64,000 bases of DNA from a virus (lineage: Duplodnaviria > Caudoviricetes): the IMG/VR virus record IMGVR_UViG_3300044846_003114, positions 67,213 to 131,212 of that record; one strand, given 5' to 3'. Positions within the stretch are counted from its first letter, which is position 1; every line of letters starts with the position of its first letter. This document shows, piece by piece, positions 1 through 64,000 of the stretch. The translations under genes were made by a program, and so were the position numbers. The notes under the pieces were generated by a model, which was not told the DNA's origin, made no database searches, and saw only the letters and a list, made by a program, of their open reading frames with translations.

Positions 1-176
1 TTAGTGTAGTGAGTAATTGTTTCTTCGTCCACCGATTCTGTTACCAAATCAAAATTGTTTTTTTTACACAATTTTTCCAATGCGGGTAGACACGCATCGT
101 AGGTTTCTTCATCATCGAAGATTGCTACCAGTTCAGCATATTTGCCGTTATCCAATTCGAAATAAACTTTTACCAT
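1..176 (-). CDS. hypothetical early protein (runs off window edge)
   Basis: ATG at 176 downstream of TATATTTG promoter (199-206); open frame MVKVYFELDNGKYAELVAIFDDEETYDACLPALEK... Confidence 0.7.
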   Translation of the reverse strand, partial: MVKVYFELDNGKYAELVAIFDDEETYDACLPALEKLCKKNNFDLVTESVDEETITHYT

Positions 177-457
177 AGTGTTGTTTTTTTAGTGTACACA
201 AATATACAACTAATACTTTTATAATCCAAATTTATTTTTAAATATTTTTTTGAGTTAGCGCATGCGCGCAACAATGCTCATGTTTACTGGGGTAATACAA
301 CAGCAGATCACGCTGCAGATCATATCTCCAATAATTACTGGGACACCCCAGTAAACTTCAGCGCTGGTCCGGGCTGTGTTTGCGCTGAGGGTAATACATA
401 AAAAAAGGTGAACATTTCTGTCCACCTTCTTATTCACTAACCACACACTAAAAACTA

Positions 458-772
458 TTAATTCGATATTCTCTTTTCTGTTCTAATACACTCAGCTTCC
501 CACTGCTCACATAAAAGTAATACATCTCCCAACACATTCTCATTCAACTCCCAATAACTTTCTTCATAGGTGTCGATAGCGTCCGAACTACTTGAACGAG
601 GTTCGTACACATTTACTTCTACATAATCTTCGGTAAAATATTCCCCAAGTCCTACATAGTTACCCAATGTACCAACAAGAATACTATTCTCACCTTCTAA
701 TTCTCCAATACTAAAACATCCATTAACTTTTAAGATGTCCGTAATACGATTAATGATTTCTGAATTTTCCAT
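458..772 (-). CDS. hypothetical acidic early protein
   Basis: 104-aa ORF, last gene of cassette before terminator at ~400-430. Confidence 0.75.
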   Translation of the reverse strand: MENSEIINRITDILKVNGCFSIGELEGENSILVGTLGNYVGLGEYFTEDYVEVNVYEPRSSSSDAIDTYEESYWELNENVLGDVLLLCEQWEAECIRTEKRISN

Positions 773-773
773 T

Positions 774-1046
774 TTAAATTGATTTAGTGTTATCCCAAAT
801 TATATTACCATTCTCGTCATACAACTCCTCCGTAGGTTCTCCACCATTTTCTTCGGGTATTAAACCTTCAAGAGTTTCGTCAATATGTTCCCACGGCAAT
901 TCCGTGTTATCACCTCTCTCACGAAAAGCAATTGCTAACTTATGAGCCTCTTCCAATGTTTCAGCTTCAATTTCAAATTCGGTACGATACCATGTCGTTA
1001 CCTTTGTGTCTAAATGAAAGTTAAATGTCGTTTGGGTCTGTGCCAT
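774..1046 (-). CDS. DpnD/PcfM-like small protein
   Basis: TTWYRTEFEIEAETLEEAHKLA resembles the DpnD/PcfM (V/I)EA.s.EEA motif. Confidence 0.5.
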   Translation of the reverse strand: MAQTQTTFNFHLDTKVTTWYRTEFEIEAETLEEAHKLAIAFRERGDNTELPWEHIDETLEGLIPEENGGEPTEELYDENGNIIWDNTKSI

Positions 1047-1152
1047 TTTCTATTGATTTTTTAATTGATAAAATAAGTAATACAATCATTATCAGGAAGG
1101 TTACTATAACCCCAAATCCCAATGATAAATAATATAAAATATTCATTTCCAT
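1021..1152 (-). CDS. small membrane protein (43 aa, not in ORF track)
   Basis: MEMNILYYLSLGFGVIVTFLIMIVLLILSIKKSIENGTDPNDI*, fills the gap between operon genes. Confidence 0.6.
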   Translation of the reverse strand: MEMNILYYLSLGFGVIVTFLIMIVLLILSIKKSIENGTDPNDI

Positions 1153-1157
1153 AAATT

Positions 1158-1355
1158 TTAAATTTCACGAATATACATATAATCTTCCAAATCTTCCAAA
1201 GGTATTCTTCCATTATTTGAACTATAATACCCTTGAACTTTATATCGTTCCTTCCATTTGTCAAAAGCCTCAAATGCTTTTTCCTTTGAAGTGTAGTAAG
1301 GTCTATCGAATTCAATCGTAAACCCGTCGGGGGATAAAACTTCGTACCTTGTCAT
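1158..1355 (-). CDS. hypothetical early protein
   Basis: 65-aa ORF tightly packed in operon. Confidence 0.7.
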   Translation of the reverse strand: MTRYEVLSPDGFTIEFDRPYYTSKEKAFEAFDKWKERYKVQGYYSSNNGRIPLEDLEDYMYIREI

Positions 1356-1356
1356 A

Positions 1357-1554
1357 TTAATCTTGTTTAATTAAAGTTTGAGAATACTCTTGTGTAATAA
1401 GTGTGTCCATGTGTTGTGAACCACTATAACGATTTACTTCTCGTTGGGTTACAACTTGATGAGAACCGACGGGAATAAACCCTTCGTTAATGTACTTGTT
1501 TACTTTTTCGGTCAATCCTTCGGGGGATGAACTTGTTAATACTTTGTACTCCAT
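1357..1554 (-). CDS. DUF1737-like protein
   Basis: YKVL...L.EKVNKYINEGF.PVG...YSQ.LIK pattern. Confidence 0.65.
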   Translation of the reverse strand: MEYKVLTSSSPEGLTEKVNKYINEGFIPVGSHQVVTQREVNRYSGSQHMDTLITQEYSQTLIKQD

Positions 1555-1876
1555 ATCTTTTTGTTTTAGTGTATGACAAAGATATAACTTTTATTTCATT
1601 ATACAAATTTATTTTTAAGAATTTTTTACTGCGCACATTTAAGACTTTTTACTGTGCACATTTAAGAATTTTTTCCTGCACTATCATTCCTAAACATTAC
1701 TGGGTTGAATTGTTAACCAGCGCAAATTTCCTGATCAGCGCGCGCAAAACTGGCTAATGATTACTGGGGTAATACAACATAACCCAGTAAACTTATGGGA
1801 TGATCAGGGACGAGAAATCTGTGGACATAAAAAAAGGTGAGACTTTCGTCCCACCCTTTAATTCGGTGTGTGTTTT

Positions 1877-2299
1877 CTATTTAGAATAGAAATCATCCAT
1901 TCGTTGAAGTACCCTATCCAAGTTACAACCACTTTCAGTTTCCCCATTCCAATAGAAGTGATTCATTCTAATTACCTCTAACGAATTTCCAAGTTCCTTA
2001 CTATGTACGAACTCATTATAACCACCCGAGTAATGTAACCCGTCATTGTCAATTCGTAAATTGTTACGATACTCGATAGTAACATCTTTACCATTGAAGT
2101 TTTTAGTGAACTTAACTCCTTTGATTTTATCTCCTTGAAGTCCACCACTTTTACCTTTACGAACCCAACCAAAATCTTTAATGTAGTCAGTCAAACCATC
2201 TACGATTTTAGTTGATACAATTTCCGAGAAAGTTTCTCTTTCTTCTTTTTGTTTTTTCAAGAACTCCTTATAGGTTCCGATGTTTTGTAACATACTCAT
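1877..2299 (-). CDS. hypothetical early protein
   Basis: ATG at 2299 lies downstream of promoter at 2323-2330; terminator at ~1830-1860. Confidence 0.75.
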   Translation of the reverse strand: MSMLQNIGTYKEFLKKQKEERETFSEIVSTKIVDGLTDYIKDFGWVRKGKSGGLQGDKIKGVKFTKNFNGKDVTIEYRNNLRIDNDGLHYSGGYNEFVHSKELGNSLEVIRMNHFYWNGETESGCNLDRVLQRMDDFYSK

Positions 2300-2658
2300 A
2301 TCATTTATATTTTTAGTGAACACAAATATACATCATAAAACTTTATTATCCAAATATTATTTTACTTTTTTTTAAGAATTTTTTTTCACCTGTGATCACA
2401 GGGGGAACATTACTGGGGTAATACAAATAACCCAGTAAACTTATCACTCTGTCGGAACATGTGGTACTTCGGGTACTTGTGGTACATCTTTTGAGGAACT
2501 TGTGGTACTTCGGGTACAAGAGGAACATTGGCGCTGTGCGCAGGTGAACATTACTGGGACACCCCAGTAAACTTGATCACCGGTGCTGTGCAGATACAGT
2601 GCACAGGTAATACATCCCAGTAAAGTTCCGACCCGGTCCACAGTGTGACGGGGTCATC

Positions 2659-2703
2659 AAACAAAAAACCCCCGAACTAAAAGTCCGAGGGTTTAACAAA
2701 TAA
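2659..2703 (-). terminator. intrinsic terminator, near-identical copy at 6731-6774
   Basis: AAACAAAAAACCCCCGAACTAAAAGTCCGAGGGTTTAACAAATAA; hairpin plus U-tract on - strand; related terminators end the other cassettes (~3805, 4318, 4968, 5797, 7583, 8390, 9386, 10675, 11685). Confidence 0.85.
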
Positions 2704-2718
2704 TCTTTAACCTATGTC

Positions 2719-3579
2719 TTACACCAAATGTACAAGTTCCTTGAAGATTTGTCTCTCACGATTTCCGTAAGTTCCGAACATCTTATTTTCAGAATTGTCA
2801 CCCTTACCCATACTATGAGTTGTGTATTTTGTTACACCACTAAATAAACCCCAAATGTTATCACCCTTTTCTTGAATTTCACCATTAAGGTCAACATAGA
2901 ATCTACTTAATTTATTTTGTGTCACGGTAGATAATGAATCAACATCCTTAATATCAACATTCTTTTCGATATTGAATAACGATTTGATTACTCTATCCTT
3001 GATAATATCATCGAAACGAGTTTCACTCATTTTAACGATAGAACCGAACACATTCTTTTCTTCTTGTACTACACCCTCAATTTGTCGACAGATATCTTCT
3101 ATCTTTAATTCCATATTCTTTGTATGACGTACCTTTGAATCTAAATCTTTGTACACACCGAAGAATGTGTTTTGACAACTGATAGTTTTCGAACTAGGAC
3201 CGAACGATAATGAAGTCGAACCATCGAAAGAATTAATCCCAGTAACATAACCCTCGATTCTATCCGTCCCCAAAGTTAAGTCATTAGATTTTAACTGAAC
3301 GAATACTTTTCGTCCACCACCGAACAAACCACCCCTATGAACATCAAGTCCAGTTTGTTGGGACACTTTGAACAATAGTTCCATCATTTGGTCATTCTGA
3401 TATGGTACATAACCATTAGAGTGAATACCCAAGATTGTACTATCATCCTCACGAACGATACCAATTTTATCAGGGATAATAATTCCTGACGAAGTTTGAA
3501 GTCCTTCGGTACGGACTTTCCAATTTAAACCAGTTCTATCCAAGAACTGACTAACCCGATTGTTTTCTACGATTTCCAT
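2719..3579 (-). CDS. DUF932/DUF945 family phage/plasmid protein
   Basis: GLNWKV, Y.PYQN, G.FGGGRKVF, NSFDGS, I.C.N, K.RHT and WGLFSGVT.Y motifs. Confidence 0.85.
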   Translation of the reverse strand: MEIVENNRVSQFLDRTGLNWKVRTEGLQTSSGIIIPDKIGIVREDDSTILGIHSNGYVPYQNDQMMELLFKVSQQTGLDVHRGGLFGGGRKVFVQLKSNDLTLGTDRIEGYVTGINSFDGSTSLSFGPSSKTISCQNTFFGVYKDLDSKVRHTKNMELKIEDICRQIEGVVQEEKNVFGSIVKMSETRFDDIIKDRVIKSLFNIEKNVDIKDVDSLSTVTQNKLSRFYVDLNGEIQEKGDNIWGLFSGVTKYTTHSMGKGDNSENKMFGTYGNRERQIFKELVHLV

Positions 3580-3847
3580 CTGTTTAATTTTTTATGGTTT
3601 AATAAATGATTGTATGACAAAGATAAATTAATCTGGAGTATAATCCAAATTTATTTTTAAAAAAAACTAATTAATTTTTTTGGTGAGGATCCACCTGTGA
3701 TCAGAGCTCCCAATATTACTGGGGAATCGAATACGTTTACAGATATATACGGATACACCCCAGTAATTTTATGGGATGATCAGGGACGGGAAATCTGTGG
3801 ACATAAAAAACCCCCACATTTCTGTGAGGGTTAAAATCTAAAAAATT

Positions 3848-4117
3848 TTATTCTTTGGTTTCAAACTCCAAACCACTATAAAGAAATTCGGTAATATGAT
3901 TAAGGAACTTCACATACAATTCGTTATCAAATTGAATACCACTACCACTATTTTGGACAATCCTAACGAAAGACATTTTTTTATCAATCGGTAGGTTATC
4001 CATTATCCTTTCGGTAAAATCACTACCAACCCACTCATAATTAATTTCACTATCAACGTGTCCTTCAACAACTGAATAGATAGTTTTCTTTACAATTTCA
4101 ATTTCTTCTTGTGTCAT
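3848..4117 (-). CDS. hypothetical early protein
   Basis: single-gene cassette with own promoter and terminator. Confidence 0.75.
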   Translation of the reverse strand: MTQEEIEIVKKTIYSVVEGHVDSEINYEWVGSDFTERIMDNLPIDKKMSFVRIVQNSGSGIQFDNELYVKFLNHITEFLYSGLEFETKE

Positions 4118-4184
4118 ACATTTTATTTTTTAGTGTCTACAAATATACAACAATAATTGTTATACACCAAATTTATTTTTTAAA

Positions 4185-4873
4185 TCTGACCCTGGTATCC
4201 AAATACATTACTGGGTAATACAAGAACACCGGTTCAGGGACCTGCCGAGAATTAATACTGGGTAAACACCCCAGTAAACTTACCGGACGATCAGGTCGAG
4301 AAAAATTCTTGGACATAAAAAAAACCCCCGACAGAATCGGAGGTCTTATTAAAGTAGGTGGTTTTATTACACCAACAAATCTTGTACTGAATGTTCGGAA
4401 GTTTTTTCATCCCACACATCATCATTCCAATCCTCACCGACTTGGGTACAAGTCTTGTAGAAAATTTCAACAACACCATTCTCGATGGTGACAACTCCTT
4501 CGGTTCTCTCGTTGATAGGAATCAAATCCTTTTCAACAAGGAATAGAAGTACGAGTTCGTACTCCAAAAATTGGTCGGTGTTCTCCGACTCAATGTATTC
4601 AACTTGACCTTGGAAGTCCAAGGAGAACTCAAACTCCACATTGGAATTTAGAGTTTTTTCGATTTGGGAAGTGAACAAAGTGTCCATAGTGTGTAGGTCT
4701 ATTGGTTAGTAGACAATACAAATATAAAAAAGAAATTCCGTTTTACAATACATTTATGAAAAATTATTTTACTTTTTTTCTGACCCTGGTAATCCAAATA
4801 CATTACTGGGTAATACAAGAATTCCAGTTCGGGGACCTACTGGAAATTAATACTGGGTAAACACCCCAGTAAA
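4185..4873. repeat. ~94-bp imperfect direct repeats (4185-4278 and 4779-4873) flanking one gene cassette
   Basis: TCTGACCCTGGTA(A)TCCAAATACATTACTGGGTAATACAAGAA...AATTAATACTGGGTAAACACCCCAGTAAA in both copies. Confidence 0.9.
4367..4687 (-). CDS. hypothetical highly acidic protein
   Basis: 106 aa, E/D-rich; single-gene cassette. Confidence 0.75.
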   Translation of the reverse strand: MDTLFTSQIEKTLNSNVEFEFSLDFQGQVEYIESENTDQFLEYELVLLFLVEKDLIPINERTEGVVTIENGVVEIFYKTCTQVGEDWNDDVWDEKTSEHSVQDLLV

Positions 4874-5023
4874 GTAATACAACGATCAGCTCAGGACCTG
4901 ACTTACGGGTAAAGGTAAATTCCCCAGTAAAGTAATACGTCGAACCGGTCGAGGACCTGATACGAACAAAAAAAAAGGATAGTCTTTCGACTACCCTTCT
5001 TCACCTTTCCAACCTATGTATTT

Positions 5024-5587
5024 CTACACAACTACTCCTTCTAAATGTTGTAATACGGACTTCCCTTCCACCCAACAATCGTCCTCACTATAATAACTTC
5101 CACAACATTCAACTAATGTTTTGTGTTCGTGACCTTTATCACAAGTTTCAATTTCGTAAACTTTGTATTGGTAAACTTCACCCGTTAAGTATTCATCATA
5201 AATTCTAACTTCACTATTCATAATCAAACTTAAATTTTCTACACCCCTTTCAAAATCCTTACCACACATTTTGTTTAATTGTTTTTCACTAATGAAAATC
5301 CAACCAACTTGACCACTATCCCATTGACAACTGAACGGACTTGTACTAATAGTAATTCCACTATGGTCGTACATATACAAAGGTTTAATCAAAAGGACTT
5401 TATGGTCACTTACAATTTGTTCCCTCAATTCATCCCAATTATCAAAGTCACTTGACTTGTAGTCTGTTTTGTCACCAATATCATATCTTTTGTGAAAACA
5501 TACAATAGTAGTAATGTTATCCCAATCGGTTCGTGGATTCATCGGGTCGTTATCGTGTTCGACAACCAATTCAAATTTTCTTTTCAT
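5024..5587 (-). CDS. conserved phage/plasmid hypothetical protein
   Basis: NPR..WDN, PLYMYDHSGITIS, WDSGQVGW and YL.GEVY motifs typical of an early mobile-element family. Confidence 0.75.
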   Translation of the reverse strand: MKRKFELVVEHDNDPMNPRTDWDNITTIVCFHKRYDIGDKTDYKSSDFDNWDELREQIVSDHKVLLIKPLYMYDHSGITISTSPFSCQWDSGQVGWIFISEKQLNKMCGKDFERGVENLSLIMNSEVRIYDEYLTGEVYQYKVYEIETCDKGHEHKTLVECCGSYYSEDDCWVEGKSVLQHLEGVVV

Positions 5588-5848
5588 TGTGTTTATTTTT
5601 TAGTGTACACAAATATACTACTATTATTATTATACACCAAATTTATTTTTTAAATCTGATGGAAAAGTTTTTTTTATTACTGGGATGTATGACAAGGATA
5701 CCCCAGTAATTTTTTGAGTCCGTCTTCCTGATGAGGTTCATCTTGTAATACCCAGTAATTAAAACACAATTTCTCCGAACCAAAATTTCTTGGACAAAAA
5801 AAATCCACCCCTTTCGGAGTGGACTTCGGTTAGTAGGGGAACTAACCT

Positions 5849-6379
5849 TTAAATGAACTCGTAAATGTTTCCGTTGTATGACACTTCTTTAACATTATCC
5901 AAACTTACCGATAAGGTTTGTACCTTTCTTTCACTCGGTTGATTTTTGTAATTGTTTGACTTCACTAACCAACTATCAAACAAAGTTTGGTCAATAGGGT
6001 TTCCCTCAAACTCAAATTCAACTTTTGGTTTCACTTCCATAAACCACTCGTATTGAAGATAATACTTTTTTGTATTTTCGTTGTAAAGGATAACATTGTT
6101 GATATGGTTACCAACTTTATTTTCACTTACTTGAAAATTACCTTCACCACCACCCTTAATTTCATTACCCTTTACTCGTTGTTCGTACTCACCACCGATT
6201 AAAACTCTAACCGATTTTTTCTTCACAACTTTTCCATAATACTTGTTCAAACCTTCCCTACCACCTTTGTTCATTTTAGGGATAGTGTGTGTAACTAAAT
6301 TCATAAATGTAGGATTTTTAACCTCGTTCATCATTTTGATAAACTCACCTTGTAGGATTTTGAAACGATTTTTTTTCAT
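5849..6379 (-). CDS. hypothetical early protein
   Basis: 176-aa ORF with downstream terminator. Confidence 0.75.
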   Translation of the reverse strand: MKKNRFKILQGEFIKMMNEVKNPTFMNLVTHTIPKMNKGGREGLNKYYGKVVKKKSVRVLIGGEYEQRVKGNEIKGGGEGNFQVSENKVGNHINNVILYNENTKKYYLQYEWFMEVKPKVEFEFEGNPIDQTLFDSWLVKSNNYKNQPSERKVQTLSVSLDNVKEVSYNGNIYEFI

Positions 6380-6787
6380 AACATTATTTTGTTTATTTTT
6401 TCAATACTCTAAATTACGAATTTTATCCAATATAAAAAAATATATTTAATACTTTTTTATCCACATTCTTAATTTTTTTTTGTGGACAAATTGTGGATAA
6501 CTTTTTCCCCGTGATCCAGAAAATAAATTACTGGGGAAACGAAGAAAAAAAAATTACAAGGTTGTAAGAAATAAAATACTGGGGTATAAAGAAAAAATCT
6601 GTTGATCTACCTGTTCGATATTACTGGGATGTACCCCAGGAAACTTTTCCTGGACGATCAGATCCAATGGTCGTTGTAATGTAATACCCAGTAATTTTTT
6701 CCTGGAGACTCAGGTTCTACTTCTTCTTCCAAACAAAAAACCCCCGAACTAAAAGTCCGAGGGTTTAACAAATAAATCGTGTCGAGT

Positions 6788-7000
6788 CTAATACATTATT
6801 TCAAACTTATCTTCTTCGGGAATTACGGATAAACTTCTTCCGTTATCCCAATTCACACCATAATAACCCATATCATCAACGAATACAATCGTACCCATTG
6901 TGTTAGGTTGAATAGGGTTTGTCTTTGGGTCGTCATCCATTAGAATCAATCTAATTCTTTTACCAACTAATTCTTTTCTGATTTTGAATAGTTCAAACAT
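6788..7000 (-). CDS. DUF4314 protein
   Basis: MDDDP...GT..FVDDMG...VNWDNGRSLSVIP.ED.F. Confidence 0.8.
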   Translation of the reverse strand: MFELFKIRKELVGKRIRLILMDDDPKTNPIQPNTMGTIVFVDDMGYYGVNWDNGRSLSVIPEEDKFEIMY

Positions 7001-7011
7001 TGTTAAAGATT

Positions 7012-7212
7012 TTATTCGTTAGAAAATAACATTTCCATTAAACCAATAACGACGGGATGAATGTCTTTATTGTTTGAATCTCCCCATTGTTTAACTTCCC
7101 CATTTCCTTGAATGTGAAAATTTGTTTTTGAACCATCGGTCAGTTTGAACCAACCCTTGACTTCATTGTCCCCAATGAATTTCATTTTTTGTGTTGTGAT
7201 TTGTGTAGTCAT
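7012..7212 (-). CDS. hypothetical early protein
   Basis: ATG at 7212 downstream of promoter at 7234. Confidence 0.65.
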   Translation of the reverse strand: MTTQITTQKMKFIGDNEVKGWFKLTDGSKTNFHIQGNGEVKQWGDSNNKDIHPVVIGLMEMLFSNE

Positions 7213-7644
7213 TTTGTTTAGATGTTTAGTACCCAAATATACAACTATTATTTTTATATACAAACATTATTTGTTAAAATTTTGTGAAAGAATTTTTCCC
7301 GTGTTGTTACATGTAATTGATTACTGGGGGTAATACGAAGATGTGGTTTTCCCATCTCACGGTGTTCACATTTACTGGGTGTTCACGGTCCGTGAACAAG
7401 TGTCATACGTGAACATAGAATATCCCAGTAATTTATTAGCATGTGCATGTGCCGCTACGGCGCCTGGTGTTGCGCTGTCTGGCGCTTGAATTCCGTGAAA
7501 AATACTTATTTCAAATGAAAAACGCTTATTATCCATAATATATTGTGAAATACGATTATCATTGGTAATACGCACAAAAAGAAAAACCCCCACCATTTCT
7601 GATGAGGGTTCACTTACTAACCACACTATTAAACAAAACTATTA

Positions 7645-7791
7645 TCACATATCGTACGCAAAAGTAGGGATAAAAAACCAAAACATAAAATAAAATGTTA
7701 AACCAATTAGTATTGCCCCTAAAATAGCATCCCAAAATTCCCTTCGGTCGTTTTTATATGTCCACACAAAGGTTTCTATAAATTCTTTCAT
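7645..7791 (-). CDS. small membrane protein
   Basis: MKEFIETFVW...AILGAILIGLTFYFMFWFFIP, one TM helix. Confidence 0.6.
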   Translation of the reverse strand: MKEFIETFVWTYKNDRREFWDAILGAILIGLTFYFMFWFFIPTFAYDM

Positions 7792-7792
7792 C

Positions 7793-8152
7793 TTAATAAG
7801 AGTTTTGGTTATAGGTATCATACGTGTTATAATTTCTTCCACGATTATTTTCTCGATAGTCATTACGAGAAATACGTTGAGGATATCTCGGTCTTGGTAC
7901 AAAGGAGTTTTCCATTTGTTCATCAATCGGTTGAACATTCCAATCTAAATCCATTTGTTTAGAATTTGCCCAATGAATGTTATAAATTGTTTCAAGTCGT
8001 TCAGTTACAATGATATAACTATTCTCGTTGAAGTGAACTTTGGTTACAGGCTCGCCCGTATTCTTGTCAATGATTTCATACATTGAGTGCACATTTTGTG
8101 GATTCATTACCACTGGTCGTTTTGAATTTGAATTTGTCAGTTTAATTAACAT
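7793..8152 (-). CDS. FlbD-like small protein
   Basis: MLIKLT...PVVMNPQNVHSMYE...TKVHF...IIVTERLETI resembles the FlbD fold; N/R/Y-rich tail. Confidence 0.5.
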   Translation of the reverse strand: MLIKLTNSNSKRPVVMNPQNVHSMYEIIDKNTGEPVTKVHFNENSYIIVTERLETIYNIHWANSKQMDLDWNVQPIDEQMENSFVPRPRYPQRISRNDYRENNRGRNYNTYDTYNQNSY

Positions 8153-8433
8153 AACATTTACATTTAAGGTGAATAATATAATTCCTTTTTGTTGATACAA
8201 AGATATAACAATAATATTAAACCACCAAATTTATTTAAAGAAATTTATCTAATGGTTCCGACGGGAACAATGTATTACTGGGGAAATGAAGATGATGTAA
8301 AATCTGTGGTTCCTCCTGAAATCATTTACTGGGTAATACACCCCAGTAATAAATCCGAATCGACGAGGAGGACAAAAAATCTTGAGCATAAAAAAACCCT
8401 CGTAGAAACGAAGGTCTTTATTTAAAATCTTTA

Positions 8434-9102
8434 CTACTTTATCCGTCTTACAACGACCAAGACCATTGCCGCCCCTTTCTTAGCTCCGTCATTGTTGTCG
8501 AGATACTCGAAAATGTTCTCAATGTCATACTTGTAACCACCCTCACGATTAATAAAAGTTTTGATAACCCTCATAGTTTTACCATTGTCTTGCCCTTTGG
8601 GTATTTGATAAGAGTTCAGCTTATCGATAGTATTACAAAAAAGTGTCGACGGCCCTGGTGTGATTCGTTTGTTGAATGTTAAGGACAAAGTACCACCCAC
8701 CTCGATAATATCATTTCTAAATGTATGTCGAAGCTCTTCGTGGAATGTGCCAATTTGACCACAATAGTCTAGTATCAAATGGCTATACTCCCCTTTGTTA
8801 GCATTAAATATAATATCCGCAATTGAGCCAAAGTAAAGCGATGGAGTTTTCCCAACGAAATACTTCGCCTTTTGTTTCTTGATATTGCGTTTTAGCCTGT
8901 CGAAGGTTAGTTCATCTCGTTCGCACATAACATAGCGATACTTTCGAGAAACATCCTGGTAGATTGTTTTCTCAATTTCAAAATGTTCAGCGGGCAAAGA
9001 TAGAATTTTGTAGTTCTTCGTTTCCGAGTTGTGGATTGCTTCGACCATTATATTTCTGGCCGTACTCTTGTTCGTTCCTTTGTGATTGGTGAAGGTGTTC
9101 AT
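8434..9102 (-). CDS. putative class I SAM-dependent methyltransferase-fold protein
   Basis: ILSLPA (motif I-like), MCERD acidic strand end, ILDYCG (motif IV-like), GGTLSLTF. Confidence 0.45.
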   Translation of the reverse strand: MNTFTNHKGTNKSTARNIMVEAIHNSETKNYKILSLPAEHFEIEKTIYQDVSRKYRYVMCERDELTFDRLKRNIKKQKAKYFVGKTPSLYFGSIADIIFNANKGEYSHLILDYCGQIGTFHEELRHTFRNDIIEVGGTLSLTFNKRITPGPSTLFCNTIDKLNSYQIPKGQDNGKTMRVIKTFINREGGYKYDIENIFEYLDNNDGAKKGAAMVLVVVRRIK

Positions 9103-9438
9103 ATCATAACATTAAAAGATTAAAGAATACACAAATATAATACTTTTTCCATTATACACAAAATAAAAATGTTAATCTTTTCTAAAAATTTATTTATCGG
9201 TCTGACGGGAAAGTTTATTACTGGGGAAATGAAGATGAAGATTTTCTGTAAGAGTAAAAAATCATTTACTGGGACACTCCACCCAGTAATTTAATACTGA
9301 TGATCATCGGAGATTTCTTCAGACTTCACGGAGCATATCCCAGTAAAATATCCGGATGGGAAGATGATGTAGAAATTCTTGGACATAAAAAAAGGGATAT
9401 CATTTCTGATACCCCAATTTTCACTAACACCACAAATA

Positions 9439-9699
9439 CTAATCTTTATAAATGATTTTATTTGTAATGTCTTTTATAATCTCTCGTATTGTATTACCCC
9501 TAACCCCAACTTCAACCATACAACCATAAATGTTGGTTATTATTGTGTAAACGTGTTTAAAGTCACGATACACTTCACGATTACCCCAACCATTACCTTT
9601 CTTAATTGTTAATCTCGTGGATTCCCAACCTTTCTTATTGTTAACGTAAATTGTTATGTTGAAATTAGTATCGTAATACGTCTTTCTATATGTTTCCAT
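9439..9699 (-). CDS. hypothetical protein
   Basis: 86-aa ORF coupled to upstream gene. Confidence 0.65.
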   Translation of the reverse strand: METYRKTYYDTNFNITIYVNNKKGWESTRLTIKKGNGWGNREVYRDFKHVYTIITNIYGCMVEVGVRGNTIREIIKDITNKIIYKD

Positions 9700-9700
9700 A

Positions 9701-10336
9701 TTACTTAGTTAAGATACCCAACTTATGTAGGTCGTTGTAATTAAATGTGTTATTCAACTTCTTACCGAATATGTTTTCGTAAATGATTTCCATATTAACC
9801 TTATTCAACTTCGGTTTCTTAATTCCATACTTCTCACAAAGTTTAACAAAGTTTCGTGTATCACAAACGATTTCAACATTCCTACTTTCTTCGGTATTAA
9901 ACCATTGATTACCCGACTTGGTACCAACCCCACTCACACCAATAGTACAGAATTTAAATCCACCACAATCTCCCCACCAATTATCTTTCATATCCATTTC
10001 ATACACTTTGGTAATTAGAACAAAGATATTCTCATTGTTCCAATGTTTTCTAACCACGATTTGACCTTCAACGAATTTTTTAGTGTCCTTCTTAACAATC
10101 TTTTTAGTTAATCTTTCCACTTCTTCCTCGTAGATTCTTCTCCTCATCATATAATCACTATACATACTATCCTTGATTTTATCCACTCTACTAACGAAAG
10201 AGGTTTCACTTTGATAATACTTGTTCTCCAATTCTTTGATTTTTTCTTTTGTCATCAAGATTTCATTTTCGAAATTTCTTAATGTTGTCGTTTCGTCTTT
10301 ACGAGGTCGACCAACCTTTCTTTTTAATGTTTCCAT
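9701..10336 (-). CDS. hypothetical protein with N-terminal AT-hook and coiled coil
   Basis: KRKVGRPRK AT-hook motif. Confidence 0.7.
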   Translation of the reverse strand: METLKRKVGRPRKDETTTLRNFENEILMTKEKIKELENKYYQSETSFVSRVDKIKDSMYSDYMMRRRIYEEEVERLTKKIVKKDTKKFVEGQIVVRKHWNNENIFVLITKVYEMDMKDNWWGDCGGFKFCTIGVSGVGTKSGNQWFNTEESRNVEIVCDTRNFVKLCEKYGIKKPKLNKVNMEIIYENIFGKKLNNTFNYNDLHKLGILTK

Positions 10337-10729
10337 TTGTTTATGTGTTTAGTGTCCACAAATATAAAACTAATTCCATTATATACAAAATAAAAATGTT
10401 AATCTTTTCTAAAAATTTATTAACCGGTAAACGGGGGATAATGTATTACTGGGGAAATGAAGATGAAGAATTCCTCAAGAGGTGAAATGGATATTACTGG
10501 GATGTATTACCCAGTAATTGATTTCCGTTGGACGGGGTTCCAAAATGGTCTATCATACATGTAATACCCAGTAATGTAATACCGACGATCGTTATAAATT
10601 TCTTCAGAGTTCTGTGTTGAATATCCCAGTAAATTATCTTACCTGTCACGGTGTGTCGGAGATTCCTCCTCAAACAAAAATCCCCCGAAGAAAAACTCCG
10701 AGGGATTCAACAAGAATGGAAAAACAAAT

Positions 10730-11068
10730 CTAACTTTCAATCAACCTATCAATAACATCAACTAATTCATCAAACATAATGTCGTGGTCAATTGTTTCAA
10801 CAACAACCATCATATCGTTCACTAATCGGACTTCATAATAATCTAAACCATTTAATGTAATCAATACGAATTGTTTCCACTTCGCACCCGTTACTTTCAA
10901 TAGAATACCTTTAACATAACCATCCTCCGTTAAACCTATACGGATAAGTTTTGTTACACCCCAACACATAAAAGGAATACCCCCTTGTGTTTTGTACAAT
11001 ACATACATAGTGTCACTGGGGTTAAACTCTCGTACCCCCAAACTGGAAAGTTTTTGTTCCGTTGTCAT
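10730..11068 (-). CDS. hypothetical early protein
   Basis: single-gene cassette. Confidence 0.75.
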   Translation of the reverse strand: MTTEQKLSSLGVREFNPSDTMYVLYKTQGGIPFMCWGVTKLIRIGLTEDGYVKGILLKVTGAKWKQFVLITLNGLDYYEVRLVNDMMVVVETIDHDIMFDELVDVIDRLIES

Positions 11069-11738
11069 ATCATTTTGTTTTTAGTGTATACAAATATAAC
11101 GCTATTACCGGATTATTCCAAACTTTTTCTGTTAAATTTTTGTGAAGGTGAGGTTCACCAGAAATATATTCCTGGGGTACACCCCAGTAAGGTTTTTTGA
11201 AAAAACAAGAAAATTTTTTTTATATTGTTTTTTTAACCCAGTAAACTTTTTCGTAATGTTACAACCTTGTAATTTTAAAAAAAAGTGAAAAAAAATTTGG
11301 AGTGTACTAGAAATAGTAAAAAATCGGAGAAAAGTGAAATAACATTACTGGGTTGTAGGGAAGGATATTTTTTTTTTAGAATATAAAGATAAAAATTTTT
11401 TTTGTTGTTTACAAACTTTTTTTATTACTGGGTTAACTTTTTATGATCCCCGGACGATCATCCAAAATAAATTACTGGGGTGTGCAGTTGAGTCGTACAC
11501 CCGGATGTCGTGGAAAACATTCCTGGGGTAATAATTCTAAAATGTGCGCAGTAAAAAGTCTTAAATGTGCGCAGTACCCCAGTAAACAAAAACAACGATC
11601 AGGGAAAAAATCAGGTTTCCTTCCAAAATAACCCAGTAAGGTTTCTTGTAATGTTACAGTGTGAGGATGATGAGTGGGAGAAATAAAAAACCCCCACCAT
11701 TTCTGATGAGGGTTTGGGGGAGGGGGAACACTAATCTT

Positions 11739-11858
11739 TTATCTCCACAAGTTCACTTTACCAACAACACAATGAGGTGTCTTCGGTCTGTGATGACGAT
11801 TCACAACACAAGATGAGAACAATACGATGACCATAATTAAACTGAATACTTTTTTCAT
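11739..11858 (-). CDS. small putative lipoprotein (39 aa, not in ORF track)
   Basis: MKKVFSLIMVIVLFSSC lipobox. Confidence 0.6.
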   Translation of the reverse strand: MKKVFSLIMVIVLFSSCVVNRHHRPKTPHCVVGKVNLWR

Positions 11859-11863
11859 TTACT

Positions 11864-12067
11864 TTATTTTAATTCTTGTTCGGGTAAACTGATGATTAAT
11901 AACAACACACCAAATAGGAATACGATAGTCCATAGACCACCTATCCAATTTAAACTACTACCAAATTGAATACTTCCGTCTGTAAACAAACCGAGGAATA
12001 GGAGTAGGGAACATACCGATATCAATGTCATCCCGACATTGAACATTCTGTTGTAGGTTTTTTTCAT
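11864..12067 (-). CDS. small two-TM membrane protein
   Basis: two hydrophobic segments; ATG at 12067 downstream of promoter at 12087. Confidence 0.7.
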   Translation of the reverse strand: MKKTYNRMFNVGMTLISVCSLLLFLGLFTDGSIQFGSSLNWIGGLWTIVFLFGVLLLIISLPEQELK

Positions 12068-12166
12068 ATCATTTGTTTTTAGAACACAAAGATATAAAAC
12101 TATTTCCATTATACCAAATACTAATGTTAATGTTTTCCTAATAGATGTGGGACCTCAGGATACACA

Positions 12167-12270
12167 GGGGGGTTATTACTGGGTAGACCTCCCTATACCC
12201 ATAGGTGGGGGGTCCCCCCTCCCCGTATCCCCCCTTAATTAGGGGTTTTTGGGGGGGTCTAAACAGGGGG
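12167..12270. other. G/C-run palindromic element at the early/late boundary
   Basis: GGGGGG-T-CCCCCC, CCCCT-TAATT-AGGGG and several G5-G7 runs in otherwise AT-rich DNA. Confidence 0.7.
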
Positions 12271-12376
12271 TCAATGCCGTAACAGAAATTTTTCTGGAAA
12301 AAAAGTCAAAAAATGGACTTTACCTCCTAAAGTAGAAATAAAATTTTCCAGATTTTTTTTAAGATATTTATATCAT

Positions 12377-13015
12377 ATGAAACTATTAGACACTATATAC
12401 GAATCCGTTCTATTAGAATACTCACATAAACTCATTGACCAATTGGTAGATAGGTTTAGTGAGGAGGGTGTAGATCCCGAAGAAGCGAGGGAGTATATCA
12501 ATTTGTTTCATAGGTTTTCTCAAGGACTCGATCCTGACAAAAGGGATATCACCAAGTATTCGTGGGACGAACTATATAGAACCGTTAATGATAAGAAAGA
12601 CAATAGAAGAATTAAGGCGGGGAAAATCGGGGACAAGAACATAGATAAAGATGATGTTGTTTATGGTAAGGATGGTGTGATGATATACAGAGGGGACAGT
12701 AAGGAGAAATGTATTAGATATGGTAATGGTTACAATTTATGTATATCTTCAAGAGGAGATGATAACAAATATGATGAATATACTCATGTAACTAAAAATT
12801 ACTATTTTATATTCAACAATAACTTAGATAAGGATGATCCGTTACATTTAGTTGTTATACAGAGACTTTTATATCCTTTAACACGTGATTCAAGTCCGTA
12901 TGTATTATGGGATGCCGAAAACAGGTTGATGTTTCCTGTAGACAAATTACCAAGTTTCAATACAATCGAATTGATACTACCTTGGTTAGAAGGACTTGAA
13001 CATATCTTCGTATAG
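12377..13015 (+). CDS. hypothetical protein with MKLLD leader; shares a domain with 26157-27923
   Basis: IY...K.KC..YG...LCISS....Y..Y....YYFIF pattern. Confidence 0.75.
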   Translation: MKLLDTIYESVLLEYSHKLIDQLVDRFSEEGVDPEEAREYINLFHRFSQGLDPDKRDITKYSWDELYRTVNDKKDNRRIKAGKIGDKNIDKDDVVYGKDGVMIYRGDSKEKCIRYGNGYNLCISSRGDDNKYDEYTHVTKNYYFIFNNNLDKDDPLHLVVIQRLLYPLTRDSSPYVLWDAENRLMFPVDKLPSFNTIELILPWLEGLEHIFV

Positions 13016-13126
13016 TAAAATTAGAACTATATTTCTAATTCCTATACATTCGGGGGGTAAAAACCTATAATTGGAAATATATTTCTAAAAGTGAAATAAA
13101 AATTTTCCAGAAATTTTCAGGGAATT

Positions 13127-13633
13127 CTAATAATCGAACAATACCATATTGTTTTCTTCATCAATACCAAGGTTACTTAGGTGGAAATCTAATAACACCA
13201 AACCTCCCAACTTTAACATATTGAACTCTTGGATAATCCCAAGTATATTACCATATAAAACATCGTTGTCTTTAACTTCTTCTGATAAGTCATTTTTCTG
13301 ATTAACTATATGAGCCATGATGTTACTCGAATGTTTTTTAACAATATTCGCCACATCCATAAATTCAGGTACATCTGTGATAAGTTTATACTTGTGTTTT
13401 ACTATAATGTATCTATCCTCATCAAATACGTTCTTCCCCGTCTTTTTCATGGAATATATCTTGGGGAAGTGTTTCAGGTTACCCTTGAATTTTAAAATTC
13501 TCTTTGATACTAATATTTCGGTGTCATCCTCGGTTAGTTTGTATATCTTACCGTTCTTTTCATATACCGACCCCCAATTACCTTTTCCTATTTTCTCGTA
13601 GTGGGATTCCTTTATTATGTCTATTAGTTTCAT
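13127..13633 (-). CDS. minimal protein-kinase-like fold protein
   Basis: Gly loop IGKGNWGSVY, YKLT lysine, catalytic DFHLSN, metal-binding LFD. Confidence 0.75.
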   Translation of the reverse strand: MKLIDIIKESHYEKIGKGNWGSVYEKNGKIYKLTEDDTEILVSKRILKFKGNLKHFPKIYSMKKTGKNVFDEDRYIIVKHKYKLITDVPEFMDVANIVKKHSSNIMAHIVNQKNDLSEEVKDNDVLYGNILGIIQEFNMLKLGGLVLLDFHLSNLGIDEENNMVLFDY

Positions 13634-13737
13634 GATTTATAAATATTAATGGTAAATTTTTTAGAATATGAGTACACAATATTCGTAAAATAAACTACAT
13701 TTTAAAAAAACATGGACATAGATGTCCGAAATACATT

Positions 13738-15153
13738 ATGAAAATCAACGAACTTTACGAAACAGTAATTAATTATCAAACACAGAACAGGGTATTCTTT
13801 CAGAATGCCGAGAATTGGGACATTAGAAGATTGGGTGAAATGTATAAAGAAGGTGAACTAATCTTGCAGGATTGGTTTCAACGAGACTATTGTTGGAACA
13901 AACCTCAGATATGTTCATTAATGCACACCTTGCTACACACCCCAACTTTATTACCCGAGATTGTACTCATTAGAATCGGAGACAAGTACCATGTGGCTGA
14001 CGGTCACCAAAGACTTCGTAGTATTTTATTGGAAGTTTTAACCAATCCCGATTTCAAGTACTTTTCAAAAGAACTTACCGAATCAACCAAGTACTTTAAC
14101 GTGGGACCTAAGAATATGGAACTATGGAAGGAGTTTAGTAGGGAGATTGAAAGAAAAACTATTACAGTTAAAGTTATCATCAATAATAACTTGGATGAAA
14201 ATGAATTACGTAACCTCAGTTCTTATGTCTTTAAGAAATGGAATAATGGTACCGCTTTGAGCCCTGCCGAGAAGAGAGGAGCATTTCCATCCGATTTAAA
14301 CATCAATATCGTTCAAAGACTTAAGAATACCATTCCATTGGAAAAACAAATATCTCTATTGGTTTCAAGAACGTCAAGTAAGAATAAGTTTAATGAGTTG
14401 GTGGAAAAGGTTTTCTTTCACTTCATGAATCCAAACGCATTACATGACCCAAATGATGATGGGTATAGTATCATACATTCCTATTCCGAAGATGAATATA
14501 GTGGTAAATTTAAAACCTTCTATAAGTTGTTTAACGTTATGACGGATACGGTTTATAACTATACCAACTTCAATGGACATTTTGGACCAGGTGCTTGTTG
14601 TATGAGAGATGTTCTTACCTTTGTAAATGATTTATATCTTAAGAATGAAATTAAATCCTTTGATGAGTACAGTTGGTACCTTACATCTGTTCTTGATACT
14701 CTACATACAACTTATTACAATAACAAACGATTTGACGATTACCATGGAGGTAACTACGAAATAATTGATATGGAAATCAATAACACTTGGTTTAAAGGTT
14801 TCTTCTGTCATTTCGGTAAAGGTCAAGATCATAAATTCGAAAATCGTAGAACATTCCTATATGACAATAGAGAGTTGTTTGGCAAACTTATTGAGTATGA
14901 TCACCAAAGATTGTTTACACAGGTACAGAAACAAATAAAATATATTGAACAAAATAGAGTCTGTGTTGGATTCGATGGTGGCGGTTGCAGATACCACGGG
15001 ACCGAACCTTTGTCATATGGTGAAATGGAAGGTGACCATATCGTTGAACATACCAATGGAGGAAAAACGGTTATCGAAAACCTTCAAATGTTATGTATGG
15101 AATGCCATTCCGAAAAAACAAAACAATTCAATACAAAAGAAATTATTGAATAA
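13738..15153 (+). CDS. DUF262 (GmrS/ParB-like) domain + C-terminal HNH nuclease
   Basis: FQRDYCW, VADGHQRL, F..WN.G..LS..E; C-terminal GDHIVEHTNGGKT..ENLQMLC.ECH..K. Confidence 0.85.
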   Translation: MKINELYETVINYQTQNRVFFQNAENWDIRRLGEMYKEGELILQDWFQRDYCWNKPQICSLMHTLLHTPTLLPEIVLIRIGDKYHVADGHQRLRSILLEVLTNPDFKYFSKELTESTKYFNVGPKNMELWKEFSREIERKTITVKVIINNNLDENELRNLSSYVFKKWNNGTALSPAEKRGAFPSDLNINIVQRLKNTIPLEKQISLLVSRTSSKNKFNELVEKVFFHFMNPNALHDPNDDGYSIIHSYSEDEYSGKFKTFYKLFNVMTDTVYNYTNFNGHFGPGACCMRDVLTFVNDLYLKNEIKSFDEYSWYLTSVLDTLHTTYYNNKRFDDYHGGNYEIIDMEINNTWFKGFFCHFGKGQDHKFENRRTFLYDNRELFGKLIEYDHQRLFTQVQKQIKYIEQNRVCVGFDGGGCRYHGTEPLSYGEMEGDHIVEHTNGGKTVIENLQMLCMECHSEKTKQFNTKEIIE

Positions 15154-15184
15154 AATATACTTATCTTTGTAAAAACTTTATACT

Positions 15185-15307
15185 ATGTCAAAATCAAGTA
15201 CAGTACGTCCACACAACTTCCAAAGAGTTGTTAAGACCAAGAATGGTCCAGTTGTAAAGAATTGTATCCGTAAGGGTCACACCAGAACAACAAAGAAAAG
15301 AGCTTAG
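15185..15307 (+). CDS. small basic protein (40 aa, not in ORF track)
   Basis: MSKSSTVRPHNFQRVVKTKNGPVVKNCIRKGHTRTTKKRA*, preceded by TATCTTTG promoter. Confidence 0.6.
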   Translation: MSKSSTVRPHNFQRVVKTKNGPVVKNCIRKGHTRTTKKRA

Positions 15308-15334
15308 ATTTTTTCAAAATTTTAGATATTTATT

Positions 15335-15393
15335 CTAGTATACTAGCTTCTAGAGTACTAGAACTAGATAAAAGCAACTAGAATTAATACTAG
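15335..15393. repeat. cluster of seven CTAG tetramers
   Basis: CTAG at 15335, 15343, 15350, 15358, 15364, 15378, 15390. Confidence 0.85.
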
Positions 15394-15458
15394 CATATAC
15401 TGGGCACAAAATTGAAACCTTCTCAACCCGAGAGGGTTTTTTGTTGTATTTATATATT

Positions 15459-16190
15459 ATGAATAAAGACGAAGTAATCTATAACGTACAATTATGTGAC
15501 GTTGTATATAAAGACCAAAAAGACATAGACTTCAACAGTCTTGGACTAAAATCCGTTAAATGGATTGATGATAAGAAATCAGATACCCAAGCATTTGTTG
15601 CTATGAAGGGGAAGTCACTCTATGTGGTCTTCAGAGGTACTTCATCCAAGAAGGATGCTCAAAACGATGTATCCATTGACAAAGTACCATTCATCCTTGA
15701 TGGTGATAAAGTACATATTGGTTTCAAATCTTCTTGGGATGCTGTGAAGGACATTGTCCTTAAGAGTATTGATAAGATGAGTGGGTATAATAAGATTGTT
15801 GTATGTGGTCATAGTCTTGGAGCGGCAGTTGCTACCTTATGTGCTTATAACCTTTCACACGTATTTGAAGATACCGTTATTGAATGTTGTACCATAGGAA
15901 GTCCAAGAGTCGGTAATAAGACCTTTAAGAACAACTACGACGCTCGTAAGATTAAAACCCTTAGAATCGTCCATAATCACGACCTGGTGACACGTTCTCC
16001 GAACATCGGGTACTATCACGTGAATTATATGTTACGAATCGACGACGAGGGTAATATTAAGAAGTATATGATTGATTGGGAACGTGCATGGAATTATATT
16101 AAATCCGTATTCACAGGAAAGACAATTAAGGATCATATGACTGCCAGTTATATTAGTTCTTTGAATAAATGGCATGCCAAACAACCATAA
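15459..16190 (+). CDS. lipase class 3 (alpha/beta hydrolase)
   Basis: VVFRGT, VHIGF, GHSLGAAVA, GSPRVGN, DLVTRSP, catalytic DH. Confidence 0.9.
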   Translation: MNKDEVIYNVQLCDVVYKDQKDIDFNSLGLKSVKWIDDKKSDTQAFVAMKGKSLYVVFRGTSSKKDAQNDVSIDKVPFILDGDKVHIGFKSSWDAVKDIVLKSIDKMSGYNKIVVCGHSLGAAVATLCAYNLSHVFEDTVIECCTIGSPRVGNKTFKNNYDARKIKTLRIVHNHDLVTRSPNIGYYHVNYMLRIDDEGNIKKYMIDWERAWNYIKSVFTGKTIKDHMTASYISSLNKWHAKQP

Positions 16191-16191
16191 T

Positions 16192-16554
16192 ATGAAAGTT
16201 ATCATATCAGAGTCCCAATTAAGGACCATTATTGAACAACAAACCTCCAACCTTACCGTTCCCGAGCAAACCCTGTTAGGGTTCTTAAATCGGTTCCTAA
16301 GAGGGGAAGAAGGGGAGTTTCAGAATACCCCTATAGATCAGCTTAGAAAGACGATGTTGTTTAATGGTAAGACAATATACCCGATGGCACAAAAACTCCT
16401 TGAGAAGAAGAATACGGGTCGTAAAACATACGATGACAAGACCTTTAACTCCCTGTTTATGTCTATGGATAAGAACATAACAAAGGAACAACGATATGAG
16501 TTCTTTAATGAAGGTGGAACCATCACAAATATAAAGTACAGTTCACAGTTTTAA
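16192..16554 (+). CDS. hypothetical protein with MKVIISESQL leader
   Basis: ORF with shared N-terminal leader. Confidence 0.7.
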   Translation: MKVIISESQLRTIIEQQTSNLTVPEQTLLGFLNRFLRGEEGEFQNTPIDQLRKTMLFNGKTIYPMAQKLLEKKNTGRKTYDDKTFNSLFMSMDKNITKEQRYEFFNEGGTITNIKYSSQF

Positions 16555-16787
16555 TGAAACATTATCAGATATCGAGTGTAATCGAGAATAACCCCTGTGA
16601 TGATTGCAAACCTTGCTTAAGATTGAGATTAATGGATATGGGGTTTATCCCCGGACAAAAGATTGATGTGGAAAACACTAAGTTTGGTTTATACTTGGTT
16701 CATTTAAAATCCTTTAATGGTAACCACGAACAGACATTCGCTTTGAGGAAAGATGAGTTTGAACGTCTGTGTGTTATTCCCCTATAA
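16554..16787 (+). CDS. FeoA-family SH3-like protein
   Basis: LRLRLMDMGFIPGQKI...FALRKDE. Confidence 0.75.
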   Translation: MKHYQISSVIENNPCDDCKPCLRLRLMDMGFIPGQKIDVENTKFGLYLVHLKSFNGNHEQTFALRKDEFERLCVIPL

Positions 16788-16803
16788 TAATATTTATATA
16801 GAT

Positions 16804-17424
16804 ATGAAACTATCATTATACACCATTGCAGAACAAATGAATGATTTGGCCTTCGATAGAAGATACGGAACGGCGGATGCTGCAGAAAAATCTAATAAGG
16901 CGAATCGTGAATTAATTAATGCAATTGGTGGACCACATAGGGTTCTAGAAATTATGTCGATTGCAAGTATATTCATTCCAGTGGTTGGTCCATTGGTATC
17001 CATGGGATTGGGATTTATAGATTCTGCCGTTTATCTAAAAGAAGGTAAGAAGAAGGAAGCTGCGGTTGCTACAATCTTGGCCATATTACCGAAGGTTACC
17101 GAGGTGGTTGCTGCAATTCCTGCTGTAAAACAATTGGGACAAAAAGGTATGCAGGCTCTTGCAAATAAACTTGCTTCTAATATGGAACTCGGTATGCTTG
17201 AAAAACGTGCCCTTGAGGATATCGTTAGGAAAAAATCCATGGTGTATAAAGCCGTTCAGGATTATACAAAGAAAGTGGTTTATGATGGTTCACAGAAACT
17301 TGCAACTCTTCCTCCTGCTCAGCAGGTTATATTAAAGACTGTGGCCGATGCGGGTATTGGACAATTAAAGACCACGGTTAGAAGTAGTGCGGTTAGTGGT
17401 GTTGCAAATACAATGGTAAAATAA
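16804..17424 (+). CDS. hypothetical membrane-associated/virion protein
   Basis: TATTTATA upstream; SIFIPVVGP...D...Y..EG...A segment. Confidence 0.7.
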   Translation: MKLSLYTIAEQMNDLAFDRRYGTADAAEKSNKANRELINAIGGPHRVLEIMSIASIFIPVVGPLVSMGLGFIDSAVYLKEGKKKEAAVATILAILPKVTEVVAAIPAVKQLGQKGMQALANKLASNMELGMLEKRALEDIVRKKSMVYKAVQDYTKKVVYDGSQKLATLPPAQQVILKTVADAGIGQLKTTVRSSAVSGVANTMVK

Positions 17425-17533
17425 ACCTCGTATATCCCCGTTCACAGTTCTCGTACTCCGGTACCCCCGTTCGCAATTTGTGTCTCTCTATTTTTTGTGT
17501 CCCTTACTTATTTTGGGATATTTATATGTGTAT

Positions 17534-18781
17534 ATGAAATTAATTGATATTATATTTGAGAGTGTTTTAACTGAACGTATGTTATGGACTCCAGAAACTA
17601 AAAAACAAAGTCTAATAAATAACCCCGAATTAGGTAATTTGGATTTTACTAATGCTGAAGTTGTTTATAATCCCGTAATTCAAAAATGGATGGTTAGAGG
17701 TTTTTCATGTAAAAAACATCCAGAATGGACCAAGGAAGATTTTACAAAAACCATTGCGGTTGAAAAAAGGACAAGTGGATGTAGAATTTGTGGTTTGGAA
17801 TCAATTAGTAAAAAAAGATTTGAACAGAAGAAATATACTAAAGAATTATTAAGAGATATTGCGTCGAAATACGAAACAAAAAAGAAATTTGAAAAGGGGA
17901 ACCAACCCGCATATCAAGCGGCGATATCATTTGGTCCTTGTTATGATAAAACAACGGGTGAAGAGGTACCTTGTAAGTATTTTAATAAAGATAAAAATTT
18001 TACAGTATATCGACCAAATACTAAAAATACATTTGGGTTTATTGACGATATATGTTCTCATATGAAATTTGGTGGTTATTACGGGGAAAAATTTATTTAC
18101 TCATATACATTCTTTGATGATAAAAATGATATTGTTGGAATTTATGTTGGGTTAACAAATGACGAGGAAAGAAGAAAACAACAACATTTATTACCTAAAG
18201 AAAATGAGGCGGAGTCTGCCGTTGGTAAGTTCATTAAAGAAAATCCAAATTTTAGATATAAGTATAAAAAATTAACTAATATGGTTAATTTTGATTTGGC
18301 AAAAAAATTAGAATCTTACTACGAAGAAAAATATAAGAGTAAAGGATATAGAATTTTAAACATTGCTAGAACTGGTGGAGGGGGTAAAACATTTATTCCA
18401 AATGAATATTATATAGAAAAAGCACAAAAATGGGTTAAAGAAAAATTAGTTAAAGGAGAGGTTCCATATGTGGGTGACTATAATTTATACGACCATACCA
18501 ATTATAAATCAATTAGGGCTAAAAAATTAATGGACTTAGCCTTTAAAGGAATGGAATATAGAGACAGGAAAAAATATTCTGATCAAGACATTATCAATGT
18601 TGCAATGTCTTGTGGTTCGTATTCTGAATTTATAAAAAAATATAAAAGTACCTTTGCTCAACAAGCAAATAGAAGATTTATGTTAGACGATATTAAACAA
18701 ATGTTTAAAGACGGACTTAATAAAATAGAAAAAATAAACGGATCCAAACTATCGTTTAAAAATATATTAAAACAACTATAA
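17534..18781 (+). CDS. GIY-YIG homing-endonuclease-like protein
   Basis: FIYSY...IYVGLTND.ERRKQQH...E...Y.ILN plus zinc-ribbon CRIC; MKLIDIIFE leader. Confidence 0.75.
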   Translation: MKLIDIIFESVLTERMLWTPETKKQSLINNPELGNLDFTNAEVVYNPVIQKWMVRGFSCKKHPEWTKEDFTKTIAVEKRTSGCRICGLESISKKRFEQKKYTKELLRDIASKYETKKKFEKGNQPAYQAAISFGPCYDKTTGEEVPCKYFNKDKNFTVYRPNTKNTFGFIDDICSHMKFGGYYGEKFIYSYTFFDDKNDIVGIYVGLTNDEERRKQQHLLPKENEAESAVGKFIKENPNFRYKYKKLTNMVNFDLAKKLESYYEEKYKSKGYRILNIARTGGGGKTFIPNEYYIEKAQKWVKEKLVKGEVPYVGDYNLYDHTNYKSIRAKKLMDLAFKGMEYRDRKKYSDQDIINVAMSCGSYSEFIKKYKSTFAQQANRRFMLDDIKQMFKDGLNKIEKINGSKLSFKNILKQL

Positions 18782-18782
18782 T

Positions 18783-18905
18783 ATGGGAACAGCTCCAAAA
18801 AAAACACGTGCAATGAGAAGTGTACGTTCAGGAAGAAAGAAAATGGAAATCTATAAAAAGAATCAAGAAATTCTTAAGAAGTATTTGAAATTGGCTAAAG
18901 GGTAA
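18783..18905 (+). CDS. small basic protein (40 aa, not in ORF track)
   Basis: MGTAPKKTRAMRSVRSGRKKMEIYKKNQEILKKYLKLAKG*, translationally coupled on both sides. Confidence 0.65.
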   Translation: MGTAPKKTRAMRSVRSGRKKMEIYKKNQEILKKYLKLAKG

Positions 18906-19543
18906 TGAAATTTGAAAACATTATTATTGAAATGATTCAACATGATGTTGATGAGATTGCAACGAAAGAAAAAGAACTCGTTGGTAAAGGAGCATTTCAT
19001 AATGTGTACCCATCAAATAAAAATCCAAATATAGTTTATAAGATTGGGTTTGATGAAGATGTTAATGGTTGGGTGGATTTATTTAAAAGCCGTCCCGATA
19101 TTTTTCCAAAGGTATATGGTGCCGGTCACGTTGACATCAAATTGAAAAAACAAGTAACCAACTTCTCTTGGAGAACTGGTGAGTTTAAACCAATTACATA
19201 TAACCCCGGTGACACTGTTAAAGTAAAGTACGTTGCGGTTGAGAGGTTGAATACCGAGAAAGCAAAACAACATTGGAATTCATTGGCTAATGTTATCTCA
19301 ACAATGTCAGGTAAATCATTACAAACATATCTTACAAGTTTGGGGATGGATGAGGAAATGGAGGAAGAATTTTTATCTCTCGGTGAAAAACTAAAAGAAA
19401 CGGGTAATGAATTCATTTACAAAATCTTTGTTGAGTTATATAATCTTGTTCATTCTGTATACGAATTGAAACCAACTGCAGATGTTCACGTCGGTAACTA
19501 TGGGTATGATAAGGATGGTAATCTAAAATGCTTGGATATTTAA
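18905..19543 (+). CDS. minimal protein-kinase-like fold protein
   Basis: VGKGAFHNVY, VYKI, DVHVGN, CLDI. Confidence 0.75.
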   Translation: MKFENIIIEMIQHDVDEIATKEKELVGKGAFHNVYPSNKNPNIVYKIGFDEDVNGWVDLFKSRPDIFPKVYGAGHVDIKLKKQVTNFSWRTGEFKPITYNPGDTVKVKYVAVERLNTEKAKQHWNSLANVISTMSGKSLQTYLTSLGMDEEMEEEFLSLGEKLKETGNEFIYKIFVELYNLVHSVYELKPTADVHVGNYGYDKDGNLKCLDI

Positions 19544-19547
19544 TATT

Positions 19548-20705
19548 ATGAAATTACTCGATTCTTTATTTGAGGCGGTTGTTGATATTAGTGAAATAAC
19601 TAAAATGACTCGAGATGAATTTATTGAAAGGGCCAAAAAAGTTCATGGTGACAAATATAATTACACTAAAGTAAATTATATTAATACTGAGACACCTGTC
19701 GAAATTATTTGTAATAAAAAAGATAAAGACGGTAATGAACACGGGCCATGGAGAACATTACCAACAAAACATATGAAGTCTGTTGGAGGTTCAATATGCC
19801 CAAAATGCAACGCCGAACGTTTGAGAGAACTATACTCATCAACAACCGATGAATTTATTGAAAGGGCCAAAAAAGTTCACGGAAACAAATACGATTATAG
19901 TAAAGTAAACTACGTTAATGTTTATGAACCGGTAACCATTATTTGTCATAAAAAAGACGAAAATGATGTTGAGCACGGTTCTTTTAGTCAAACACCAAAA
20001 AGTCATTACGGAGGTAGTGGTTGTCCAAAATGTGGTGTGGAAAAAATGAGACAACAATATTCATTGACAACCGATGAGTTTATTGATAGGGCGAAAAAAG
20101 TTCACGGAGACAAATACGATTATAGTGAAACTAAATATGTAAATGCACTTACGCCAGTTTTAGTAATTTGTCACGAAAAAAATAAAGACGGTGATGAACA
20201 CGGCCCGTTTTTACAATTACCGAGAAATCACACTAGAGGTAGTGGTTGTCCCATATGTGCTAGTTCTAAAGGGGAGAGTGTAATAAAGGAACTTTTGGAC
20301 AAACAAGGAATAAAATATATTCAAGAATACCAAAATAAATATTGTACCTCTTTTAAAAATAGAACGAAAAAATGTACATTATTAGAATTTGACTTTTATT
20401 TATCTGAGATGAATGTCTTAATTGAATTTGATGGTGTGTACCATTTTAAAAAATATCATTCAAACACAAATGATGATTTTATGTCAAGTGTGTTAAATGA
20501 TAGAGAAAAAAATAGTTTTACAAAATTGAAAGGGATAAAATTAATTCGTATTTCTTATTTAGATAATGATAATATTGTTGATGAGGTTATTAATGGACTT
20601 AAAAGTAAAGAACAACTTTATTTAAGTACAAATTACCCGAGGGGTAAGGGGTGGGACAATGATAATTTTCAACCAACAACTAAGTTTATTAAAAAATACA
20701 CATAA
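19548..20705 (+). CDS. DUF723-like zinc-ribbon repeat + PD-(D/E)XK/Vsr-like endonuclease
   Basis: three TTDEFIERAKKVHG.KY.Y...C..HG...GCP.C repeats; C-terminal SKGE...FDFYL...IEFDG.YH...D.EK...LIRI. Confidence 0.85.
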   Translation: MKLLDSLFEAVVDISEITKMTRDEFIERAKKVHGDKYNYTKVNYINTETPVEIICNKKDKDGNEHGPWRTLPTKHMKSVGGSICPKCNAERLRELYSSTTDEFIERAKKVHGNKYDYSKVNYVNVYEPVTIICHKKDENDVEHGSFSQTPKSHYGGSGCPKCGVEKMRQQYSLTTDEFIDRAKKVHGDKYDYSETKYVNALTPVLVICHEKNKDGDEHGPFLQLPRNHTRGSGCPICASSKGESVIKELLDKQGIKYIQEYQNKYCTSFKNRTKKCTLLEFDFYLSEMNVLIEFDGVYHFKKYHSNTNDDFMSSVLNDREKNSFTKLKGIKLIRISYLDNDNIVDEVINGLKSKEQLYLSTNYPRGKGWDNDNFQPTTKFIKKYT

Positions 20706-20708
20706 AAC

Positions 20709-21020
20709 ATGAAATTAACAGACATACTAACGGAATCGAAGTCATTCGATGAGTTCGCAGAAAAAAGAATGGGTGGGGCATCTAAGATTGCAAATAATGC
20801 AAAAGAGAAGGGAGGACCATCAATGTTGACATATCACCATTTTAAGGTGAAACTTCCTTATTATAAGAAAGCATCTGAAGGTAAATTTGATATGGAAGAA
20901 TCGAAGAAAGAGTTTATTAAAACATTAAAAAGTATATCTTTAGAAATGAACCAAACCGAATTTCAAACAGAGGTTGGTCGTTTAGAGGTACTTGGTGAAC
21001 TTATAATAAAACATAAATAA
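20709..21020 (+). CDS. hypothetical protein with MKLTDILTE leader
   Basis: ORF in late operon. Confidence 0.7.
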   Translation: MKLTDILTESKSFDEFAEKRMGGASKIANNAKEKGGPSMLTYHHFKVKLPYYKKASEGKFDMEESKKEFIKTLKSISLEMNQTEFQTEVGRLEVLGELIIKHK

Positions 21021-21532
21021 TGAAATTATTAGACATTTTAAAAGAACAAGGATGGTCAAACCCTGAAAAGGCGGCATCTGGACCACAAAAGTGTGGGATT
21101 ACAAAAGGTAATGACGGGTCAAGTAATAGAGAAATGAGACAACAGGATAGAGAGCTTGCGGCAAGTAATAGAGCCGAATCCAAAGCAAATTCCGCAGAAC
21201 TTAAGAAGACTTTTGATATGAGATACAGTAGAGATAATGAACCTTTAGATAAAGCAACCAGAAATCAAATCTTTGGTGAATACAAACAGTTTAACCAAGG
21301 TTTATTAGATGGAGGTTCATATTCTCCCGAACAAAAATTTGCAGTCTTATATAAGGTTTATGATTGGGTTAAGAACGTACCGAGTATATCATACACCAAA
21401 AAATTATCAGTTAAATTTAACAATCCAAATATAAAATCAATCTCTCTTGAACAACTTGCGGGTTATGCAAATCAAATGGGATGGGACAATTTTATAAATT
21501 GGTATAATGCAGGTGGACCTGTCATTAAGTAA
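21020..21532 (+). CDS. hypothetical protein with MKLLDILKE leader
   Basis: ORF in late operon. Confidence 0.7.
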   Translation: MKLLDILKEQGWSNPEKAASGPQKCGITKGNDGSSNREMRQQDRELAASNRAESKANSAELKKTFDMRYSRDNEPLDKATRNQIFGEYKQFNQGLLDGGSYSPEQKFAVLYKVYDWVKNVPSISYTKKLSVKFNNPNIKSISLEQLAGYANQMGWDNFINWYNAGGPVIK

Positions 21533-21669
21533 GATACCTCCGGTTTGAAGACCGGACTTAGGGCCGGGACTAGTTACTAATCCCGTTGGGACAAGAATTC
21601 GCTACTCTTGTCCCTTTTTTATTTAAATTATTTAACAAATCTGTATATTTATAAGGATACAATATCAAA

Positions 21670-22026
21670 ATGGGAAAAAAAATCAAAATTACAGAAGAGC
21701 AATTAAAGAAAATAATTGCGTCTAAACAAGTTAACGAACAATTTGGGTGGGGTGGTGAAGAAAAGGATGTGGCTAGTGAAACAGAAAGAATGATTAATAG
21801 TTTTGTTAGTCAATATAAGGATTTGGTTGCAGGTTCGGACTTCGATAATGAAGAATCTTTATTAAATGCTTGTGATGTATTAAAATCTAAATTATGTGGT
21901 AATAATGAACCGGTAGATTATACAATGGGTAGTGATGATGAAAATATGTTACCGAATCCACCATCTGAAATTGAAATGAACGAATCGGTAATCAAAATAA
22001 AATCGGAATTTAATAGATTTTTATAA
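21670..22026 (+). CDS. hypothetical protein with KKIKITEEQL leader
   Basis: TATTTATA upstream, terminator downstream. Confidence 0.7.
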   Translation: MGKKIKITEEQLKKIIASKQVNEQFGWGGEEKDVASETERMINSFVSQYKDLVAGSDFDNEESLLNACDVLKSKLCGNNEPVDYTMGSDDENMLPNPPSEIEMNESVIKIKSEFNRFL

Positions 22027-22057
22027 TATTAAAAACCCTCACAATGAGGGTTTTTTT

Positions 22058-22276
22058 ATGCCCATGGAGAAACAAAAATGTAATTTTATTGGTTGTTGTA
22101 GAGACGCAGAATATAAAGAAACATATAAAGTTCTTGATAGTAATTTAGGTCTATACTCGTTCACAACCAATTTATGTACAAAACACTTTTGGGAGATTCA
22201 TAACTTCAAGGAAAAGGTTATTGGCGACTTTTCAGTGTTCTTTAAGGAGAATCCAGATAAATCCTATCACGTATAG
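22058..22276 (+). CDS. small Cys/His protein
   Basis: C....C ... LC..H zinc-binding pattern. Confidence 0.55.
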   Translation: MPMEKQKCNFIGCCRDAEYKETYKVLDSNLGLYSFTTNLCTKHFWEIHNFKEKVIGDFSVFFKENPDKSYHV

Positions 22277-22288
22277 TATTTATACTAT

Positions 22289-22897
22289 ATGAAAATAGTA
22301 TTAACTGAAAATCAATACAAATCTATTATTCTTGAAGAAACGAATGGTATTGATTCATTTATTGATGAGTTATTAACCGCTTACCCAAGATTGGAGTCTC
22401 ATATTGATTTAGTTAAGAAATTCATAGAAGAATCAAATTGTCAAAATATTGAATTTGGTACCTTTAAGTTACCGGCTGCAGGTATATCATTACACAACAA
22501 AGTTGTTATAAATAAGAAGGTATTAAAATACACATTAGAAAATACCTTATTTGTTATTTTCCACGAAGTCGCTCACCAATACCAATACAAGAAATATGGT
22601 TCAGGTATGATGCATAGATTTTATGTTGGGGAAGTTGATATGGATGAGGCGGTTAGATTTTTAAAATATACGGAAAATGTTGCGGATCAATTTGGGTTGA
22701 GAAAGTGTAGGGAATTTGTTAAATTAGGTTTACTAACCAAAGAATATGTTCCTGAAATGGGGGGATATGACAATTATAGTGATATGATGTTTGTAAACTA
22801 TCTTAATATGCTTAGAGATAAAATAAAAGAAAGTGGTGAAACGGACGATGAAAAAATAAGTGAGTCTCTTTATAACTGGGCAATTGTAAAATTATAA
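22289..22897 (+). CDS. HExxH zinc metallopeptidase-like protein
   Basis: IFHEVAHQYQ...E..AD. Confidence 0.7.
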   Translation: MKIVLTENQYKSIILEETNGIDSFIDELLTAYPRLESHIDLVKKFIEESNCQNIEFGTFKLPAAGISLHNKVVINKKVLKYTLENTLFVIFHEVAHQYQYKKYGSGMMHRFYVGEVDMDEAVRFLKYTENVADQFGLRKCREFVKLGLLTKEYVPEMGGYDNYSDMMFVNYLNMLRDKIKESGETDDEKISESLYNWAIVKL

Positions 22898-22898
22898 T

Positions 22899-23357
22899 AT
22901 GAAAATAGTATTAACAGAATCACAATTAAAGTATATTATTGAATCTGAAAAAAACGGAGTCATACATTGTGATGGTTGCGGGTGGGAGTGGAAAAAATCG
23001 GATGGTGGTAAAGACCCCTATACTTGTCACAAATGTGGTCATGTTAACAAAGAAGAAGATATTGATGAGAGGAGTAGAAGTTTTGCATTTACAAGAAAAA
23101 AAAGATTATTTAGTGAACCTGAAAGAATGTCTAATCCGTTGAGGTATAAAGAAGTGGATAGACTAAAAGAAGATGATGAAGGGGAAAGAAAAGATGTTTA
23201 TAGTTCTTTAACCGACAAACAAATAAAAAGTATTGACGACTTAAACAAGGATGCAAAATTCTTGAAGTGTAAAGCGTGTAGGAAATTATACACCCAAACC
23301 ACATATAAAAAGAAAAAATCGTTACCCATTTGTCCTTGGTGTGGGAAACATAATTAA
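22899..23357 (+). CDS. double zinc-ribbon protein
   Basis: CDGC/CHKC and CKAC/CPWC pairs; MKIVLTESQL leader. Confidence 0.7.
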   Translation: MKIVLTESQLKYIIESEKNGVIHCDGCGWEWKKSDGGKDPYTCHKCGHVNKEEDIDERSRSFAFTRKKRLFSEPERMSNPLRYKEVDRLKEDDEGERKDVYSSLTDKQIKSIDDLNKDAKFLKCKACRKLYTQTTYKKKKSLPICPWCGKHN

Positions 23358-23390
23358 TAGCGATTAGATATTTATTTAAAAACCAGATTA

Positions 23391-24617
23391 ATGAAACGAA
23401 TTATTTTTACAGAAAGCCAAATGAAAATGGTTTTGAATGACATTATAAATGAACAAGTTGGCTTTGAAAGACAAGATAATGTCAATACTATTGTATCAAC
23501 AAAAGACCCTAAACACTCCAAATTTTTTGCAACCAAGGATTTGGGTTATATGGTAAAAAGGGCTGGTTTAAGATGGAATCAAAACACCAAAAGTATTGTG
23601 CCTGATGAAGAAATGGATAGGGAATTTGCTGAAAATGTTGCAAATATGAAATCTATGATGGATGGAACATCTGCACAGGTTTTTGATAGTATGTTAACTA
23701 AAAATCCAAACTTTTATTATTATTGTGTATTTCTTTTTATTAATGGTCAGTTTGGAACTCAAACTAAAAATAAAAAAATTGTTGTTGATAATCAAACAAC
23801 AATAAAGCAAGAGATGGTTAGTCCGGGTCAAGAGGGTAAGGAGATTGAAATTCCAAACGTCGAGCAGGGATATGAAATGGTTACTCCTCCGTCGGTTGAA
23901 CAACCGATGCAATTTCAATTTAATGAGGCAATAATGACCCCTCAATTTATTCAATACATTAATGAAACTATTTTTGGTGGTATTGATCAAGCTATTAGTA
24001 ATATGACCGCTCAATTAGAAAAAGATGGTAGACAAGCTGTAGACGTTTACATAAACAAATTACAAATTACCTCATCTAGTTCAACAATACCGAACGGACA
24101 AAGTAAACAAACGTTTCCAGGAAAAGTTCCAACATTTAAAGAATTATCAGATGCCAGAGCAAAAGTAGTATACGATTATTTGGTGGATGGGTTAACCAAA
24201 AGAAAGGCACAATTCAATCAACAGGGTATCGTAATTAATAGTAATGGTACGAATGCAGGTAAAATGATAACTGTTAAGAGCGGAAATAAAATGATTGAGC
24301 TTGATGGGACAGGTACAAGTGGGGATGCGTATGTTGGTCAGGATAAACAAGAATTGGTTAAAAATCAAAGAGTTGACATGTCATTTGCATTTGCAGTTAG
24401 AGGTACTAATCCCCCAAAAACAGGAAAGGTTACAATCGATTCAATTCCACCACAATTTGCACCCGTAGAAGTTACCGATTTTATAATTAGATTTACCGCC
24501 ACCGGTAGAAATATACTTAAGTTAAGACCTAACATTAATCTTAGAATTACATTACCGAGAATATCGTTAAGGGGTTTATTTGGAAGAGGAACAAGTATGC
24601 CGTGTCCTAAACTCTAA
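23391..24617 (+). CDS. protein with OmpA-like C-terminal peptidoglycan-binding domain
   Basis: FQFNEA...SSSS...LSDARAKVVYDYL...NQRVD. Confidence 0.55.
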   Translation: MKRIIFTESQMKMVLNDIINEQVGFERQDNVNTIVSTKDPKHSKFFATKDLGYMVKRAGLRWNQNTKSIVPDEEMDREFAENVANMKSMMDGTSAQVFDSMLTKNPNFYYYCVFLFINGQFGTQTKNKKIVVDNQTTIKQEMVSPGQEGKEIEIPNVEQGYEMVTPPSVEQPMQFQFNEAIMTPQFIQYINETIFGGIDQAISNMTAQLEKDGRQAVDVYINKLQITSSSSTIPNGQSKQTFPGKVPTFKELSDARAKVVYDYLVDGLTKRKAQFNQQGIVINSNGTNAGKMITVKSGNKMIELDGTGTSGDAYVGQDKQELVKNQRVDMSFAFAVRGTNPPKTGKVTIDSIPPQFAPVEVTDFIIRFTATGRNILKLRPNINLRITLPRISLRGLFGRGTSMPCPKL

Positions 24618-25177
24618 TTTAAAGCAACAAAACAAAAATACAAGGTTTTACTTTCACTATAACGATGTGATAAGTAAAACCTTTTTATATTAGGATTAAG
24701 AAGTAATTCGTTATGACTTTTTGAATATTTCCATTTTAAAAAGCAATACTTGGCAATGTTATAATTTGACACAACCCCTGTTGCCATTTCATTTTTTACA
24801 TAATTTAATTCTTTAAGTTCTATTTCAATTGTGTCTCCTTTTTCATTTATTATTTTTTTAAAATGTTGATAGTTAGGTTTGTCTGTTTGAGTTGGGGTTT
24901 TAAATACAACAATATTTTCATAAGCCTCAGTATACTTTAATCCTCTATTAAACACCTTTTCAAAAAATCCCTTGTGACTATAATCTAAAATTATATCGTT
25001 ACAACGTTCATCGGAAAAATCTTTTATTGACTCATCTAATAAAATCCTATGAAGACCATTAGTTGTTCGATATTCATTAATAATCTCTTCAAAATGTAAT
25101 ATAATAGATTTTTCATTATATACAGGAGTTGAGAACCCAAATATTGGTAGGGATAATAGGATTAAAATTTTCTTCAT
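24614..25177 (-). CDS. secreted CAP/SCP domain protein
   Basis: signal peptide; INEYR..NGL, SH, ENI, W..S.SH..LLL.P. Confidence 0.8.
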   Translation of the reverse strand: MKKILILLSLPIFGFSTPVYNEKSIILHFEEIINEYRTTNGLHRILLDESIKDFSDERCNDIILDYSHKGFFEKVFNRGLKYTEAYENIVVFKTPTQTDKPNYQHFKKIINEKGDTIEIELKELNYVKNEMATGVVSNYNIAKYCFLKWKYSKSHNELLLNPNIKRFYLSHRYSESKTLYFCFVALN

Positions 25178-25284
25178 AAACCGAATTTTCACAAAAATAT
25201 AGAATATTTCCGAATCTACTAAATTTCTTTATATCTATTGTTTGGATATTTATTGATAAATAAACATTTAATCAAATACAAATT

Positions 25285-26127
25285 ATGTTACTAAAATTAG
25301 GATCTGAAGGAGAAGACGTAAAAAAACTCCAAATTAAATTGGGTGTAGACCCAATAGGTAAGTTTGGGCCAAAGACTGAGGCCGCAGTTAAATCTTGGCA
25401 ATCTGCTAATGGGTTAACTGCCGACGGTATTGTTGGTGATGGTACTTGGGGTAAATTATTTGCTGAGGGTACAGTATCTGCACCTACGGTAATTACTGAA
25501 CCAGCACCTGTTGCTAGTGTAGGGGGATTAAAATTAGAAAAATTAAAGGGACATATTCCCGATTCGGTTATTAAAATGATACCCGATACTGCGGCTAAAT
25601 TTCAAATTAACACACCATTAAGACTTGCACATTTCTTGGCTCAATGTGGTCACGAATCAGGAGGATTTAGAGCAACAAAAGAAAATTTAAATTATTCAGC
25701 TAAAGGATTAGTTGGTACTTTTAAAAAGTACTTCCCTACTGAGGCAGCTGCGAAACCATACGAAAGACAACCTGCTAAGATTGCAAATAAAGTTTATGGA
25801 AATAGAATGGGTAATGGTCCTGAATCATCAGGTGAAGGTGCAAAATTCTGTGGACGTGGTTATATCCAATTAACTGGTAAAGAAAACTACACCGCATTTG
25901 GTAAATCAATCAATGAAGACATTTTATCAAATCCTGATAAAGTCGCTTCGGATTATGCGTTATTATCAGCAGCTTGGTTCTTCTCAAAGAACGGTCTACA
26001 TAAAATGGCAGATGGTGGAGCAACCGATGCTGTTGTTACTTCAATCACAAAAAGAGTAAATGGTGGAACTATCGGATTAGCAGATAGGATAAAACACTTT
26101 AAAGAATATTATTCGTTATTATCATAA
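25285..26127 (+). CDS. endolysin: peptidoglycan-binding domain + GH19 lysozyme
   Basis: LK.GS.G.DVK.LQ...DGIVG..T; AHFLAQ.GHESG, ENLNYS, GRGYIQLTG..NY, TKRVNGG.IGL.DR. Confidence 0.92.
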   Translation: MLLKLGSEGEDVKKLQIKLGVDPIGKFGPKTEAAVKSWQSANGLTADGIVGDGTWGKLFAEGTVSAPTVITEPAPVASVGGLKLEKLKGHIPDSVIKMIPDTAAKFQINTPLRLAHFLAQCGHESGGFRATKENLNYSAKGLVGTFKKYFPTEAAAKPYERQPAKIANKVYGNRMGNGPESSGEGAKFCGRGYIQLTGKENYTAFGKSINEDILSNPDKVASDYALLSAAWFFSKNGLHKMADGGATDAVVTSITKRVNGGTIGLADRIKHFKEYYSLLS

Positions 26128-26156
26128 ATAAAAAAGGGACATTAAGTCCCTTTTTT

Positions 26157-27923
26157 TTATAACTCTTCTTCACCATCCTGTTGAGGTTCTTGTGGTACCT
26201 CAGGATTAGGTTGTTGTACTTTTTCTTTTTTCTTCTTAGGGGGTAAACCGTGTTGAATATCACCATATTTTCCACCCTCATAACCAACCATAGTCGGTAC
26301 TCTTTTTCCTTCGATTACAGTTAATCTATGAGACAAATCTTCTTCCCACATTTGTTTACTAATTAAATAACCTAACGCTTCACCACCGTCAGATAATGTT
26401 GGGTTATCGATTATTACGTAGAAAGCATCTCCATTATCTGCAGAATAAGATTTAACGGCATATCTTTTACCTTGCTCATCTTCAGTTCTCATCATTTTTT
26501 CTTCAGAGAATCTGTCATTATATTCTATTTTAGTTGTACCATCCATTACCCATTCAAATGAACTGATATGATAGATACCAAATAAATGAGAAGACTTGCT
26601 TTGATAAATTCTATAATTGTCGTCTTTTTGTCCTTTTCTAACAAGAATATAATCTTTTTGCATAAAATCATTAACGAGGTATTCAATACCAGGTTTTCCG
26701 ATTTGTTTTAATTTTCTATCTAGTTTTTCACGATATGGAAAATCGGGAGGACTTGTTTTTAATATTGCAGTTAATAACTTACTATTTGAAATTCTTGATG
26801 TTGCATCGTGTAATTGCATCATCGTAATGTAAGTTGTTTTTAATTCAGGAGTCATTGCATTCCAAGAATCAACTTCTTTAATTTTACCTCCGATACTAAT
26901 GTACTCTGTCATTCTTTGTGGCGTCTGTGCTGAGAATTCATTTGGATCACCAGGAGTTTCATTAATCATATCCGTAACTTTTGCGGATTCTAATTCATCT
27001 TGAGATAATGCTCTCCATTCAAATTTTTCCCTTTCTCCATCCAATTGAGGCCAAGTACTAACAATAAAATCCCAACTTTTGGTTTCGTCTCCGTCATTAA
27101 ACATTGAACTTACAGTATAAGAACCATAGTTGTTTATTTGGATTGCTGCCATATGAAATCTTGCTTCATTGACATCATCACTTAAATAATTTCTGTTATC
27201 ATCAATAAGGAAATAGAATGTTTTCTTATCACTTCTTCTATAATATCCATACTGATTGGTACCGTTACCGTAAAGATAATTTCCTTCATCGTCAGTAATT
27301 CTAACATCTCCCCTCCATGTAACACACCAAGGTGAGTTTATTCTACCGTTTCTTCTAAATTTAATATACTGGTCTCTATGTAAAGATTGATAGTAATAAC
27401 CCATTCTTTTTGCATGAGTCTCACTTAATACTTTATATACCCTTACACCACCTTTATTTATAATACAATTCTCATCACTAAACCACATTGGTTTTGATGC
27501 CTCAATTTTTGCTACGTTTGGTTGGTTACCATCAGATGCAAATATTGCATCAAGTTTAGCCTTTTCATCCTCAGCATCATTTTCCTTTTCTTCACCACCC
27601 AATTCAAATTTACCAAATTCAACTAAAAAAGAAACGAGGTCTTTAAATGTAAAAACTTGTATTTGTTTTAAGTCATTTAATTCGTATTTCTTCTTATCAG
27701 GAAACCTACCGTCGTGTCTTTTTAAAAATCTTAAGACACCTGAATTCTCAATAGAAATTTGATTTTTAATGTTGGTGTGTCTATTAAAGACTTTTTCTCC
27801 TTGCTCGTCTGTTAACTCGGGAACCTCAGTTCTCCATTTAGTCATTAGTTCGTTGAAAAAGGTTTTTTGATTTGCTTTTATCTCCTCAAAAACCATATCA
27901 AATATTAAATCATTAATCTTCAT
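26157..27923 (-). CDS. large hypothetical protein with MKINDL leader
   Basis: 588 aa; SPWCVT...Y..YR...FYFLID domain related to 12377-13015. Confidence 0.8.
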   Translation of the reverse strand: MKINDLIFDMVFEEIKANQKTFFNELMTKWRTEVPELTDEQGEKVFNRHTNIKNQISIENSGVLRFLKRHDGRFPDKKKYELNDLKQIQVFTFKDLVSFLVEFGKFELGGEEKENDAEDEKAKLDAIFASDGNQPNVAKIEASKPMWFSDENCIINKGGVRVYKVLSETHAKRMGYYYQSLHRDQYIKFRRNGRINSPWCVTWRGDVRITDDEGNYLYGNGTNQYGYYRRSDKKTFYFLIDDNRNYLSDDVNEARFHMAAIQINNYGSYTVSSMFNDGDETKSWDFIVSTWPQLDGEREKFEWRALSQDELESAKVTDMINETPGDPNEFSAQTPQRMTEYISIGGKIKEVDSWNAMTPELKTTYITMMQLHDATSRISNSKLLTAILKTSPPDFPYREKLDRKLKQIGKPGIEYLVNDFMQKDYILVRKGQKDDNYRIYQSKSSHLFGIYHISSFEWVMDGTTKIEYNDRFSEEKMMRTEDEQGKRYAVKSYSADNGDAFYVIIDNPTLSDGGEALGYLISKQMWEEDLSHRLTVIEGKRVPTMVGYEGGKYGDIQHGLPPKKKKEKVQQPNPEVPQEPQQDGEEEL

Positions 27924-27974
27924 AGTATATAAATATCCTATAAATATCTTTTTTTAGTGTTAAAATCAAGACTT

Positions 27975-28316
27975 TTATTGGGTTAATTGTGATTCCGATT
28001 TAATATATGTTTGTTTTAAGTTATCCAATTCATCTAAAATAGACTTACACATCTTTTCAATCATTAAGATTTTCATGAAATTATCCGCATTAGATTTATC
28101 AAACTCAGAATTGTAGTTATTTAAAAGAACCATTTTCATGAGATTGTCGTTCTCTGATTTTAACGTTCTTTCCTTTTTTCTTTGGAAATACTTCTTAGAA
28201 TTTTCACGGGTACACTCAATACAGTAATTGCTATGACCGTCCAAAACTAATTTGTTTTTGTAAAAATTGTCAATTGTTTTGGTTGTTTTACAACCTGAAC
28301 ATTTCTTTTCGTTCAT
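27975..28316 (-). CDS. zinc-finger protein
   Basis: KKCSGC..K...FYK....DG...YC.EC. Confidence 0.75.
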   Translation of the reverse strand: MNEKKCSGCKTTKTIDNFYKNKLVLDGHSNYCIECTRENSKKYFQRKKERTLKSENDNLMKMVLLNNYNSEFDKSNADNFMKILMIEKMCKSILDELDNLKQTYIKSESQLTQ

Positions 28317-28413
28317 CTTTTTATTGGTTTATTTATGATGCAAAAGTATGTATATTAAAAAAGATTACCAAATATTCTAAAAAAATATTTGTGTATAACT
28401 AAAATTACGTTAT

Positions 28414-28983
28414 ATGGGGGAACCAATACTTAAAATAGGTTACTATTCAATTTATCAAATAAAGACCACCAGAGGGGTGAAATATAAAGTTGATAGTGGT
28501 AAGACCATATACATCGAAAGGTTCAAAAAATACATCGTAAACCCCTATAGAGACACCAAGGAGTTTACTTCACTTGAGAAGGCTAAAGAATATGTTGGTC
28601 TTAAATTAGTAAAAAGAGGACAAGACAAAAAGAAAAAACTAGCAAAATTACCAAAATCATTATATCTCGTACTAATAAAAGAGGAATCCACAGGTAAAAC
28701 ATTTGTTAAGGTTGGGATAACCTCTAAACGTTTTATTATGAGGAGGTTTAGTAAAGCGTACGGTTATGAAGGTTATGTAGTTGAGTCGATACTAAGAAGG
28801 GTTGATACACCTAACGCTGAACATTTGGAAAGTGAGATTAAAGAAAAACTAAATAAAAAAAGGTCTGTAAAAAAATACAGACCAATTTTAGAATCTTTTT
28901 CAGGTTATTCTGAATGTTTTAATTATGATGGGTTAGACGAAATTGTTAAAATTTTCGATGAATTAGTTTCCAGAGGGTCTTAG
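28414..28983 (+). CDS. GIY-YIG/T5orf172-like nuclease domain protein
   Basis: LYLVLI...FVKVGITS...R.F...E...FSGYSECF. Confidence 0.65.
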   Translation: MGEPILKIGYYSIYQIKTTRGVKYKVDSGKTIYIERFKKYIVNPYRDTKEFTSLEKAKEYVGLKLVKRGQDKKKKLAKLPKSLYLVLIKEESTGKTFVKVGITSKRFIMRRFSKAYGYEGYVVESILRRVDTPNAEHLESEIKEKLNKKRSVKKYRPILESFSGYSECFNYDGLDEIVKIFDELVSRGS

Positions 28984-29328
28984 ACTATAAGCGATAATCA
29001 TACCCGGTTGTAATCCTTTAGGGTTACCTTTTAATAAATCATTATCGTGTAATATATTGTAATCTGAGTTAGCCCCTAATTTTTGAACTAATCCACTTAT
29101 TGTATCACCTGCTTTAACAACATATAACTTGTTAGTTTTGTCTTGGTCTAACATTTTAATCATCCCAGATGAAAATGCAAATCTACCATTTGGGTATTTT
29201 TTCATTTGTTGTGAAATTGGGGGATTACCGTACACTGCGTTAAAACTAGCATCTGGACTCATTTGTTCACTTAATTGTGAATCTATAATTTTTTTTAATT
29301 GACCTTCTGTGAATATATATTTTTTCAT
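28963..29328 (-). CDS. LysM domain protein
   Basis: YVVKAGDTISGL...N.L...P..LQPG. Confidence 0.75.
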   Translation of the reverse strand: MKKYIFTEGQLKKIIDSQLSEQMSPDASFNAVYGNPPISQQMKKYPNGRFAFSSGMIKMLDQDKTNKLYVVKAGDTISGLVQKLGANSDYNILHDNDLLKGNPKGLQPGMIIAYSLRPSGN

Positions 29329-29329
29329 A

Positions 29330-29635
29330 TTATTTTGTTCTTGGGGTTCTTGTTGTTTTATGTAATGTTTCGTTTTCTTTGGTTAGATACTCAACTTTAA
29401 CACTTAATGCCGCAACTTCTCTAGTCAACGTTAAAACCATTGTACGTAATTCGTCTTTCTCCTTCGATGCGGATTCTAATAATCCCTCTAATTTAGAAAT
29501 TCTATCTTTACAATCGTGGCGAATGAAATCTTCATCTCTTTCTTTGTGTAACGCTCGCCTTTCGTAATATCTCCAAGCTCCTGTACCACCTAAAACTGTC
29601 ACCGCAGTTATTAAAACTGAATAAATGTTTTCCAT
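29330..29635 (-). CDS. membrane-anchored coiled-coil protein (holin/chaperone-like)
   Basis: N-terminal TM helix followed by heptad repeats. Confidence 0.6.
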   Translation of the reverse strand: MENIYSVLITAVTVLGGTGAWRYYERRALHKERDEDFIRHDCKDRISKLEGLLESASKEKDELRTMVLTLTREVAALSVKVEYLTKENETLHKTTRTPRTK

Positions 29636-29869
29636 ATTGTTATAAATAGTGTAATACAAAATAAAAATTTAAACTTTTTTAATATAACTTATCTATTATC
29701 CCAAATTAATTTTTTAATGACAAATAGTCATGTGAAATTTAACCATTTTGGGTGACAAGTTCTTATTTATTTGTGTATGGAAAAAAATAATATAATCGAT
29801 TCCAAACTTTCTTATATGGTTATTTTTCCGTATATTTTACAAAACAATAAATTCTTAAACAAAAAACGA

Positions 29870-32800
29870 ATGAAAAAAACAATTCTAAGTTTACTACTTT
29901 TATTAGTAGTAGGGGTTTCTGGGTTTGCTCAAGTAACAACCTCGACGATTTCCGGTATCGTAAAAACCGAAAAGGGTGAGACATTACCAGGTGCCACCGT
30001 TCAAGTAGTACACGTACCAACAGGAACAAAGTACGGAGCAAGTACAAATTTATCTGGTAAATATGTGGTTCCTGCAGTGAGAGTAGGTGGACCGTACAAA
30101 GTAATAGTATCATTTGTTGGTTTTAATCAAAACGAACAATCAGATGTTAATACTTCTCTTGGTGTTACAACAAACGTAGATGTTGTGTTAGTTGAGACTA
30201 GCACATCATTAAAAGAAGTTGTGGTAACAGGTGGAGGTAGAAATAGTACTTTCTCAAAAGAAAGAACTGGAGCATCACAACAATTCAGTAGACGAGAATT
30301 ACAGTCAATTCCAATTACAGGTGCAAGAACAATCAATGGTATTACTAAGTACAATCCATTCGGTGATGGTTCTTCATTTGGGGCTCAGGATTCTCGATTG
30401 AACAATTTTACAATAGATGGTTCTCAATTCAACAACAATTTTGGTTTAGGTTCATCAGCACAAGCAGGTGGTAGAACAGGGGCTTCCGCCATATCGTTAG
30501 ACGCGATTGAGCAATTGCAAGTGAACGTTGCACCATTTGACATTCGTCAAAGTGGATTCGTTGGTGCAGGTATTAATGCCGTAACAAGAAGTGGTTCGAA
30601 TGAAATTGAAGGTTCGGTATACCAAACACAAAGAGATAATAGTTCTCGTTATGTTGGTGACAATGCAAGAGGTACAACTGTAACCGCATCTAAATTTGAT
30701 GAGAAGGTACAAGGGTTCCGATTAGGAGCACCAATCATTAAGAACAAATTGTTCATCTTTGGTAACTATGAATCAATTGATAGAACCGAACCAGGTACAA
30801 CTTGGATTTCAACAGGTTCTCCATTGACGGGTTCACAAGTTAGTAGACCAACTTTCCAACAATTGACCGACCTTTCTAAATTTATGAAAGACAAGTTTAA
30901 TTATGAAACAGGTCCGTTTGAGGGATATTCTAACACTAACACTTCCAATAAATTCTTGGTACGTTTAGATTGGAATATTAATGATAAAAATAAATTAACA
31001 ACTCGTTATGTGTTCCATAATTCAGAAGCCCAAATTGGAATTTCAAATTCACAATCTGCGGGTTTTGGTAATAGAACCCAAAACATCAACGCAATGTCTT
31101 TCCAAAATAGTGGATATACTATTCAGGATAACACACGTTCATTAGTAATGGAATTAAACTCAAAATTCTCAAACACTTTACATAATAACTTAATTGTTTC
31201 ATATGATAAACAAATTGAGAATAGAGGTTACATGTCTCAAATGTTCCCAACGATTGATATTAAAGAAGGTTCAACAACATTAACATCTGTTGGTTTCGAT
31301 CCTTTCACTCCTGGTAACAAATTAGATTATAATACATTTAACATTACAAACAACTTAACAAAGTATATGGATAAACATACTTTAGTGGGTGGTTTCAACT
31401 TTCAAATGTATCAATCAAATAACTTATTCTTTCCAGCTTCTAATGGTGTTTACATCTTTAATAGTTTGGCAGATTTCTACAAAGCGACAAATGAAAGTTT
31501 AGCAAATGGAGGTAAACCATCTGCGTTTGTACCTGCTCGTTTCCAATTCCGTTACTCGGCATTACCGGGAGCAATCGAACCAATGCAAACTCTTAAATCC
31601 AATAGATTGGACTTGTATTTACAAGACGAATATAACGCAACTAAAGATTTAGTTTTAACATTTGGTGTTAGAGCAAATATTATTGGATTTGACAATACCG
31701 CTTTGGAAAACCCAACAATCACCGCAATGACATTTGCAAATGGTGAGAAGTTTAATACGGGTACAATGCCAAAAACACAAGTCCTATTTGAACCTCGTTT
31801 AGGTTTCAATTGGGATGTTAAGGGTGAAAAGAAAACACAAGTACGTGGTGGAACAGGTGTATTCACAGGTCGTCCCCCATATGTATTCTTATCTAACCAA
31901 ATTGGTAACAATGGTGTATTAACAGGATTTATTGATGTTAGTGGAGCGGCTGCGGCTCAATACGGATTCACTGCTGACCCTAACAAATATTTCATTCCTT
32001 CAACTCCAACATTACCTTCAACATTTGACTTAGCATTAACAGACCCTAACTACAAATTCCCACAAGTTTGGAAAACTAATTTGGCTGTTGACCAAAAATT
32101 ACCATTCTTAGGATTAGTTGGTAGTGTTGAATATTTGTATAATAAAACAATCAATGCTGTTCATTATTATGAGGCTAATTTACAAAATCCAGTGGGAACA
32201 TTGGGTGGTGTAGATAACAGACCTCGTTTTGGTGGTACCGATGCAACCGTTAGAGTAAACAATAGTGTTTCGAGAGCTGCAGTCCTTACAACTAAAGACG
32301 GTGCATATCACGAATCATTAACATTGAAATTAGAAAAACCAGTTCAAAAAGGATTTTGGGGTTCAGTTGCTTGGACAACGGCAAACTCAAAAGATTTTAT
32401 GAGTGCAGGTTCAATTGCAAGTGGTTCTTGGCAATCAGCATTATCAGTTAATGGTAATAACGATTTAGGTTTATCATTTGCAGATGCGTTTGTTAAAAAT
32501 AGATTTGTTGGTTTATTAGGATATAGAATTGAATACGGTAAAGGTTTAGGTGGAGCAACTACATTTACTTTAGGTTATGTGGGACAACAATCTAATCCAT
32601 TCTCATACATCGCAGCGGGTGACTTAAACGGTGATAGAGTAAACAACAACGATTTAATCTTCGTACCTAACAAAGGTTCAGATATCAAATTTGCAAGTTT
32701 AACTGCTGGAGGTAAAACATTTACTGAAGCGGAACAACAATCAGCGTTCGACGCATTTATTGAACAAGATGAATACTTGTCAACTCGTAGAGGTCAATAC

Positions 32801-33154
32801 GCAGAAAGAAATGGTGGATTATTACCATATCTACATAGACTTGATTTCTCAGTTGCACAAGATGTGTTTGTTAAAATCGGAGGTAAAAGAAACTCATTCC
32901 AAATTAGAATGGATATTCTTAACTTTACAAATATGTTGAATAATAATTGGGGAGTTTCTCAAAGAGCAACTGCACCTCAATTGTTAAACTTTGTAAGCAG
33001 AGATGCTGTTACAAATGTTCCGACATATAGATTAGCAACTCAAAGATTGACAGATGGCTCTACTATTTTAGCTAGAGATTCTTATCAATACAATTCATCA
33101 GTATTTGATGTATGGAGTGCTCAATTAGGTATCCGATATATCTTCGGTAGATAA
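29870..33154 (+). CDS. TonB-dependent outer-membrane receptor (Oar-like, CarboxypepD_reg N-terminal domain)
   Basis: signal peptide, LPGATV...GGPY, LKEVVV TonB box, NNFTIDG, GAGINAVTRSG plug, C-terminal QLGIRYIF. Confidence 0.92.
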   Translation: MKKTILSLLLLLVVGVSGFAQVTTSTISGIVKTEKGETLPGATVQVVHVPTGTKYGASTNLSGKYVVPAVRVGGPYKVIVSFVGFNQNEQSDVNTSLGVTTNVDVVLVETSTSLKEVVVTGGGRNSTFSKERTGASQQFSRRELQSIPITGARTINGITKYNPFGDGSSFGAQDSRLNNFTIDGSQFNNNFGLGSSAQAGGRTGASAISLDAIEQLQVNVAPFDIRQSGFVGAGINAVTRSGSNEIEGSVYQTQRDNSSRYVGDNARGTTVTASKFDEKVQGFRLGAPIIKNKLFIFGNYESIDRTEPGTTWISTGSPLTGSQVSRPTFQQLTDLSKFMKDKFNYETGPFEGYSNTNTSNKFLVRLDWNINDKNKLTTRYVFHNSEAQIGISNSQSAGFGNRTQNINAMSFQNSGYTIQDNTRSLVMELNSKFSNTLHNNLIVSYDKQIENRGYMSQMFPTIDIKEGSTTLTSVGFDPFTPGNKLDYNTFNITNNLTKYMDKHTLVGGFNFQMYQSNNLFFPASNGVYIFNSLADFYKATNESLANGGKPSAFVPARFQFRYSALPGAIEPMQTLKSNRLDLYLQDEYNATKDLVLTFGVRANIIGFDNTALENPTITAMTFANGEKFNTGTMPKTQVLFEPRLGFNWDVKGEKKTQVRGGTGVFTGRPPYVFLSNQIGNNGVLTGFIDVSGAAAAQYGFTADPNKYFIPSTPTLPSTFDLALTDPNYKFPQVWKTNLAVDQKLPFLGLVGSVEYLYNKTINAVHYYEANLQNPVGTLGGVDNRPRFGGTDATVRVNNSVSRAAVLTTKDGAYHESLTLKLEKPVQKGFWGSVAWTTANSKDFMSAGSIASGSWQSALSVNGNNDLGLSFADAFVKNRFVGLLGYRIEYGKGLGGATTFTLGYVGQQSNPFSYIAAGDLNGDRVNNNDLIFVPNKGSDIKFASLTAGGKTFTEAEQQSAFDAFIEQDEYLSTRRGQYAERNGGLLPYLHRLDFSVAQDVFVKIGGKRNSFQIRMDILNFTNMLNNNWGVSQRATAPQLLNFVSRDAVTNVPTYRLATQRLTDGSTILARDSYQYNSSVFDVWSAQLGIRYIFGR

Positions 33155-33223
33155 TTAAAATTATGAAAAAGAACGGGGAGATGTTTTTACATTCTCCCCT
33201 TTTTTATGTATATTATGTGAGAT

Positions 33224-33775
33224 ATGAGCAAGATAATTAATTTTTTTGGTGGTCCGGGTATCGGTAAATCCACACAAGCATCTGGTTTATTTACCGAGAT
33301 GAAAAAACGCCACATGAGTGTTGAATATACATATGAGTTCCCAAAAGAGGTGGCTTGGGAAGGTAATATATCCCAATTAAGGGATCAGTTCTTTATAACT
33401 GCGAATCAACATAGAAACATTAGTCGTCTTTATGGTAAGGTTGATTATATAATTGTTGATTCACCGATTATTCTTGGTTGTTTTTATGAACAAAGATATG
33501 GTGATGGTTATCCAGCATCATTTTATGGGATGACAGGTTTAGGTGACTTTATATGGAAGTTGTTTAAACAATATGAAAATATAAACATAATCTTAAAGAG
33601 AAATAATGAAACATATGACCCTAACGGTAGGATACAAGATTTACGAGAGGCTGAAGAAATTGATAAAGATATTAAACTCACATTGGACATTAATAATATA
33701 CCTTATAGTGAATTTTCTGTTCATAATGACACTCCTTTGGAGATTTACAACTATTTAATAGAAAACAATTTATGA
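33224..33775 (+). CDS. NadR/AAA_28-like P-loop nucleoside/nucleotide kinase
   Basis: GGPGIGKST Walker A; IIVDSP; R....GR.Q. Confidence 0.8.
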   Translation: MSKIINFFGGPGIGKSTQASGLFTEMKKRHMSVEYTYEFPKEVAWEGNISQLRDQFFITANQHRNISRLYGKVDYIIVDSPIILGCFYEQRYGDGYPASFYGMTGLGDFIWKLFKQYENINIILKRNNETYDPNGRIQDLREAEEIDKDIKLTLDINNIPYSEFSVHNDTPLEIYNYLIENNL

Positions 33776-34374
33776 AAAAAGGTTTATTATTAATCGTCTT
33801 TATTTTATTCAGTGTATCATTATTCGCACAAGATACCATAAGAGTTAAAAATCAAGTATTTGAGGTACTTTACTCCCAAAAATTAGAATCACCTCTTTGG
33901 TTAAAATATCGTTCAATTAATAGACCAACAAATGTTAATAGAGGGTCTATGGACTTTTATACCGAAAAAAACATTAAAACTTCAGACGCTGAGGATTATA
34001 AGGCGAACATATATGATAAGGGTCATTTAGCTCCTGCAGCTTCTTTTTCTGATAATATGGAAAACCTTAAGCAAACATTTTCATATTTGAACTGTATGAT
34101 GCAAGACCAGTATCAAAATAGAGGTGAGTGGAGATTGTTGGAAGAACAAGAAAGAAAATGGGACGATGTTGAACCATTAACTGTAATCATTAAAGTATTT
34201 TTTGAAAATACACCCAAAAGAGTACCAACAAATGCAGCAATTCCATCACACATGCAAAAACACATATATTTTGAAAAACAAAAAAAGTGGAAATGCTTTG
34301 TTTTTTTAAATGAAAAGCCCAAATTTAAATGGGATGAACTTGAGATGGTGTGTCCACCGAGTGATCACAAGTAA
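33772..34374 (+). CDS. secreted DNA/RNA non-specific endonuclease (NucA-like)
   Basis: signal peptide; YDKGHLAPAA, TF.YLN..Q...NRG.W..LE, IP. Confidence 0.9.
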   Translation: MKKGLLLIVFILFSVSLFAQDTIRVKNQVFEVLYSQKLESPLWLKYRSINRPTNVNRGSMDFYTEKNIKTSDAEDYKANIYDKGHLAPAASFSDNMENLKQTFSYLNCMMQDQYQNRGEWRLLEEQERKWDDVEPLTVIIKVFFENTPKRVPTNAAIPSHMQKHIYFEKQKKWKCFVFLNEKPKFKWDELEMVCPPSDHK

Positions 34375-34377
34375 ATT

Positions 34378-34578
34378 ATGTTAAACAAAGAATTAGTAAA
34401 CTATCAAGATAAACTTTATTGGGTTTATAGAAGAATTAAACATTCCCAAGTAAAGGAAGGTTCCATTAATGATTTAAAGGAATTTTGGTATTGTGATATG
34501 GTAGTTAGAAATAGAAATCAACAAGACGATACTCTTTTATTTTTAAGAGAAATTGAGGAGGCTAAAATAGTTTCTTAA
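34378..34578 (+). CDS. hypothetical protein
   Basis: 66-aa ORF in operon. Confidence 0.65.
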   Translation: MLNKELVNYQDKLYWVYRRIKHSQVKEGSINDLKEFWYCDMVVRNRNQQDDTLLFLREIEEAKIVS

Positions 34579-34954
34579 TTTCTTTTAAACATATTTTGGT
34601 GTATTTGTCCTCATTACGTTTAGCTTGTCTTTCCATCGGATTGTGGGAATAATATCTTGATAATTCATATTCCCTATATTTTCTACGAACTTGCAAATAA
34701 TGCGTGTACTCATGAATTACGGTCGCAACTAAATCGTATATTGTGTTATTATTAGGTAGATAGATTATAATTTCATTTCGATAAAAACAATAGTTACCAA
34801 AAATTTCAAAATTATCCATTTTACGTTTTCTTTCACTAAATCTAAATAATAATTTACGTTTTTTTCTATCACACAGACCAAAATACCATTCACACCACTT
34901 TAAGGCGGCAGTGGCATAACGTTTTTTGGTTTCTATGTCAATAGTTCTACCCAT
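34562..34954 (-). CDS. HExxH metallopeptidase-like protein
   Basis: TVIHEYTHYLQ...NPME..A. Confidence 0.7.
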   Translation of the reverse strand: MGRTIDIETKKRYATAALKWCEWYFGLCDRKKRKLLFRFSERKRKMDNFEIFGNYCFYRNEIIIYLPNNNTIYDLVATVIHEYTHYLQVRRKYREYELSRYYSHNPMERQAKRNEDKYTKICLKEIKKLF

Positions 34955-35306
34955 TGTTAGTTTTATCTGTTTTTATAGTCCTTGTAGTCTTTTTAGGTGG
35001 TTTAACGAAATCGTTAATTGCATCGAAGTTGTTTGAGATGTCTTTCAAAACCGCAGCAAATTCGTAATTTTCATTTTCCTCATGTTTTTTTAATAAAACG
35101 GTAAGAAAACTTTTTAACTCCATGTCGGTTAGTTGGGCTCTGGATTTAACCGAACTCTTCATTAACTTAAAAACCATATAAAGTACTGACATTTTTTTCT
35201 CTTGTGGTAACGAGAAGTAATTCTCAATGGTAACATTAGATAAAATGTTAATACTTACAGTTTCCAAAAATTGTATAAAAGATGGATGATTTACGTTTAC
35301 TTTCAT
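34947..35306 (-). CDS. hypothetical protein with UVR-like motif
   Basis: EENENYEFAAVLKD. Confidence 0.65.
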   Translation of the reverse strand: MKVNVNHPSFIQFLETVSINILSNVTIENYFSLPQEKKMSVLYMVFKLMKSSVKSRAQLTDMELKSFLTVLLKKHEENENYEFAAVLKDISNNFDAINDFVKPPKKTTRTIKTDKTNNG

Positions 35307-35406
35307 TATTATTTCGTTTTAAATAAATAGTGGGTGGATTGTTATAATAAATAAAAAAAGGGATAAAATTTTAGTTTTACCCCCTTATTTGAAATAATCT
35401 AAAAAT

Positions 35407-35766
35407 CTATTTTGCCCATTTTCCTCTGATTACAATTTGAGCGATTATGTTATATACAGATAAATCTTGATATGTGTCTTCGATGGCTTCACCTACCGTA
35501 TCTGGTTTACCTAATAACACCAATTGCTTCAATCTCTGAATCTTATCGTTCATTCTGAACCAAAGACCTGTCTGAGACAATTTAATCTCTTCAGGGGTCT
35601 CTAAACGGGTTCCTACGGAGATATTATCGGGTCCGTAGTTTAATTGCTTTCTGCAAAAGATTTCATACTGTTCCTTTAGGATTTTTTTGAATTCTGCAGT
35701 AGTTTCTGGGTACTTTTCCTCACATAATTTGATGGGGGATAGTTGTGGAGTGGTATCTTCTGACAT
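35407..35766 (-). CDS. nucleotide modification associated domain 1 (DUF1599-like) protein
   Basis: F.RKQ.NYG...R.NDKI.RL...E.IEDT..DL..Y.II. Confidence 0.75.
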   Translation of the reverse strand: MSEDTTPQLSPIKLCEEKYPETTAEFKKILKEQYEIFCRKQLNYGPDNISVGTRLETPEEIKLSQTGLWFRMNDKIQRLKQLVLLGKPDTVGEAIEDTYQDLSVYNIIAQIVIRGKWAK

Positions 35767-35837
35767 ATTTTTGTGTTTTTTATTAATATAATGAATTTTA
35801 TTTGTAATACAAAATATTTATATAAAAAACACATATC

Positions 35838-36086
35838 ATGGCATCAGACGCATATAAAGAAATGCAAGCATCGAAAGATAAACCAGGTTCAAGTCAACCA
35901 AAACATAAGCAATTGATAAAAATGCTAACATTTAGGGTTGTTCCTGCATATTATAAGGAAATTGAGAAGGTTGCAAACAACCAAGAGGTAACCGTATCTA
36001 AATTAATTAGAAATTACATTAAAGAAGGTATGAAAAGAGACGGTGAATTAACAGATAGAGAAGAAAAAACCTTCGGTTTAGAATAA
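35838..36086 (+). CDS. ribbon-helix-helix DNA-binding protein
   Basis: MLTFRV....KEIEKVA....TVSKLIRNYI. Confidence 0.65.
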   Translation: MASDAYKEMQASKDKPGSSQPKHKQLIKMLTFRVVPAYYKEIEKVANNQEVTVSKLIRNYIKEGMKRDGELTDREEKTFGLE

Positions 36087-36089
36087 TTT

Positions 36090-36419
36090 ATGGAAAAGAA
36101 CATTATAACCGAAAATTTGATTAGAGAGGCTGTTGATAAGGTCTTATTTGAGCAAATGTCAAAAGTATCAAGACAGGATTTTAGTAGAGTACAGTTTAAA
36201 ATAGAGGAATTACAAAATTCTTTAGGTGAAACGGTAAAAGAACTGAGGAAATTGGAAGATTCCATACCATCAGGACTGAAAAGCACGTCAAACGCTAGAA
36301 TTTCGGGAATAACCGTGAGTTTAAATAACGCCCAAAAACTATTAACTCAACTTAAAGATAAGGTTAGACAATATAAGAAGTCCATTTACACACAATCTTT
36401 AGACGAGAAGAAAAAATAG
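36090..36419 (+). CDS. coiled-coil hypothetical protein
   Basis: IITENLIREAV leader-like N-terminus. Confidence 0.7.
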   Translation: MEKNIITENLIREAVDKVLFEQMSKVSRQDFSRVQFKIEELQNSLGETVKELRKLEDSIPSGLKSTSNARISGITVSLNNAQKLLTQLKDKVRQYKKSIYTQSLDEKKK

Positions 36420-36421
36420 AA

Positions 36422-36778
36422 CTATTTTAACTTTTCATCACTTTTTAGGACTTTTTTACCCTTTTCAGTTAGGAAAAACATTTCTTCGGTGTTATCATCT
36501 TCGTATGAATTTACCAATCCTTTTGTTTTAAGTTCATTTAGGATTGTACCCGCAACAATTTCACGTAAAAGAGTTTCGAACTCATCTTCATCAAATATTT
36601 CATCTTCAGTAAGGTCAGTATCTCCATTTATGAATTTTTCGGTTAATTTGTTAGATATGTGATTTTTAGCGAAATCGGTAACCTCAATTTCATAATCCAA
36701 AAAGAAGTCAGTTTCCACTAAGGTTTCAATTATCTCTTTTGTTCTTTCAATAACAATTGGTTGGTATATTTTTGACAT
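36422..36778 (-). CDS. hypothetical protein with winged-helix-like C-terminus
   Basis: L.EL..KGLV...FFLTEKGK. Confidence 0.65.
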   Translation of the reverse strand: MSKIYQPIVIERTKEIIETLVETDFFLDYEIEVTDFAKNHISNKLTEKFINGDTDLTEDEIFDEDEFETLLREIVAGTILNELKTKGLVNSYEDDNTEEMFFLTEKGKKVLKSDEKLK

Positions 36779-36888
36779 GATAAAAATTTTGATTTTTATT
36801 AAAATATATGCAAAAAATACCGATAAAAAAAATTATTTGGTTGAAAGTATCCACATTTTTTTATATATTATTGTATAATTAAAATATA

Positions 36889-38139
36889 ATGGGTAACAAC
36901 AAAATTTTTATTCAAATTGCATCATATCGAGATCCGCAATTAATACCAACAATAAAAGACTGTATAAAAAATGCAAAAAAGCCTGAAAATTTGGTTTTTT
37001 CAATTGCATGGCAAAGGTCAAAAGAAGATACATGGGATAACTTAGATGAATTTTTAAATGACAAGAGATTTAAAATAATCGATATTAACTACGAAGATTC
37101 TAAAGGTGCTTGTTGGGCAAGAAATCAATTACAACAACAGTATAATGGTGAGGAGTATACAATTCAATTAGATTCACATCATAGATTTGCGGAAAATTGG
37201 GATGATGATTGTATAAAAATGATTAAACAACTACAAAAGAAGGGACATAAGAAACCTTTATTAACTGGTTATGTTTCATCATTTGATCCTGATAATGATC
37301 CAGCAGGTAGAATTCAAGCGCCGTGGAAAATGAACTTTGATAGATTTATTCCTGAAGGTGCTGTGTTCTTCTTACCAGCAACAATAGACGATTATCAACA
37401 AAGAACCGAACCAGTACCCGCTAGATTTTATTCTGCACATTTTTGTTTTACTTTAGGTTCCTTTGTTACAGAAGTACCGCATGACCCTGAATATTATTTC
37501 CATGGAGAAGAAATTTCTATTGCGGTGAGAGCATATACATGGGGTTATGATTTGTTTCATCCACATAAAACAGTTGTTTGGCACGAATATACTCGTAAAG
37601 GTAGAACTAAACAATGGGATGATGATAAACAATGGGTTAGTAAAAATGTACATTGTCATAAAAGAAATAGAAAACTATTCGAAATGGATGGTGAAGTGAA
37701 AGATATTGATTTTGGAATTTATGACTTTGGTAAAGAAAGAACTTTGGAGGATTATGAAAGATATGCTGGCATCTCATTTAAAAAGAGAGCGGTACAAAAA
37801 TATACAGTTGATAATAATTTAGCACCTAACCCTCCTTTATATGGTGATGAATTTAATAGTTCATTCTTATCAATTTTTAAACATTGTATAGATGTTACAT
37901 TTGATAGAGTACCTGAAAATGATTATGATTTTTGGGTAGTTGCTTTTCATGATGAAAAAGACGAAACTCTTTTTAGAAAAGATGCTGATAGGGATGAAAT
38001 AAACAGATTAAAAAATGATCCTGATGGGTACTGTAAAATTTGGAGAGAATTTACGGTTGAAACAAAACCAAAATATTGGATTGTTTGGCCACATAGTGAA
38101 TCTAAAGGTTGGATGGAAAGAATAAAAGGAGATTTATAA
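36889..38139 (+). CDS. GlcNAc transferase (Skp1-hydroxyproline GlcNAcT-like)
   Basis: IFIQIASYRDP, SKGACWAR, QLDSH.RF..NWD, VPHDP..YF.GEE, GYDLF.P...WHEY, G..RTL.DYE. Confidence 0.85.
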   Translation: MGNNKIFIQIASYRDPQLIPTIKDCIKNAKKPENLVFSIAWQRSKEDTWDNLDEFLNDKRFKIIDINYEDSKGACWARNQLQQQYNGEEYTIQLDSHHRFAENWDDDCIKMIKQLQKKGHKKPLLTGYVSSFDPDNDPAGRIQAPWKMNFDRFIPEGAVFFLPATIDDYQQRTEPVPARFYSAHFCFTLGSFVTEVPHDPEYYFHGEEISIAVRAYTWGYDLFHPHKTVVWHEYTRKGRTKQWDDDKQWVSKNVHCHKRNRKLFEMDGEVKDIDFGIYDFGKERTLEDYERYAGISFKKRAVQKYTVDNNLAPNPPLYGDEFNSSFLSIFKHCIDVTFDRVPENDYDFWVVAFHDEKDETLFRKDADRDEINRLKNDPDGYCKIWREFTVETKPKYWIVWPHSESKGWMERIKGDL

Positions 38140-38531
38140 TGAAATTAGAACTCGTAAAAAACGAACCGAAATATTATGAATTTATACGTTTGATGAGACT
38201 ACATCCGGATAACATATTTGGATTTATAAATCAAACCGATATTAGTGAAAGTGAACAAATTAGTTATATGAACAAGTATGGTGAATTTTTCAATATTTGT
38301 TTATGTGACGATAATCCCGCTGGATTTATTGGGGTTATAGATAATGATATTAGAATTGCAACAAACCCTACTTTTAAAAATAAAGGTATTGGAAAATTTA
38401 TGGTAAATGAGATTATGAAAGTATACCCAAATGCCGTTGCAAAAATAAAAGTCGATAATCCATTAAGTAAAAAACTTTTTAAATCTTGTGGATTTGAGAC
38501 TGATTATATAATAATGAAAAAATGTCAATAA
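38139..38531 (+). CDS. GNAT N-acetyltransferase
   Basis: P.FKNKGIGK, N..S.KLF.SCGF. Confidence 0.8.
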   Translation: MKLELVKNEPKYYEFIRLMRLHPDNIFGFINQTDISESEQISYMNKYGEFFNICLCDDNPAGFIGVIDNDIRIATNPTFKNKGIGKFMVNEIMKVYPNAVAKIKVDNPLSKKLFKSCGFETDYIIMKKCQ

Positions 38532-39166
38532 GAAGACCAAAAAATAATCCGTTTAAAATTGTCCAAATGTTTGAGGAGGAGGTTGCAGATTATACTGGAT
38601 CAAAATATGCAATTTCGGTTGATAGTTGTACAAATGCAATATTTTTAGTTTGTAAATACTTGAATGTTAGTGATGTAATTATACCATCAAAAACATATTT
38701 ATCAGTTCCACAATCAATCATACATGCTGGAGGTAACGTAATATTCGACAGAACAAACGAAACCAATGATTGGAAAGGAATCTATCAATTAAAACCGTAT
38801 CCAATTTATGATTCCGCAAAAAGATTTACATCTAATATGTACATTTCAAATACATTCATGTGTCTATCTTTTCATATAAAAAAACATTTAAAAATATCAA
38901 AAGGTGGAATGATTTTAACAGATAGTGAAGAGTCGGTAAAATGGTTCAAAAAAGCAAGATACGAGGGAAGGAGTGAAAAATTATATCATCAAGATGATAT
39001 TGATATGTTAGGATGGAATATGTACATGACTCCTCAGCAAGCATCTCATGGATTATCATTGATGCAAAATATACCCACACATAATGATGACTTAGGTGAA
39101 AACGATGGTTATAGAGATTTAACCGAATTCACCGTTTTTAAAAATCATAAAACAATAGATGAATAG
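38522..39166 (+). CDS. short DegT/DnrJ/EryC1/StrS PLP aminotransferase
   Basis: FEE..A.Y.G.KYA.SVDSCT.A, DSA, SFH..KHL...GGMI. Confidence 0.85.
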   Translation: MSIRRPKNNPFKIVQMFEEEVADYTGSKYAISVDSCTNAIFLVCKYLNVSDVIIPSKTYLSVPQSIIHAGGNVIFDRTNETNDWKGIYQLKPYPIYDSAKRFTSNMYISNTFMCLSFHIKKHLKISKGGMILTDSEESVKWFKKARYEGRSEKLYHQDDIDMLGWNMYMTPQQASHGLSLMQNIPTHNDDLGENDGYRDLTEFTVFKNHKTIDE

Positions 39167-39920
39167 AATATGCTTTGTTTTGGATACCCATTACCCAAAC
39201 TACACAAAAAGATTAAAAACAACATCATTAAAAAACTATTTTGATTGTGGTCTTAATGAAAAGGGGGTTGGTTTTATTATAACCACAAACAGACCCGATG
39301 ATTTTGAAGAATACAGGGAGAAGGGAGTTCTTGTTTATGATATAAACAAAATAAGAGATGATGTGTCACTTAAATATGAGATTTTACCCGATAACCCACT
39401 TGGTATTTACCCTTCTGGGTTTCCTTGGAATTTAGAAAGGTTTGGATTAAAAATAGCGGGAGAGTTAGGATATAATATTGTTATTAATTTAGATTCCGAT
39501 GTTGTGTTTAATACATTAGAAGATGGAAAAGATTTTGTTAATTTTATAAATAAAATATATGAAAAAAATACGGTTGTTACAAACCAAGCAATTTTTAAAT
39601 ATGAAAAAAACTCATTAAATGAAATTTTTCATTTACATGAAAAATATAAAGAACATTTTAATGTTAGTTTTGAAGATAGTGAATTGGATAGTTTAGATGG
39701 TCCTGTAATTATTTATATGGGAGAGTCTTCTGATGATATAATTAGATATTCAAACACTTGGAATATGTTAACAAATTTTGGTTATAAAAAGGAATTTGGA
39801 TTTGGATATGAAGGGATTGTATGTGGTAATTGGTCTTTTTCTATCCCGATGTCTGGTTTTGAATTAAAATGGAAAAGTTTACCATTAACACCACACCATA
39901 ATTACGGAGATAGATATTAG
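39159..39920 (+). CDS. putative glycosyltransferase (GT-A fold)
   Basis: FPWNL.RF, VINLDSD motif; operon context. Confidence 0.6.
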   Translation: MNRICFVLDTHYPNYTKRLKTTSLKNYFDCGLNEKGVGFIITTNRPDDFEEYREKGVLVYDINKIRDDVSLKYEILPDNPLGIYPSGFPWNLERFGLKIAGELGYNIVINLDSDVVFNTLEDGKDFVNFINKIYEKNTVVTNQAIFKYEKNSLNEIFHLHEKYKEHFNVSFEDSELDSLDGPVIIYMGESSDDIIRYSNTWNMLTNFGYKKEFGFGYEGIVCGNWSFSIPMSGFELKWKSLPLTPHHNYGDRY

Positions 39921-39921
39921 T

Positions 39922-41442
39922 ATGATTACAATTTCAAACATAAAAATTGCAGATAGGGGATATTATATAAATTTAGATGGTTCCACAGATAGAAAGGTAA
40001 ATGTTGAATCACAAATAGAAAAATTTAACATTGTTGGTTTGGAAAGGTTTTCGGCATTAACGGACCCCGCTAGATTTTTATCATGTACAAAATCACATTT
40101 ACAAATTTTTAAAGAATCTGAAGAAGAAACATTATTAATTTTAGAAGATGATTTTCAATTATATGATAAATGTAAAATCAACAATCAAGAATATGATTTT
40201 ATCCAAACGTTATCGAACGTAATGGAAGAATTAAAAAATATAGAATGGGACGTTGTTTTATTTGGGTGTAACCCAAAAACATACTTAATTCCTGTAACAA
40301 ATCTATTATCTAAAAATTTTAAAAGTACGGGTTCTTGGGGATATATTATTAAAAAGAAAGCGTATAAACATATTTCAGAAAATTCAAATTATTTTAAAGA
40401 CTACTTAGCGATTGACGATTGGTTATGTCATATAAGTAATCTAAATTTTAATGTCTATACAACAACCCCAAAATTAATATCTCACGGAATTGGTTTTGAA
40501 TCGACTATGATGCCGTCAGGAAAAGTTAATTATGATGCGTGGATTGAGGGTAACTATGAATATTATTTATATAAAGATATTAAATCGGAAAACTTTGTGA
40601 ATGATTTTAAATTTGAAAGGGAAAACACCGTTATAATAACAGGACACTTCGTTAACAATTTTCTTTTTTATTTAAGATATCTTTTACATAGCATACCTAA
40701 AGAAATTGAAAGGTGTAAATTTTTAATTATTTATGATACAAATCACGATACAGTTGAATATTCAAACGTAAGATTATTAGAGGATTATTTTAAAAATAGA
40801 AATAAACCAATAAATTACGAAATATTATATTCAAAGGGTGGTCTTATTGATAGTGTAAGAATTATGTTAGAAAAAATTAAAACAAAATATTTTATTTTCT
40901 TAGAACATGATTGGATTTTTTTAAAGACTGAATCGATAAACTTCAAAGGTTTATTGGATACGTTTAACAAATACCCATTTGTTCATGCGGTTTGGTTTAA
41001 TAAAGATGATAACCAATTAAAGGGGTTTGAAATTGCTGGAGATGTTGACGGTAAAGAAACACCATATGGAAAGGAACACAGAATAGAAGATTTTGAATTA
41101 ACAACAACTGTTAGATGGTCAAATAATCCGTCTATGTTAAGGGTTTCGAAATATAAAGAATGGTATGAAAAATATATTTACAATACGGGTATTGGGATAA
41201 ATCATCAAGGACAATACAATGTAGAAGACTCAATGATAAGAGAATATCGAAATTTAATATCAATTAGTAAATTTAACGACATTAGAGATGAATGGGGAAC
41301 CTATCTTTACGGTGCTGTTGGTACAGGTCCTTATATGGGACATACCGACGGGTCTAGAAGATATCAAACATCGATAAGAACAATGTCTGAGGACACCGCA
41401 GATGATTACGTGTTGAATCACCCATTACCTGAAAATGATTAA
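39922..41442 (+). CDS. GT25-like + GT2-like glycosyltransferase fusion
   Basis: YYINLD...DR, C..SH, LILEDD; second domain FIFLEHDW, WSNNP. Confidence 0.8.
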   Translation: MITISNIKIADRGYYINLDGSTDRKVNVESQIEKFNIVGLERFSALTDPARFLSCTKSHLQIFKESEEETLLILEDDFQLYDKCKINNQEYDFIQTLSNVMEELKNIEWDVVLFGCNPKTYLIPVTNLLSKNFKSTGSWGYIIKKKAYKHISENSNYFKDYLAIDDWLCHISNLNFNVYTTTPKLISHGIGFESTMMPSGKVNYDAWIEGNYEYYLYKDIKSENFVNDFKFERENTVIITGHFVNNFLFYLRYLLHSIPKEIERCKFLIIYDTNHDTVEYSNVRLLEDYFKNRNKPINYEILYSKGGLIDSVRIMLEKIKTKYFIFLEHDWIFLKTESINFKGLLDTFNKYPFVHAVWFNKDDNQLKGFEIAGDVDGKETPYGKEHRIEDFELTTTVRWSNNPSMLRVSKYKEWYEKYIYNTGIGINHQGQYNVEDSMIREYRNLISISKFNDIRDEWGTYLYGAVGTGPYMGHTDGSRRYQTSIRTMSEDTADDYVLNHPLPEND

Positions 41443-42004
41443 TATGAAAACATTAGAAAAAATATATAACCACCATTGTCAAACTTATTCTGACATACAA
41501 GAACATTTACCAACAATAAAAAAATATACCGAAGAGTGTGACCATATCATAGAAATGGGAGTAAGATACGTTGTATCAACATATGCCTTTATGATGGGAA
41601 AACCTAAAAGAATGATATCTTATGATATATTACCAGTTGAGAATTTTGATATTGATAGGAATGATTTAAAAAAATTGGCATTAGATAACGATATTGATTT
41701 TGATTTTATAGTTGCTGACACCACTAAAATAGAAATAGAAGAAACAGATTTACTTTTTATTGATACTTGGCATGTTTATCAACAATTAATTGTTGAATTA
41801 ACAAAGCATGGTAATAAATCTAGAAAATACATAATAATGCACGATACAACTAAATTTGGTGAAATGGGGGAATGTGGCGAAGGTGATGGTCTAATGAGGG
41901 CAATTAATGAATTTTTAAATGACAATAATCATTGGTACGTTCATGAAAAATTTGAAAATAATAATGGATTAACCATATTAAAAAGAAAAAATGAAACAAA
42001 TTAA
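41435..42004 (+). CDS. class I SAM methyltransferase (Methyltransf_24-like)
   Basis: IIEMGVR, DLLFIDTWH.Y, YIIMHDT, NNNGLT. Confidence 0.8.
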   Translation: MINMKTLEKIYNHHCQTYSDIQEHLPTIKKYTEECDHIIEMGVRYVVSTYAFMMGKPKRMISYDILPVENFDIDRNDLKKLALDNDIDFDFIVADTTKIEIEETDLLFIDTWHVYQQLIVELTKHGNKSRKYIIMHDTTKFGEMGECGEGDGLMRAINEFLNDNNHWYVHEKFENNNGLTILKRKNETN

Positions 42005-42758
42005 TTTTATAATCACCGTTTATGATAAGGAAGAGTATTGGCCTTACTTAAAAAATATATTGGATGGGTATGAAAAAATAAAAAGTAATTACGTTGTTTG
42101 TTATAGTGGTAATAAAGATGATTTTCAATGTGATTTTAGAATGAAAAACTTAGTAAATGGTGGAAGAGGAGAAAATCATCATCCACATTCATCTCCTCAC
42201 GTTGATATGGATTATTTACTAACGTTAAAAGGATATGATTTATTAAAATCAAATAATATTCATAATTGGATAAAACTTTCGGTGGATAGTTGGTTACTTG
42301 ATGAAGATAAAATTATACAAATAATAGATTTTTTAGAAAATGAGCATTGTGTGTACGGTGGGAATATATGGTATAGTCATATAAATTACGCAACAGACAT
42401 ATTTTTTGCCAATACTAATGAAATTAACATATTTGAAGATTTAAAAACAAATGGAATTAAATTTTTGGATTGGTTATATGATAAAAAAATACCAACGGGT
42501 CTTGAGAATTTAATGAGGTATATGGTTATTCCATACAATCATGCAATAATTGTGGATAGAGAACCTTTAGATGCAGACTCAACGAGATGGATGTGTCCTA
42601 AACTTGGTTGGTGTATGTCACATTGTTTAGAGACCAATTTAAACTTTTTAAATAATCATATGACAGATGGAAAGGCTGTTAATATGAATAAAATAAACGG
42701 AAATAACACTCCATATACGTTTGAGGGTTATTTAAAAGATTCTGGACAAAAATATTAA
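41991..42758 (+). CDS. putative glycosyltransferase-like protein
   Basis: FIITVYD N-terminus, KLSVDSW; operon context. Confidence 0.5.
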   Translation: MKQINFIITVYDKEEYWPYLKNILDGYEKIKSNYVVCYSGNKDDFQCDFRMKNLVNGGRGENHHPHSSPHVDMDYLLTLKGYDLLKSNNIHNWIKLSVDSWLLDEDKIIQIIDFLENEHCVYGGNIWYSHINYATDIFFANTNEINIFEDLKTNGIKFLDWLYDKKIPTGLENLMRYMVIPYNHAIIVDREPLDADSTRWMCPKLGWCMSHCLETNLNFLNNHMTDGKAVNMNKINGNNTPYTFEGYLKDSGQKY

Positions 42759-42759
42759 T

Positions 42760-45099
42760 ATGATTAATAAAATAATATCGTTTAATAATATTAAAATTGA
42801 TTCGTCAATTATTAACGATGATCAAATAAAAAATTTAGTTTTTTATTTATTGGACTCCATTGATAATAATATTGAAGGGGACGTTGTTGAGTTTGGGTGT
42901 TATGTTGGTGAGTCAAGCAAATATCTAACAAAAACGTTATTAGAAACAAATTCAAGTAAAAAACTTTTTGTTTACGATTCTTTTGAGGGGTTACCTCCAT
43001 TATCTAAGTGGGAGGAAAATACAGGATGGAGAGCCGGAACTTTAAAAAGTACAGAAGAAATATTAATTTCAAATTTTGAACAAAACAATCTACCAACACC
43101 GATAATTCATAAGGATTGGTTTAAAGATGTTCCTGAAAATAAAATACCTGAGAAAATATCCTTTGCATTTTTAGACGGGGATTTTTACGATTCAATTTAT
43201 GATAGTTTAAATAAAGTTTTTGATAGAGTTACTGATGGTGGTTATATATGTTTTCACGATTATCAAAGAAACGATTTACCTGGTGTTCGTGCGGCAATAG
43301 AAGATGTTTTTAAAGAAAGGGGTGTTGATTATACCGTAGAAGAAGTTTGTGAACAATTGGGGGTTTATAGAAAAAATGGTATGATTAAAAATAGAATACC
43401 TAAGAGACCTAACAGTGAGGTTAATTATGGTGGGACAACGATTGTAACAGGTATCTGGGACATTAAAAGAGAAGAACTTACCGAAGGGTGGAGTAGAAAA
43501 TTTGACCATTATTTAAATCATCTTTCTAATTTAATGAAGACAGATGATAACATGATAATTTATATTGAGGAAAAGTATAGGTCATTTGTTGAGGATTGTA
43601 GAGCCAAAGAAAACACATTAATAATTGTTAGAGAGTTGGAATGGTTTAAGAAGAATGAATTTTTTGACAAAATTCAAAAAATAAGAAATGATTCTAATTG
43701 GTCCAACACTTCTGGTTGGTTACCTGAAAGTACACAAGCAAAATTGGAAATGTATAATCCAATTGTTATGTCGAAGGTATTTCTTTTAAATGACGCATCA
43801 ATAATGGATCCGTTTAATTCATCACATTTAGTTTGGGTGGATGGTGCAATTACAAATACTGTACATGAAGGATACTTTTGGAAAGATGGGGTAATTAAGA
43901 ACGTTTCTAAATTTTTTAATAAATTCTCATTTGTTTGTTTTCCTTATGACGGAAAAGTTGAAATACATGGATTTAAGTATAATGAAATGTGTACCTATTC
44001 TGAGGATGAGGTAAATAAAGTAGCTAGAGGAGGTATATTTGGTGGACCAAAACATTTAATAAGTAAAATCAACGAAATATATTATTCATTATTAAATGAT
44101 ACCCTATCTAACGGTTTAATGGGTACAGAAGAAAGTATATTCACAATCATCACATACAAATATCCAGAATTGGTTCAGTATTTTGAAATTGAACAAAATG
44201 GATTATTGGGTTTATTTTTTGAAAATTTAAAGAATGGTAATTTAACCCCAAGACAAGAAAAAAGTGAAACGATAAAAATAAATTCTCATAGTAAAGAAAA
44301 TGTTGCACTTTATGTAATGACGTATAATTCACCAAATCAATTTGAGAAATTATGTATGTCGTTTGAAATGTATGATAGAAATTTTTTAGATAGACCTAAG
44401 AAATTTTTATTAAATAATTCAATAGATTCGGATACAGATTTAACATATACAAATCTTTGTGAAAAATACGGATTCACTGAAATTAAAAAAGGTAATTTAG
44501 GTATTTGTGGTGGTAGACAATTTATATCAGAACATGCTGATGAGAATAGTTTTGATTATCATATGTTTTTTGAAGATGATATGTTTTTTTATTTGGGTGA
44601 TGATGAGTTTTGTAGAAATGGATTTAGAAGAAAAATAAAGGACTTCTATAATGTCATGTTAGATATCATATGGAATGAAAACTTTGATTTTTTAAAATGG
44701 AATTTTAGTGAGTTCTTTGGTGATAATACAAGACAATGGTCTTGGCATAATGTGCCTGGTGATACAAGAGCTCGGTTATTCCCTGAAAAACCTGTTAAAA
44801 TAAATAATGATCACAACTACGCTCCCTATTTAAATTTTAAAAACATTAAGTCATATAAATCGGTACCGTACGCATCGGGAGAGATATATTATTGTAATTG
44901 GCCACAAATAGTCTCAAAAGAAGGAAATAGAAAAATGTTTATAGATACAAAGTTTGCCAATCCATTTGAACAAACGTGGATGTCTTTTATATATCAAGAA
45001 ACATTAGAGGGTAAGATTAAACCAGGAATATTATTAGCAACACCAACAGAACACGATAGGTTCGAATTTTATCCAAGGGAGGATAGGAGAGAAAATTAA
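42760..45099 (+). CDS. TylF/MycF O-methyltransferase + HtrL/WlaTC-like + GT2-like multidomain protein
   Basis: GDVVEFGCY.G.S, YDSFEGLP, DGDFYDS, HDY; TIVTGIWDI, VWVDG, GG.FGG, MGTEE; FFEDD. Confidence 0.85.
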   Translation: MINKIISFNNIKIDSSIINDDQIKNLVFYLLDSIDNNIEGDVVEFGCYVGESSKYLTKTLLETNSSKKLFVYDSFEGLPPLSKWEENTGWRAGTLKSTEEILISNFEQNNLPTPIIHKDWFKDVPENKIPEKISFAFLDGDFYDSIYDSLNKVFDRVTDGGYICFHDYQRNDLPGVRAAIEDVFKERGVDYTVEEVCEQLGVYRKNGMIKNRIPKRPNSEVNYGGTTIVTGIWDIKREELTEGWSRKFDHYLNHLSNLMKTDDNMIIYIEEKYRSFVEDCRAKENTLIIVRELEWFKKNEFFDKIQKIRNDSNWSNTSGWLPESTQAKLEMYNPIVMSKVFLLNDASIMDPFNSSHLVWVDGAITNTVHEGYFWKDGVIKNVSKFFNKFSFVCFPYDGKVEIHGFKYNEMCTYSEDEVNKVARGGIFGGPKHLISKINEIYYSLLNDTLSNGLMGTEESIFTIITYKYPELVQYFEIEQNGLLGLFFENLKNGNLTPRQEKSETIKINSHSKENVALYVMTYNSPNQFEKLCMSFEMYDRNFLDRPKKFLLNNSIDSDTDLTYTNLCEKYGFTEIKKGNLGICGGRQFISEHADENSFDYHMFFEDDMFFYLGDDEFCRNGFRRKIKDFYNVMLDIIWNENFDFLKWNFSEFFGDNTRQWSWHNVPGDTRARLFPEKPVKINNDHNYAPYLNFKNIKSYKSVPYASGEIYYCNWPQIVSKEGNRKMFIDTKFANPFEQTWMSFIYQETLEGKIKPGILLATPTEHDRFEFYPREDRREN

Positions 45100-45108
45100 A
45101 AAAACCTC

Positions 45109-45252
45109 TTATTTGGAGGTTTTCTTCTTTTCTTCAGGTTTTTGTAAACCTTTCTTTATCTCACCTTTTTTTTCACCATCTTTCTTCATTGCGGTTTTGT
45201 GTTGTTCAGAGATTTTCTTTTTCTCCTCTTCAGACATTCCAAATACTCCCAT
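45109..45252 (-). CDS. small Lys/Glu-rich protein (47 aa, not in ORF track)
   Basis: MGVFGMSEEEKKKISEQHKTAMKKDGEKKGEIKKGLQKPEEKKKTSK*. Confidence 0.6.
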   Translation of the reverse strand: MGVFGMSEEEKKKISEQHKTAMKKDGEKKGEIKKGLQKPEEKKKTSK

Positions 45253-45253
45253 A

Positions 45254-45544
45254 TTATATTGTATTATTTTTTATTATTTCGGTCGAATCGTCTTTTTTAT
45301 TTTTAAGTTTTTCACATTTTTCATATTCTTCTCTTTCCTCAAAAACTAATATTAACGAATCTATTATTTCTATGTACAATTCCAAATCATTATCATATGA
45401 TAATATCGTACATGTATTATTATAATCATTTAATATGTCATTGTCAAGAGAAGTGATGAAATCATAAATCATGGTCAATTCCCCCTCATCATAATTCCCA
45501 ACATTTAAAACTCTCGTTGCCTGTAATAAAAAATTAAAATTCAT
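45254..45544 (-). CDS. hypothetical protein with UVR-like motif
   Basis: FEEREEYEKCEKLK. Confidence 0.65.
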   Translation of the reverse strand: MNFNFLLQATRVLNVGNYDEGELTMIYDFITSLDNDILNDYNNTCTILSYDNDLELYIEIIDSLILVFEEREEYEKCEKLKNKKDDSTEIIKNNTI

Positions 45545-45558
45545 ACTATAAATACATT

Positions 45559-45885
45559 CTACTGTTTATCTCTTATTAGTTTATCTAAGATTCTGAAACA
45601 TTCTAAAAATCCATCATATTCTACCTCACTTCTAGTTGTTTTAGAATCTTGTGTTGGACCAAAAACTATACCATTAGCCAACGATATTGAAAACACCCAT
45701 TGATGTGGGTTATACATTTCAATAGTCAAATATACACCTTCTTTATCAAAAAAATAATAAAGTTTTTTTGTGTCATAAAACTCTAAAGTTGATAAACTTA
45801 GAACCCCAACATTAGGAAACATTACATTTGTAAATTTCTTAAATGAGGAAGGATACAAATATTCAATACTATACCAATCTATCAT
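45559..45885 (-). CDS. hypothetical protein
   Basis: MIDWYSIEY... ORF. Confidence 0.65.
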   Translation of the reverse strand: MIDWYSIEYLYPSSFKKFTNVMFPNVGVLSLSTLEFYDTKKLYYFFDKEGVYLTIEMYNPHQWVFSISLANGIVFGPTQDSKTTRSEVEYDGFLECFRILDKLIRDKQ

Positions 45886-45971
45886 ATTATTAATTATAAT
45901 GCATTTATGGTACTTTGTATATTGTATTTTTTGTTTTTTCAATAAAATCAATATAATTATGATTGTTTACG

Positions 45972-46211
45972 ATGATTATACATGAATTCTATTACAACGA
46001 TGACAACAGGACGTTGTACGTTGAATTTTCAACCGATGATGACAGCGATAATTTTTATCGAGTTCTAAATCTTGGATTTGAGGATGTTGAATATTATTCT
46101 CCTGAAATAATAGTTGAGGAGGATATGGAAGATATTGATGAGGATTTTGTGAAAGAATTAATCGTTCAATATGGTAAGGAGAATGATTTACCAGAAGAAA
46201 AAACTTTGTGA
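45972..46211 (+). CDS. hypothetical acidic protein
   Basis: very D/E-rich ORF. Confidence 0.65.
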   Translation: MIIHEFYYNDDNRTLYVEFSTDDDSDNFYRVLNLGFEDVEYYSPEIIVEEDMEDIDEDFVKELIVQYGKENDLPEEKTL

Positions 46212-46223
46212 TATTTATAAGAT

Positions 46224-46592
46224 ATGGGATTTTTAAACGATGATAAGAAGGAAAAGTTAACTGCGTTCGTAAAGTTCGTAAAAGACCAATTGGAACTTAA
46301 AACAGTTCCCATTATCTCGATTAAGGGTAATAGAGACGGTTTGAAAACAACCGCGAATTATGATTATACTAAGGAAAATAAGATAATCAAAGTTTATGGT
46401 AAAAACAGAGCTTTGGTTGACATTATGAGAAGTGTTGCTCACGAAATGGTCCACCACAAACAATTTGAGGATGGTCGTTTAGAACAAAGACCACCCGATA
46501 TTGGGGGTGAGATTGAAGATGAGGCCAATGCGAAGGCCGGCCAATATATTAAATTATTTGCAAAGGAAGACCCAACCATCTACGAAGATTAA
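46224..46592 (+). CDS. HExxH metallopeptidase-like protein
   Basis: R.L.DI.RSVAHEMVHHKQ...IEDEANAKAG. Confidence 0.75.
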   Translation: MGFLNDDKKEKLTAFVKFVKDQLELKTVPIISIKGNRDGLKTTANYDYTKENKIIKVYGKNRALVDIMRSVAHEMVHHKQFEDGRLEQRPPDIGGEIEDEANAKAGQYIKLFAKEDPTIYED

Positions 46593-47186
46593 TTAATTTC
46601 GTTTAAAAATTAATGTAACAAATACCGTAACAGCCTTTTCTCTAGCCCCATTCTTTAAATAAATGTCGGTACTTATATTCGGACTGGTTAATTCCATAAC
46701 TCTAGAATAACCTGCACCAAATTTATCTGTTATAAACGTATAATTGGTGGTCAAACCGTTATTTCCATTTGAAATAACCATAGATGTGTATATGTTATTA
46801 TAATTTATGTTCGGTAAATATGGTTTTGGAAAACGGGCATCGATTCCAATATCACTTATATTATCAATCTCTAATGGAAAATAAAAAGCACCTGTGGGAC
46901 CATTAAAATCCCAAGTTGTGACATTTTTAATAAATCTCCTATCTATCGACGTTTGTTGGTAATTTTGTTTCATTAAAACATTCCCTGACACAAAAGATTG
47001 AATACCAAAATTATTAATACATATTGTATCATTTTCAATAATTTCAATAGGGCTTATAGACTGTACTCTGGTTATTTTGTAACCATGAAAGTACCATTTT
47101 CCCGCGACCGATGGGGCACTTGGTAATTCATACTTTTCACACCCAAAAAGGGTAAAAACTACTAAAAACGATATTATTTTCTTCAT
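46593..47186 (-). CDS. putative lipoprotein
   Basis: MKKIISFLVVFTLFGC lipobox. Confidence 0.7.
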   Translation of the reverse strand: MKKIISFLVVFTLFGCEKYELPSAPSVAGKWYFHGYKITRVQSISPIEIIENDTICINNFGIQSFVSGNVLMKQNYQQTSIDRRFIKNVTTWDFNGPTGAFYFPLEIDNISDIGIDARFPKPYLPNINYNNIYTSMVISNGNNGLTTNYTFITDKFGAGYSRVMELTSPNISTDIYLKNGAREKAVTVFVTLIFKRN

Positions 47187-47267
47187 GTCTTTATATTTTA
47201 AGCAAAAATAGGTATTTTTTGGTATATCACAATCAATTTCAAAGATTTTTTTAGGTATTTATAAGTT

Positions 47268-47525
47268 ATGAGAATGGTAATAAACGAAAAACAATTAAAA
47301 TTGATACTTTCTACTGAAAATCAAGAACTTGATGAACAAGGTGATGTTGCTAGTGAGCCATCTCCAGGTACGTCAGGTACTCAAGCTGGAGGTCAAGGAT
47401 ACCCTGAGGTTGGGAAATGGGAAAGTGGTATAGAGAGAGGTCCCGCCAATCAAATTGGGGTCACGAAGTGGGCGGATGTTGTTGGAGCTAATTTAAAAAG
47501 GGGTAAGGCTAATCCATTAAAATAA
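47268..47525 (+). CDS. hypothetical protein with INEKQL leader
   Basis: TATTTATA 4 nt upstream; two W....RG.AN repeats. Confidence 0.7.
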   Translation: MRMVINEKQLKLILSTENQELDEQGDVASEPSPGTSGTQAGGQGYPEVGKWESGIERGPANQIGVTKWADVVGANLKRGKANPLK

Positions 47526-47548
47526 GAAATTAGAGATATTTATATACT

Positions 47549-48640
47549 ATGAATGATTTAAAATTATCGATTGATGGTCTTTATTTGTTAGGGGAAGAAA
47601 AAATTTATTTCACAAATGAAGGTAAATCTTACGATTTGGACGAAATATCATTTAATCAATGGGTTGATATTTTTAAAGAAAACACAATTTTTGCAATTAA
47701 AAATAACCTAGTGGAAATTAAAAAACTTTATTCTTTTCAAAGAAGAATGGTTTACCAATTATCCGAAGGTCTTTCGAATGAAAATAAATCTACAATACTT
47801 TTTGAATACGAAAATAAGTTTAGTAATAACTTACTTGTTGAAGATGTTTTAATTTTAGAGGGTTTATTTGGTGATTCTTGGAATTGGATTAAGGGTAAAT
47901 TTTCAGAGTTAGGTGGTTGGGCAGTAACTTTAGGTAAGAATTTAGCAACGTGTGCTGCGGGAGGAGGATGTTCACCATTTTTTGAACAATTTAGAGAATT
48001 ATTATTTAATCCCGCTTCAGTCGGTGTTCAAGTTTTTATTACTACCGCTTTTCCTGGATTAGGTAATGTAGGAATGGGATTCTTATGGGGTATTATGACA
48101 ATGTATGATGGGTACCTATTAGCAACAGACTATCAGAATTTTAGTTGGTTGAATTTAATTGTAGATATTATGGGAGTGGCTTTTGCCGGTATGGGGGCGA
48201 GTGCTGCTAGAGCAACACTTGGCGGTTCTAAGGGGGTTGCCGCAATGGCCGGAAAATCATTAGATGACGTTATGGTATCATTAAATAAAAACCCAAAAAT
48301 GGCTTCCATTTTAAAAAGTTTAGGAAACGGTCTAAAATCATTATCAACAAAACTAAAACCAATTGGTGATTTTATGATGAATAAAATGGGATTAAAATGG
48401 ATTGGTAGAGCATTTAAAGCAATTGAAGATGCGGTAACAAAATTAGTCTCTAAGTTATTACCAAATGCAAATCCAAAATATGCAGTTGCCAGTGGTAAAG
48501 GTGTAAGAGCGGGAGCTGAGATGGGTGCAATTGATAAAGTTGCTCACAGTATTGGTTCAGGTGGGGCTGCGGAAATGGAAAAATCAGTTATAGACGCAAA
48601 TAAAAAAATAAAACCAAATTATAGTGGTGTTCAATGGTAA
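47549..48640 (+). CDS. probable virion/membrane-inserting protein
   Basis: Gly/Ala-rich hydrophobic helices; late motif upstream. Confidence 0.7.
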   Translation: MNDLKLSIDGLYLLGEEKIYFTNEGKSYDLDEISFNQWVDIFKENTIFAIKNNLVEIKKLYSFQRRMVYQLSEGLSNENKSTILFEYENKFSNNLLVEDVLILEGLFGDSWNWIKGKFSELGGWAVTLGKNLATCAAGGGCSPFFEQFRELLFNPASVGVQVFITTAFPGLGNVGMGFLWGIMTMYDGYLLATDYQNFSWLNLIVDIMGVAFAGMGASAARATLGGSKGVAAMAGKSLDDVMVSLNKNPKMASILKSLGNGLKSLSTKLKPIGDFMMNKMGLKWIGRAFKAIEDAVTKLVSKLLPNANPKYAVASGKGVRAGAEMGAIDKVAHSIGSGGAAEMEKSVIDANKKIKPNYSGVQW

Positions 48641-48654
48641 AATAAAATAAAAAC

Positions 48655-50559
48655 ATGAAAGAAGATTTAGTAAACAAAATGAAATTAATGATGTCTTATG
48701 ATATGACTAAAACATTAATTGAAAATAAAGAAATTAATAATTTACTTGAGGATGAAGATGAGGATATTAATGAACAAGGAAGTGCCGCCGCAACATTAAA
48801 GAATCTTGGTAAGGGTAGTAAAACGGCTAAAGCGGTTGCTCAAGATATTGTTGCAACAATGAATAAAGGTGGTAAAGCGGGTGAATCTATATACATAATT
48901 GATGCAACTGGTAGTGCAAAGGCTATAACAAAAGGTGATGAATTATTAGGGGCTCTTAAAGCTGGAACAATCGATGCCGCTAATTTGGCTAGAGTCAACA
49001 AAGGAATATTAAAAAGTAGTGCAGTTACAGATGTTAATTTAATAAGAAACATTGCATCTGATGTTGTTATTGAAGCTAACTTTATAAAAGCATATGGTGA
49101 TGAATTTGTGAAAAGTGAGGAGGGAGTAAGAAATTTATTATTTAAAAATGGTTACACAAAACAATCAATTGATGAAATAGTAGCAAAAATGAAATCAATT
49201 CCAAATTATGGTAAAGACGTTGCAGCATTAGAAAAAGCGGTGGTAAAGGGTAAAGGACAAATAAAAAAATTAAAAAGTAAAAATAAAGATCTTCAAAAGA
49301 TTATAGATAACCCCCCAACAACCGTAGAGGCGGCAAAAGGACAATTACAACCAACAATTAGTAATAACATAACAGTCGGTAATATTTCCCAAGGTGCTGC
49401 TGCGGGTACACATGCAGAAGCACAAGCGATTAGGGAAATTGCACCTGAAGTTAAGGTGATAGCTCAAGAGTCTAAAGCTATTGTTGAAACAATGAAACCT
49501 TCTAAATGGCAAAAATTCAAAAATATTGCGAGTAGGTTAAAAATGAAATACCTTATCGCTTTGGGAATTGCAGGTGTGGGTGGTTGGTATCTTTGGAAAT
49601 TTTTTAAAGATGGTACAACAAAACCTGGTGATATGTTATTTGGTAAATGTTTAGATGATGTTATTGATGATACCGGAACAACAATTAGAAATACAACGGG
49701 TGGAGATCCAGTAGTACAAGTTACAAAAACAGGAAATTCTGACTATGATAGTAAAGGTGGTTTATGGTTCTACAATAATGGTAGAGTATTCATAAAAGAC
49801 CAATCAAAAAGAGGTAGATGGTCTTGTAAAGGTACACAAACAGTAGTTGCAGAACAAGACGGTAATCCAAATACAGGTATTGGTAACATTAATATTGCTT
49901 GGGATGGTGAAGCTGCACCTGTCGATAATGGTGGAGGTTCTGGAAGTGGAGGTTCTGGAAGTTCAAATCCAAACTATCAAGATTGTTCAACAAAAGATTT
50001 TCCATTTGAATTTGGATGTATCGCACCAAAAATTGCGGAAATACAAAAATGTTTAGGTATAACACCACAAAAAGGTTATTTTGGTCCTAAAACTAAAAAA
50101 GGTTTAGAGGATTTACAATATAATTTATCTGGTGGTATTACCAAAGAAACATATGATAAGATTATTTCAGCTTGTAATCCAGTAACGGGATCTACAACAG
50201 GTACAACCACGGGTTCTACAACAGGTTCTACAGCTTCGGTAACAGGTACAACTACGGGTTCTACAACTGGTAACACAACAACGACAACAGCACCTATAAC
50301 ACCTCCAGCAGTACCTGATGAACCTGTGTTCGATAGAAATAGATTACAAGAATTATTAGCAAGTAAAAATTTAGTCAAGAAACGTAAAGGTGTTATTGTT
50401 AAATGGATAGGTCCTGAATTAGAAGGTAACGACTACTACATCTTAGACAAATATTTGATAGATAAGGGTTACATTCAAAAGAGACAAAGAGAAACTGGTG
50501 ACAGAGATGATGAAGATGTAACGATGAAATATAAGTGGAAATTACAAGGAGAAGAATAA
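48655..50559 (+). CDS. probable virion protein with TM segment, PG-binding-like motif and Thr/Gly linker
   Basis: IQKCLG....GYFGPKT; GSTTGTTT repeats. Confidence 0.7.
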   Translation: MKEDLVNKMKLMMSYDMTKTLIENKEINNLLEDEDEDINEQGSAAATLKNLGKGSKTAKAVAQDIVATMNKGGKAGESIYIIDATGSAKAITKGDELLGALKAGTIDAANLARVNKGILKSSAVTDVNLIRNIASDVVIEANFIKAYGDEFVKSEEGVRNLLFKNGYTKQSIDEIVAKMKSIPNYGKDVAALEKAVVKGKGQIKKLKSKNKDLQKIIDNPPTTVEAAKGQLQPTISNNITVGNISQGAAAGTHAEAQAIREIAPEVKVIAQESKAIVETMKPSKWQKFKNIASRLKMKYLIALGIAGVGGWYLWKFFKDGTTKPGDMLFGKCLDDVIDDTGTTIRNTTGGDPVVQVTKTGNSDYDSKGGLWFYNNGRVFIKDQSKRGRWSCKGTQTVVAEQDGNPNTGIGNINIAWDGEAAPVDNGGGSGSGGSGSSNPNYQDCSTKDFPFEFGCIAPKIAEIQKCLGITPQKGYFGPKTKKGLEDLQYNLSGGITKETYDKIISACNPVTGSTTGTTTGSTTGSTASVTGTTTGSTTGNTTTTTAPITPPAVPDEPVFDRNRLQELLASKNLVKKRKGVIVKWIGPELEGNDYYILDKYLIDKGYIQKRQRETGDRDDEDVTMKYKWKLQGEE

Positions 50560-50560
50560 T

Positions 50561-51205
50561 ATGAAAGACATTAAAAAAATTGTAAGAGAAAACCTCTCAA
50601 AGAAGCATTCTATAAACGAATCCTTTGAGAGGATTTTCCTTAATGAAAATGACGAGGATAAATTTGGTTTAACCATACAATATTTGGGTAAATTGATTGA
50701 TGAGGGATATGACAATGAACAAATAGAAAATGTAGTAAATGAACAATTTGATTGGTTAAAAAAATTATTTACTCCGGATAAACAAAACCCAAAAGATACT
50801 TCTACAAGAAGTGGTATTTTAGATAAAGTAGGTGGTGGAGCTATTTCACAATTTAAAGAATATGCAATAACAACATTATTAAACTTAATAGGGTTTAAAG
50901 GTCCATTAGTGAGTGCGATGGCAACCGCAATGAGTGAAATGACATTAAGTGATTTAATAGCTGTCTTTAGAGATAAACAAAGTTGTTCATATCACGGTAG
51001 TACCGTTGCTGATGCATTATCCGAATCATTAGTGGTGTATATTATTTCATCAAGTACTGAAGAAGATTCAATGGCCGCAAATTTCTTAAGAAATACTGTA
51101 TTTGAATATATAAAATCAAGTCAGTTTGGTGAGATGTTGGCTAATGCTGTTTGTAATGTTGCATACAAAACAAAATCAACAATTATATCAAACATTAACC
51201 AATAA
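50561..51205 (+). CDS. hypothetical protein
   Basis: 214-aa ORF in operon. Confidence 0.7.
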   Translation: MKDIKKIVRENLSKKHSINESFERIFLNENDEDKFGLTIQYLGKLIDEGYDNEQIENVVNEQFDWLKKLFTPDKQNPKDTSTRSGILDKVGGGAISQFKEYAITTLLNLIGFKGPLVSAMATAMSEMTLSDLIAVFRDKQSCSYHGSTVADALSESLVVYIISSSTEEDSMAANFLRNTVFEYIKSSQFGEMLANAVCNVAYKTKSTIISNINQ

Positions 51206-51220
51206 TAAGATATTTATAAG

Positions 51221-51315
51221 TAGAGTTTAATCGGTTTGGTCGCCATTAAACAATAACTTATCTAAACGAAAAGGAGGTGTTTCAAATCTCGACAAAGGGT
51301 CTTCGGACCTTTTGT
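51221..51315 (+). ncRNA. candidate ~95-nt sRNA with 15-nt complementarity to the Bacteroidota 16S rRNA 3' end
   Basis: TATTTATA at 51211, GTTTAAT/ATTAAAC stem, AAAGGAGGTGTTTCA at 51270-51284, UUCG terminator hairpin, no start codon downstream. Confidence 0.5.
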
Positions 51316-51362
51316 TCGTTTATATAGGTACCAAATAAAAAACCCATCCGAAGATGGGTTTA

Positions 51363-51772
51363 TGGTGGAGGTGACGGGACTCGAACCCGTGTCTTTCCTG
51401 TTCAACAATAAATGACTACACGTTTATTCTGTTAGTTCACAACAGACAAATATTTGGTTCCTATTTTGACATCGTTACCAACAACTGTGTCGAGTTCACT
51501 TTTGTTACGGTAGCCCTCTGAACGAGACCGTTTGTTTCTTTTTGGGTAGAAACCACACCTTGAGTACTTCTGTTCCTAGGTTATATGTACGTCGACCCGA
51601 TTGTAGTTTCGCCTTAGGCTACTGCTACGTTAGAAGTTGCAAGAATACCTGCTACTTCCATGTTGTTGTAAACGTTGCCGTCTAAAATTTTCCACCGTAG
51701 ATTTAAGTCATAGATGAAGTCTGACTACGTGCCACTTACCCCTGATACCTGAAATCAATGCCAGGCACCCCC
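51363..51772 (-). ncRNA. ssrA: tmRNA
   Basis: 5' GGGGGTG / CACCTCC-ACCA acceptor with G3:U70, T-arm GGGTTCGAGTCCC, tag frame 51679-51614 encoding GNVYNNMEVAGILATSNVAVA*. Confidence 0.92.
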
Positions 51773-51856
51773 ATATTTTAAAGAACTTATACAAATGTAG
51801 ATGAAAAAGGGTTAAAAAACAAATTTTAACCCTTAAATTCCTATATGTGTAATTAT

Positions 51857-52159
51857 TTATTTCTTAGCAGATGGTTTTCTTCCTTTACGAGCTTGGTTCC
51901 CCTTAGTCGCGGTTACAACATCCTTAGATTGTTTAACAACTTTTTTTGCTGCTTCAACAACATCTTTAGATTCCTCAACCACTCTTTTTGCTCTTTCTTT
52001 AACTACTTTAGCAACTTCCTTAACTTCCGCTAATTTTTCTTCAACTGCGTCAGGAATGTTATTACCATCCTTGTCTTCTATTTTACCTGTTTTCATTAGG
52101 AAAAATACTACAGCTCCAGCCACAACCAAAGCCAATAAAATTAAAAGTACTGTCATCAT
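51857..52159 (-). CDS. membrane-anchored basic protein
   Basis: N-terminal TM helix, DKDGNNIPD, K/V/E repeats. Confidence 0.7.
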   Translation of the reverse strand: MMTVLLILLALVVAGAVVFFLMKTGKIEDKDGNNIPDAVEEKLAEVKEVAKVVKERAKRVVEESKDVVEAAKKVVKQSKDVVTATKGNQARKGRKPSAKK

Positions 52160-52201
52160 AATTGTTTGTTTTATATATAAATATCCGTTATTGTACTAAA
52201 A

Positions 52202-52885
52202 TCAGTTAACCCTTAAAGGGAAGTGTTTCTCATATAATGCCTCAAAAAACAACTTATTTTTTTCCCATTGTTTATTGGTCATACCAATGGATTTGTGTGT
52301 TACCATTATTTTAGTAGTAACCCCAACTTTAATCCCATCTAAATGGTTGTCAACACAAAATGGTAAATCATAAAAATGAAACCCTGTAAATTCTTCATTA
52401 AACTTATGTTTAATTCTACCTTTATGAACCATAATGAACAATCCATCGACAATTACCACTTCTTTTGGTTTGTCACCAAATGATTGTTTTGAATAGTGAT
52501 TTACATGTCTTTTACCTTCATGTTCATGACCCACAACACCATACATAGATTCCCTATCTTGCCACCACATTCCACTAATTAAGTTATCAGTTCCTGCTAA
52601 TCCTAAAATTCCATATTCAGGATTTTCTTCAAATAATCTAACAACTTTTGGTGTAATGTTGGAGGTTTCTAAAATAAGATCATCATGCATAAACACAACA
52701 ATATCATGTTCAGAATCTTGTAATCCTATGTTATATATTTTGGGTAGAGAGTCCACACCATCATTCTCATAAATTAATATTTGAGTTTTAGGGTGTGAAA
52801 ACATTTTCTCAACGTGTTTTAAATACGTATCATCTATTTTTCGTGTTGAAATGACAACACTAATTGGTCCATTATATTTCGACAT
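52202..52885 (-). CDS. glycosyltransferase-like (GT2_5/StrF-like) protein
   Basis: YN.GL, VFMHDD, G.LG.AG, IVDGLF, F.GFHFYD. Confidence 0.8.
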   Translation of the reverse strand: MSKYNGPISVVISTRKIDDTYLKHVEKMFSHPKTQILIYENDGVDSLPKIYNIGLQDSEHDIVVFMHDDLILETSNITPKVVRLFEENPEYGILGLAGTDNLISGMWWQDRESMYGVVGHEHEGKRHVNHYSKQSFGDKPKEVVIVDGLFIMVHKGRIKHKFNEEFTGFHFYDLPFCVDNHLDGIKVGVTTKIMVTHKSIGMTNKQWEKNKLFFEALYEKHFPLRVN

Positions 52886-53621
52886 GAGTTGCAATTATTT
52901 CACCATAAACTTCTTGTAAGTCTATGATTATTGGTTTATTTATTGGTTCGTATTTTGAGTTACAAGTTGATGCATTTACGAATAATGTTTTATTACCGAG
53001 CTCGACACCATAACCTTCGTGAATATGACCAAATACACTTACTAATGGATTTATTTCTTCTATTCTATTTCGTAACAACTCACAACCTACGTTTGTATTT
53101 GGTTGTCGCCAATTATTAACTAAATCTCCGAATCCATTTGGTGGTCCGTGAGTAATTAATACATCTGTATCAGTTGGAATGTTATTCCATTTTTCTAACA
53201 ACTCCTCACCCATTCTTGGTAAGTTAAACGCCCAATCATAAAACCATGGTTGCCAAGGACTACCATAAAATTTAATGGGTCTTGAAAATTTATCACTTTC
53301 AATTGTTATAAAACTATCCTCTAAATAAGTTACATCAGATTGAGATAAATTTTCGGGTGACATTAGATTATGTAACCAATCATAATCACCTTTATGGTGA
53401 GGTTGATTAACTCTTTCAAAACAATGGTCATGATTACCTGATATGAATATTTTTTCATCGAATCCTTTAATGTTTTGAAACCAATGAATAAATTCGGTAA
53501 CATCCCTTTCTCCACCTCGATTAGAAATATCACCTGCATGTATTAGCACATCACCAGATGGTATTTCGTGGGACATACCTCCATGTAAACTATGTGTGTC
53601 AGATATACAAACGATTCTCAT
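52872..53621 (-). CDS. calcineurin-like metallophosphoesterase (MPPED-like)
   Basis: ISDTH, HAGD, GNHD, THGPP, FGHIHE. Confidence 0.92.
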   Translation of the reverse strand: MRIVCISDTHSLHGGMSHEIPSGDVLIHAGDISNRGGERDVTEFIHWFQNIKGFDEKIFISGNHDHCFERVNQPHHKGDYDWLHNLMSPENLSQSDVTYLEDSFITIESDKFSRPIKFYGSPWQPWFYDWAFNLPRMGEELLEKWNNIPTDTDVLITHGPPNGFGDLVNNWRQPNTNVGCELLRNRIEEINPLVSVFGHIHEGYGVELGNKTLFVNASTCNSKYEPINKPIIIDLQEVYGEIIATHVEI

Positions 53622-53756
53622 AATATCAAATATAAGTAAAATTTATTATAATGCAAAAAAAAAGTCAGAATAAATCTGACTAATCTTTTTGGGCCGAACG
53701 GTTTTAAAACGTTCCAATTCCACCACTTTGTTTTACTAAACAAAGAAAAAAAAAAC

Positions 53757-54553
53757 ACTGAGAATACATGTTTTAACAATTGACTTAGGGACATTATTTG
53801 ATTCTTCCCTTTTCCACTACCTTTTGAGTAGTACCAATCAGCGGCGGTCAATTAGATTAACCAATCCTTAAGTCGTTATATACTCTTTTAATACTCATTA
53901 CTCATCAAAGATGCCTCCCTGATTCAACCTTGCGGGTTTAGAGAACTTTTTTAAAAATCACATTGGGCTTGAGACCCTTTGTGGCCGTGAACCCCTCACG
54001 ACTATGTAGCCACCTGTCTACAACGACTGACGAACACTTTTTCTTGTTATGTTTAAGTTGTTAAACCGTAATTAACAAAATTTAGTTTCCGAATTTGGGA
54101 AAGTAGTGGTTCGTCGACCAGCCAAGCCACCTTTTGAGCGACTCGATACTAAACTACTCTCTGTAACATCCCTGCTACCATATTTTTGGACCCCTTCAAA
54201 ACTAAACTCTTGGTAGAGTTTAATAAAGGATGATAACGACACCACTCGTACTTCACCATACCTTTCGGTTTTAAGATTCCCATCATATTGAATCACGCAA
54301 TTGTAAAGTTGGATAACGATACTTCTCACAATAACTCTATGGATTATTCTTATTGGTGTTCCCACCTCAACCAAACAACTCGGATTGCTTGGTCATCAAA
54401 CCACTTTCCCTAAAGTGTTACCCTCAGTACTTAAGGTTCAACGATACTCCACTTGCCTACTCGAGTTCCATTTCTGAAACCGCAACTTACCCCAACCAAG
54501 GGTTTGTCACTTTATCCCACTTTCATGGTTTATTTTGTTGACCATAGGCGGCC
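53757..54553 (-). ncRNA. ~800-nt large structured RNA, GOLLD-like
   Basis: no convincing ORF; GC-richer than flanks; many hairpins (ACC GAAA GGT, AACC CGCAA GGTT, CTAC TCAAAAG GTAG); own promoter (54594) and boxA-like site; terminator at ~53655-53681; next to tRNA cluster. Confidence 0.6.
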
Positions 54554-54632
54554 AATATTTTTAAATCAAAGAACTATTTTTTTGTTTCTTTTACAAAGAT
54601 AAGAAAACTTTTTTAAAAAACAAAATATTTTT

Positions 54633-54866
54633 TTAATTATTTTCTACTTTATTTTTTTTCAAGGTTTTTTTAGAAGATACTTTCTCAGTTGTCTTCTTTG
54701 TCTTGTACTCAGGATTTTTATAAAGTTTATATTCGGTCTTTGGTGCGAATGACCAATAACCACCCTTAACTCTTAAATCCGCTTCGTTGTCATCTACTCT
54801 CAGTACCTCACCAATTTCATGACCCTTACTTGCTTTAATTAATTTAATACATTTCATATTTTCCAT
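54633..54866 (-). CDS. small basic hypothetical protein
   Basis: MENMKCIKLIK...; Lys-rich tail. Confidence 0.6.
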   Translation of the reverse strand: MENMKCIKLIKASKGHEIGEVLRVDDNEADLRVKGGYWSFAPKTEYKLYKNPEYKTKKTTEKVSSKKTLKKNKVENN

Positions 54867-54907
54867 GTTTATAATAAAATATAAGAAATAAAAATGACAA
54901 AACAAAA

Positions 54908-55692
54908 TCAGATTAAAGTTTTTCTAAAAAGTTTATAATCAATTTCTTTTTTATCATAACCAAAAAAACCACATTCATTTTCAGTTAAATAACAAACTTT
55001 ATTATAATCATAAAAACTAACTTTTTTAATATAATCAACATTCATATGGTGATAAGTTATTTCATATATGTTTTTAAAATATTGGTAAAATGTTGAGAAT
55101 AAAAAACTTACATCGCTTGGATAATCCTCTAAAAAATTAAATTTATTTGTAATAAAATCTATTTTGTCTAATTTATTATAAAATTTGATTTCTTTATTCT
55201 TTATAGATTATTTTGTATGGATTTATCAATATCCTCAATTTTAAATATTTTATAGTTTGGACCTAATTTTGAATCATATAATAATTTTAAATTGGTTTGA
55301 CTATTAATTATTTCTTCTTTATATATTTTATTATTACGTAATATTTGTGAGCTTTGTGGAATATAGTGGAAATCATCACACCCCTTTAAAAAAATATCAT
55401 ATTTGTTAATGTAACTTTCGATATCATATATGTTAGTTTTTTTTATGTGTTTTATAATATCATCTTCCTCGTGTTTTAATATATTTTCTATCCAAAAATA
55501 AGATGAAAAAAATCTATCAATTGGGTTTCTTACAAAAATATAAACATTATTTAAAATTTTATTGGGATCATCTTCCAATTCTATTTCAATATTCAAATGT
55601 TTAAATAAATGAATAAATGTAGTATATAATAAAGTATGCCCACTTTTAAATGGGATTATTATTGATAGGTCTTTTTCTTTTATGTTTAACAT
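54908..55692 (-). pseudogene. sulfotransferase-family gene split by a 1-nt frameshift near 55203
   Basis: PFKSGHT, FVRNPIDRFFSSY, DFHYIPQ; after TAA at 55201 the -1 frame continues ~97 codons through ...ENECGFFGY... to TGA at 54908. Confidence 0.65.
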
Positions 55693-55704
55693 TTCATATA
55701 ATTG

Positions 55705-55855
55705 CTGTAGTGGATGGGTTCGAACCACCAAGATGAGATTCGGTAAGTAACATATCGCCGGCCGGCTGGTGGTCTACCCCCTCATATTACTTACCTATTT
55801 CTTTGTCATCGCCCCCGAGACAGGAGGGTACGTTTGCCAATTTCGTCACACTACA
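55705..55855 (-). tRNA. tRNA-Asp(GTC)-like RNA with 82-nt variable arm
   Basis: acceptor TGTAGTG/CACTACA, G73, D-arm ACG-AAATTGGCAAA-CGT, anticodon arm CCCTC-CTGTCTC-GGGGG, T-arm GGTGG-TTCGAAC-CCATC. Confidence 0.7.
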
Positions 55856-56047
55856 AAATAACACCCTTTTATCAGCCGAAGCCTCACATAACCTTAGTGT
55901 GGAACCACCGGTAGGTGTCATGAATGATTACCATTGAGAATGTAGATTTTCACTAACTCGATTTAGCGGTCTCTTTGATAATTTTTTGATGGATGAAAAA
56001 CATCTATTTTTCTTGTGGATTTCCATCGGAATCCCATAACTTAAAAG

Positions 56048-56121
56048 TGGACCAGATAGGAATCGAACCTATTACCTTCACATTATGAGTGTGCCGCTCT
56101 AACCGAGTGAGCTACAAGTCC
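56048..56121 (-). tRNA. tRNA-Ile2/Met (CAT)
   Basis: cloverleaf, loop CTCATAA, A73. Confidence 0.85.
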
Positions 56122-56131
56122 AAAATTCACG

Positions 56132-56205
56132 TGATCCCGTTTGGATTCGAACCAAAGACCCACATCTTAGAAGGATGTTGCTCTATCCAACTGAGCTACG
56201 GAACC
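56132..56205 (-). tRNA. tRNA-Arg (TCT)
   Basis: ACATC-CTTCTAA-GATGT. Confidence 0.92.
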
Positions 56206-56326
56206 AAAGTAATGTAATGTCTGTACGGTTTGTATCTAATCAGCACCTTTGTACATGCTTCAAAAGTTTCCATTTCATACGTAGCGTCCGTTCCGTCACT
56301 CATTTCTGAGTCATTACACTAAAATT

Positions 56327-56761
56327 TTATTTAATGTTTTTTGCACGATATGTATCTGTTTGTGAATGACAATTTGGACATAACATTCTCAAGTTTTCTA
56401 ACTTATGATTTGTTCGATTTCCATCAATATGGTCTAATTCCATATTTATTTTTTTACCATTCCATTCTTCAATGTCACATACTGAACATTTATTTTCAAT
56501 TATTTTTTCTTTTAATAATCTGTTTTTTAATTTGAATGTTTGAAAATGAGGGTGTTTACCATCCAATATTTCCTGTAAATCAATTTTAGGTGGGACAATT
56601 TTATTTATTCCTTTCCCCGATTGATTTGTGTTGTAACAATCAAATTTAATTGCATACTTTTTAAAAGTATTAAAATGTAATTCTAATTTAACTGCGGCAT
56701 CTGCCATAGAATTAGAATTTTGACACATTTCTCTAAAATGTTTTTCATCTATTTGTTTCAT
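56327..56761 (-). CDS. HNH homing endonuclease within tRNA cluster
   Basis: CSVC...ELDHIDGNRTNHKLENLRMLCPNCHSQT. Confidence 0.9.
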   Translation of the reverse strand: MKQIDEKHFREMCQNSNSMADAAVKLELHFNTFKKYAIKFDCYNTNQSGKGINKIVPPKIDLQEILDGKHPHFQTFKLKNRLLKEKIIENKCSVCDIEEWNGKKINMELDHIDGNRTNHKLENLRMLCPNCHSQTDTYRAKNIK

Positions 56762-56814
56762 ATTAATAAATATCAGACAAATATGAAAAACACTCCGAAG
56801 TGTCTATTTTTTTG

Positions 56815-56899
56815 TACTTCCGACCAGAATCGAACTGGTACGAACTTTCAGTTCATAGCATTTTAAGTGCTACGTGTCTACCAATTCCACCACGGAAGC
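56815..56899 (-). tRNA. tRNA-Leu (TAA)
   Basis: TAGCA-CTTAAAA-TGCTA, long variable arm. Confidence 0.92.
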
Positions 56900-57017
56900 A
56901 TTTTGTTTTTCCAATACATCAAAGAACCATAATTCAAATATAATAAAAAAAAATGATATAAAAAAACCCCGAACAATTTTTTTAGTTTGTTCAGGGTTCT
57001 AACTTAACTAAAAATTT

Positions 57018-57467
57018 TTATTTTACTTTATATGATAACCCAAGTCCTAATGTAAAATCACTACCAACTAAATTACCAATTGTCCATAAATTTATAACAG
57101 TACTTGGTCTTAGTGGATTATACATTATAAGAAAATTTGGTTTGTTACCATTAAGTGTCGGTTGTAATCCAAATCCAACAATGGCCTTGTCTTCTTTTAC
57201 TTGTCTAAGAACACCGAACTTCATATTATCAGATAGATTTCCTGTGTTGGTATTGACACCAGGAGGAATTGATATACCTCCATTTGGGGTTTTCAATTCA
57301 CCGTATGGAAGACCTGCATAAAATCCCCAACCTTTTTTCATAAAACCACCCGTTATATAACCATCTGATGGACCACCTTTTCGAGTGGCGGTTATAAACC
57401 ACTCTTGTCCATTTGCTACGACTTCTACTCCCAAAAGTAACGTTAGCACTAAAAAAATTTTTTTCAT
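57018..57467 (-). CDS. secreted/outer-membrane beta-strand protein
   Basis: signal peptide; C-terminal LGLGLSYKVK. Confidence 0.65.
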   Translation of the reverse strand: MKKIFLVLTLLLGVEVVANGQEWFITATRKGGPSDGYITGGFMKKGWGFYAGLPYGELKTPNGGISIPPGVNTNTGNLSDNMKFGVLRQVKEDKAIVGFGLQPTLNGNKPNFLIMYNPLRPSTVINLWTIGNLVGSDFTLGLGLSYKVK

Positions 57468-57766
57468 TTTTTTGATTTGGACAAGGAGTCTTCCGTTGCC
57501 CATTTTTCTTTTAACTTTGCTACCTTCTCAATCTTTACAATTTTACCATTTAATTTGGTAATCTCGTCCGCGATTTCTTTGGTTTTGACGGCCCTGCTAG
57601 CGAAATTCTCATCTGTTACTTCAACCCATTCAATCTTCCTTTCAAGAGATTTAATCTCTTTTTTTATTTGATTGACTGACTTTCTTTCGTCTGAAAGACT
57701 TGGGTCGATAGATGATGTTAATGTATTAAAAAATAACATTAACGATAGTGTGATTTTATCTATCAT
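57464..57766 (-). CDS. coiled-coil hypothetical protein
   Basis: TATTTATA 4 nt upstream. Confidence 0.65.
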   Translation of the reverse strand: MIDKITLSLMLFFNTLTSSIDPSLSDERKSVNQIKKEIKSLERKIEWVEVTDENFASRAVKTKEIADEITKLNGKIVKIEKVAKLKEKWATEDSLSKSKK

Positions 57767-57844
57767 ATATTATAAATATTAATAATATGATAAATATACA
57801 GAATAAAATATTGGAAATCAATATCTTAATATAAAAAAATATTG

Positions 57845-57916
57845 TACCCCCGACGGGATTCGAACCCGTATTACATCCGTGAAAGGGATGTGACCTAACC
57901 CTTAGTCGACAGGGGC
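57845..57916 (-). tRNA. tRNA-Glu (TTC)
   Basis: CATCC-CTTTCAC-GGATG. Confidence 0.92.
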
Positions 57917-58012
57917 AAATAGGAACTAACATTGCTATCAGGGTTTAAATGGTTCACAGATAAATCTGGAATCACCACCTACTGGTTTTACAGTATCTTA
58001 GTTAATTCTTTG

Positions 58013-58098
58013 CGGAAGGAGTAGGATTCGAACCCACGGTACCTTTCAGTACTTCGGTTTTCAAGACCGACGCGATAGACCAACTCTGCCATCCTTCC
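58013..58098 (-). tRNA. tRNA-Ser (TGA)
   Basis: TCGGT-CTTGAAA-ACCGA, long variable arm. Confidence 0.92.
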
Positions 58099-58106
58099 AA
58101 TATTTG

Positions 58107-58180
58107 CGGACTGTACGGGACTCGAACCCGTGAACTCCACCGTGACAGGGTGGCATGATAACCAACTTCACCAACAATCC
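58107..58180 (-). tRNA. tRNA-Asp (GTC)
   Basis: CCACC-CTGTCAC-GGTGG. Confidence 0.92.
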
Positions 58181-58188
58181 AATATTCT

Positions 58189-58569
58189 TTAATACTTTAC
58201 GTAATCTTTTACCTCCCTAATTTCTGAATTAGTAACCATATTAATTTCATTCTTCAACCTAAACCTTTCGTCGTTTGTAAAATATACTTTTCTAGCTAAT
58301 TCAATAAAATCATCATTGAATTTTTTTTCTTTTTCCATAACTCTTAAATTATCTTCAATATCCCACAAGTTTGTGTTGACTAAAATTAGTTTATCATAAA
58401 TTAATTCTACTTCAGGGTTATTAAAATAACTCAAAGAAAAGTTATATAGTAATTCAAATTCTTTATTGATTAAAATTAACTTTTCCTCATCAAGTACTTT
58501 TGTTTTTTTAACTTGAAGAATTGAAAGTTTATCAATCATTTCTCCAATACTAACAGGAATCGATATCAT
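58189..58569 (-). CDS. DUF6165-like protein
   Basis: PVSIGE.IDKLSIL.VK...N..LWDIED..R...F.ELARKVY.TNDERF..K..IN....S.I.EVK.Y. Confidence 0.75.
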   Translation of the reverse strand: MISIPVSIGEMIDKLSILQVKKTKVLDEEKLILINKEFELLYNFSLSYFNNPEVELIYDKLILVNTNLWDIEDNLRVMEKEKKFNDDFIELARKVYFTNDERFRLKNEINMVTNSEIREVKDYVKY

Positions 58570-58613
58570 ACTTATTTTGTTATTATAAGATTTTTCTTAG
58601 TTGTCACTTGTTG

Positions 58614-58686
58614 AGCCCAAAGTCAGACTCGAACTGACGACCTGCTGATTACAAATCAGCTGCTCTACCAACTGAGCTATTCGGGC
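58614..58686 (-). tRNA. tRNA-Thr (TGT)
   Basis: GCTGA-TTTGTAA-TCAGC. Confidence 0.92.
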
Positions 58687-58751
58687 TTGTTTCTTTCACA
58701 AAGATAATAAATATATATGAATATACAAAATTATTTGTAAAAATATTTTAG

Positions 58752-58822
58752 TTGCGGGGCCGGTAGTCGAAACCGGAAAAAGACACAGCTTATGAGACTG
58801 GTCGGGTACCCTCCTCCCCGCA
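58752..58822 (-). tRNA. degenerate initiator-like tRNA-Met (CAT)
   Basis: TGCGGGG/CCCCGCA acceptor, CTCATAA loop, shrunken D-arm and atypical T-loop. Confidence 0.6.
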
Positions 58823-58883
58823 ATAATAACATTTTTTTGCTCACTAACATTTTTTTTGTTAGTGTACATTTTTTTTGTTAGTG

Positions 58884-58954
58884 TTGTCCCTCGTGGATTC
58901 GAACCACAACTAGATGGACCAAAACCACCTGTACTACCGTTATACTAAAGGACA
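58884..58954 (-). tRNA. tRNA-Gln (TTG)
   Basis: GGTGG-TTTTGGT-CCATC. Confidence 0.9.
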
Positions 58955-58959
58955 ATATG

Positions 58960-59039
58960 TACCCAAGGTCGGACTCGAACCGACACGCCTTTCGACACGG
59001 TTTCTAAGACCGCTGTGTATACCATTCCACCACTCGGGT
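58960..59039 (-). tRNA. tRNA-Leu (TAG)
   Basis: GCGGT-CTTAGAA-ACCGT. Confidence 0.92.
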
Positions 59040-59046
59040 ATTATTG

Positions 59047-59118
59047 CACGCATGTAAGGACTCGAACCTTCATCTTCGGTTTTGGAGACCGAAATTCTAC
59101 CAATTGAACTACACACGC
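59047..59118 (-). tRNA. tRNA-Trp (CCA)
   Basis: TCGGT-CTCCAAA-ACCGA. Confidence 0.9.
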
Positions 59119-59124
59119 GTTTTG

Positions 59125-59196
59125 CGTTGATGATAGGACTCGAACCTATAATCGTTCGGTTAACAGCCGAAAGCTTCACCATTAAGCTACATCAAC
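59125..59196 (-). tRNA. tRNA-Asn (GTT)
   Basis: TTCGG-CTGTTAA-CCGAA. Confidence 0.92.
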
Positions 59197-59201
59197 AACT
59201 G

Positions 59202-59276
59202 TAGGGTAAAGAGGACTCGAACCTCCATGATACCTTGCTCCCAAAGCAAGTGACTTAGCCATTAGTCCATTACCCT
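59202..59276 (-). tRNA. tRNA-Pro (TGG)
   Basis: CTTGC-TTTGGGA-GCAAG. Confidence 0.9.
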
Positions 59277-59289
59277 ATATGTATAAAAC

Positions 59290-59323
59290 AAAAAACCTCG
59301 AGATTTTTAAGTCCCGAGGTTTT
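59290..59323 (-). terminator. intrinsic terminator (candidate attenuator) directly upstream of the first tRNA
   Basis: AAAACCTCGGGAC-TTAAAAA-TCTCGAGG-TTTTTT on - strand. Confidence 0.75.
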
Positions 59324-59346
59324 CTAATATTTTAAGTTAAACTAAA

Positions 59347-59442
59347 TTAACCAACATCAGTATCATCGAGACATATGTGCATAGGTTGCTCATTCCAATT
59401 TAGTTGGTTTGAAAACGACGTCATGTTTGTTAATTGTCTCAT
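59347..59442 (-). CDS. putative 31-aa leader peptide of the tRNA operon
   Basis: MRQLTNMTSFSNQLNWNEQPMHICLDDTDVG*, downstream of TATCTTTG promoter (~59470) and upstream of the terminator. Confidence 0.55.
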   Translation of the reverse strand: MRQLTNMTSFSNQLNWNEQPMHICLDDTDVG

Positions 59443-59627
59443 TGAATTTAGTTTTATCTTTTTCTCTTACAAAGATAACAATAAATATCTATATAATCAA
59501 GAAAAGTTAATAAAGATTTTTTTTGATTAGTTGCCTGAACGTGATATTTATAAGTGACAAATAAAAAATTATCTCTCTCCTGGCCTTTTTCATATGAAAA
59601 TTGCGGGAGCATTTTAAAAAATTTCAT

Positions 59628-60281
59628 ATGGAAAGAATTAGAACATTATCTCTTAATTTGGGCAATAGATTAGCTCAAGCATTTTTTGTATTAGTTGGGG
59701 TTTGGATTGTATTTGCCCTATGTTTTCAACTATTCTTTGTTTTTTTAGAATTTTCCGGTAGACAAGAAACTGCTACCAAGGTATCAAATTGGATTATGTG
59801 GAGGATTGACGGGACATTCAAAAACTCCCCAGAAAACATTTGGTACGATGCTGATGACCATATTTGGGTTGAAAGTGTAACAAATCAGGTTAAGATTGGT
59901 AAATTGGCTGGTAACAGAAATTTAGCATTTGGAGTTAAAAACATTTTAGAGGAATTTTTACAAGAAAAGGGTTATGATTTATCAGCATCATCTCCATACA
60001 AGTTACAAGTGCAAATTGTTTATTTAGATGTTCTTACAACAAAGAAGAACATATCTGTTTTCCATTCTAATGAGGAAGAGGTGGTTATTAGATTGAAGGG
60101 AATATTGACAAAAGACGGTAAAAAGGAAAAGGAACTTATTGTTGAGGAGTCATCGTCTGAAGTATCGATGTCTACTTTAATTGTTGATGAAGGAGGTACA
60201 TTTAATCAAACTTCTTTAAGTAACGCACTCAAAAAGGCTAGTGAAAAACTAATAAATAAATTAATGGATAAAAATAAATAA
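59628..60281 (+). CDS. membrane-anchored hypothetical protein (CsgG/LptE-like fold possible)
   Basis: N-terminal TM helix; FGVKNILEE.L..KGY...F....S.ALKKA. Confidence 0.65.
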   Translation: MERIRTLSLNLGNRLAQAFFVLVGVWIVFALCFQLFFVFLEFSGRQETATKVSNWIMWRIDGTFKNSPENIWYDADDHIWVESVTNQVKIGKLAGNRNLAFGVKNILEEFLQEKGYDLSASSPYKLQVQIVYLDVLTTKKNISVFHSNEEEVVIRLKGILTKDGKKEKELIVEESSSEVSMSTLIVDEGGTFNQTSLSNALKKASEKLINKLMDKNK

Positions 60282-60282
60282 A

Positions 60283-61929
60283 ATGAAAAAACTACTCTCT
60301 CTTAGCATCTTTTTATTATTCGCCTTTACATCTTACGGTCAATTGACAATTAGTCAATCAATGACACCAGCAACCGGATTAAAGGTAGGAGATACACTTA
60401 CAGTTAGATATAATTTAACAAAAGGTACCGTAATTAAAAACCCACGTTATTTTTGGTTTAGATATCAATTTAACAATAAGGCGTTGTCATATGTTTCTAC
60501 GGTTTTTAACCAAGGAACATCCGCACAAACTTTCTACACAGGTTGGAGTAACTACAAGTTTACTCCTAACGCAACTGTAGATAATAATAGTTTAGATCTT
60601 CAATATGGTTTAACTCCTTGGGGTTATGCTGTAAATGCGGATTGGAATGTTGGTCAACTGACAGTTCAAAGAGCGGACGCATCTATTAGTGGATTAATTG
60701 CAACACAAAAATATGTGTTAAAAGATCAAAACACTTATAATAATATTTTCAAAATAGACTTAGCAACGGGTACAGACACTACCGGTGCAAATGTCGGAAC
60801 AATATTCGGTGGTGGATGGTCTTCTGTTACGAATGTTGTTGGTAATACTTCTCAATTTAAAGTAAAGGTTCTTTATCCACAAGGATATACTATTACTGAC
60901 CATAATGTTCAATTAATGAAATTGAAGACGGATGGTACAATTGATTGGGCGGTTCAACCAATTGCTCAATTACCATTGGATGCAAGTGGTGAGGCTCTTT
61001 TCACAACACAGGTTAAGGTTGGTGATTCAGTTGGTGTATTTGTTGGTCCGGCAATGAATAAAACATGGATGAATAATATTGTAACTGTATCAGATGCATA
61101 TAAAGCGTTTTTAGGACACTCACAAACTGATATTAGTGGAACCGCAAATTTCTTTACTTATCCTACATTAGAAAGAAAAGTAGGTAAAGTTACTAACAAT
61201 AATAACGCATTTGGTGAGGGTGACTCATATGCATTGTTTGCACATGTAATGGGTCAAAATATGGATTCAAATGCAATGATTCCAACTAACACTTCAACAT
61301 CGGTAAGATGGTATAGTGGTTTATTAAATCAAAGTTGGTTGGATGGAGCAGTTAAGAATAAAGTTTTAATTGATTCACCAACAAAAGAGGTGTATGCGGT
61401 ATTTGCATGGGGTGGTGATTTGAACTGGTCACATTCATCAGATCCAGCGGCGATTGCAACCAAAATAACTGCGGGTCAATTTACTAATTCTATAAATGAC
61501 AAAGCCACAAGTTCAATAAAATCTATGAGTACGGCACCAATGGCTTATCAAACTCTTGCGGTTGAAAAGGCAACATTGGGCATAACCTCAACATTAGAAG
61601 GTGGTAAAGTTGTATTAACCACTACATTAACAAAAGAAGGATTGGCAGGTTTACAAGTTGTAATGAATTATGATGAAAGTAAATTGACATTGGACAATGT
61701 AATATTCGATTCAGGAAGTACAATTACAAACTTCTCAACACATAAAGATGGTAGATTAACATTTGGTTCTATTGATCAATTGAAGAGTGCAAGAATTAAG
61801 GTTGGTACTCCGTATAAATTAATCTTTACACCAAAAACAACTTTAAGTAATACCGCTGGTTTATTCTTCTTTGTTTTATCTGATGCTGTTGACGCGAAGG
61901 GAAATAAAGTCGACTTAACCATTGAGTAA
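60283..61929 (+). CDS. secreted protein with cohesin-like and degenerate dockerin-like modules
   Basis: signal peptide; LKVGDTLTV; VTVSDAY; GLQVVMNYD..KLTL.NV. Confidence 0.65.
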   Translation: MKKLLSLSIFLLFAFTSYGQLTISQSMTPATGLKVGDTLTVRYNLTKGTVIKNPRYFWFRYQFNNKALSYVSTVFNQGTSAQTFYTGWSNYKFTPNATVDNNSLDLQYGLTPWGYAVNADWNVGQLTVQRADASISGLIATQKYVLKDQNTYNNIFKIDLATGTDTTGANVGTIFGGGWSSVTNVVGNTSQFKVKVLYPQGYTITDHNVQLMKLKTDGTIDWAVQPIAQLPLDASGEALFTTQVKVGDSVGVFVGPAMNKTWMNNIVTVSDAYKAFLGHSQTDISGTANFFTYPTLERKVGKVTNNNNAFGEGDSYALFAHVMGQNMDSNAMIPTNTSTSVRWYSGLLNQSWLDGAVKNKVLIDSPTKEVYAVFAWGGDLNWSHSSDPAAIATKITAGQFTNSINDKATSSIKSMSTAPMAYQTLAVEKATLGITSTLEGGKVVLTTTLTKEGLAGLQVVMNYDESKLTLDNVIFDSGSTITNFSTHKDGRLTFGSIDQLKSARIKVGTPYKLIFTPKTTLSNTAGLFFFVLSDAVDAKGNKVDLTIE

Positions 61930-61930
61930 T

Positions 61931-64000
61931 ATGAAGAAATTATTAGTAATATGTTTTTTACTAATCTCATTTTTAGGGTTCGGACAGAGTGTATCTGCTC
62001 CGGACTCTAAATCTTTTTTACCATCCACCACTGCACAAGATGGAAGTGGATTCGTATTAAATGGATTTAGTGCAACATCTACTTTGTTAGCATCAATCAG
62101 TTTAATAAATCCATCAACAAATACCACATTCTATCTAACTACAACAACGGGTTTAACCGCAGCAAGTGGATTTACCCTAACGGGTAATAAAACTCGTTTG
62201 GTTGTAACCGGTACGATGTCTAATATCAATACCGCATTATCATCTTTAAAAATAAACACAGGTTCAGTTGTTGGTAATGTTCAATTATCGGTAGCAGCAA
62301 CTGTAAACCCTGTTGGATTTTATTACAATGGAGTAAACGGACACTTTTACAAACCCGTAACCCCCGGTGGTTCTTATACTGCAGCAAGAGCGGCATCATT
62401 ATTAACAACATTCAAAGGACAGACGGGATATTTGGTAACAATAACTTCATCATCAGAAAATGCTTTTATATACGCTAACGTACCACAAGGTAATATATGG
62501 TTTGCAGCAACCGATGAAGTTAAAGATGGTACTTGGGTAATAGATGCGGGACCTGAAAAGGGGACGGTAATGAAGACTTCGAATGGTCAAACAGCGGGAA
62601 ATATAACGGGTGTATATAATAACTGGGCACCGGGTGAACCAAATGGTAATAATGGTAGTGAGAACTACGCGGTAACCAATTGGAATAATCAACCAACTTG
62701 GAATGATTTATCAAACAATTGGACTAATCCATATGTGATTGAATACGGAACTTGGACTAACCCTGATGATGCGACCTTTACTGAATTTTATACCAATAGT
62801 GTAACTCATTCAAATGGAGAAGTATTAAGAGCATCATTCAATGTTGATTTTGGAACTAATATAGATGAAACTAAATTTTCAGCAAAAGGATACACATACA
62901 CAAATAACAATTGGAATGTGGTAAACGGAACCGCTAGACAATTGAGTGGTTTGGGTAAAGTTGATTTGACAAGTTTGTTGGATACTGCTAAGGTTTCAAA
63001 TGGTGGAATTAGAGCAACAACGTCTGCCGGACAAGTTGAATGGGCAATAATAAATCCATATAATTCAACTTTAGGTGGTCATCAATTGTTAATAGACGAA
63101 AGAGAATTTGATGGAACTGGTGTATCTCCAAGCAATATAACATCGATTAAATTATTTGACATATATGATGGACCAGTTACTGTTAATAGTGTAAGTGGTT
63201 TTTGGAAAACCTATATAATGCCTGGTAATTTGACAACTAAAATAACTTCATCTACATTTCAATCTCAATTGAGATTACAAGATGGTTGGTATGGAACGAA
63301 AGCTGAATTTACATTCTCACCAATATTATCATACAAACCACATGGAATAGAATTAACACATTCAAATCAAACGGAACTAAACACTTTGTATAATAGTATT
63401 GTGACCGTATCGGATGTGTTTTTGGCATTTAAAGAATTGGCAGATAAAGGTATATTAGGAAATCAAAGTGGATTGGGATTAACAAACGGTATTCAGTATT
63501 TGAACGCAGATGTGGATGGTAATGGTGTGTTTGATGAAAGTGATACATACAAACTATTACAACATCTAACAGGTGTTCAATCACTTTCACAATCTACAGC
63601 ATTAACTTATTTAATGAAGTTATACAATAAATCAGATTATGACGCCATAACAACATCAAATTGGGGGACTCAATTTAATTCAACTCGTAACTTGATTCCA
63701 TTTACATTAGGTAGTTTAAATAATACATACAATATAAGTGTAAGTTGGTTAGGTGATGTAAACCTATCTCATTCCGCCCAACAAAGTACAAGTAGTGTTA
63801 GTAGTAATTCTATTAGAACTATGAGTTTGAGTACCAATTCAGTCCCTAATCAAATCAATGCATACCTAATAGGCGAAAATGTTGAAGGTAAATTAGTAGT
63901 AACGATTTCGGTAGACCCTTTACAACAAGAGGTAGTTGGTACTCAATTTAACTTAAACTATGATAACACAGCATTAAAGTTTGAAAAGGTAGAATTCACC
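61931..64000 (+). CDS. large secreted protein with C-type lectin, dockerin and cohesin-like modules (truncated by window end)
   Basis: MKKLLVICFLLISFLGFGQ signal; GYLVTITS..EN.FI...W....D...G.W...YNNWA.GEPN...E.YA...WNDL; ADVDGNGVFDESD; VVGTQFNLNYD. Confidence 0.8.
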   Translation, partial: MKKLLVICFLLISFLGFGQSVSAPDSKSFLPSTTAQDGSGFVLNGFSATSTLLASISLINPSTNTTFYLTTTTGLTAASGFTLTGNKTRLVVTGTMSNINTALSSLKINTGSVVGNVQLSVAATVNPVGFYYNGVNGHFYKPVTPGGSYTAARAASLLTTFKGQTGYLVTITSSSENAFIYANVPQGNIWFAATDEVKDGTWVIDAGPEKGTVMKTSNGQTAGNITGVYNNWAPGEPNGNNGSENYAVTNWNNQPTWNDLSNNWTNPYVIEYGTWTNPDDATFTEFYTNSVTHSNGEVLRASFNVDFGTNIDETKFSAKGYTYTNNNWNVVNGTARQLSGLGKVDLTSLLDTAKVSNGGIRATTSAGQVEWAIINPYNSTLGGHQLLIDEREFDGTGVSPSNITSIKLFDIYDGPVTVNSVSGFWKTYIMPGNLTTKITSSTFQSQLRLQDGWYGTKAEFTFSPILSYKPHGIELTHSNQTELNTLYNSIVTVSDVFLAFKELADKGILGNQSGLGLTNGIQYLNADVDGNGVFDESDTYKLLQHLTGVQSLSQSTALTYLMKLYNKSDYDAITTSNWGTQFNSTRNLIPFTLGSLNNTYNISVSWLGDVNLSHSAQQSTSSVSSNSIRTMSLSTNSVPNQINAYLIGENVEGKLVVTISVDPLQQEVVGTQFNLNYDNTALKFEKVEFT

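What the first reader, a model, noticed from the sequence alone, without database searches (positions are those of the whole stretch)
55705..55855. 151-nt tRNA-Asp-like RNA with a giant structured variable arm
It has complete acceptor, class II-type D, anticodon (GTC, but U37) and T arms and a G73 discriminator. The variable region is 82 nt and folds into a long rod (GATGA/TCATC, GGTAAGTAATAT/ATGTTACTTACC) topped by a GC-rich domain. A normal tRNA-Asp(GTC) also exists at 58107, so this copy is free for another role: anticodon-nuclease decoy, aminoacyl donor outside translation, ribosome modulator, or a non-canonical intron-containing tRNA.
Basis: partly seen in the sequence, partly recalled or inferred. 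Interest (0 to 1): 0.75.

Follow-up and report, generated by a model that had tools for sequence, protein, structure and literature searches.

The report
Conserved tRNA-Asp-like RNA, giant arm
This phage gene makes a 151-base RNA shaped like an aspartate transfer RNA with a large extra arm; it belongs to a large, apparently uncatalogued RNA family shared by Bacteroidota bacteria and their phages, and it probably does not read codons.

Summary
Window 55705-55855 (minus strand) encodes a tRNA-shaped RNA with an 82-nt structured insert at the variable-arm position. ARAGORN and Rfam do not call it.

It is not chance.

Metatranscriptome contigs show a discrete RNA that keeps the insert and ends exactly at the discriminator G73. 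No read joint skips the insert.

Bacteria that carry it also have a normal tRNA-Asp, so it is an extra species. Position 33 varies and position 37 is always a pyrimidine, which argues against decoding. U1-A72, G2-C71 and G73 are invariant, and G34-U35-C36 and C38 nearly so. These are the strong AspRS determinants, joined to the first base pair that the tRNA-dependent amidotransferase (GatCAB) uses to accept tRNA-Asn.

My best reading is a non-decoding tRNA-Asp mimic of the host, captured by phages, that engages AspRS and possibly GatCAB. That mechanism is inferred, not shown. The assembled transcript lacks CCA, which counts against charging.

I found no published description.

The parts
55705..55855 (-). 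Whole tRNA-Asp-like RNA gene (151 nt; RNA nt 1 = 55855, nt 151 = 55705)
   Evidence: Model R1 scores it 148.9 bits, against at most 48.8 bits for ordinary tRNAs. An RNA contig of depth 47 covers 55705-55843 with 0 differences.
55849..55855 (-). Acceptor stem, 5' strand (UGUAGUG); U1 and G2 invariant in the family
   Evidence: 7 of 7 pairs hold, 5 with double changes. U1 and G2 are invariant in 249 distinct members.
55830..55846 (-). D arm: 3-bp stem ACG/CGU and an 11-nt loop with G18 G19
   Evidence: Pairs 10:25 and 11:24 covary as AU/UA/GC and CG/UA/UG. Some relatives have a hairpin inserted in this loop.
55812..55828 (-). Anticodon-like arm CCCUC-CUGUCUC-GGGGG; GUC at 55819-55821, U37 at 55818, C38 at 55817
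   Evidence: The stem covaries in members found through the insert motif (CCCAC/GUGGG, CCGUC/GACGG, CCGUA/UACGG). The loop fits NNNUCYC in 247 of 249 distinct members, and position 33 varies.
55732..55810 (-). Structured insert at the variable-arm position: P1a GAUG/CAUC, 4-nt bulge, P1b AGA/UCU, A-rich internal loop, 12-bp P2, apical domain
   Evidence: P1a, P1b and P2 all covary: 2 of 4, 3 of 3 and 6 of 6 pairs have double changes. The insert is retained in the RNA contig.
55768..55781 (-). Conserved apical motif GGGGGUAGACCACC (family consensus GGG-U-N-GACCAC); tentative mini-hairpin
   Evidence: Invariant columns. One flanking pair covaries (GC 27, UA 8, AU 2, unpaired 7). Present in 75 of 138 distinct bacterial inserts.
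55757..55766 (-). Tip hairpin that is a perfect 10-nt palindrome (GCCGGCCGGC), self-complementary through its loop
   Evidence: 39 of 64 distinct phage members have a 10-nt perfect palindrome at this place, with at least 12 different sequences, against about 1.9% of shuffles reaching 10 nt.
55713..55729 (-). T arm GGUGG-UUCGAAC-CCAUC
   Evidence: 4 of 5 pairs show double changes. G53, U54, U55, C56, A58 and C61 are conserved.
55705..55712 (-). Acceptor stem, 3' strand (CACUACA) and discriminator G73 (55705); the next base (55704) is C, as in host tRNA genes
   Evidence: C71, A72, G73 and C74 are invariant in 249 distinct members. Adapter letters abut 55705 in an RNA contig.

Best explanation
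The locus encodes a genuine, expressed member of a large family of tRNA-Asp-derived RNAs. The family is chromosomal in many Bacteroidota (Cytophagales, Chitinophagales and Saprospiraceae by record titles), and their phages have captured it into tRNA islands.

Shown:
- It has a full tRNA core, so it sits among co-oriented tRNA genes, a median of 13 nt from the nearest, and its assembled RNA ends exactly at the discriminator.
- The 45-120-nt arm stays in the RNA.
- It coexists with a canonical tRNA-Asp.
- It lacks the hallmarks of a decoding loop: position 33 can be any base and position 37 is always a pyrimidine.

Inferred:
- U1-A72, G2-C71, G73 and C74 are invariant, and G34-U35-C36 and C38 nearly so. 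These are the strong aspartate identity determinants, joined to the first pair that lets the amidotransferase GatCAB accept tRNA-Asn. I therefore think the RNA works off the ribosome as a tRNA-Asp mimic that engages AspRS and possibly GatCAB.
- It could act either as a carrier on which Asp is attached (and perhaps amidated to Asn), or as an uncharged RNA that titrates those enzymes.
- The arm and the odd loop would keep it out of decoding.
- In phage copies, the self-complementary tip suggests pairing of two molecules.

The confidence given is for the whole statement including the inferred mechanism. The descriptive part alone I put at about 0.9.
For: Family and structure: 142 viral loci including the window, one copy each; 120 Bacteroidota loci, 147 copies.

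Expression with the insert. In X16 a contig of depth 47 matches 55705-55843 with 0 differences and has adapter letters at both ends. In X19 a relative shows the same 3' boundary. There is no cover over 55400-55678 in 4 of 4 RNA runs, and no joint lies within the insert.

An extra species: 5 of 5 isolate genomes also have a canonical tRNA-Asp, as do 23 of 45 viral records.

Non-decoding loop.

Determinants: review PMC9976931, passages of sections 29 and 48, set.

tRNA-type gene end: C follows G73 in family genes (all 282 copies in the 12 listed classes, of 286 counted), as it typically does after the discriminator in host tRNA genes.

Enzyme context: GatB in 19 of 19 family-bearing genomes. GatB, AsnRS and GlnRS together in 18 of 19 against 12 of 61 non-bearers. 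All 10 GatB-less genomes lack the RNA.

Regulator: a divergent AsnC/Lrp-type regulator lies about 145 nt upstream in 75 of 120 bacterial loci.
Against: - The abundant RNA contig ends at G73 with no CCA, while a tRNA-Arg-like contig in the same run carries CCA. That argues against a mostly charged RNA.
- No aminoacylation or binding was tested.
- The enzyme co-occurrence is confounded by phylogeny, because no taxonomy is given for the handles. GatB is also present in 51 of 61 genomes without the RNA.
- AsnB-type genes are present in 15 of 19 bearers, so there is no obvious need for an RNA route to Asn.
- There is no second AspRS.
- Position 34 is A in 4 and U in 2 of 249 distinct members.
- G1-C72, which the review says helps place the 3' end in E. 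coli AspRS, is replaced by U1-A72.
- A giant arm on the side that class II synthetases approach (recalled) might hinder AspRS.
- Asn-synthase-like genes occur in only 3 of 45 phage records.
Confidence: 0.45

Rival explanations
1. The tRNA shape serves only for processing and stability, as in other tRNA-like ends. The functional part is the arm, which binds an unknown protein or RNA or builds a dimer or higher assembly, possibly together with the large phage RNAs of tRNA islands.
For: The arm has conserved elements: an A-rich internal loop, and the GGG-U-N-GACCAC motif in 75 of 138 distinct bacterial inserts and most phage ones. The tip is self-complementary in phage members. GOLLD lies 1.5 kb away in the window and on 14 of 44 family-bearing viral records. 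GOLLD and ROOL are homo-oligomeric cages encoded near tRNA islands (bioRxiv 10.1101/2024.12.08.627333, passages).
Against: The most conserved parts are the anticodon-like arm and the acceptor end, not the arm tip. Processing enzymes do not need these. Short forms lack the apical motif yet keep the loop. GOLLD is absent from 4 of 7 near-complete family-bearing phage genomes. In 18 bacterial loci Rfam found no large RNA nearby.
Confidence: 0.27
2. In phages the RNA is a decoy or replacement that protects against host or competitor nucleases and toxins that attack tRNA-Asp-type anticodon loops.
For: It sits in phage tRNA islands. 4 of 7 near-complete phage genomes carry it without a canonical tRNA-Asp. 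The GUC loop is kept while decoding features are lost.
Against: The family is chromosomal at a conserved locus in many bacteria and is followed by its own terminators. A decoy role does not explain the invariant acceptor end or the conserved arm.
Confidence: 0.1
3. It is a working elongator tRNA-Asp isoacceptor whose long arm is tolerated on the ribosome.
For: It has a complete cloverleaf, a GUC triplet, G73, and a tRNA-type gene end.
Against: Position 33 is U, C, G or A. Position 37 is never a purine. The arm is 45-120 nt with internal loops and a junction. A canonical tRNA-Asp is present in 5 of 5 bacterial carriers tested. The assembled RNA lacks CCA.
Confidence: 0.06
4. It is a tRNA-Asp gene interrupted by an intron or small mobile insert that is removed to give a normal tRNA.
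For: The insert sits between intact tRNA halves and its length varies from about 45 to 120 nt.
Against: An RNA contig of depth 47 retains the whole insert, and no joint skips it in 4 RNA runs. The insert's helices and motifs are under selection. No ribozyme or intron family matches. U37 and variable N33 would remain after removal.
Confidence: 0.04

Closest known systems
Canonical bacterial tRNA-Asp (GUC)
   Same: Cloverleaf core, GUC triplet, C38, G73, G2-C71, T-loop and D-loop tertiary bases. Among ordinary tRNAs, model R1 scores the window's own tRNA-Asp highest within the window (45.6 bits).
   Different: U1-A72 instead of G1-C72, a pyrimidine at 37, a variable position 33, and a 45-120-nt structured arm instead of a 4-5-nt variable loop. 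It is not called by ARAGORN or the Rfam tRNA model.
tRNA-Asn as substrate of the tRNA-dependent amidotransferase GatCAB
   Same: U1-A72 with G73. According to review PMC9976931 (section 48 passage), U1-A72 confers amidation of Asp-tRNA and G1-C72 prevents it.
   Different: The triplet is GUC rather than GUU. The D-loop rule (no extra base 20a) could not be judged. No amidation was tested.
Non-proteinogenic tRNAs that donate amino acids outside translation (for example staphylococcal tRNA-Gly for cell-wall bridges; recalled, not checked here)
   Same: An extra tRNA species beside the decoding one, with features expected to weaken use in translation.
   Different: Those are of normal size and are known to be charged. 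Here charging is unproven and the RNA carries a giant arm.
tRNA-like non-coding RNAs: tmRNA and bacterial Y RNA (YrlA)
   Same: A tRNA-like module fused to a large extra domain. These are also found in phages, and a tmRNA lies 4 kb away in the window.
   Different: tmRNA replaces the anticodon arm and carries a tag reading frame. YrlA has its ends in the Ro-binding stem (PMC4201824; only the search listing and start of the abstract were seen). Here the ends form the acceptor stem, all four arms are present, and the extra domain sits at the variable-arm position.
Class II tRNAs and allo-tRNAs with long variable arms
   Same: A helical arm emerges between the anticodon and T arms, together with a 3-bp D stem.
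   Different: The arm is several times longer, with a bulge, an internal loop and an apical junction. The acceptor/T arrangement is the usual 7/5, not 8/4 or 9/3 (PMC5389517, abstract seen).

Membership tests
Elongator tRNA-Asp | Cloverleaf with conserved tertiary bases and a GUC anticodon | tested here: met
Elongator tRNA-Asp | Decoding loop: U33 and a purine at 37 | tested here: not met
   Position 33 is U, C, G or A and position 37 is U or C across members. The window copy has U33 and U37.
Elongator tRNA-Asp | Short (4-5 nt) variable loop; recognised by tRNA detectors | tested here: not met
   The region between the anticodon-like and T stems is 82 nt. ARAGORN calls it at 0 of 142 loci. There is no Rfam tRNA match at E<=10.
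Elongator tRNA-Asp | 3' CCA end and aminoacylation with Asp | tested here: inconclusive
   The gene end resembles host tRNA genes, but the assembled RNA ends at G73 without CCA. Charging is not testable here.
AspRS substrates (aspartate identity set) | G73, G34, U35, C36, C38 (strong determinants), G2-C71, G1-C72 | tested here: inconclusive
   G73 and G2-C71 are invariant. The loop fits NNNUCYC in 247 of 249 distinct members, and G34 holds in all but 6 of those 247. The 1:72 pair is U-A, not G-C (rules).
GatCAB substrates (tRNA-Asn type) | U1-A72 first pair | tested here: met
   Invariant in 249 distinct members; rule.
GatCAB substrates (tRNA-Asn type) | Carries Asp attached by a (non-discriminating) AspRS; D loop without the antideterminant base | not testable with these tools
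   Needs biochemistry. GatB is present in 19 of 19 carrier genomes.
Intron-containing tRNA | The insert is removed from the mature RNA | tested here: not met
   The contig of depth 47 keeps the insert, and no joint lies inside 55732-55810 in 4 RNA runs. Contigs can miss rare forms.
Intron-containing tRNA | Known self-splicing or ribozyme core in the insert | tested here: not met
   No Rfam family at E<=10.
tmRNA | tRNA-like domain plus a tag-peptide reading frame and pseudoknots | tested here: not met
   ARAGORN and Rfam find the window's tmRNA at 51363-51772 but nothing at the candidate.
Bacterial Y RNA (YrlA) | Ends in a Ro-binding stem; gene next to rsr (Ro60) | tested here: not met
   The ends form the acceptor stem. 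The recurrent bacterial neighbours I annotated include AsnC-type, SufB, SufC and FadD-type genes, and the viral neighbours are tRNAs. Ro60 was not searched for by name.
GOLLD RNA | Match to RF02032, or a part of that RNA | tested here: not met
   GOLLD is a separate locus at 53755-54161, with an ORF between the two. It co-occurs on 14 of 44 records.

The most novel reading that the evidence does not exclude
The RNA is a dedicated off-ribosome carrier for RNA-dependent asparagine chemistry. The cell's ordinary AspRS charges it through the GUC/C38/G73 set. GatCAB accepts it because of U1-A72 and amidates Asp to Asn on it. The giant arm, the pyrimidine at 37 and the free position 33 keep this 'Asn on an Asp anticodon' away from EF-Tu and the ribosome. 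The divergent AsnC-type regulator tunes its level. This would explain why these Bacteroidota keep GatCAB although they have both AsnRS and GlnRS, and why phages copy the gene.
Probability: 0.15. Interest if true: 0.92.

Novelty: new variant of a known kind. Interest (0 to 1): 0.8.

Why it matters
If the reading holds, this is a widespread, conserved RNA of an abundant bacterial phylum and its phages that standard annotation misses: no tRNA finder or Rfam family calls it.

It joins a complete tRNA body to a large structured domain at a position where no natural RNA of this size is known to me. It also keeps exactly the nucleotides that aspartyl-tRNA synthetase and the tRNA-dependent amidotransferase read.

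That makes several questions directly testable:
- Why do many bacteria retain GatCAB although they have AsnRS and GlnRS? This is a puzzle stated in PMC4206432 (passages).
- How do cells keep tRNA mimics out of translation?
- Why do phages carry host translation-related RNAs other than tRNAs?

The self-complementary tip of the phage copies adds a candidate natural RNA dimer, found next to the cage-forming GOLLD RNA.

Tried and rejected
- **Cultured phages.** blastn of 311 nt against the phage collection found no match at E<=0.01. The family is not visible there at that sensitivity.
- **Single-sequence folding.** The energy is not significant.
- **Kissing between the GUC loop and the GAC of the apical motif.** Rejected as the reason for loop conservation. 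Short phage and bacterial forms lack the motif yet keep the loop. The base before GAC and position 37 do not covary.
- **Protein neighbours in phages.** No cluster is universal. The largest real ones cover about 30 of 118 non-identical loci, and Pfam gave only RNase H-like, metallophosphatase and PD-(D/E)XK hints.
- **Identity of the window's phage.** PHROGs on ten ORFs gave HNH endonucleases, methyltransferase and glucosyltransferase only, so the host is not identified directly.
- **GOLLD dependence.** Rejected.
- **Asparagine synthetase complementarity.** AsnB-type genes occur in 15 of 19 bearers against 35 of 61 non-bearers, which shows no pattern.
- **A second AspRS.** None found.
- **Asn-synthase genes in family-bearing phages.** 3 of 45.
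- **Palindromic tip as a family-wide feature.** Rejected. Only 30 of 138 distinct bacterial inserts hold a palindrome of 8 nt or more.
- **Literature.** Seven full-text searches found no description of this RNA. One catalogue paper (PMC10690425, passages) lists a candidate 'DNAVirus_1850' at 27 IMG/VR sites, one of which overlaps a tRNA-Asp call. It may be the same family, but its figure and supplements were not available to me.

Full report
**What is there**

On the minus strand, window 55855 to 55705 reads as a 151-nt RNA with every element of a tRNA:
- a 7-bp acceptor stem with G73;
- U8;
- a 3-bp D stem with a GG-containing loop;
- a 5-bp stem closed by the loop CUGUCUC (GUC at 34-36, U37, C38);
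- a canonical T arm.

Between the anticodon-like stem and the T stem lie 82 nt. They fold into a 4-bp helix, a 4-nt bulge, a 3-bp helix, an A-rich internal loop and a 12-bp helix. The apical domain holds the motif GGGGGUAGACCACC and a hairpin that is a perfect 10-nt palindrome.

ARAGORN finds 12 tRNAs and a tmRNA in the window but not this RNA. Rfam does not match it either, at gathering scores or at E<=10 on 55300-56100. The single-sequence fold is no better than shuffles (z -1.10), so any claim must rest on comparison. The window is part of a 131-kb viral record. The locus sits at the end of a minus-strand tRNA array (56047-59276), upstream of a GOLLD RNA (53755-54161) and a tmRNA (51363-51772).

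**It is a large family, not chance**

A strict script recovered full-length copies from 92 of 119 loci, giving 65 distinct sequences of 117-171 nt.

I aligned 44 of these 65. I left out copies with a hairpin inserted in the D loop and those with very short or very long inserts. RNAalifold predicted the cloverleaf plus the insert helices, with compensatory changes in 23 of 40 pairs. With the canonical 5-bp anticodon-like stem written in:
- 97.9% of cells pair, against 41-53% when partners are slid by 1-3 columns;
- 269 cells carry double changes;
- 0 of 500 shuffles reach the covariation score.

In that set the anticodon-like stem could not vary, because the search pattern fixed it. A second scan, with the insert motif instead, found further members whose stem does covary (CCCAC/GUGGG, CCGUC/GACGG, CCGUA/UACGG and others) while the loop stays C-N-G-U-C-Y-C.

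A covariance model (R1) separates the family (86-160 bits, one hit per locus) from ordinary tRNAs (48.8 bits or less). Among ordinary tRNAs in the window, its own tRNA-Asp scores highest at 45.6 bits. nhmmer found one copy in each of 142 loci, including the window.

**Phage context**

87 of 142 loci hold other tRNAs, all co-oriented. The median gap to the nearest tRNA is 13 nt, and ARAGORN never calls the family. No protein neighbour is general.

GOLLD is on 14 of 44 searchable family-bearing records and on 3 of 7 near-complete ones (6 of the 50 handles sent were not held). It is enriched but not required. A canonical tRNA-Asp is on 23 of 45 records and on 3 of 7 near-complete ones. Some phages therefore carry this RNA without a decoding tRNA-Asp.

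**It is also a cellular RNA of Bacteroidota**

All 80 listed titles are Bacteroidota: Cyclobacteriaceae, Spirosoma and other Cytophagales, Saprospiraceae, Chitinophagales, Marivirga and Persicobacter. The 147 copies have the same tRNA body, with inserts that place the T loop 43-117 nt after the arm. Some occur in tandem, and several of the rows I read are followed by terminator-like hairpins with a run of T.

Rfam annotates none of them in 18 loci, and they are not in tRNA clusters there. In 75 of 120 loci an AsnC/Lrp-type regulator is transcribed divergently about 145 nt upstream. SufB follows in 51 loci and SufC in 28, and a FadD-type ligase lies downstream in 36. By record titles, this adjacency spans several Cytophagales families and Chitinophagales, but not Saprospiraceae or the Algoriphagus group.

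Five of five isolate genomes that carry the RNA also have a canonical tRNA-Asp, so the RNA is an additional species. In a search not biased by my patterns, R1 gave family-grade hits in 14 of 151 Bacteroidota genomes. A fifteenth was a copy cut by a contig end. The 50-61-bit hits I checked (16 loci) are tRNA-Leu.

**It is expressed with the insert**

Contigs of four metatranscriptome runs were laid on 55400-56300.
- In X16, a 152-nt contig of depth 47 matches 55705-55843 without a difference. Adapter letters stand directly before 55705, and other contigs show them directly after 55844/55845.
- In X19, a relative (12 differences) shows the same 3' boundary.
- None of the four runs covers 55400-55678, which argues against DNA carry-over.
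- None of the three joints reported lies in the insert. Two of them (55856 or 55861 to 55936) come from relatives in which that spacer is replaced by a shorter stretch.

So the RNA is a discrete species that keeps its arm. One end lies exactly at the predicted discriminator. The missing 10-12 nt at the 5' side may be a library effect (my inference).

That contig has no CCA, while a tRNA-Arg-like contig in the same run does. These are assembled contigs, which drop rare forms. Family genes have C after G73 (all 282 copies in the 12 listed classes, of 286 counted), as host tRNA genes typically do after the discriminator. Those host genes mostly lack an encoded CCA.

**What the conservation says**

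Across 249 distinct full-length members, U1, G2, C71, A72, G73 and C74 are invariant. The loop fits NNNUCYC in 247. Position 32 is C or U and position 33 is U, C, G or A. Position 34 is G except for A in 4 and U in 2. Position 37 is always a pyrimidine, and C38 is invariant. A decoding loop would keep U33 and a purine at 37, so this RNA is very unlikely to read codons.

The conserved set coincides with the strong aspartate identity determinants G73, G34, U35, C36 and C38, plus G2-C71 (review PMC9976931, section 29 passage). The first pair is U1-A72 rather than the G1-C72 of bacterial tRNA-Asp. The same review states that U1-A72 confers amidation of Asp-tRNA by the amidotransferase and that G1-C72 prevents it (section 48 passage). 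The RNA thus joins an AspRS-type anticodon and discriminator to a tRNA-Asn-type end.

**Tests of that lead**

After moving G092 to the carriers, I compared 19 carrier genomes with 61 non-carriers.

| Gene | Carriers | Non-carriers |
|---|---|---|
| GatB | 19 of 19 | 51 of 61 |
| AsnRS | 19 of 19 | 45 of 61 |
| GlnRS | 18 of 19 | 22 of 61 |
| All three together | 18 of 19 | 12 of 61 |
| AsnB-type | 15 of 19 | 35 of 61 |

All 10 GatB-less genomes lack the RNA. There is one bacterial-type AspRS per genome in all 60 genomes tested.

That AsnRS, GlnRS and GatCAB occur together in some Bacteroidetes is a known puzzle (PMC4206432, passages). These counts fit the lead but do not prove it. The handles carry no taxonomy, so shared ancestry may explain the association, and five of the carriers were chosen through my pattern hits. 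Asn-synthase-like genes are on only 3 of 45 family-bearing phage records.

**The arm**

The two basal helices, the A-rich internal loop and the long helix are general. The GGG-U-N-GACCAC motif is in most phage members and in 75 of 138 distinct bacterial inserts. Forms without it keep the GUC loop, so the loop is not conserved for pairing with the GAC of the motif.

In phage members the tip hairpin is self-complementary through its loop. 39 of 64 distinct sequences hold a 10-nt perfect palindrome at the same place, 7 an 8-nt one and 12 a 6-nt one, with at least 12 different sequences. About 1.9% of shuffles reach 10 nt. An ordinary hairpin does not need a palindromic loop, so I infer pairing between two molecules. 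This is not family-wide: only 30 of 138 distinct bacterial inserts hold a palindrome of 8 nt or more.

**Verdict**

The window holds a member of a conserved, expressed, non-decoding tRNA-Asp-derived RNA family of Bacteroidota and their phages. It is absent from Rfam 15 and from the papers I could search. One viral catalogue entry, 'DNAVirus_1850', may overlap it, but I could not check this.

I put about 0.9 on that description. I put about 0.45 on the added claim that it acts through AspRS, and possibly GatCAB, off the ribosome. The main rival is that the tRNA body only provides processing and stability while the arm does the work.

Noticed in passing
L021 5130-5276, 6143-6262, 6478-6616, 7683-7830, 8137-8251 (all -); L027 1958-2060, 10174-10280, 10395-10517, 10651-10808 (+); L029 4907-5049, 5866-5973 (+); also L034, L049, L098: A second tRNA-like scaffold occurs in several phage tRNA islands. 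Copies within one phage share near-identical acceptor, D and T arms, but the 40-90 nt where the anticodon and variable arms should be differ completely from copy to copy. ARAGORN calls none of the five L021 copies, and the Rfam tRNA model matches only two of them, weakly (34-37 bits). It is not present in the window.
   Followed up: partly
window 53755-54161 (-): A full-length match to GOLLD RNA (308 bits, RF02032) lies 1.5 kb downstream of the candidate on the same strand. GOLLD is also on 14 of 44 other family-bearing viral records.
   Followed up: partly
window 51363-51772 (-): A phage-encoded tmRNA (ARAGORN gives a tag peptide; Rfam 82.7 bits) lies on the same strand as the tRNA array and GOLLD.
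   Followed up: no
window 56327-56761 (-), 13738-15153 (+): HNH endonuclease-type ORFs. One sits inside the tRNA array between tRNA genes (PHROGs E 6.7e-34).
   Followed up: no
window 55856-55936: Metatranscriptome contigs of related phages join 55856 or 55861 to 55936, with 13 or 8 other letters in between. In those relatives the 74-79-nt spacer upstream of the RNA is thus replaced by a shorter stretch. RNA contigs also cover the spacer up to tRNA-Met, as expected for a polycistronic precursor.
   Followed up: partly
L225, L228, L232, L240, L248, L257, L259, L262 (just downstream of the RNA gene): In several Cyclobacteriaceae loci, a near-identical stretch of about 37 nt follows the RNA gene. 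Its nature is unknown.
   Followed up: no
L021 8501-8562 (-); L254 7259-7325 (-): A near-threshold match to freshwater-1 RNA (70 bits, cut-off 72) lies in a phage tRNA island. A DUF805 RNA lies in an Arcicella locus.
   Followed up: no
genome handle G046 contig C1 657176-658674; locus L251: One isolate (the Persicobacter record of L251) has 8 tandem canonical tRNA-Asp genes and 5 tandem copies of the tRNA-Asp-like RNA 172 nt apart, so both are amplified.
   Followed up: no

What the first reader, a model, noticed from the sequence alone, without database searches (positions are those of the whole stretch)
58752..59480. Candidate tRNA-sensing attenuator: leader peptide codons match the tRNAs it controls
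Seen (- strand): promoter TATCTTTG (~59470), 31-codon ORF (59442-59347), intrinsic terminator (59323-59290), then only 13 nt to tRNA-Pro, Asn, Trp, Leu(TAG), Gln and Met-like, with no room for another promoter. Leader codons 12-21 are AAC CAA CTA AAT TGG AAT GAG CAA CCT ATG, so 9 of 10 specify amino acids of exactly these six tRNAs. Other codons (AGA, TTA, ACA, TCA, GAG, ATA, GAT) match tRNAs further downstream. Lys, Tyr and Ala, which have no tRNA here, are absent. Just after this run, GTCTCGA (59372-59366) can pair with TCGGGAC (59317-59311) in the terminator 5' arm and compete with its 3' arm TCTCGAGG. Inference: ribosome stalling when host tRNAs are depleted or cleaved frees the antiterminator and switches on phage replacement tRNAs. 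This would be classical attenuation repurposed as a sensor of anti-phage tRNA destruction.
Basis: partly seen in the sequence, partly recalled or inferred. Interest (0 to 1): 0.88.

Follow-up and report, generated by a model that had tools for sequence, protein, structure and literature searches.

The report
Codon-matched leader attenuator of phage tRNAs
In front of this lake phage's tRNA genes sits a tiny gene, written mostly in the codons those tRNAs read and wired to a switchable transcription stop, so the phage probably makes these tRNAs only when ribosomes read those codons slowly.

Summary
A Bacteroidota-type promoter, a 31-codon ORF (59442-59347, minus strand) and a strong intrinsic terminator lie 8-13 nt before tRNA-Pro, with no other promoter motif before the Pro-Asn-Trp-Leu(UAG)-Gln block.

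Related sequences decide the case. In 55 distinct related elements from viral and metagenome contigs the ORF stays open, and its middle codons change with the tRNA genes behind it. One class has N/Q/L/W/P codons before Pro-Asn-Trp-Leu-Gln. A second has F/I/C/S/K/W/A/D/E/R codons before Ala-Ile-Phe-Lys-Trp-Arg-Cys-His-Met-Asp-Ser-Glu. The ORF's 3' part is constrained as RNA, not as peptide. It holds a strand complementary to the terminator's 5' arm (one compensatory pair) and a hairpin containing the stop codon.

Best reading (about 0.78): classical ribosome-mediated attenuation, applied to tRNA genes as a feedback sensor of tRNA supply.

Weak points:
- There is no bench data.
- The antiterminator is not beyond chance on folding energy alone.
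- Some arrays have lost tRNAs whose codons remain in the leader.
- A role as sensor of anti-phage tRNA cleavage is untested.

This scan noted the same kind of element before on other phage DNA. Seven literature searches found no published account.

The parts
59470..59501 (-). Promoter: -33-like CTTG (59501-59498), a 20-nt spacer and the -7 box TATCTTTG (59477-59470).
   Evidence: Sequence. The box is kept at the same place in nearly all 44 aligned relatives. The consensus TTTG-N19-21-TAnnTTTG of Bacteroidota is recalled, not tested.
59347..59442 (-). Leader ORF of 31 codons plus TAA.
   Evidence: The frame is open with a stop at nt 91-103 in 55 of 55 distinct related elements found with a pattern that did not require an open frame. 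Length differences are in frame.
59435..59441 (-). Region 1 (TGAGACA, overlapping the start codon), a possible partner of region 2 when the leader is not translated. Speculative.
   Evidence: Paired in 96.1% of cells in alignment A1. It is in the minimum-energy fold of 39 of 44 full-length leaders. Relatives that start ATG AAA lose a pair without compensation.
59383..59436 (-). Sensor codons 3-20 (CAA TTA ACA AAC ATG ACG TCG TTT TCA AAC CAA CTA AAT TGG AAT GAG CAA CCT).
   Evidence: 16 of 18 are strictly cognate to the window's 12 tRNAs (P = 1.2e-4). This is the part that changes with the tRNA set in relatives.
59366..59372 (-). Region 2 (GTCTCGA), the 5' strand of the antiterminator, inside codons 24-26.
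   Evidence: Pairs with 59317-59311. 361 of 364 cells are paired over 52 distinct 3' modules; pair 7 is A-U in 41, G-C in 8 and A.C in 3. Relative L175 keeps it in a different reading frame.
59324..59360 (-). Two-tier hairpin H2 (lower stem 59360-59353 with 59331-59324; upper stem 59352-59347 with 59340-59335). It holds the stop codon in its 5' arm and sits between regions 2 and 3.
   Evidence: A hairpin is predicted in all 35 distinct inter-region segments, including relatives with quite different sequence (mean z = -2.13). The only freely varying synonymous site, the Val wobble, is the unpaired position.
59285..59323 (-). Intrinsic terminator: 12-bp stem (59323-59312 with 59303-59292), 8-nt loop and T-run 59295-59285. 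Region 3 (TCGGGAC, 59317-59311) is part of its 5' arm.
   Evidence: All cells are paired in 44 sequences, with 2 pairs changed on both sides. The core 8 pairs are paired in 52 of 52 modules, with compensatory states at pairs 3 and 4.
58883..59276 (-). Controlled block: tRNA-Pro(tgg) 59276-59201, Asn(gtt) 59196-59124, Trp(cca) 59120-59046, Leu(tag) 59039-58959 and Gln(ttg) 58954-58883.
   Evidence: ARAGORN and Rfam tRNA scores of 53.9-71.6 bits. The genes are 3-6 nt apart, and no TAnnTTTG motif lies in or before the block.
58751..58822 (-). Doubtful tRNA(CAU)-like remnant, after two to three copies of a 19-nt direct repeat (about 58880-58830).
   Evidence: Called only by ARAGORN at a relaxed threshold. 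Rfam gives no tRNA hit at E<=1. It aligns with the 88-nt tRNA-Met(cat) of L001 but lacks that tRNA's long arm.
58613..58733 (-). Next transcription unit: TTTG-N19-TATCTTTG (box 58706-58699), then tRNA-Thr(tgt) 58686-58613. This marks the likely end of the leader-controlled block.

Best explanation
This is a ribosome-mediated (leader-peptide) transcription attenuator that gates a phage tRNA block.

How it would work:
- Transcription starts a few bases after TATCTTTG. A ribosome translates the 31-codon leader while RNA polymerase moves on.
- If the ribosome runs through to the last codons or the stop codon, it unwinds the 5' half of a long hairpin. That half is region 2 plus the 5' arm of H2, which holds the stop codon. 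Region 3 is then free to pair with region 4, the terminator forms, and transcription ends 8-13 nt before tRNA-Pro.
- If the ribosome is held up in codons 3-20, region 2 and H2 stay free. These codons are nearly all read by the phage's own tRNAs. Region 2 then pairs with region 3, the terminator cannot form, and the tRNA genes are transcribed.
- The products then speed up decoding of the leader. The circuit is therefore a negative feedback that matches phage tRNA output to demand.

Shown: the anatomy, its conservation, the co-variation of codons with tRNAs, the RNA-level constraint and the conserved geometry.

Inferred: that the ORF is translated, that stalling occurs, the direction of the switch, and the coupling of ribosome and polymerase in the Bacteroidota-type host.
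For: 1. Co-variation between classes.
- Class A leaders have a middle rich in N, Q, W and P, with or without CTA. They precede Pro-Asn-Trp-(Leu-tag)-Gln.
- Class B leaders have a middle of F, I, C, S, K, W, A, D, E and R. They precede Ala-Ile-Phe-Lys-Trp-Arg(acg)-Cys-His-Met-Asp-Ser-Glu.
- All 12 proximal tRNA species of class B have a cognate codon within 19 sensor codons (P = 4e-6 under codon usage).

2. Co-variation within classes.
- CTA/CTG codons occur at codon 3, 5, 8, 14 or 19 and only with tRNA-Leu(tag) in the first block. The table over 36 combinations was 10/0/0/26.
- Cys codons occur in class A only in L140 and L120, the two class A arrays that carry tRNA-Cys.
- Permuting tRNA sets among 47 combinations gave 360.6 +/- 18.9 cognate codons against 506 of 878 observed. 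Permuting within classes gave 482.1 +/- 4.1. In both cases 0 of 5000 permutations reached the observed value.

3. Control within one genome, in relatives.
- Nine distinct class B loci carry a second leader plus terminator before the Leu(taa)-Arg-Pro-Asn-Leu(tag)-Tyr block.
- Leader 1 matches tRNAs found only in block 1 (for example 14 against 3). Leader 2 matches tRNAs found only in block 2 (5 against 27). Fisher p ranged from 3.6e-6 to 5e-3.

4. The 3' part of the ORF is constrained as RNA, not as peptide.
- In the neighbouring 226-aa gene only 4 of 105 amino-acid-invariant columns keep one codon in 12 loci, and third-position identity is 0.56. In the leader's last 11 codons third positions are nearly fixed, except the Val wobble at 0.32.
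- Distant relatives have different C-terminal peptides but keep region 2, the hairpin holding the stop codon and the terminator.
- L175 keeps GTCTCGA in another reading frame.

5. Pairing.
- The terminator is paired in all cells, with compensatory changes.
- The antiterminator is paired in 361 of 364 cells. One pair switches from A-U to G-C, and the change replaces Asp by Gly in the peptide.
- With the 5' part masked, the antiterminator is in the minimum-energy fold of 44 of 44 leaders. At full length the terminator is in 42 of 44.

6. Geometry.
- Region 2 ends 13-21 nt before the stop codon, and region 3 starts 24-32 nt after it, in 55 distinct elements.
- By my calculation from a standard ribosome footprint, a ribosome with its A site at codon 20 or earlier leaves region 2 free.

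7. No other promoter motif lies before the block.

8. Contigs from three RNA libraries of three studies run from the leader across the terminator into or to the tRNAs. They are X15 59223-59451, X16 59200-59400, and X18 59278-59397 joined to tRNA parts. None reaches upstream of 59451. This is a weak hint only.
Against: - There is no direct evidence of translation, termination or switching.
- On folding energy alone the antiterminator is not special. In dinucleotide shuffles, upstream sequence sequesters at least 7 of 9 core bases of the terminator's 5' arm in 110 of 500 cases (whole upstream) and 69 of 500 cases (3' part).
- Covariation rests on few events in very similar sequences. On alignment A1 the shuffle control was not exceeded for the antiterminator and only weakly for the whole structure (38 of 500).
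- The permutation tests ignore kinship, which inflates them.
- The match is imperfect:
  - L155, L129 and L148 keep F, I, K and A codons although the Ala-Ile-Phe-Lys tRNAs are gone.
  - L055 keeps N and W codons without those tRNAs.
  - L164 has CTA but no Leu(tag) in the 533 nt held.
  - L183 has a distal Leu(tag) and no CTA.
  - His and Tyr codons track their tRNAs poorly.
- Most sensor codons occur once, unlike the runs of codons in his or trp leaders, so sensitivity to mild shortage is uncertain.
- Region 1:2 pairing loses a pair without compensation in relatives that start ATG AAA.
- The RNA-library contigs may come from DNA in those libraries and show no strand.
- Six of the window's tRNAs whose codons are in the leader lie behind other promoters or genes. 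tRNA-Thr, for example, has its own promoter.
Confidence: 0.78

Rival explanations
1. The architecture is the same, but the signal differs. The leader would measure general translation capacity or amino-acid starvation (charged against uncharged tRNA of the host), not the supply of the phage's own tRNA species. The codon match would then reflect which amino acids matter to the phage.
For: Attenuators of amino-acid operons sense charging (established knowledge, recalled). The leader keeps codons for tRNAs that some arrays have lost (L155, L129, L148, L055).
Against: The match is at codon level, not only at amino-acid level. In the sensor, Leu is CTA or TTA, Ser is TCA or TCG, Thr is ACA or ACG, and Arg is AGA or CGY according to which isoacceptor gene is present. 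In class B genomes two leaders in one genome each match their own block. A general starvation sensor would not need that.
Confidence: 0.12
2. This is a switch that does not depend on translation. The codon-like triplets of the leader RNA would pair directly with tRNA anticodons, as in a T-box. Alternatively a phage or host protein would antiterminate, and the open frame would be incidental.
For: The terminator-antiterminator pair and the tRNA-related triplets would also suit an RNA that binds tRNA. Nothing here shows ribosomes on the leader.
Against: - The frame is open in 55 of 55 distinct elements, with start and stop at fixed places relative to the structures, and all length changes are in frame.
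- The stop codon always lies inside hairpin H2.
- Rfam gives no T-box or other leader family hit at E<=1 in 59280-59480.
- A T-box reads one specifier codon, not twelve or more.
Confidence: 0.07
3. The small gene or small RNA stands alone with its own constitutive terminator. The tRNAs would be made by leaky read-through or from an unrecognised promoter. The peptide itself would be the product.
For: Promoter, ORF and terminator form a complete unit. The peptide's ends are conserved among close relatives.
Against: - The C-terminal peptide is not conserved in more distant relatives, where at least ten different endings occur, while the RNA elements are kept.
- Synonymous sites are fixed far beyond the level in the neighbouring gene.
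- The variable middle tracks the tRNA genes.
- The unit always sits directly before a tRNA block.
Confidence: 0.04

Closest known systems
Multivalent leader-peptide attenuators of enterobacterial amino-acid operons (thrL for Thr and Ile; the ilvGMEDA leader for Ile, Leu and Val), with trpL, hisL, leuL and pheL. Named from recall.
   Same: A short translated leader with regulatory codons for more than one amino acid, an intrinsic terminator just behind it, and an antiterminator that shares the terminator's 5' arm. The position of the ribosome decides between the two folds.
   Different: - The genes controlled are tRNA genes of a phage, not biosynthetic enzymes.
- The sensor holds mostly one codon for each of up to 12 tRNA species rather than runs of one codon.
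- The regulated products themselves relieve the stall, giving direct feedback.
- The host is of the Bacteroidota type, without Shine-Dalgarno use.
- No Rfam leader family matches. A partial His_leader hit on relative L114 scored 22.6 bits against a threshold of 49.
The pheST (pheM leader) attenuator of E. coli, which controls phenylalanyl-tRNA synthetase. Named from recall.
   Same: Attenuation is used to control a component of the decoding machinery rather than amino-acid synthesis.
   Different: It senses one amino acid through a run of Phe codons and controls a protein-coding operon of the cell.
T-box riboswitches (Rfam RF00230).
   Same: A terminator-antiterminator decision in a leader that depends on the state of a specific tRNA.
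   Different: A T-box binds one uncharged tRNA directly and is not translated. Here there is a conserved ORF with many codons, and RF00230 gave no hit.
Phage tRNA arrays as codon compensation or as replacements for tRNAs cut by host defences. Sources: eLife 2023, PMC10264068 (abstract start read, and term search); Nat Commun 2024, PMC11555353, and Nature 2024, PMC11464382 (search listing and abstract starts only).
   Same: The controlled genes are a phage tRNA array of the kind these papers discuss.
   Different: Those papers deal with what phage tRNAs are for. The terms attenuat-, leader, terminator, promoter and upstream do not occur in PMC10264068.

Membership tests
Leader-peptide (ribosome-mediated) transcription attenuators | A short ORF lies in the 5' leader of the regulated transcript, kept open across relatives. 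| tested here: met
   The ORF has 31 codons. It is open in 55 of 55 distinct related elements, with the stop at nt 91-103. The pattern did not require an open frame.
Leader-peptide (ribosome-mediated) transcription attenuators | Regulatory codons that correspond to what is sensed are concentrated in the ORF. | tested here: met
   16 of 18 sensor codons are cognate (P = 1.2e-4). Class B covers 12 of 12 tRNA species in 19 codons (P = 4e-6). Co-variation is shown.
Leader-peptide (ribosome-mediated) transcription attenuators | An intrinsic terminator lies between the leader ORF and the first regulated gene, with no promoter after it. | tested here: met
   for the terminator. No TAnnTTTG motif lies between 59470 and 58883. 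Only this one promoter type was searched.
Leader-peptide (ribosome-mediated) transcription attenuators | An antiterminator excludes the terminator, and its 5' strand lies within reach of a ribosome finishing the ORF. | tested here: inconclusive
   For: 361 of 364 cells are paired, with one A-U to G-C double change. It is in the minimum-energy fold of 44 of 44 leaders when the 5' part is masked. The geometry is conserved. Against: shuffles give comparable sequestration in 14-22% of trials, and there were no double changes within alignment A1.
Leader-peptide (ribosome-mediated) transcription attenuators | A 1:2 (protector or pause) pairing favours termination when the leader is not translated. 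| tested here: inconclusive
   Paired in 96.1% of cells in A1. It is in 39 of 44 full-length folds. It is weakened without compensation in relatives that start ATG AAA.
Leader-peptide (ribosome-mediated) transcription attenuators | Read-through rises when the ribosome stalls at the regulatory codons. | not testable with these tools
   This needs reporters, Term-seq or ribosome profiling. RNA-library contigs that cross the terminator show at most that read-through molecules exist.
Leader-peptide (ribosome-mediated) transcription attenuators | The regulated genes are amino-acid biosynthesis or aminoacyl-tRNA synthetase genes (the known membership). | tested here: not met
   The genes behind the terminator are tRNA genes.
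Rfam leader families (His_leader, Thr_leader, Trp_leader, Leu_leader and others) | A match to the family covariance model at its gathering score. | tested here: not met
   No hit at E<=1 in 59280-59480. On relative L114 there were only partial sub-threshold hits to the terminator part: His_leader 22.6 bits against 49, and Thr_leader 16 bits against 55.
T-box riboswitch | A match to RF00230, with a specifier loop and T-box motif and no translation. | tested here: not met
   No RF00230 hit. A conserved ORF is present.

The most novel reading that the evidence does not exclude
The leader is a many-input alarm with roughly one test codon per phage tRNA species. It works as an OR gate: loss of any one host tRNA halts the ribosome on that codon and switches on the whole replacement set. 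The loss could come from anticodon nucleases or other tRNA-targeting defences, or from the phage's own shut-off of the host. Phage tRNA arrays would then be inducible counter-defence modules with a built-in sensor, and leaders would be rewritten codon by codon as tRNA genes are gained and lost.
Probability: 0.25. Interest if true: 0.92.

Novelty: new variant of a known kind. Interest (0 to 1): 0.84.

Why it matters
Phage tRNA genes have usually been treated as passive, constitutively made cargo. Whether they serve codon compensation or escape from tRNA-cutting defences is still debated (PMC10264068, abstract start).

A built-in sensor written in the codons of those very tRNAs would mean that the phage measures decoding speed and doses its tRNAs to match. 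That would turn the debate into an experiment: find which shortages switch the leader on.

It would also extend leader-peptide attenuation in three ways, to a new class of target (RNA genes whose products feed back on the sensor), to phages, and to hosts of the Bacteroidota type.

It gives annotators a reason to keep 30-codon ORFs in front of tRNA arrays.

It offers synthetic biology a compact natural sensor for several tRNA species at once.

The family is common in lake metagenomes. I found 55 distinct elements here, and DNA runs from 18 studies hold the stretch or part of it.

Tried and rejected
- GenBank phages. A blastn search of the 1.1-kb region found only tRNA-to-tRNA matches and no relative of the leader.
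- GTDB genomes. The structure-anchored pattern gave 0 hits, so no prophage or host clue came from there.
- Rfam. No leader family fits, and the Met-like tRNA has no tRNA hit.
- Folding energy as proof of the antiterminator. Rejected, because shuffles do as well in 14-22% of trials.
- Covariation statistics on the close alignment A1. The sequences are too conserved to be informative for the antiterminator. The informative changes came only from more distant relatives.
- The 1:2 pairing as a firm part of the model. Downgraded to speculative.
- The micro-protein reading. Rejected because of the variable C-termini and the reading-frame change in L175.
- A second leader in the window. None found. 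The only strong terminator-like site before a tRNA on the minus strand is the one studied. The place where relatives have leader 2 is taken in the window by the end of a 161-aa gene.
- First automatic pick of leader 2. Taking the longest ORF chose wrong ORFs in 6 of 9 loci. I redid it anchored on the terminator.
- RNA runs. Only contigs were available, with small shares, so they give no information on transcript starts, ends, strand or level. Stretches without cover (59452-59600, 58702-58871) prove nothing.
- Literature. Seven searches and one term search inside PMC10264068 found no account of leader-peptide control of tRNA genes. Most subscription journals are not in the library, and supplements were not opened.
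- Recalled, not from any call: the Bacteroidota promoter consensus, the ribosome footprint sizes, and the names thrL, ilvL and pheM.
Full report
**What is there**

The window is the second half of a single 131,212-bp contig with 33% G+C. The contig carries 12 tRNA genes, a tmRNA and a GOLLD RNA, all on the minus strand. The features of the finding, read on the minus strand, are these:
- A TATCTTTG box lies at 59477-59470, with CTTG 20 nt upstream.
- An A-rich untranslated stretch follows.
- An ORF of 31 codons runs from 59442 to 59347.
- A 12-bp hairpin with a T-run lies at 59323-59285. It is the strongest of 8 terminator-like sites in 5 kb.
- tRNA-Pro starts at 59276 and is followed at 3-6 nt spacing by Asn, Trp, Leu(tag) and Gln.

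No further TAnnTTTG box occurs until 58733 and 58706, just before tRNA-Thr. The five-tRNA block therefore seems to depend on transcripts that pass the terminator. The sixth, 'Met-like' tRNA is doubtful.

**Is the codon match more than chance?**

Within this genome alone the evidence is moderate.
- 22 of 31 codons are strictly cognate to the 12 tRNAs (P = 0.0025).
- Among 422 short ORFs in all six frames, the leader is the only one that reaches 9 of 10.
- Coverage of 11 of 12 tRNA species is less striking: 6 of 422 short ORFs reach it, and P = 0.011.
However, six other amino acids that also lack a tRNA here do occur in the leader.

**Relatives**

The divergent neighbour gene (59601-60281) has 89 relatives in IMG/VR, of which 80 were kept. 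Every kept locus with a tRNA-Pro cluster beside this gene also has the small ORF and the hairpin. I then ran four pattern scans:
- Two patterns from the end of the ORF each found the same 17 viral stretches.
- A pattern from the end of the ORF found 53 metagenome stretches.
- A pattern anchored only on the start codon region, region 2 and the terminator found 36 viral stretches, 19 of them new.

Together these gave 55 distinct elements. The frame is open in all 55. The stop lies at nt 91-103, and all length differences are multiples of three.

**Co-variation**

The middle of the ORF comes in distinct versions.
- Class A includes the window. It has N, Q, W and P codons, with or without CTA, and is followed by Pro-Asn-Trp-(Leu-tag)-Gln.
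- Class B has F, I, C, S, K, W, A, D, E and R codons. It is followed by a weak tRNA-Ala(tgc) (30.1 bits) and then Ile, Phe, Lys, Trp, Arg(acg), Cys, His, Met, Asp, Ser and Glu.
- A single third version, L136, has F, C and W codons among others and is followed by Phe, Cys and Trp.

For class B, all 12 proximal tRNA species are represented in 19 sensor codons (P = 4e-6).

Within class A there is finer tracking.
- CTA or CTG appears at five different codon positions and only where Leu(tag) is in the first block. The table over 36 combinations was 10/0/0/26. L164 is unresolved, because the contig ends after 533 nt.
- The two arrays that acquired tRNA-Cys, L140 and L120, have a Cys codon in the sensor.

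Permutation of tRNA sets among 47 combinations, overall and within classes, never reached the observed 506 of 878 cognate codons (0 of 5000 each). Kin share both labels, so these figures overstate the case. The different positions of the CTA codon are the better sign of repeated events.

**A control inside one genome**

A lead came from earlier notes of this scan, which reported several leaders per phage. I therefore looked behind the first block in class B relatives. Nine distinct loci have a second ORF of 34-36 codons plus a terminator about 60 nt before the Leu(taa)-Arg(tct)-Pro-Asn-Leu(tag)-Tyr block. Its codons match the tRNAs found only in block 2, for example 27 against 5. Leader 1 of the same genome matches the tRNAs found only in block 1, 14 against 3. 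Fisher p ranged from 3.6e-6 to 5e-3. The window itself has no second leader. Here the Pro, Asn and Leu(tag) genes sit behind leader 1.

**The 3' half is an RNA device**

- Across 12 loci the neighbour gene keeps one codon at only 4 of 105 amino-acid-invariant columns, and third-position identity is 0.56.
- The last 11 leader codons are almost fixed at third positions. The exception is the Val wobble (0.32), which is the one position predicted to be unpaired.
- More distant relatives encode at least ten different C-terminal peptides. They still keep GTCTCG, a two-tier hairpin that contains the stop codon, and the terminator.
- L175 keeps GTCTCGA in another reading frame.
- Over 52 distinct 3' modules the terminator core is always paired, with compensatory states at two pairs.
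- Over the same modules the antiterminator (region 2 with region 3) is paired in 361 of 364 cells. One pair switches from A-U (41 modules) to G-C (8) and is mismatched in 3. The switch costs an Asp-to-Gly change in the peptide.
- Distances are conserved. Region 2 ends 13-21 nt before the stop, and region 3 starts 24-32 nt after it.

**Folding**

- Without the terminator's 3' arm, free leaders fold into either region 1:2 (21 of 44) or the antiterminator (23 of 44).
- With the 5' part masked, as by a stalled ribosome, the antiterminator forms in 44 of 44.
- At full length, 42 of 44 fold the terminator.

The caveat is that shuffled upstream sequence sequesters the same arm in 14-22% of trials. 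Folding energy by itself therefore proves nothing. The 1:2 pairing is also not maintained in relatives that start ATG AAA.

**Mechanism**

By my calculation from a standard footprint, a ribosome stalled with its A site at or before codon 20 leaves region 2 and hairpin H2 free. The antiterminator then forms and the tRNA genes are transcribed. A ribosome on the last nine codons or the stop codon melts the 5' half of that structure, and the terminator forms. Because the sensor codons are read by the tRNAs under control, the circuit is a negative feedback on tRNA supply.

What triggers it in nature cannot be told from sequence. It could be rare codons for the host, decay of host tRNAs during infection, or cleavage by defence systems.

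**Expression**

Contigs from three RNA libraries of three studies cross the terminator from the leader into or towards the tRNAs, and none extends upstream of 59451. This is only a weak hint of a transcript that starts near the predicted promoter and can read through. DNA in the libraries cannot be excluded.

**Comparison and novelty**

The architecture is that of enterobacterial leader-peptide attenuators, most like the multivalent ones (recalled). The element matches no Rfam leader family. Its targets are tRNA genes, which breaks the known membership of the family. I therefore file it as a new variant of a known kind.

Seven literature searches and one in-paper term search found no published account. 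Earlier notes of this scan describe the same kind of element, including near-identical leaders, on other phage DNA. Those are unchecked AI notes and not independent evidence.

Noticed in passing
window 53755-54161 (-) and 51363-51772 (-): A GOLLD RNA (308 bits, full length) and a tmRNA with a 21-residue tag lie downstream of the tRNA array in the same orientation. Relative L129 has the same pair. A phage tmRNA beside a stalling-based sensor may be worth a look.
   Followed up: no
L127, L123, L129, L130, L144, L149, L156, L158, L163, L167 (relatives; positions): Class B relatives carry a second leader ORF of 34-36 codons, rich in N, L, T, R, P, Y, G, V and Q, plus a terminator about 60 nt before the Leu(taa)-Arg-Pro-Asn-Leu(tag)-Tyr block. 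A TAnnTT(T/A)G-like box and the GTTCTTTGA motif lie between that terminator and the tRNA, so this unit may have a bypass promoter.
   Followed up: partly
window 58830-58880 (-): Two to three direct copies of a 19-nt A-rich repeat lie between tRNA-Gln and the decayed tRNA(CAU)-like sequence. Relative L001 has an intact 88-nt tRNA-Met(cat) directly after Gln instead.
   Followed up: partly
L176, L177/L188/L189, L185 (upstream 60 nt): These more distant leaders lack the TAnnTTTG box. Three of them share a GGGATTGTACTA-like motif about 45 nt before the start codon. This may be a different, perhaps phage-specific, promoter class.
   Followed up: no
L114 1736-1805 (-) and the same place in 25 class B loci: The first gene of class B arrays is a weak tRNA-Ala(UGC). 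It scores 30.1 bits against a threshold of 29, has several non-standard pairs, and is missed by ARAGORN at default settings.
   Followed up: partly
window 56919-56942 (-) and relatives: The pair of a TATATTTG box and GGTTCTTTGA before tRNA-Leu(taa) is conserved in relatives. There it follows the terminator of leader 2. In the window it follows the terminator of a 161-aa gene.
   Followed up: partly
L155, L129, L148: In these three class B arrays the Ala-Ile-Phe-Lys tRNA genes are missing and tRNA-Trp abuts the terminator, while the leader still has most of the corresponding codons. These could serve as natural 'mismatch' variants for testing the model.
   Followed up: no
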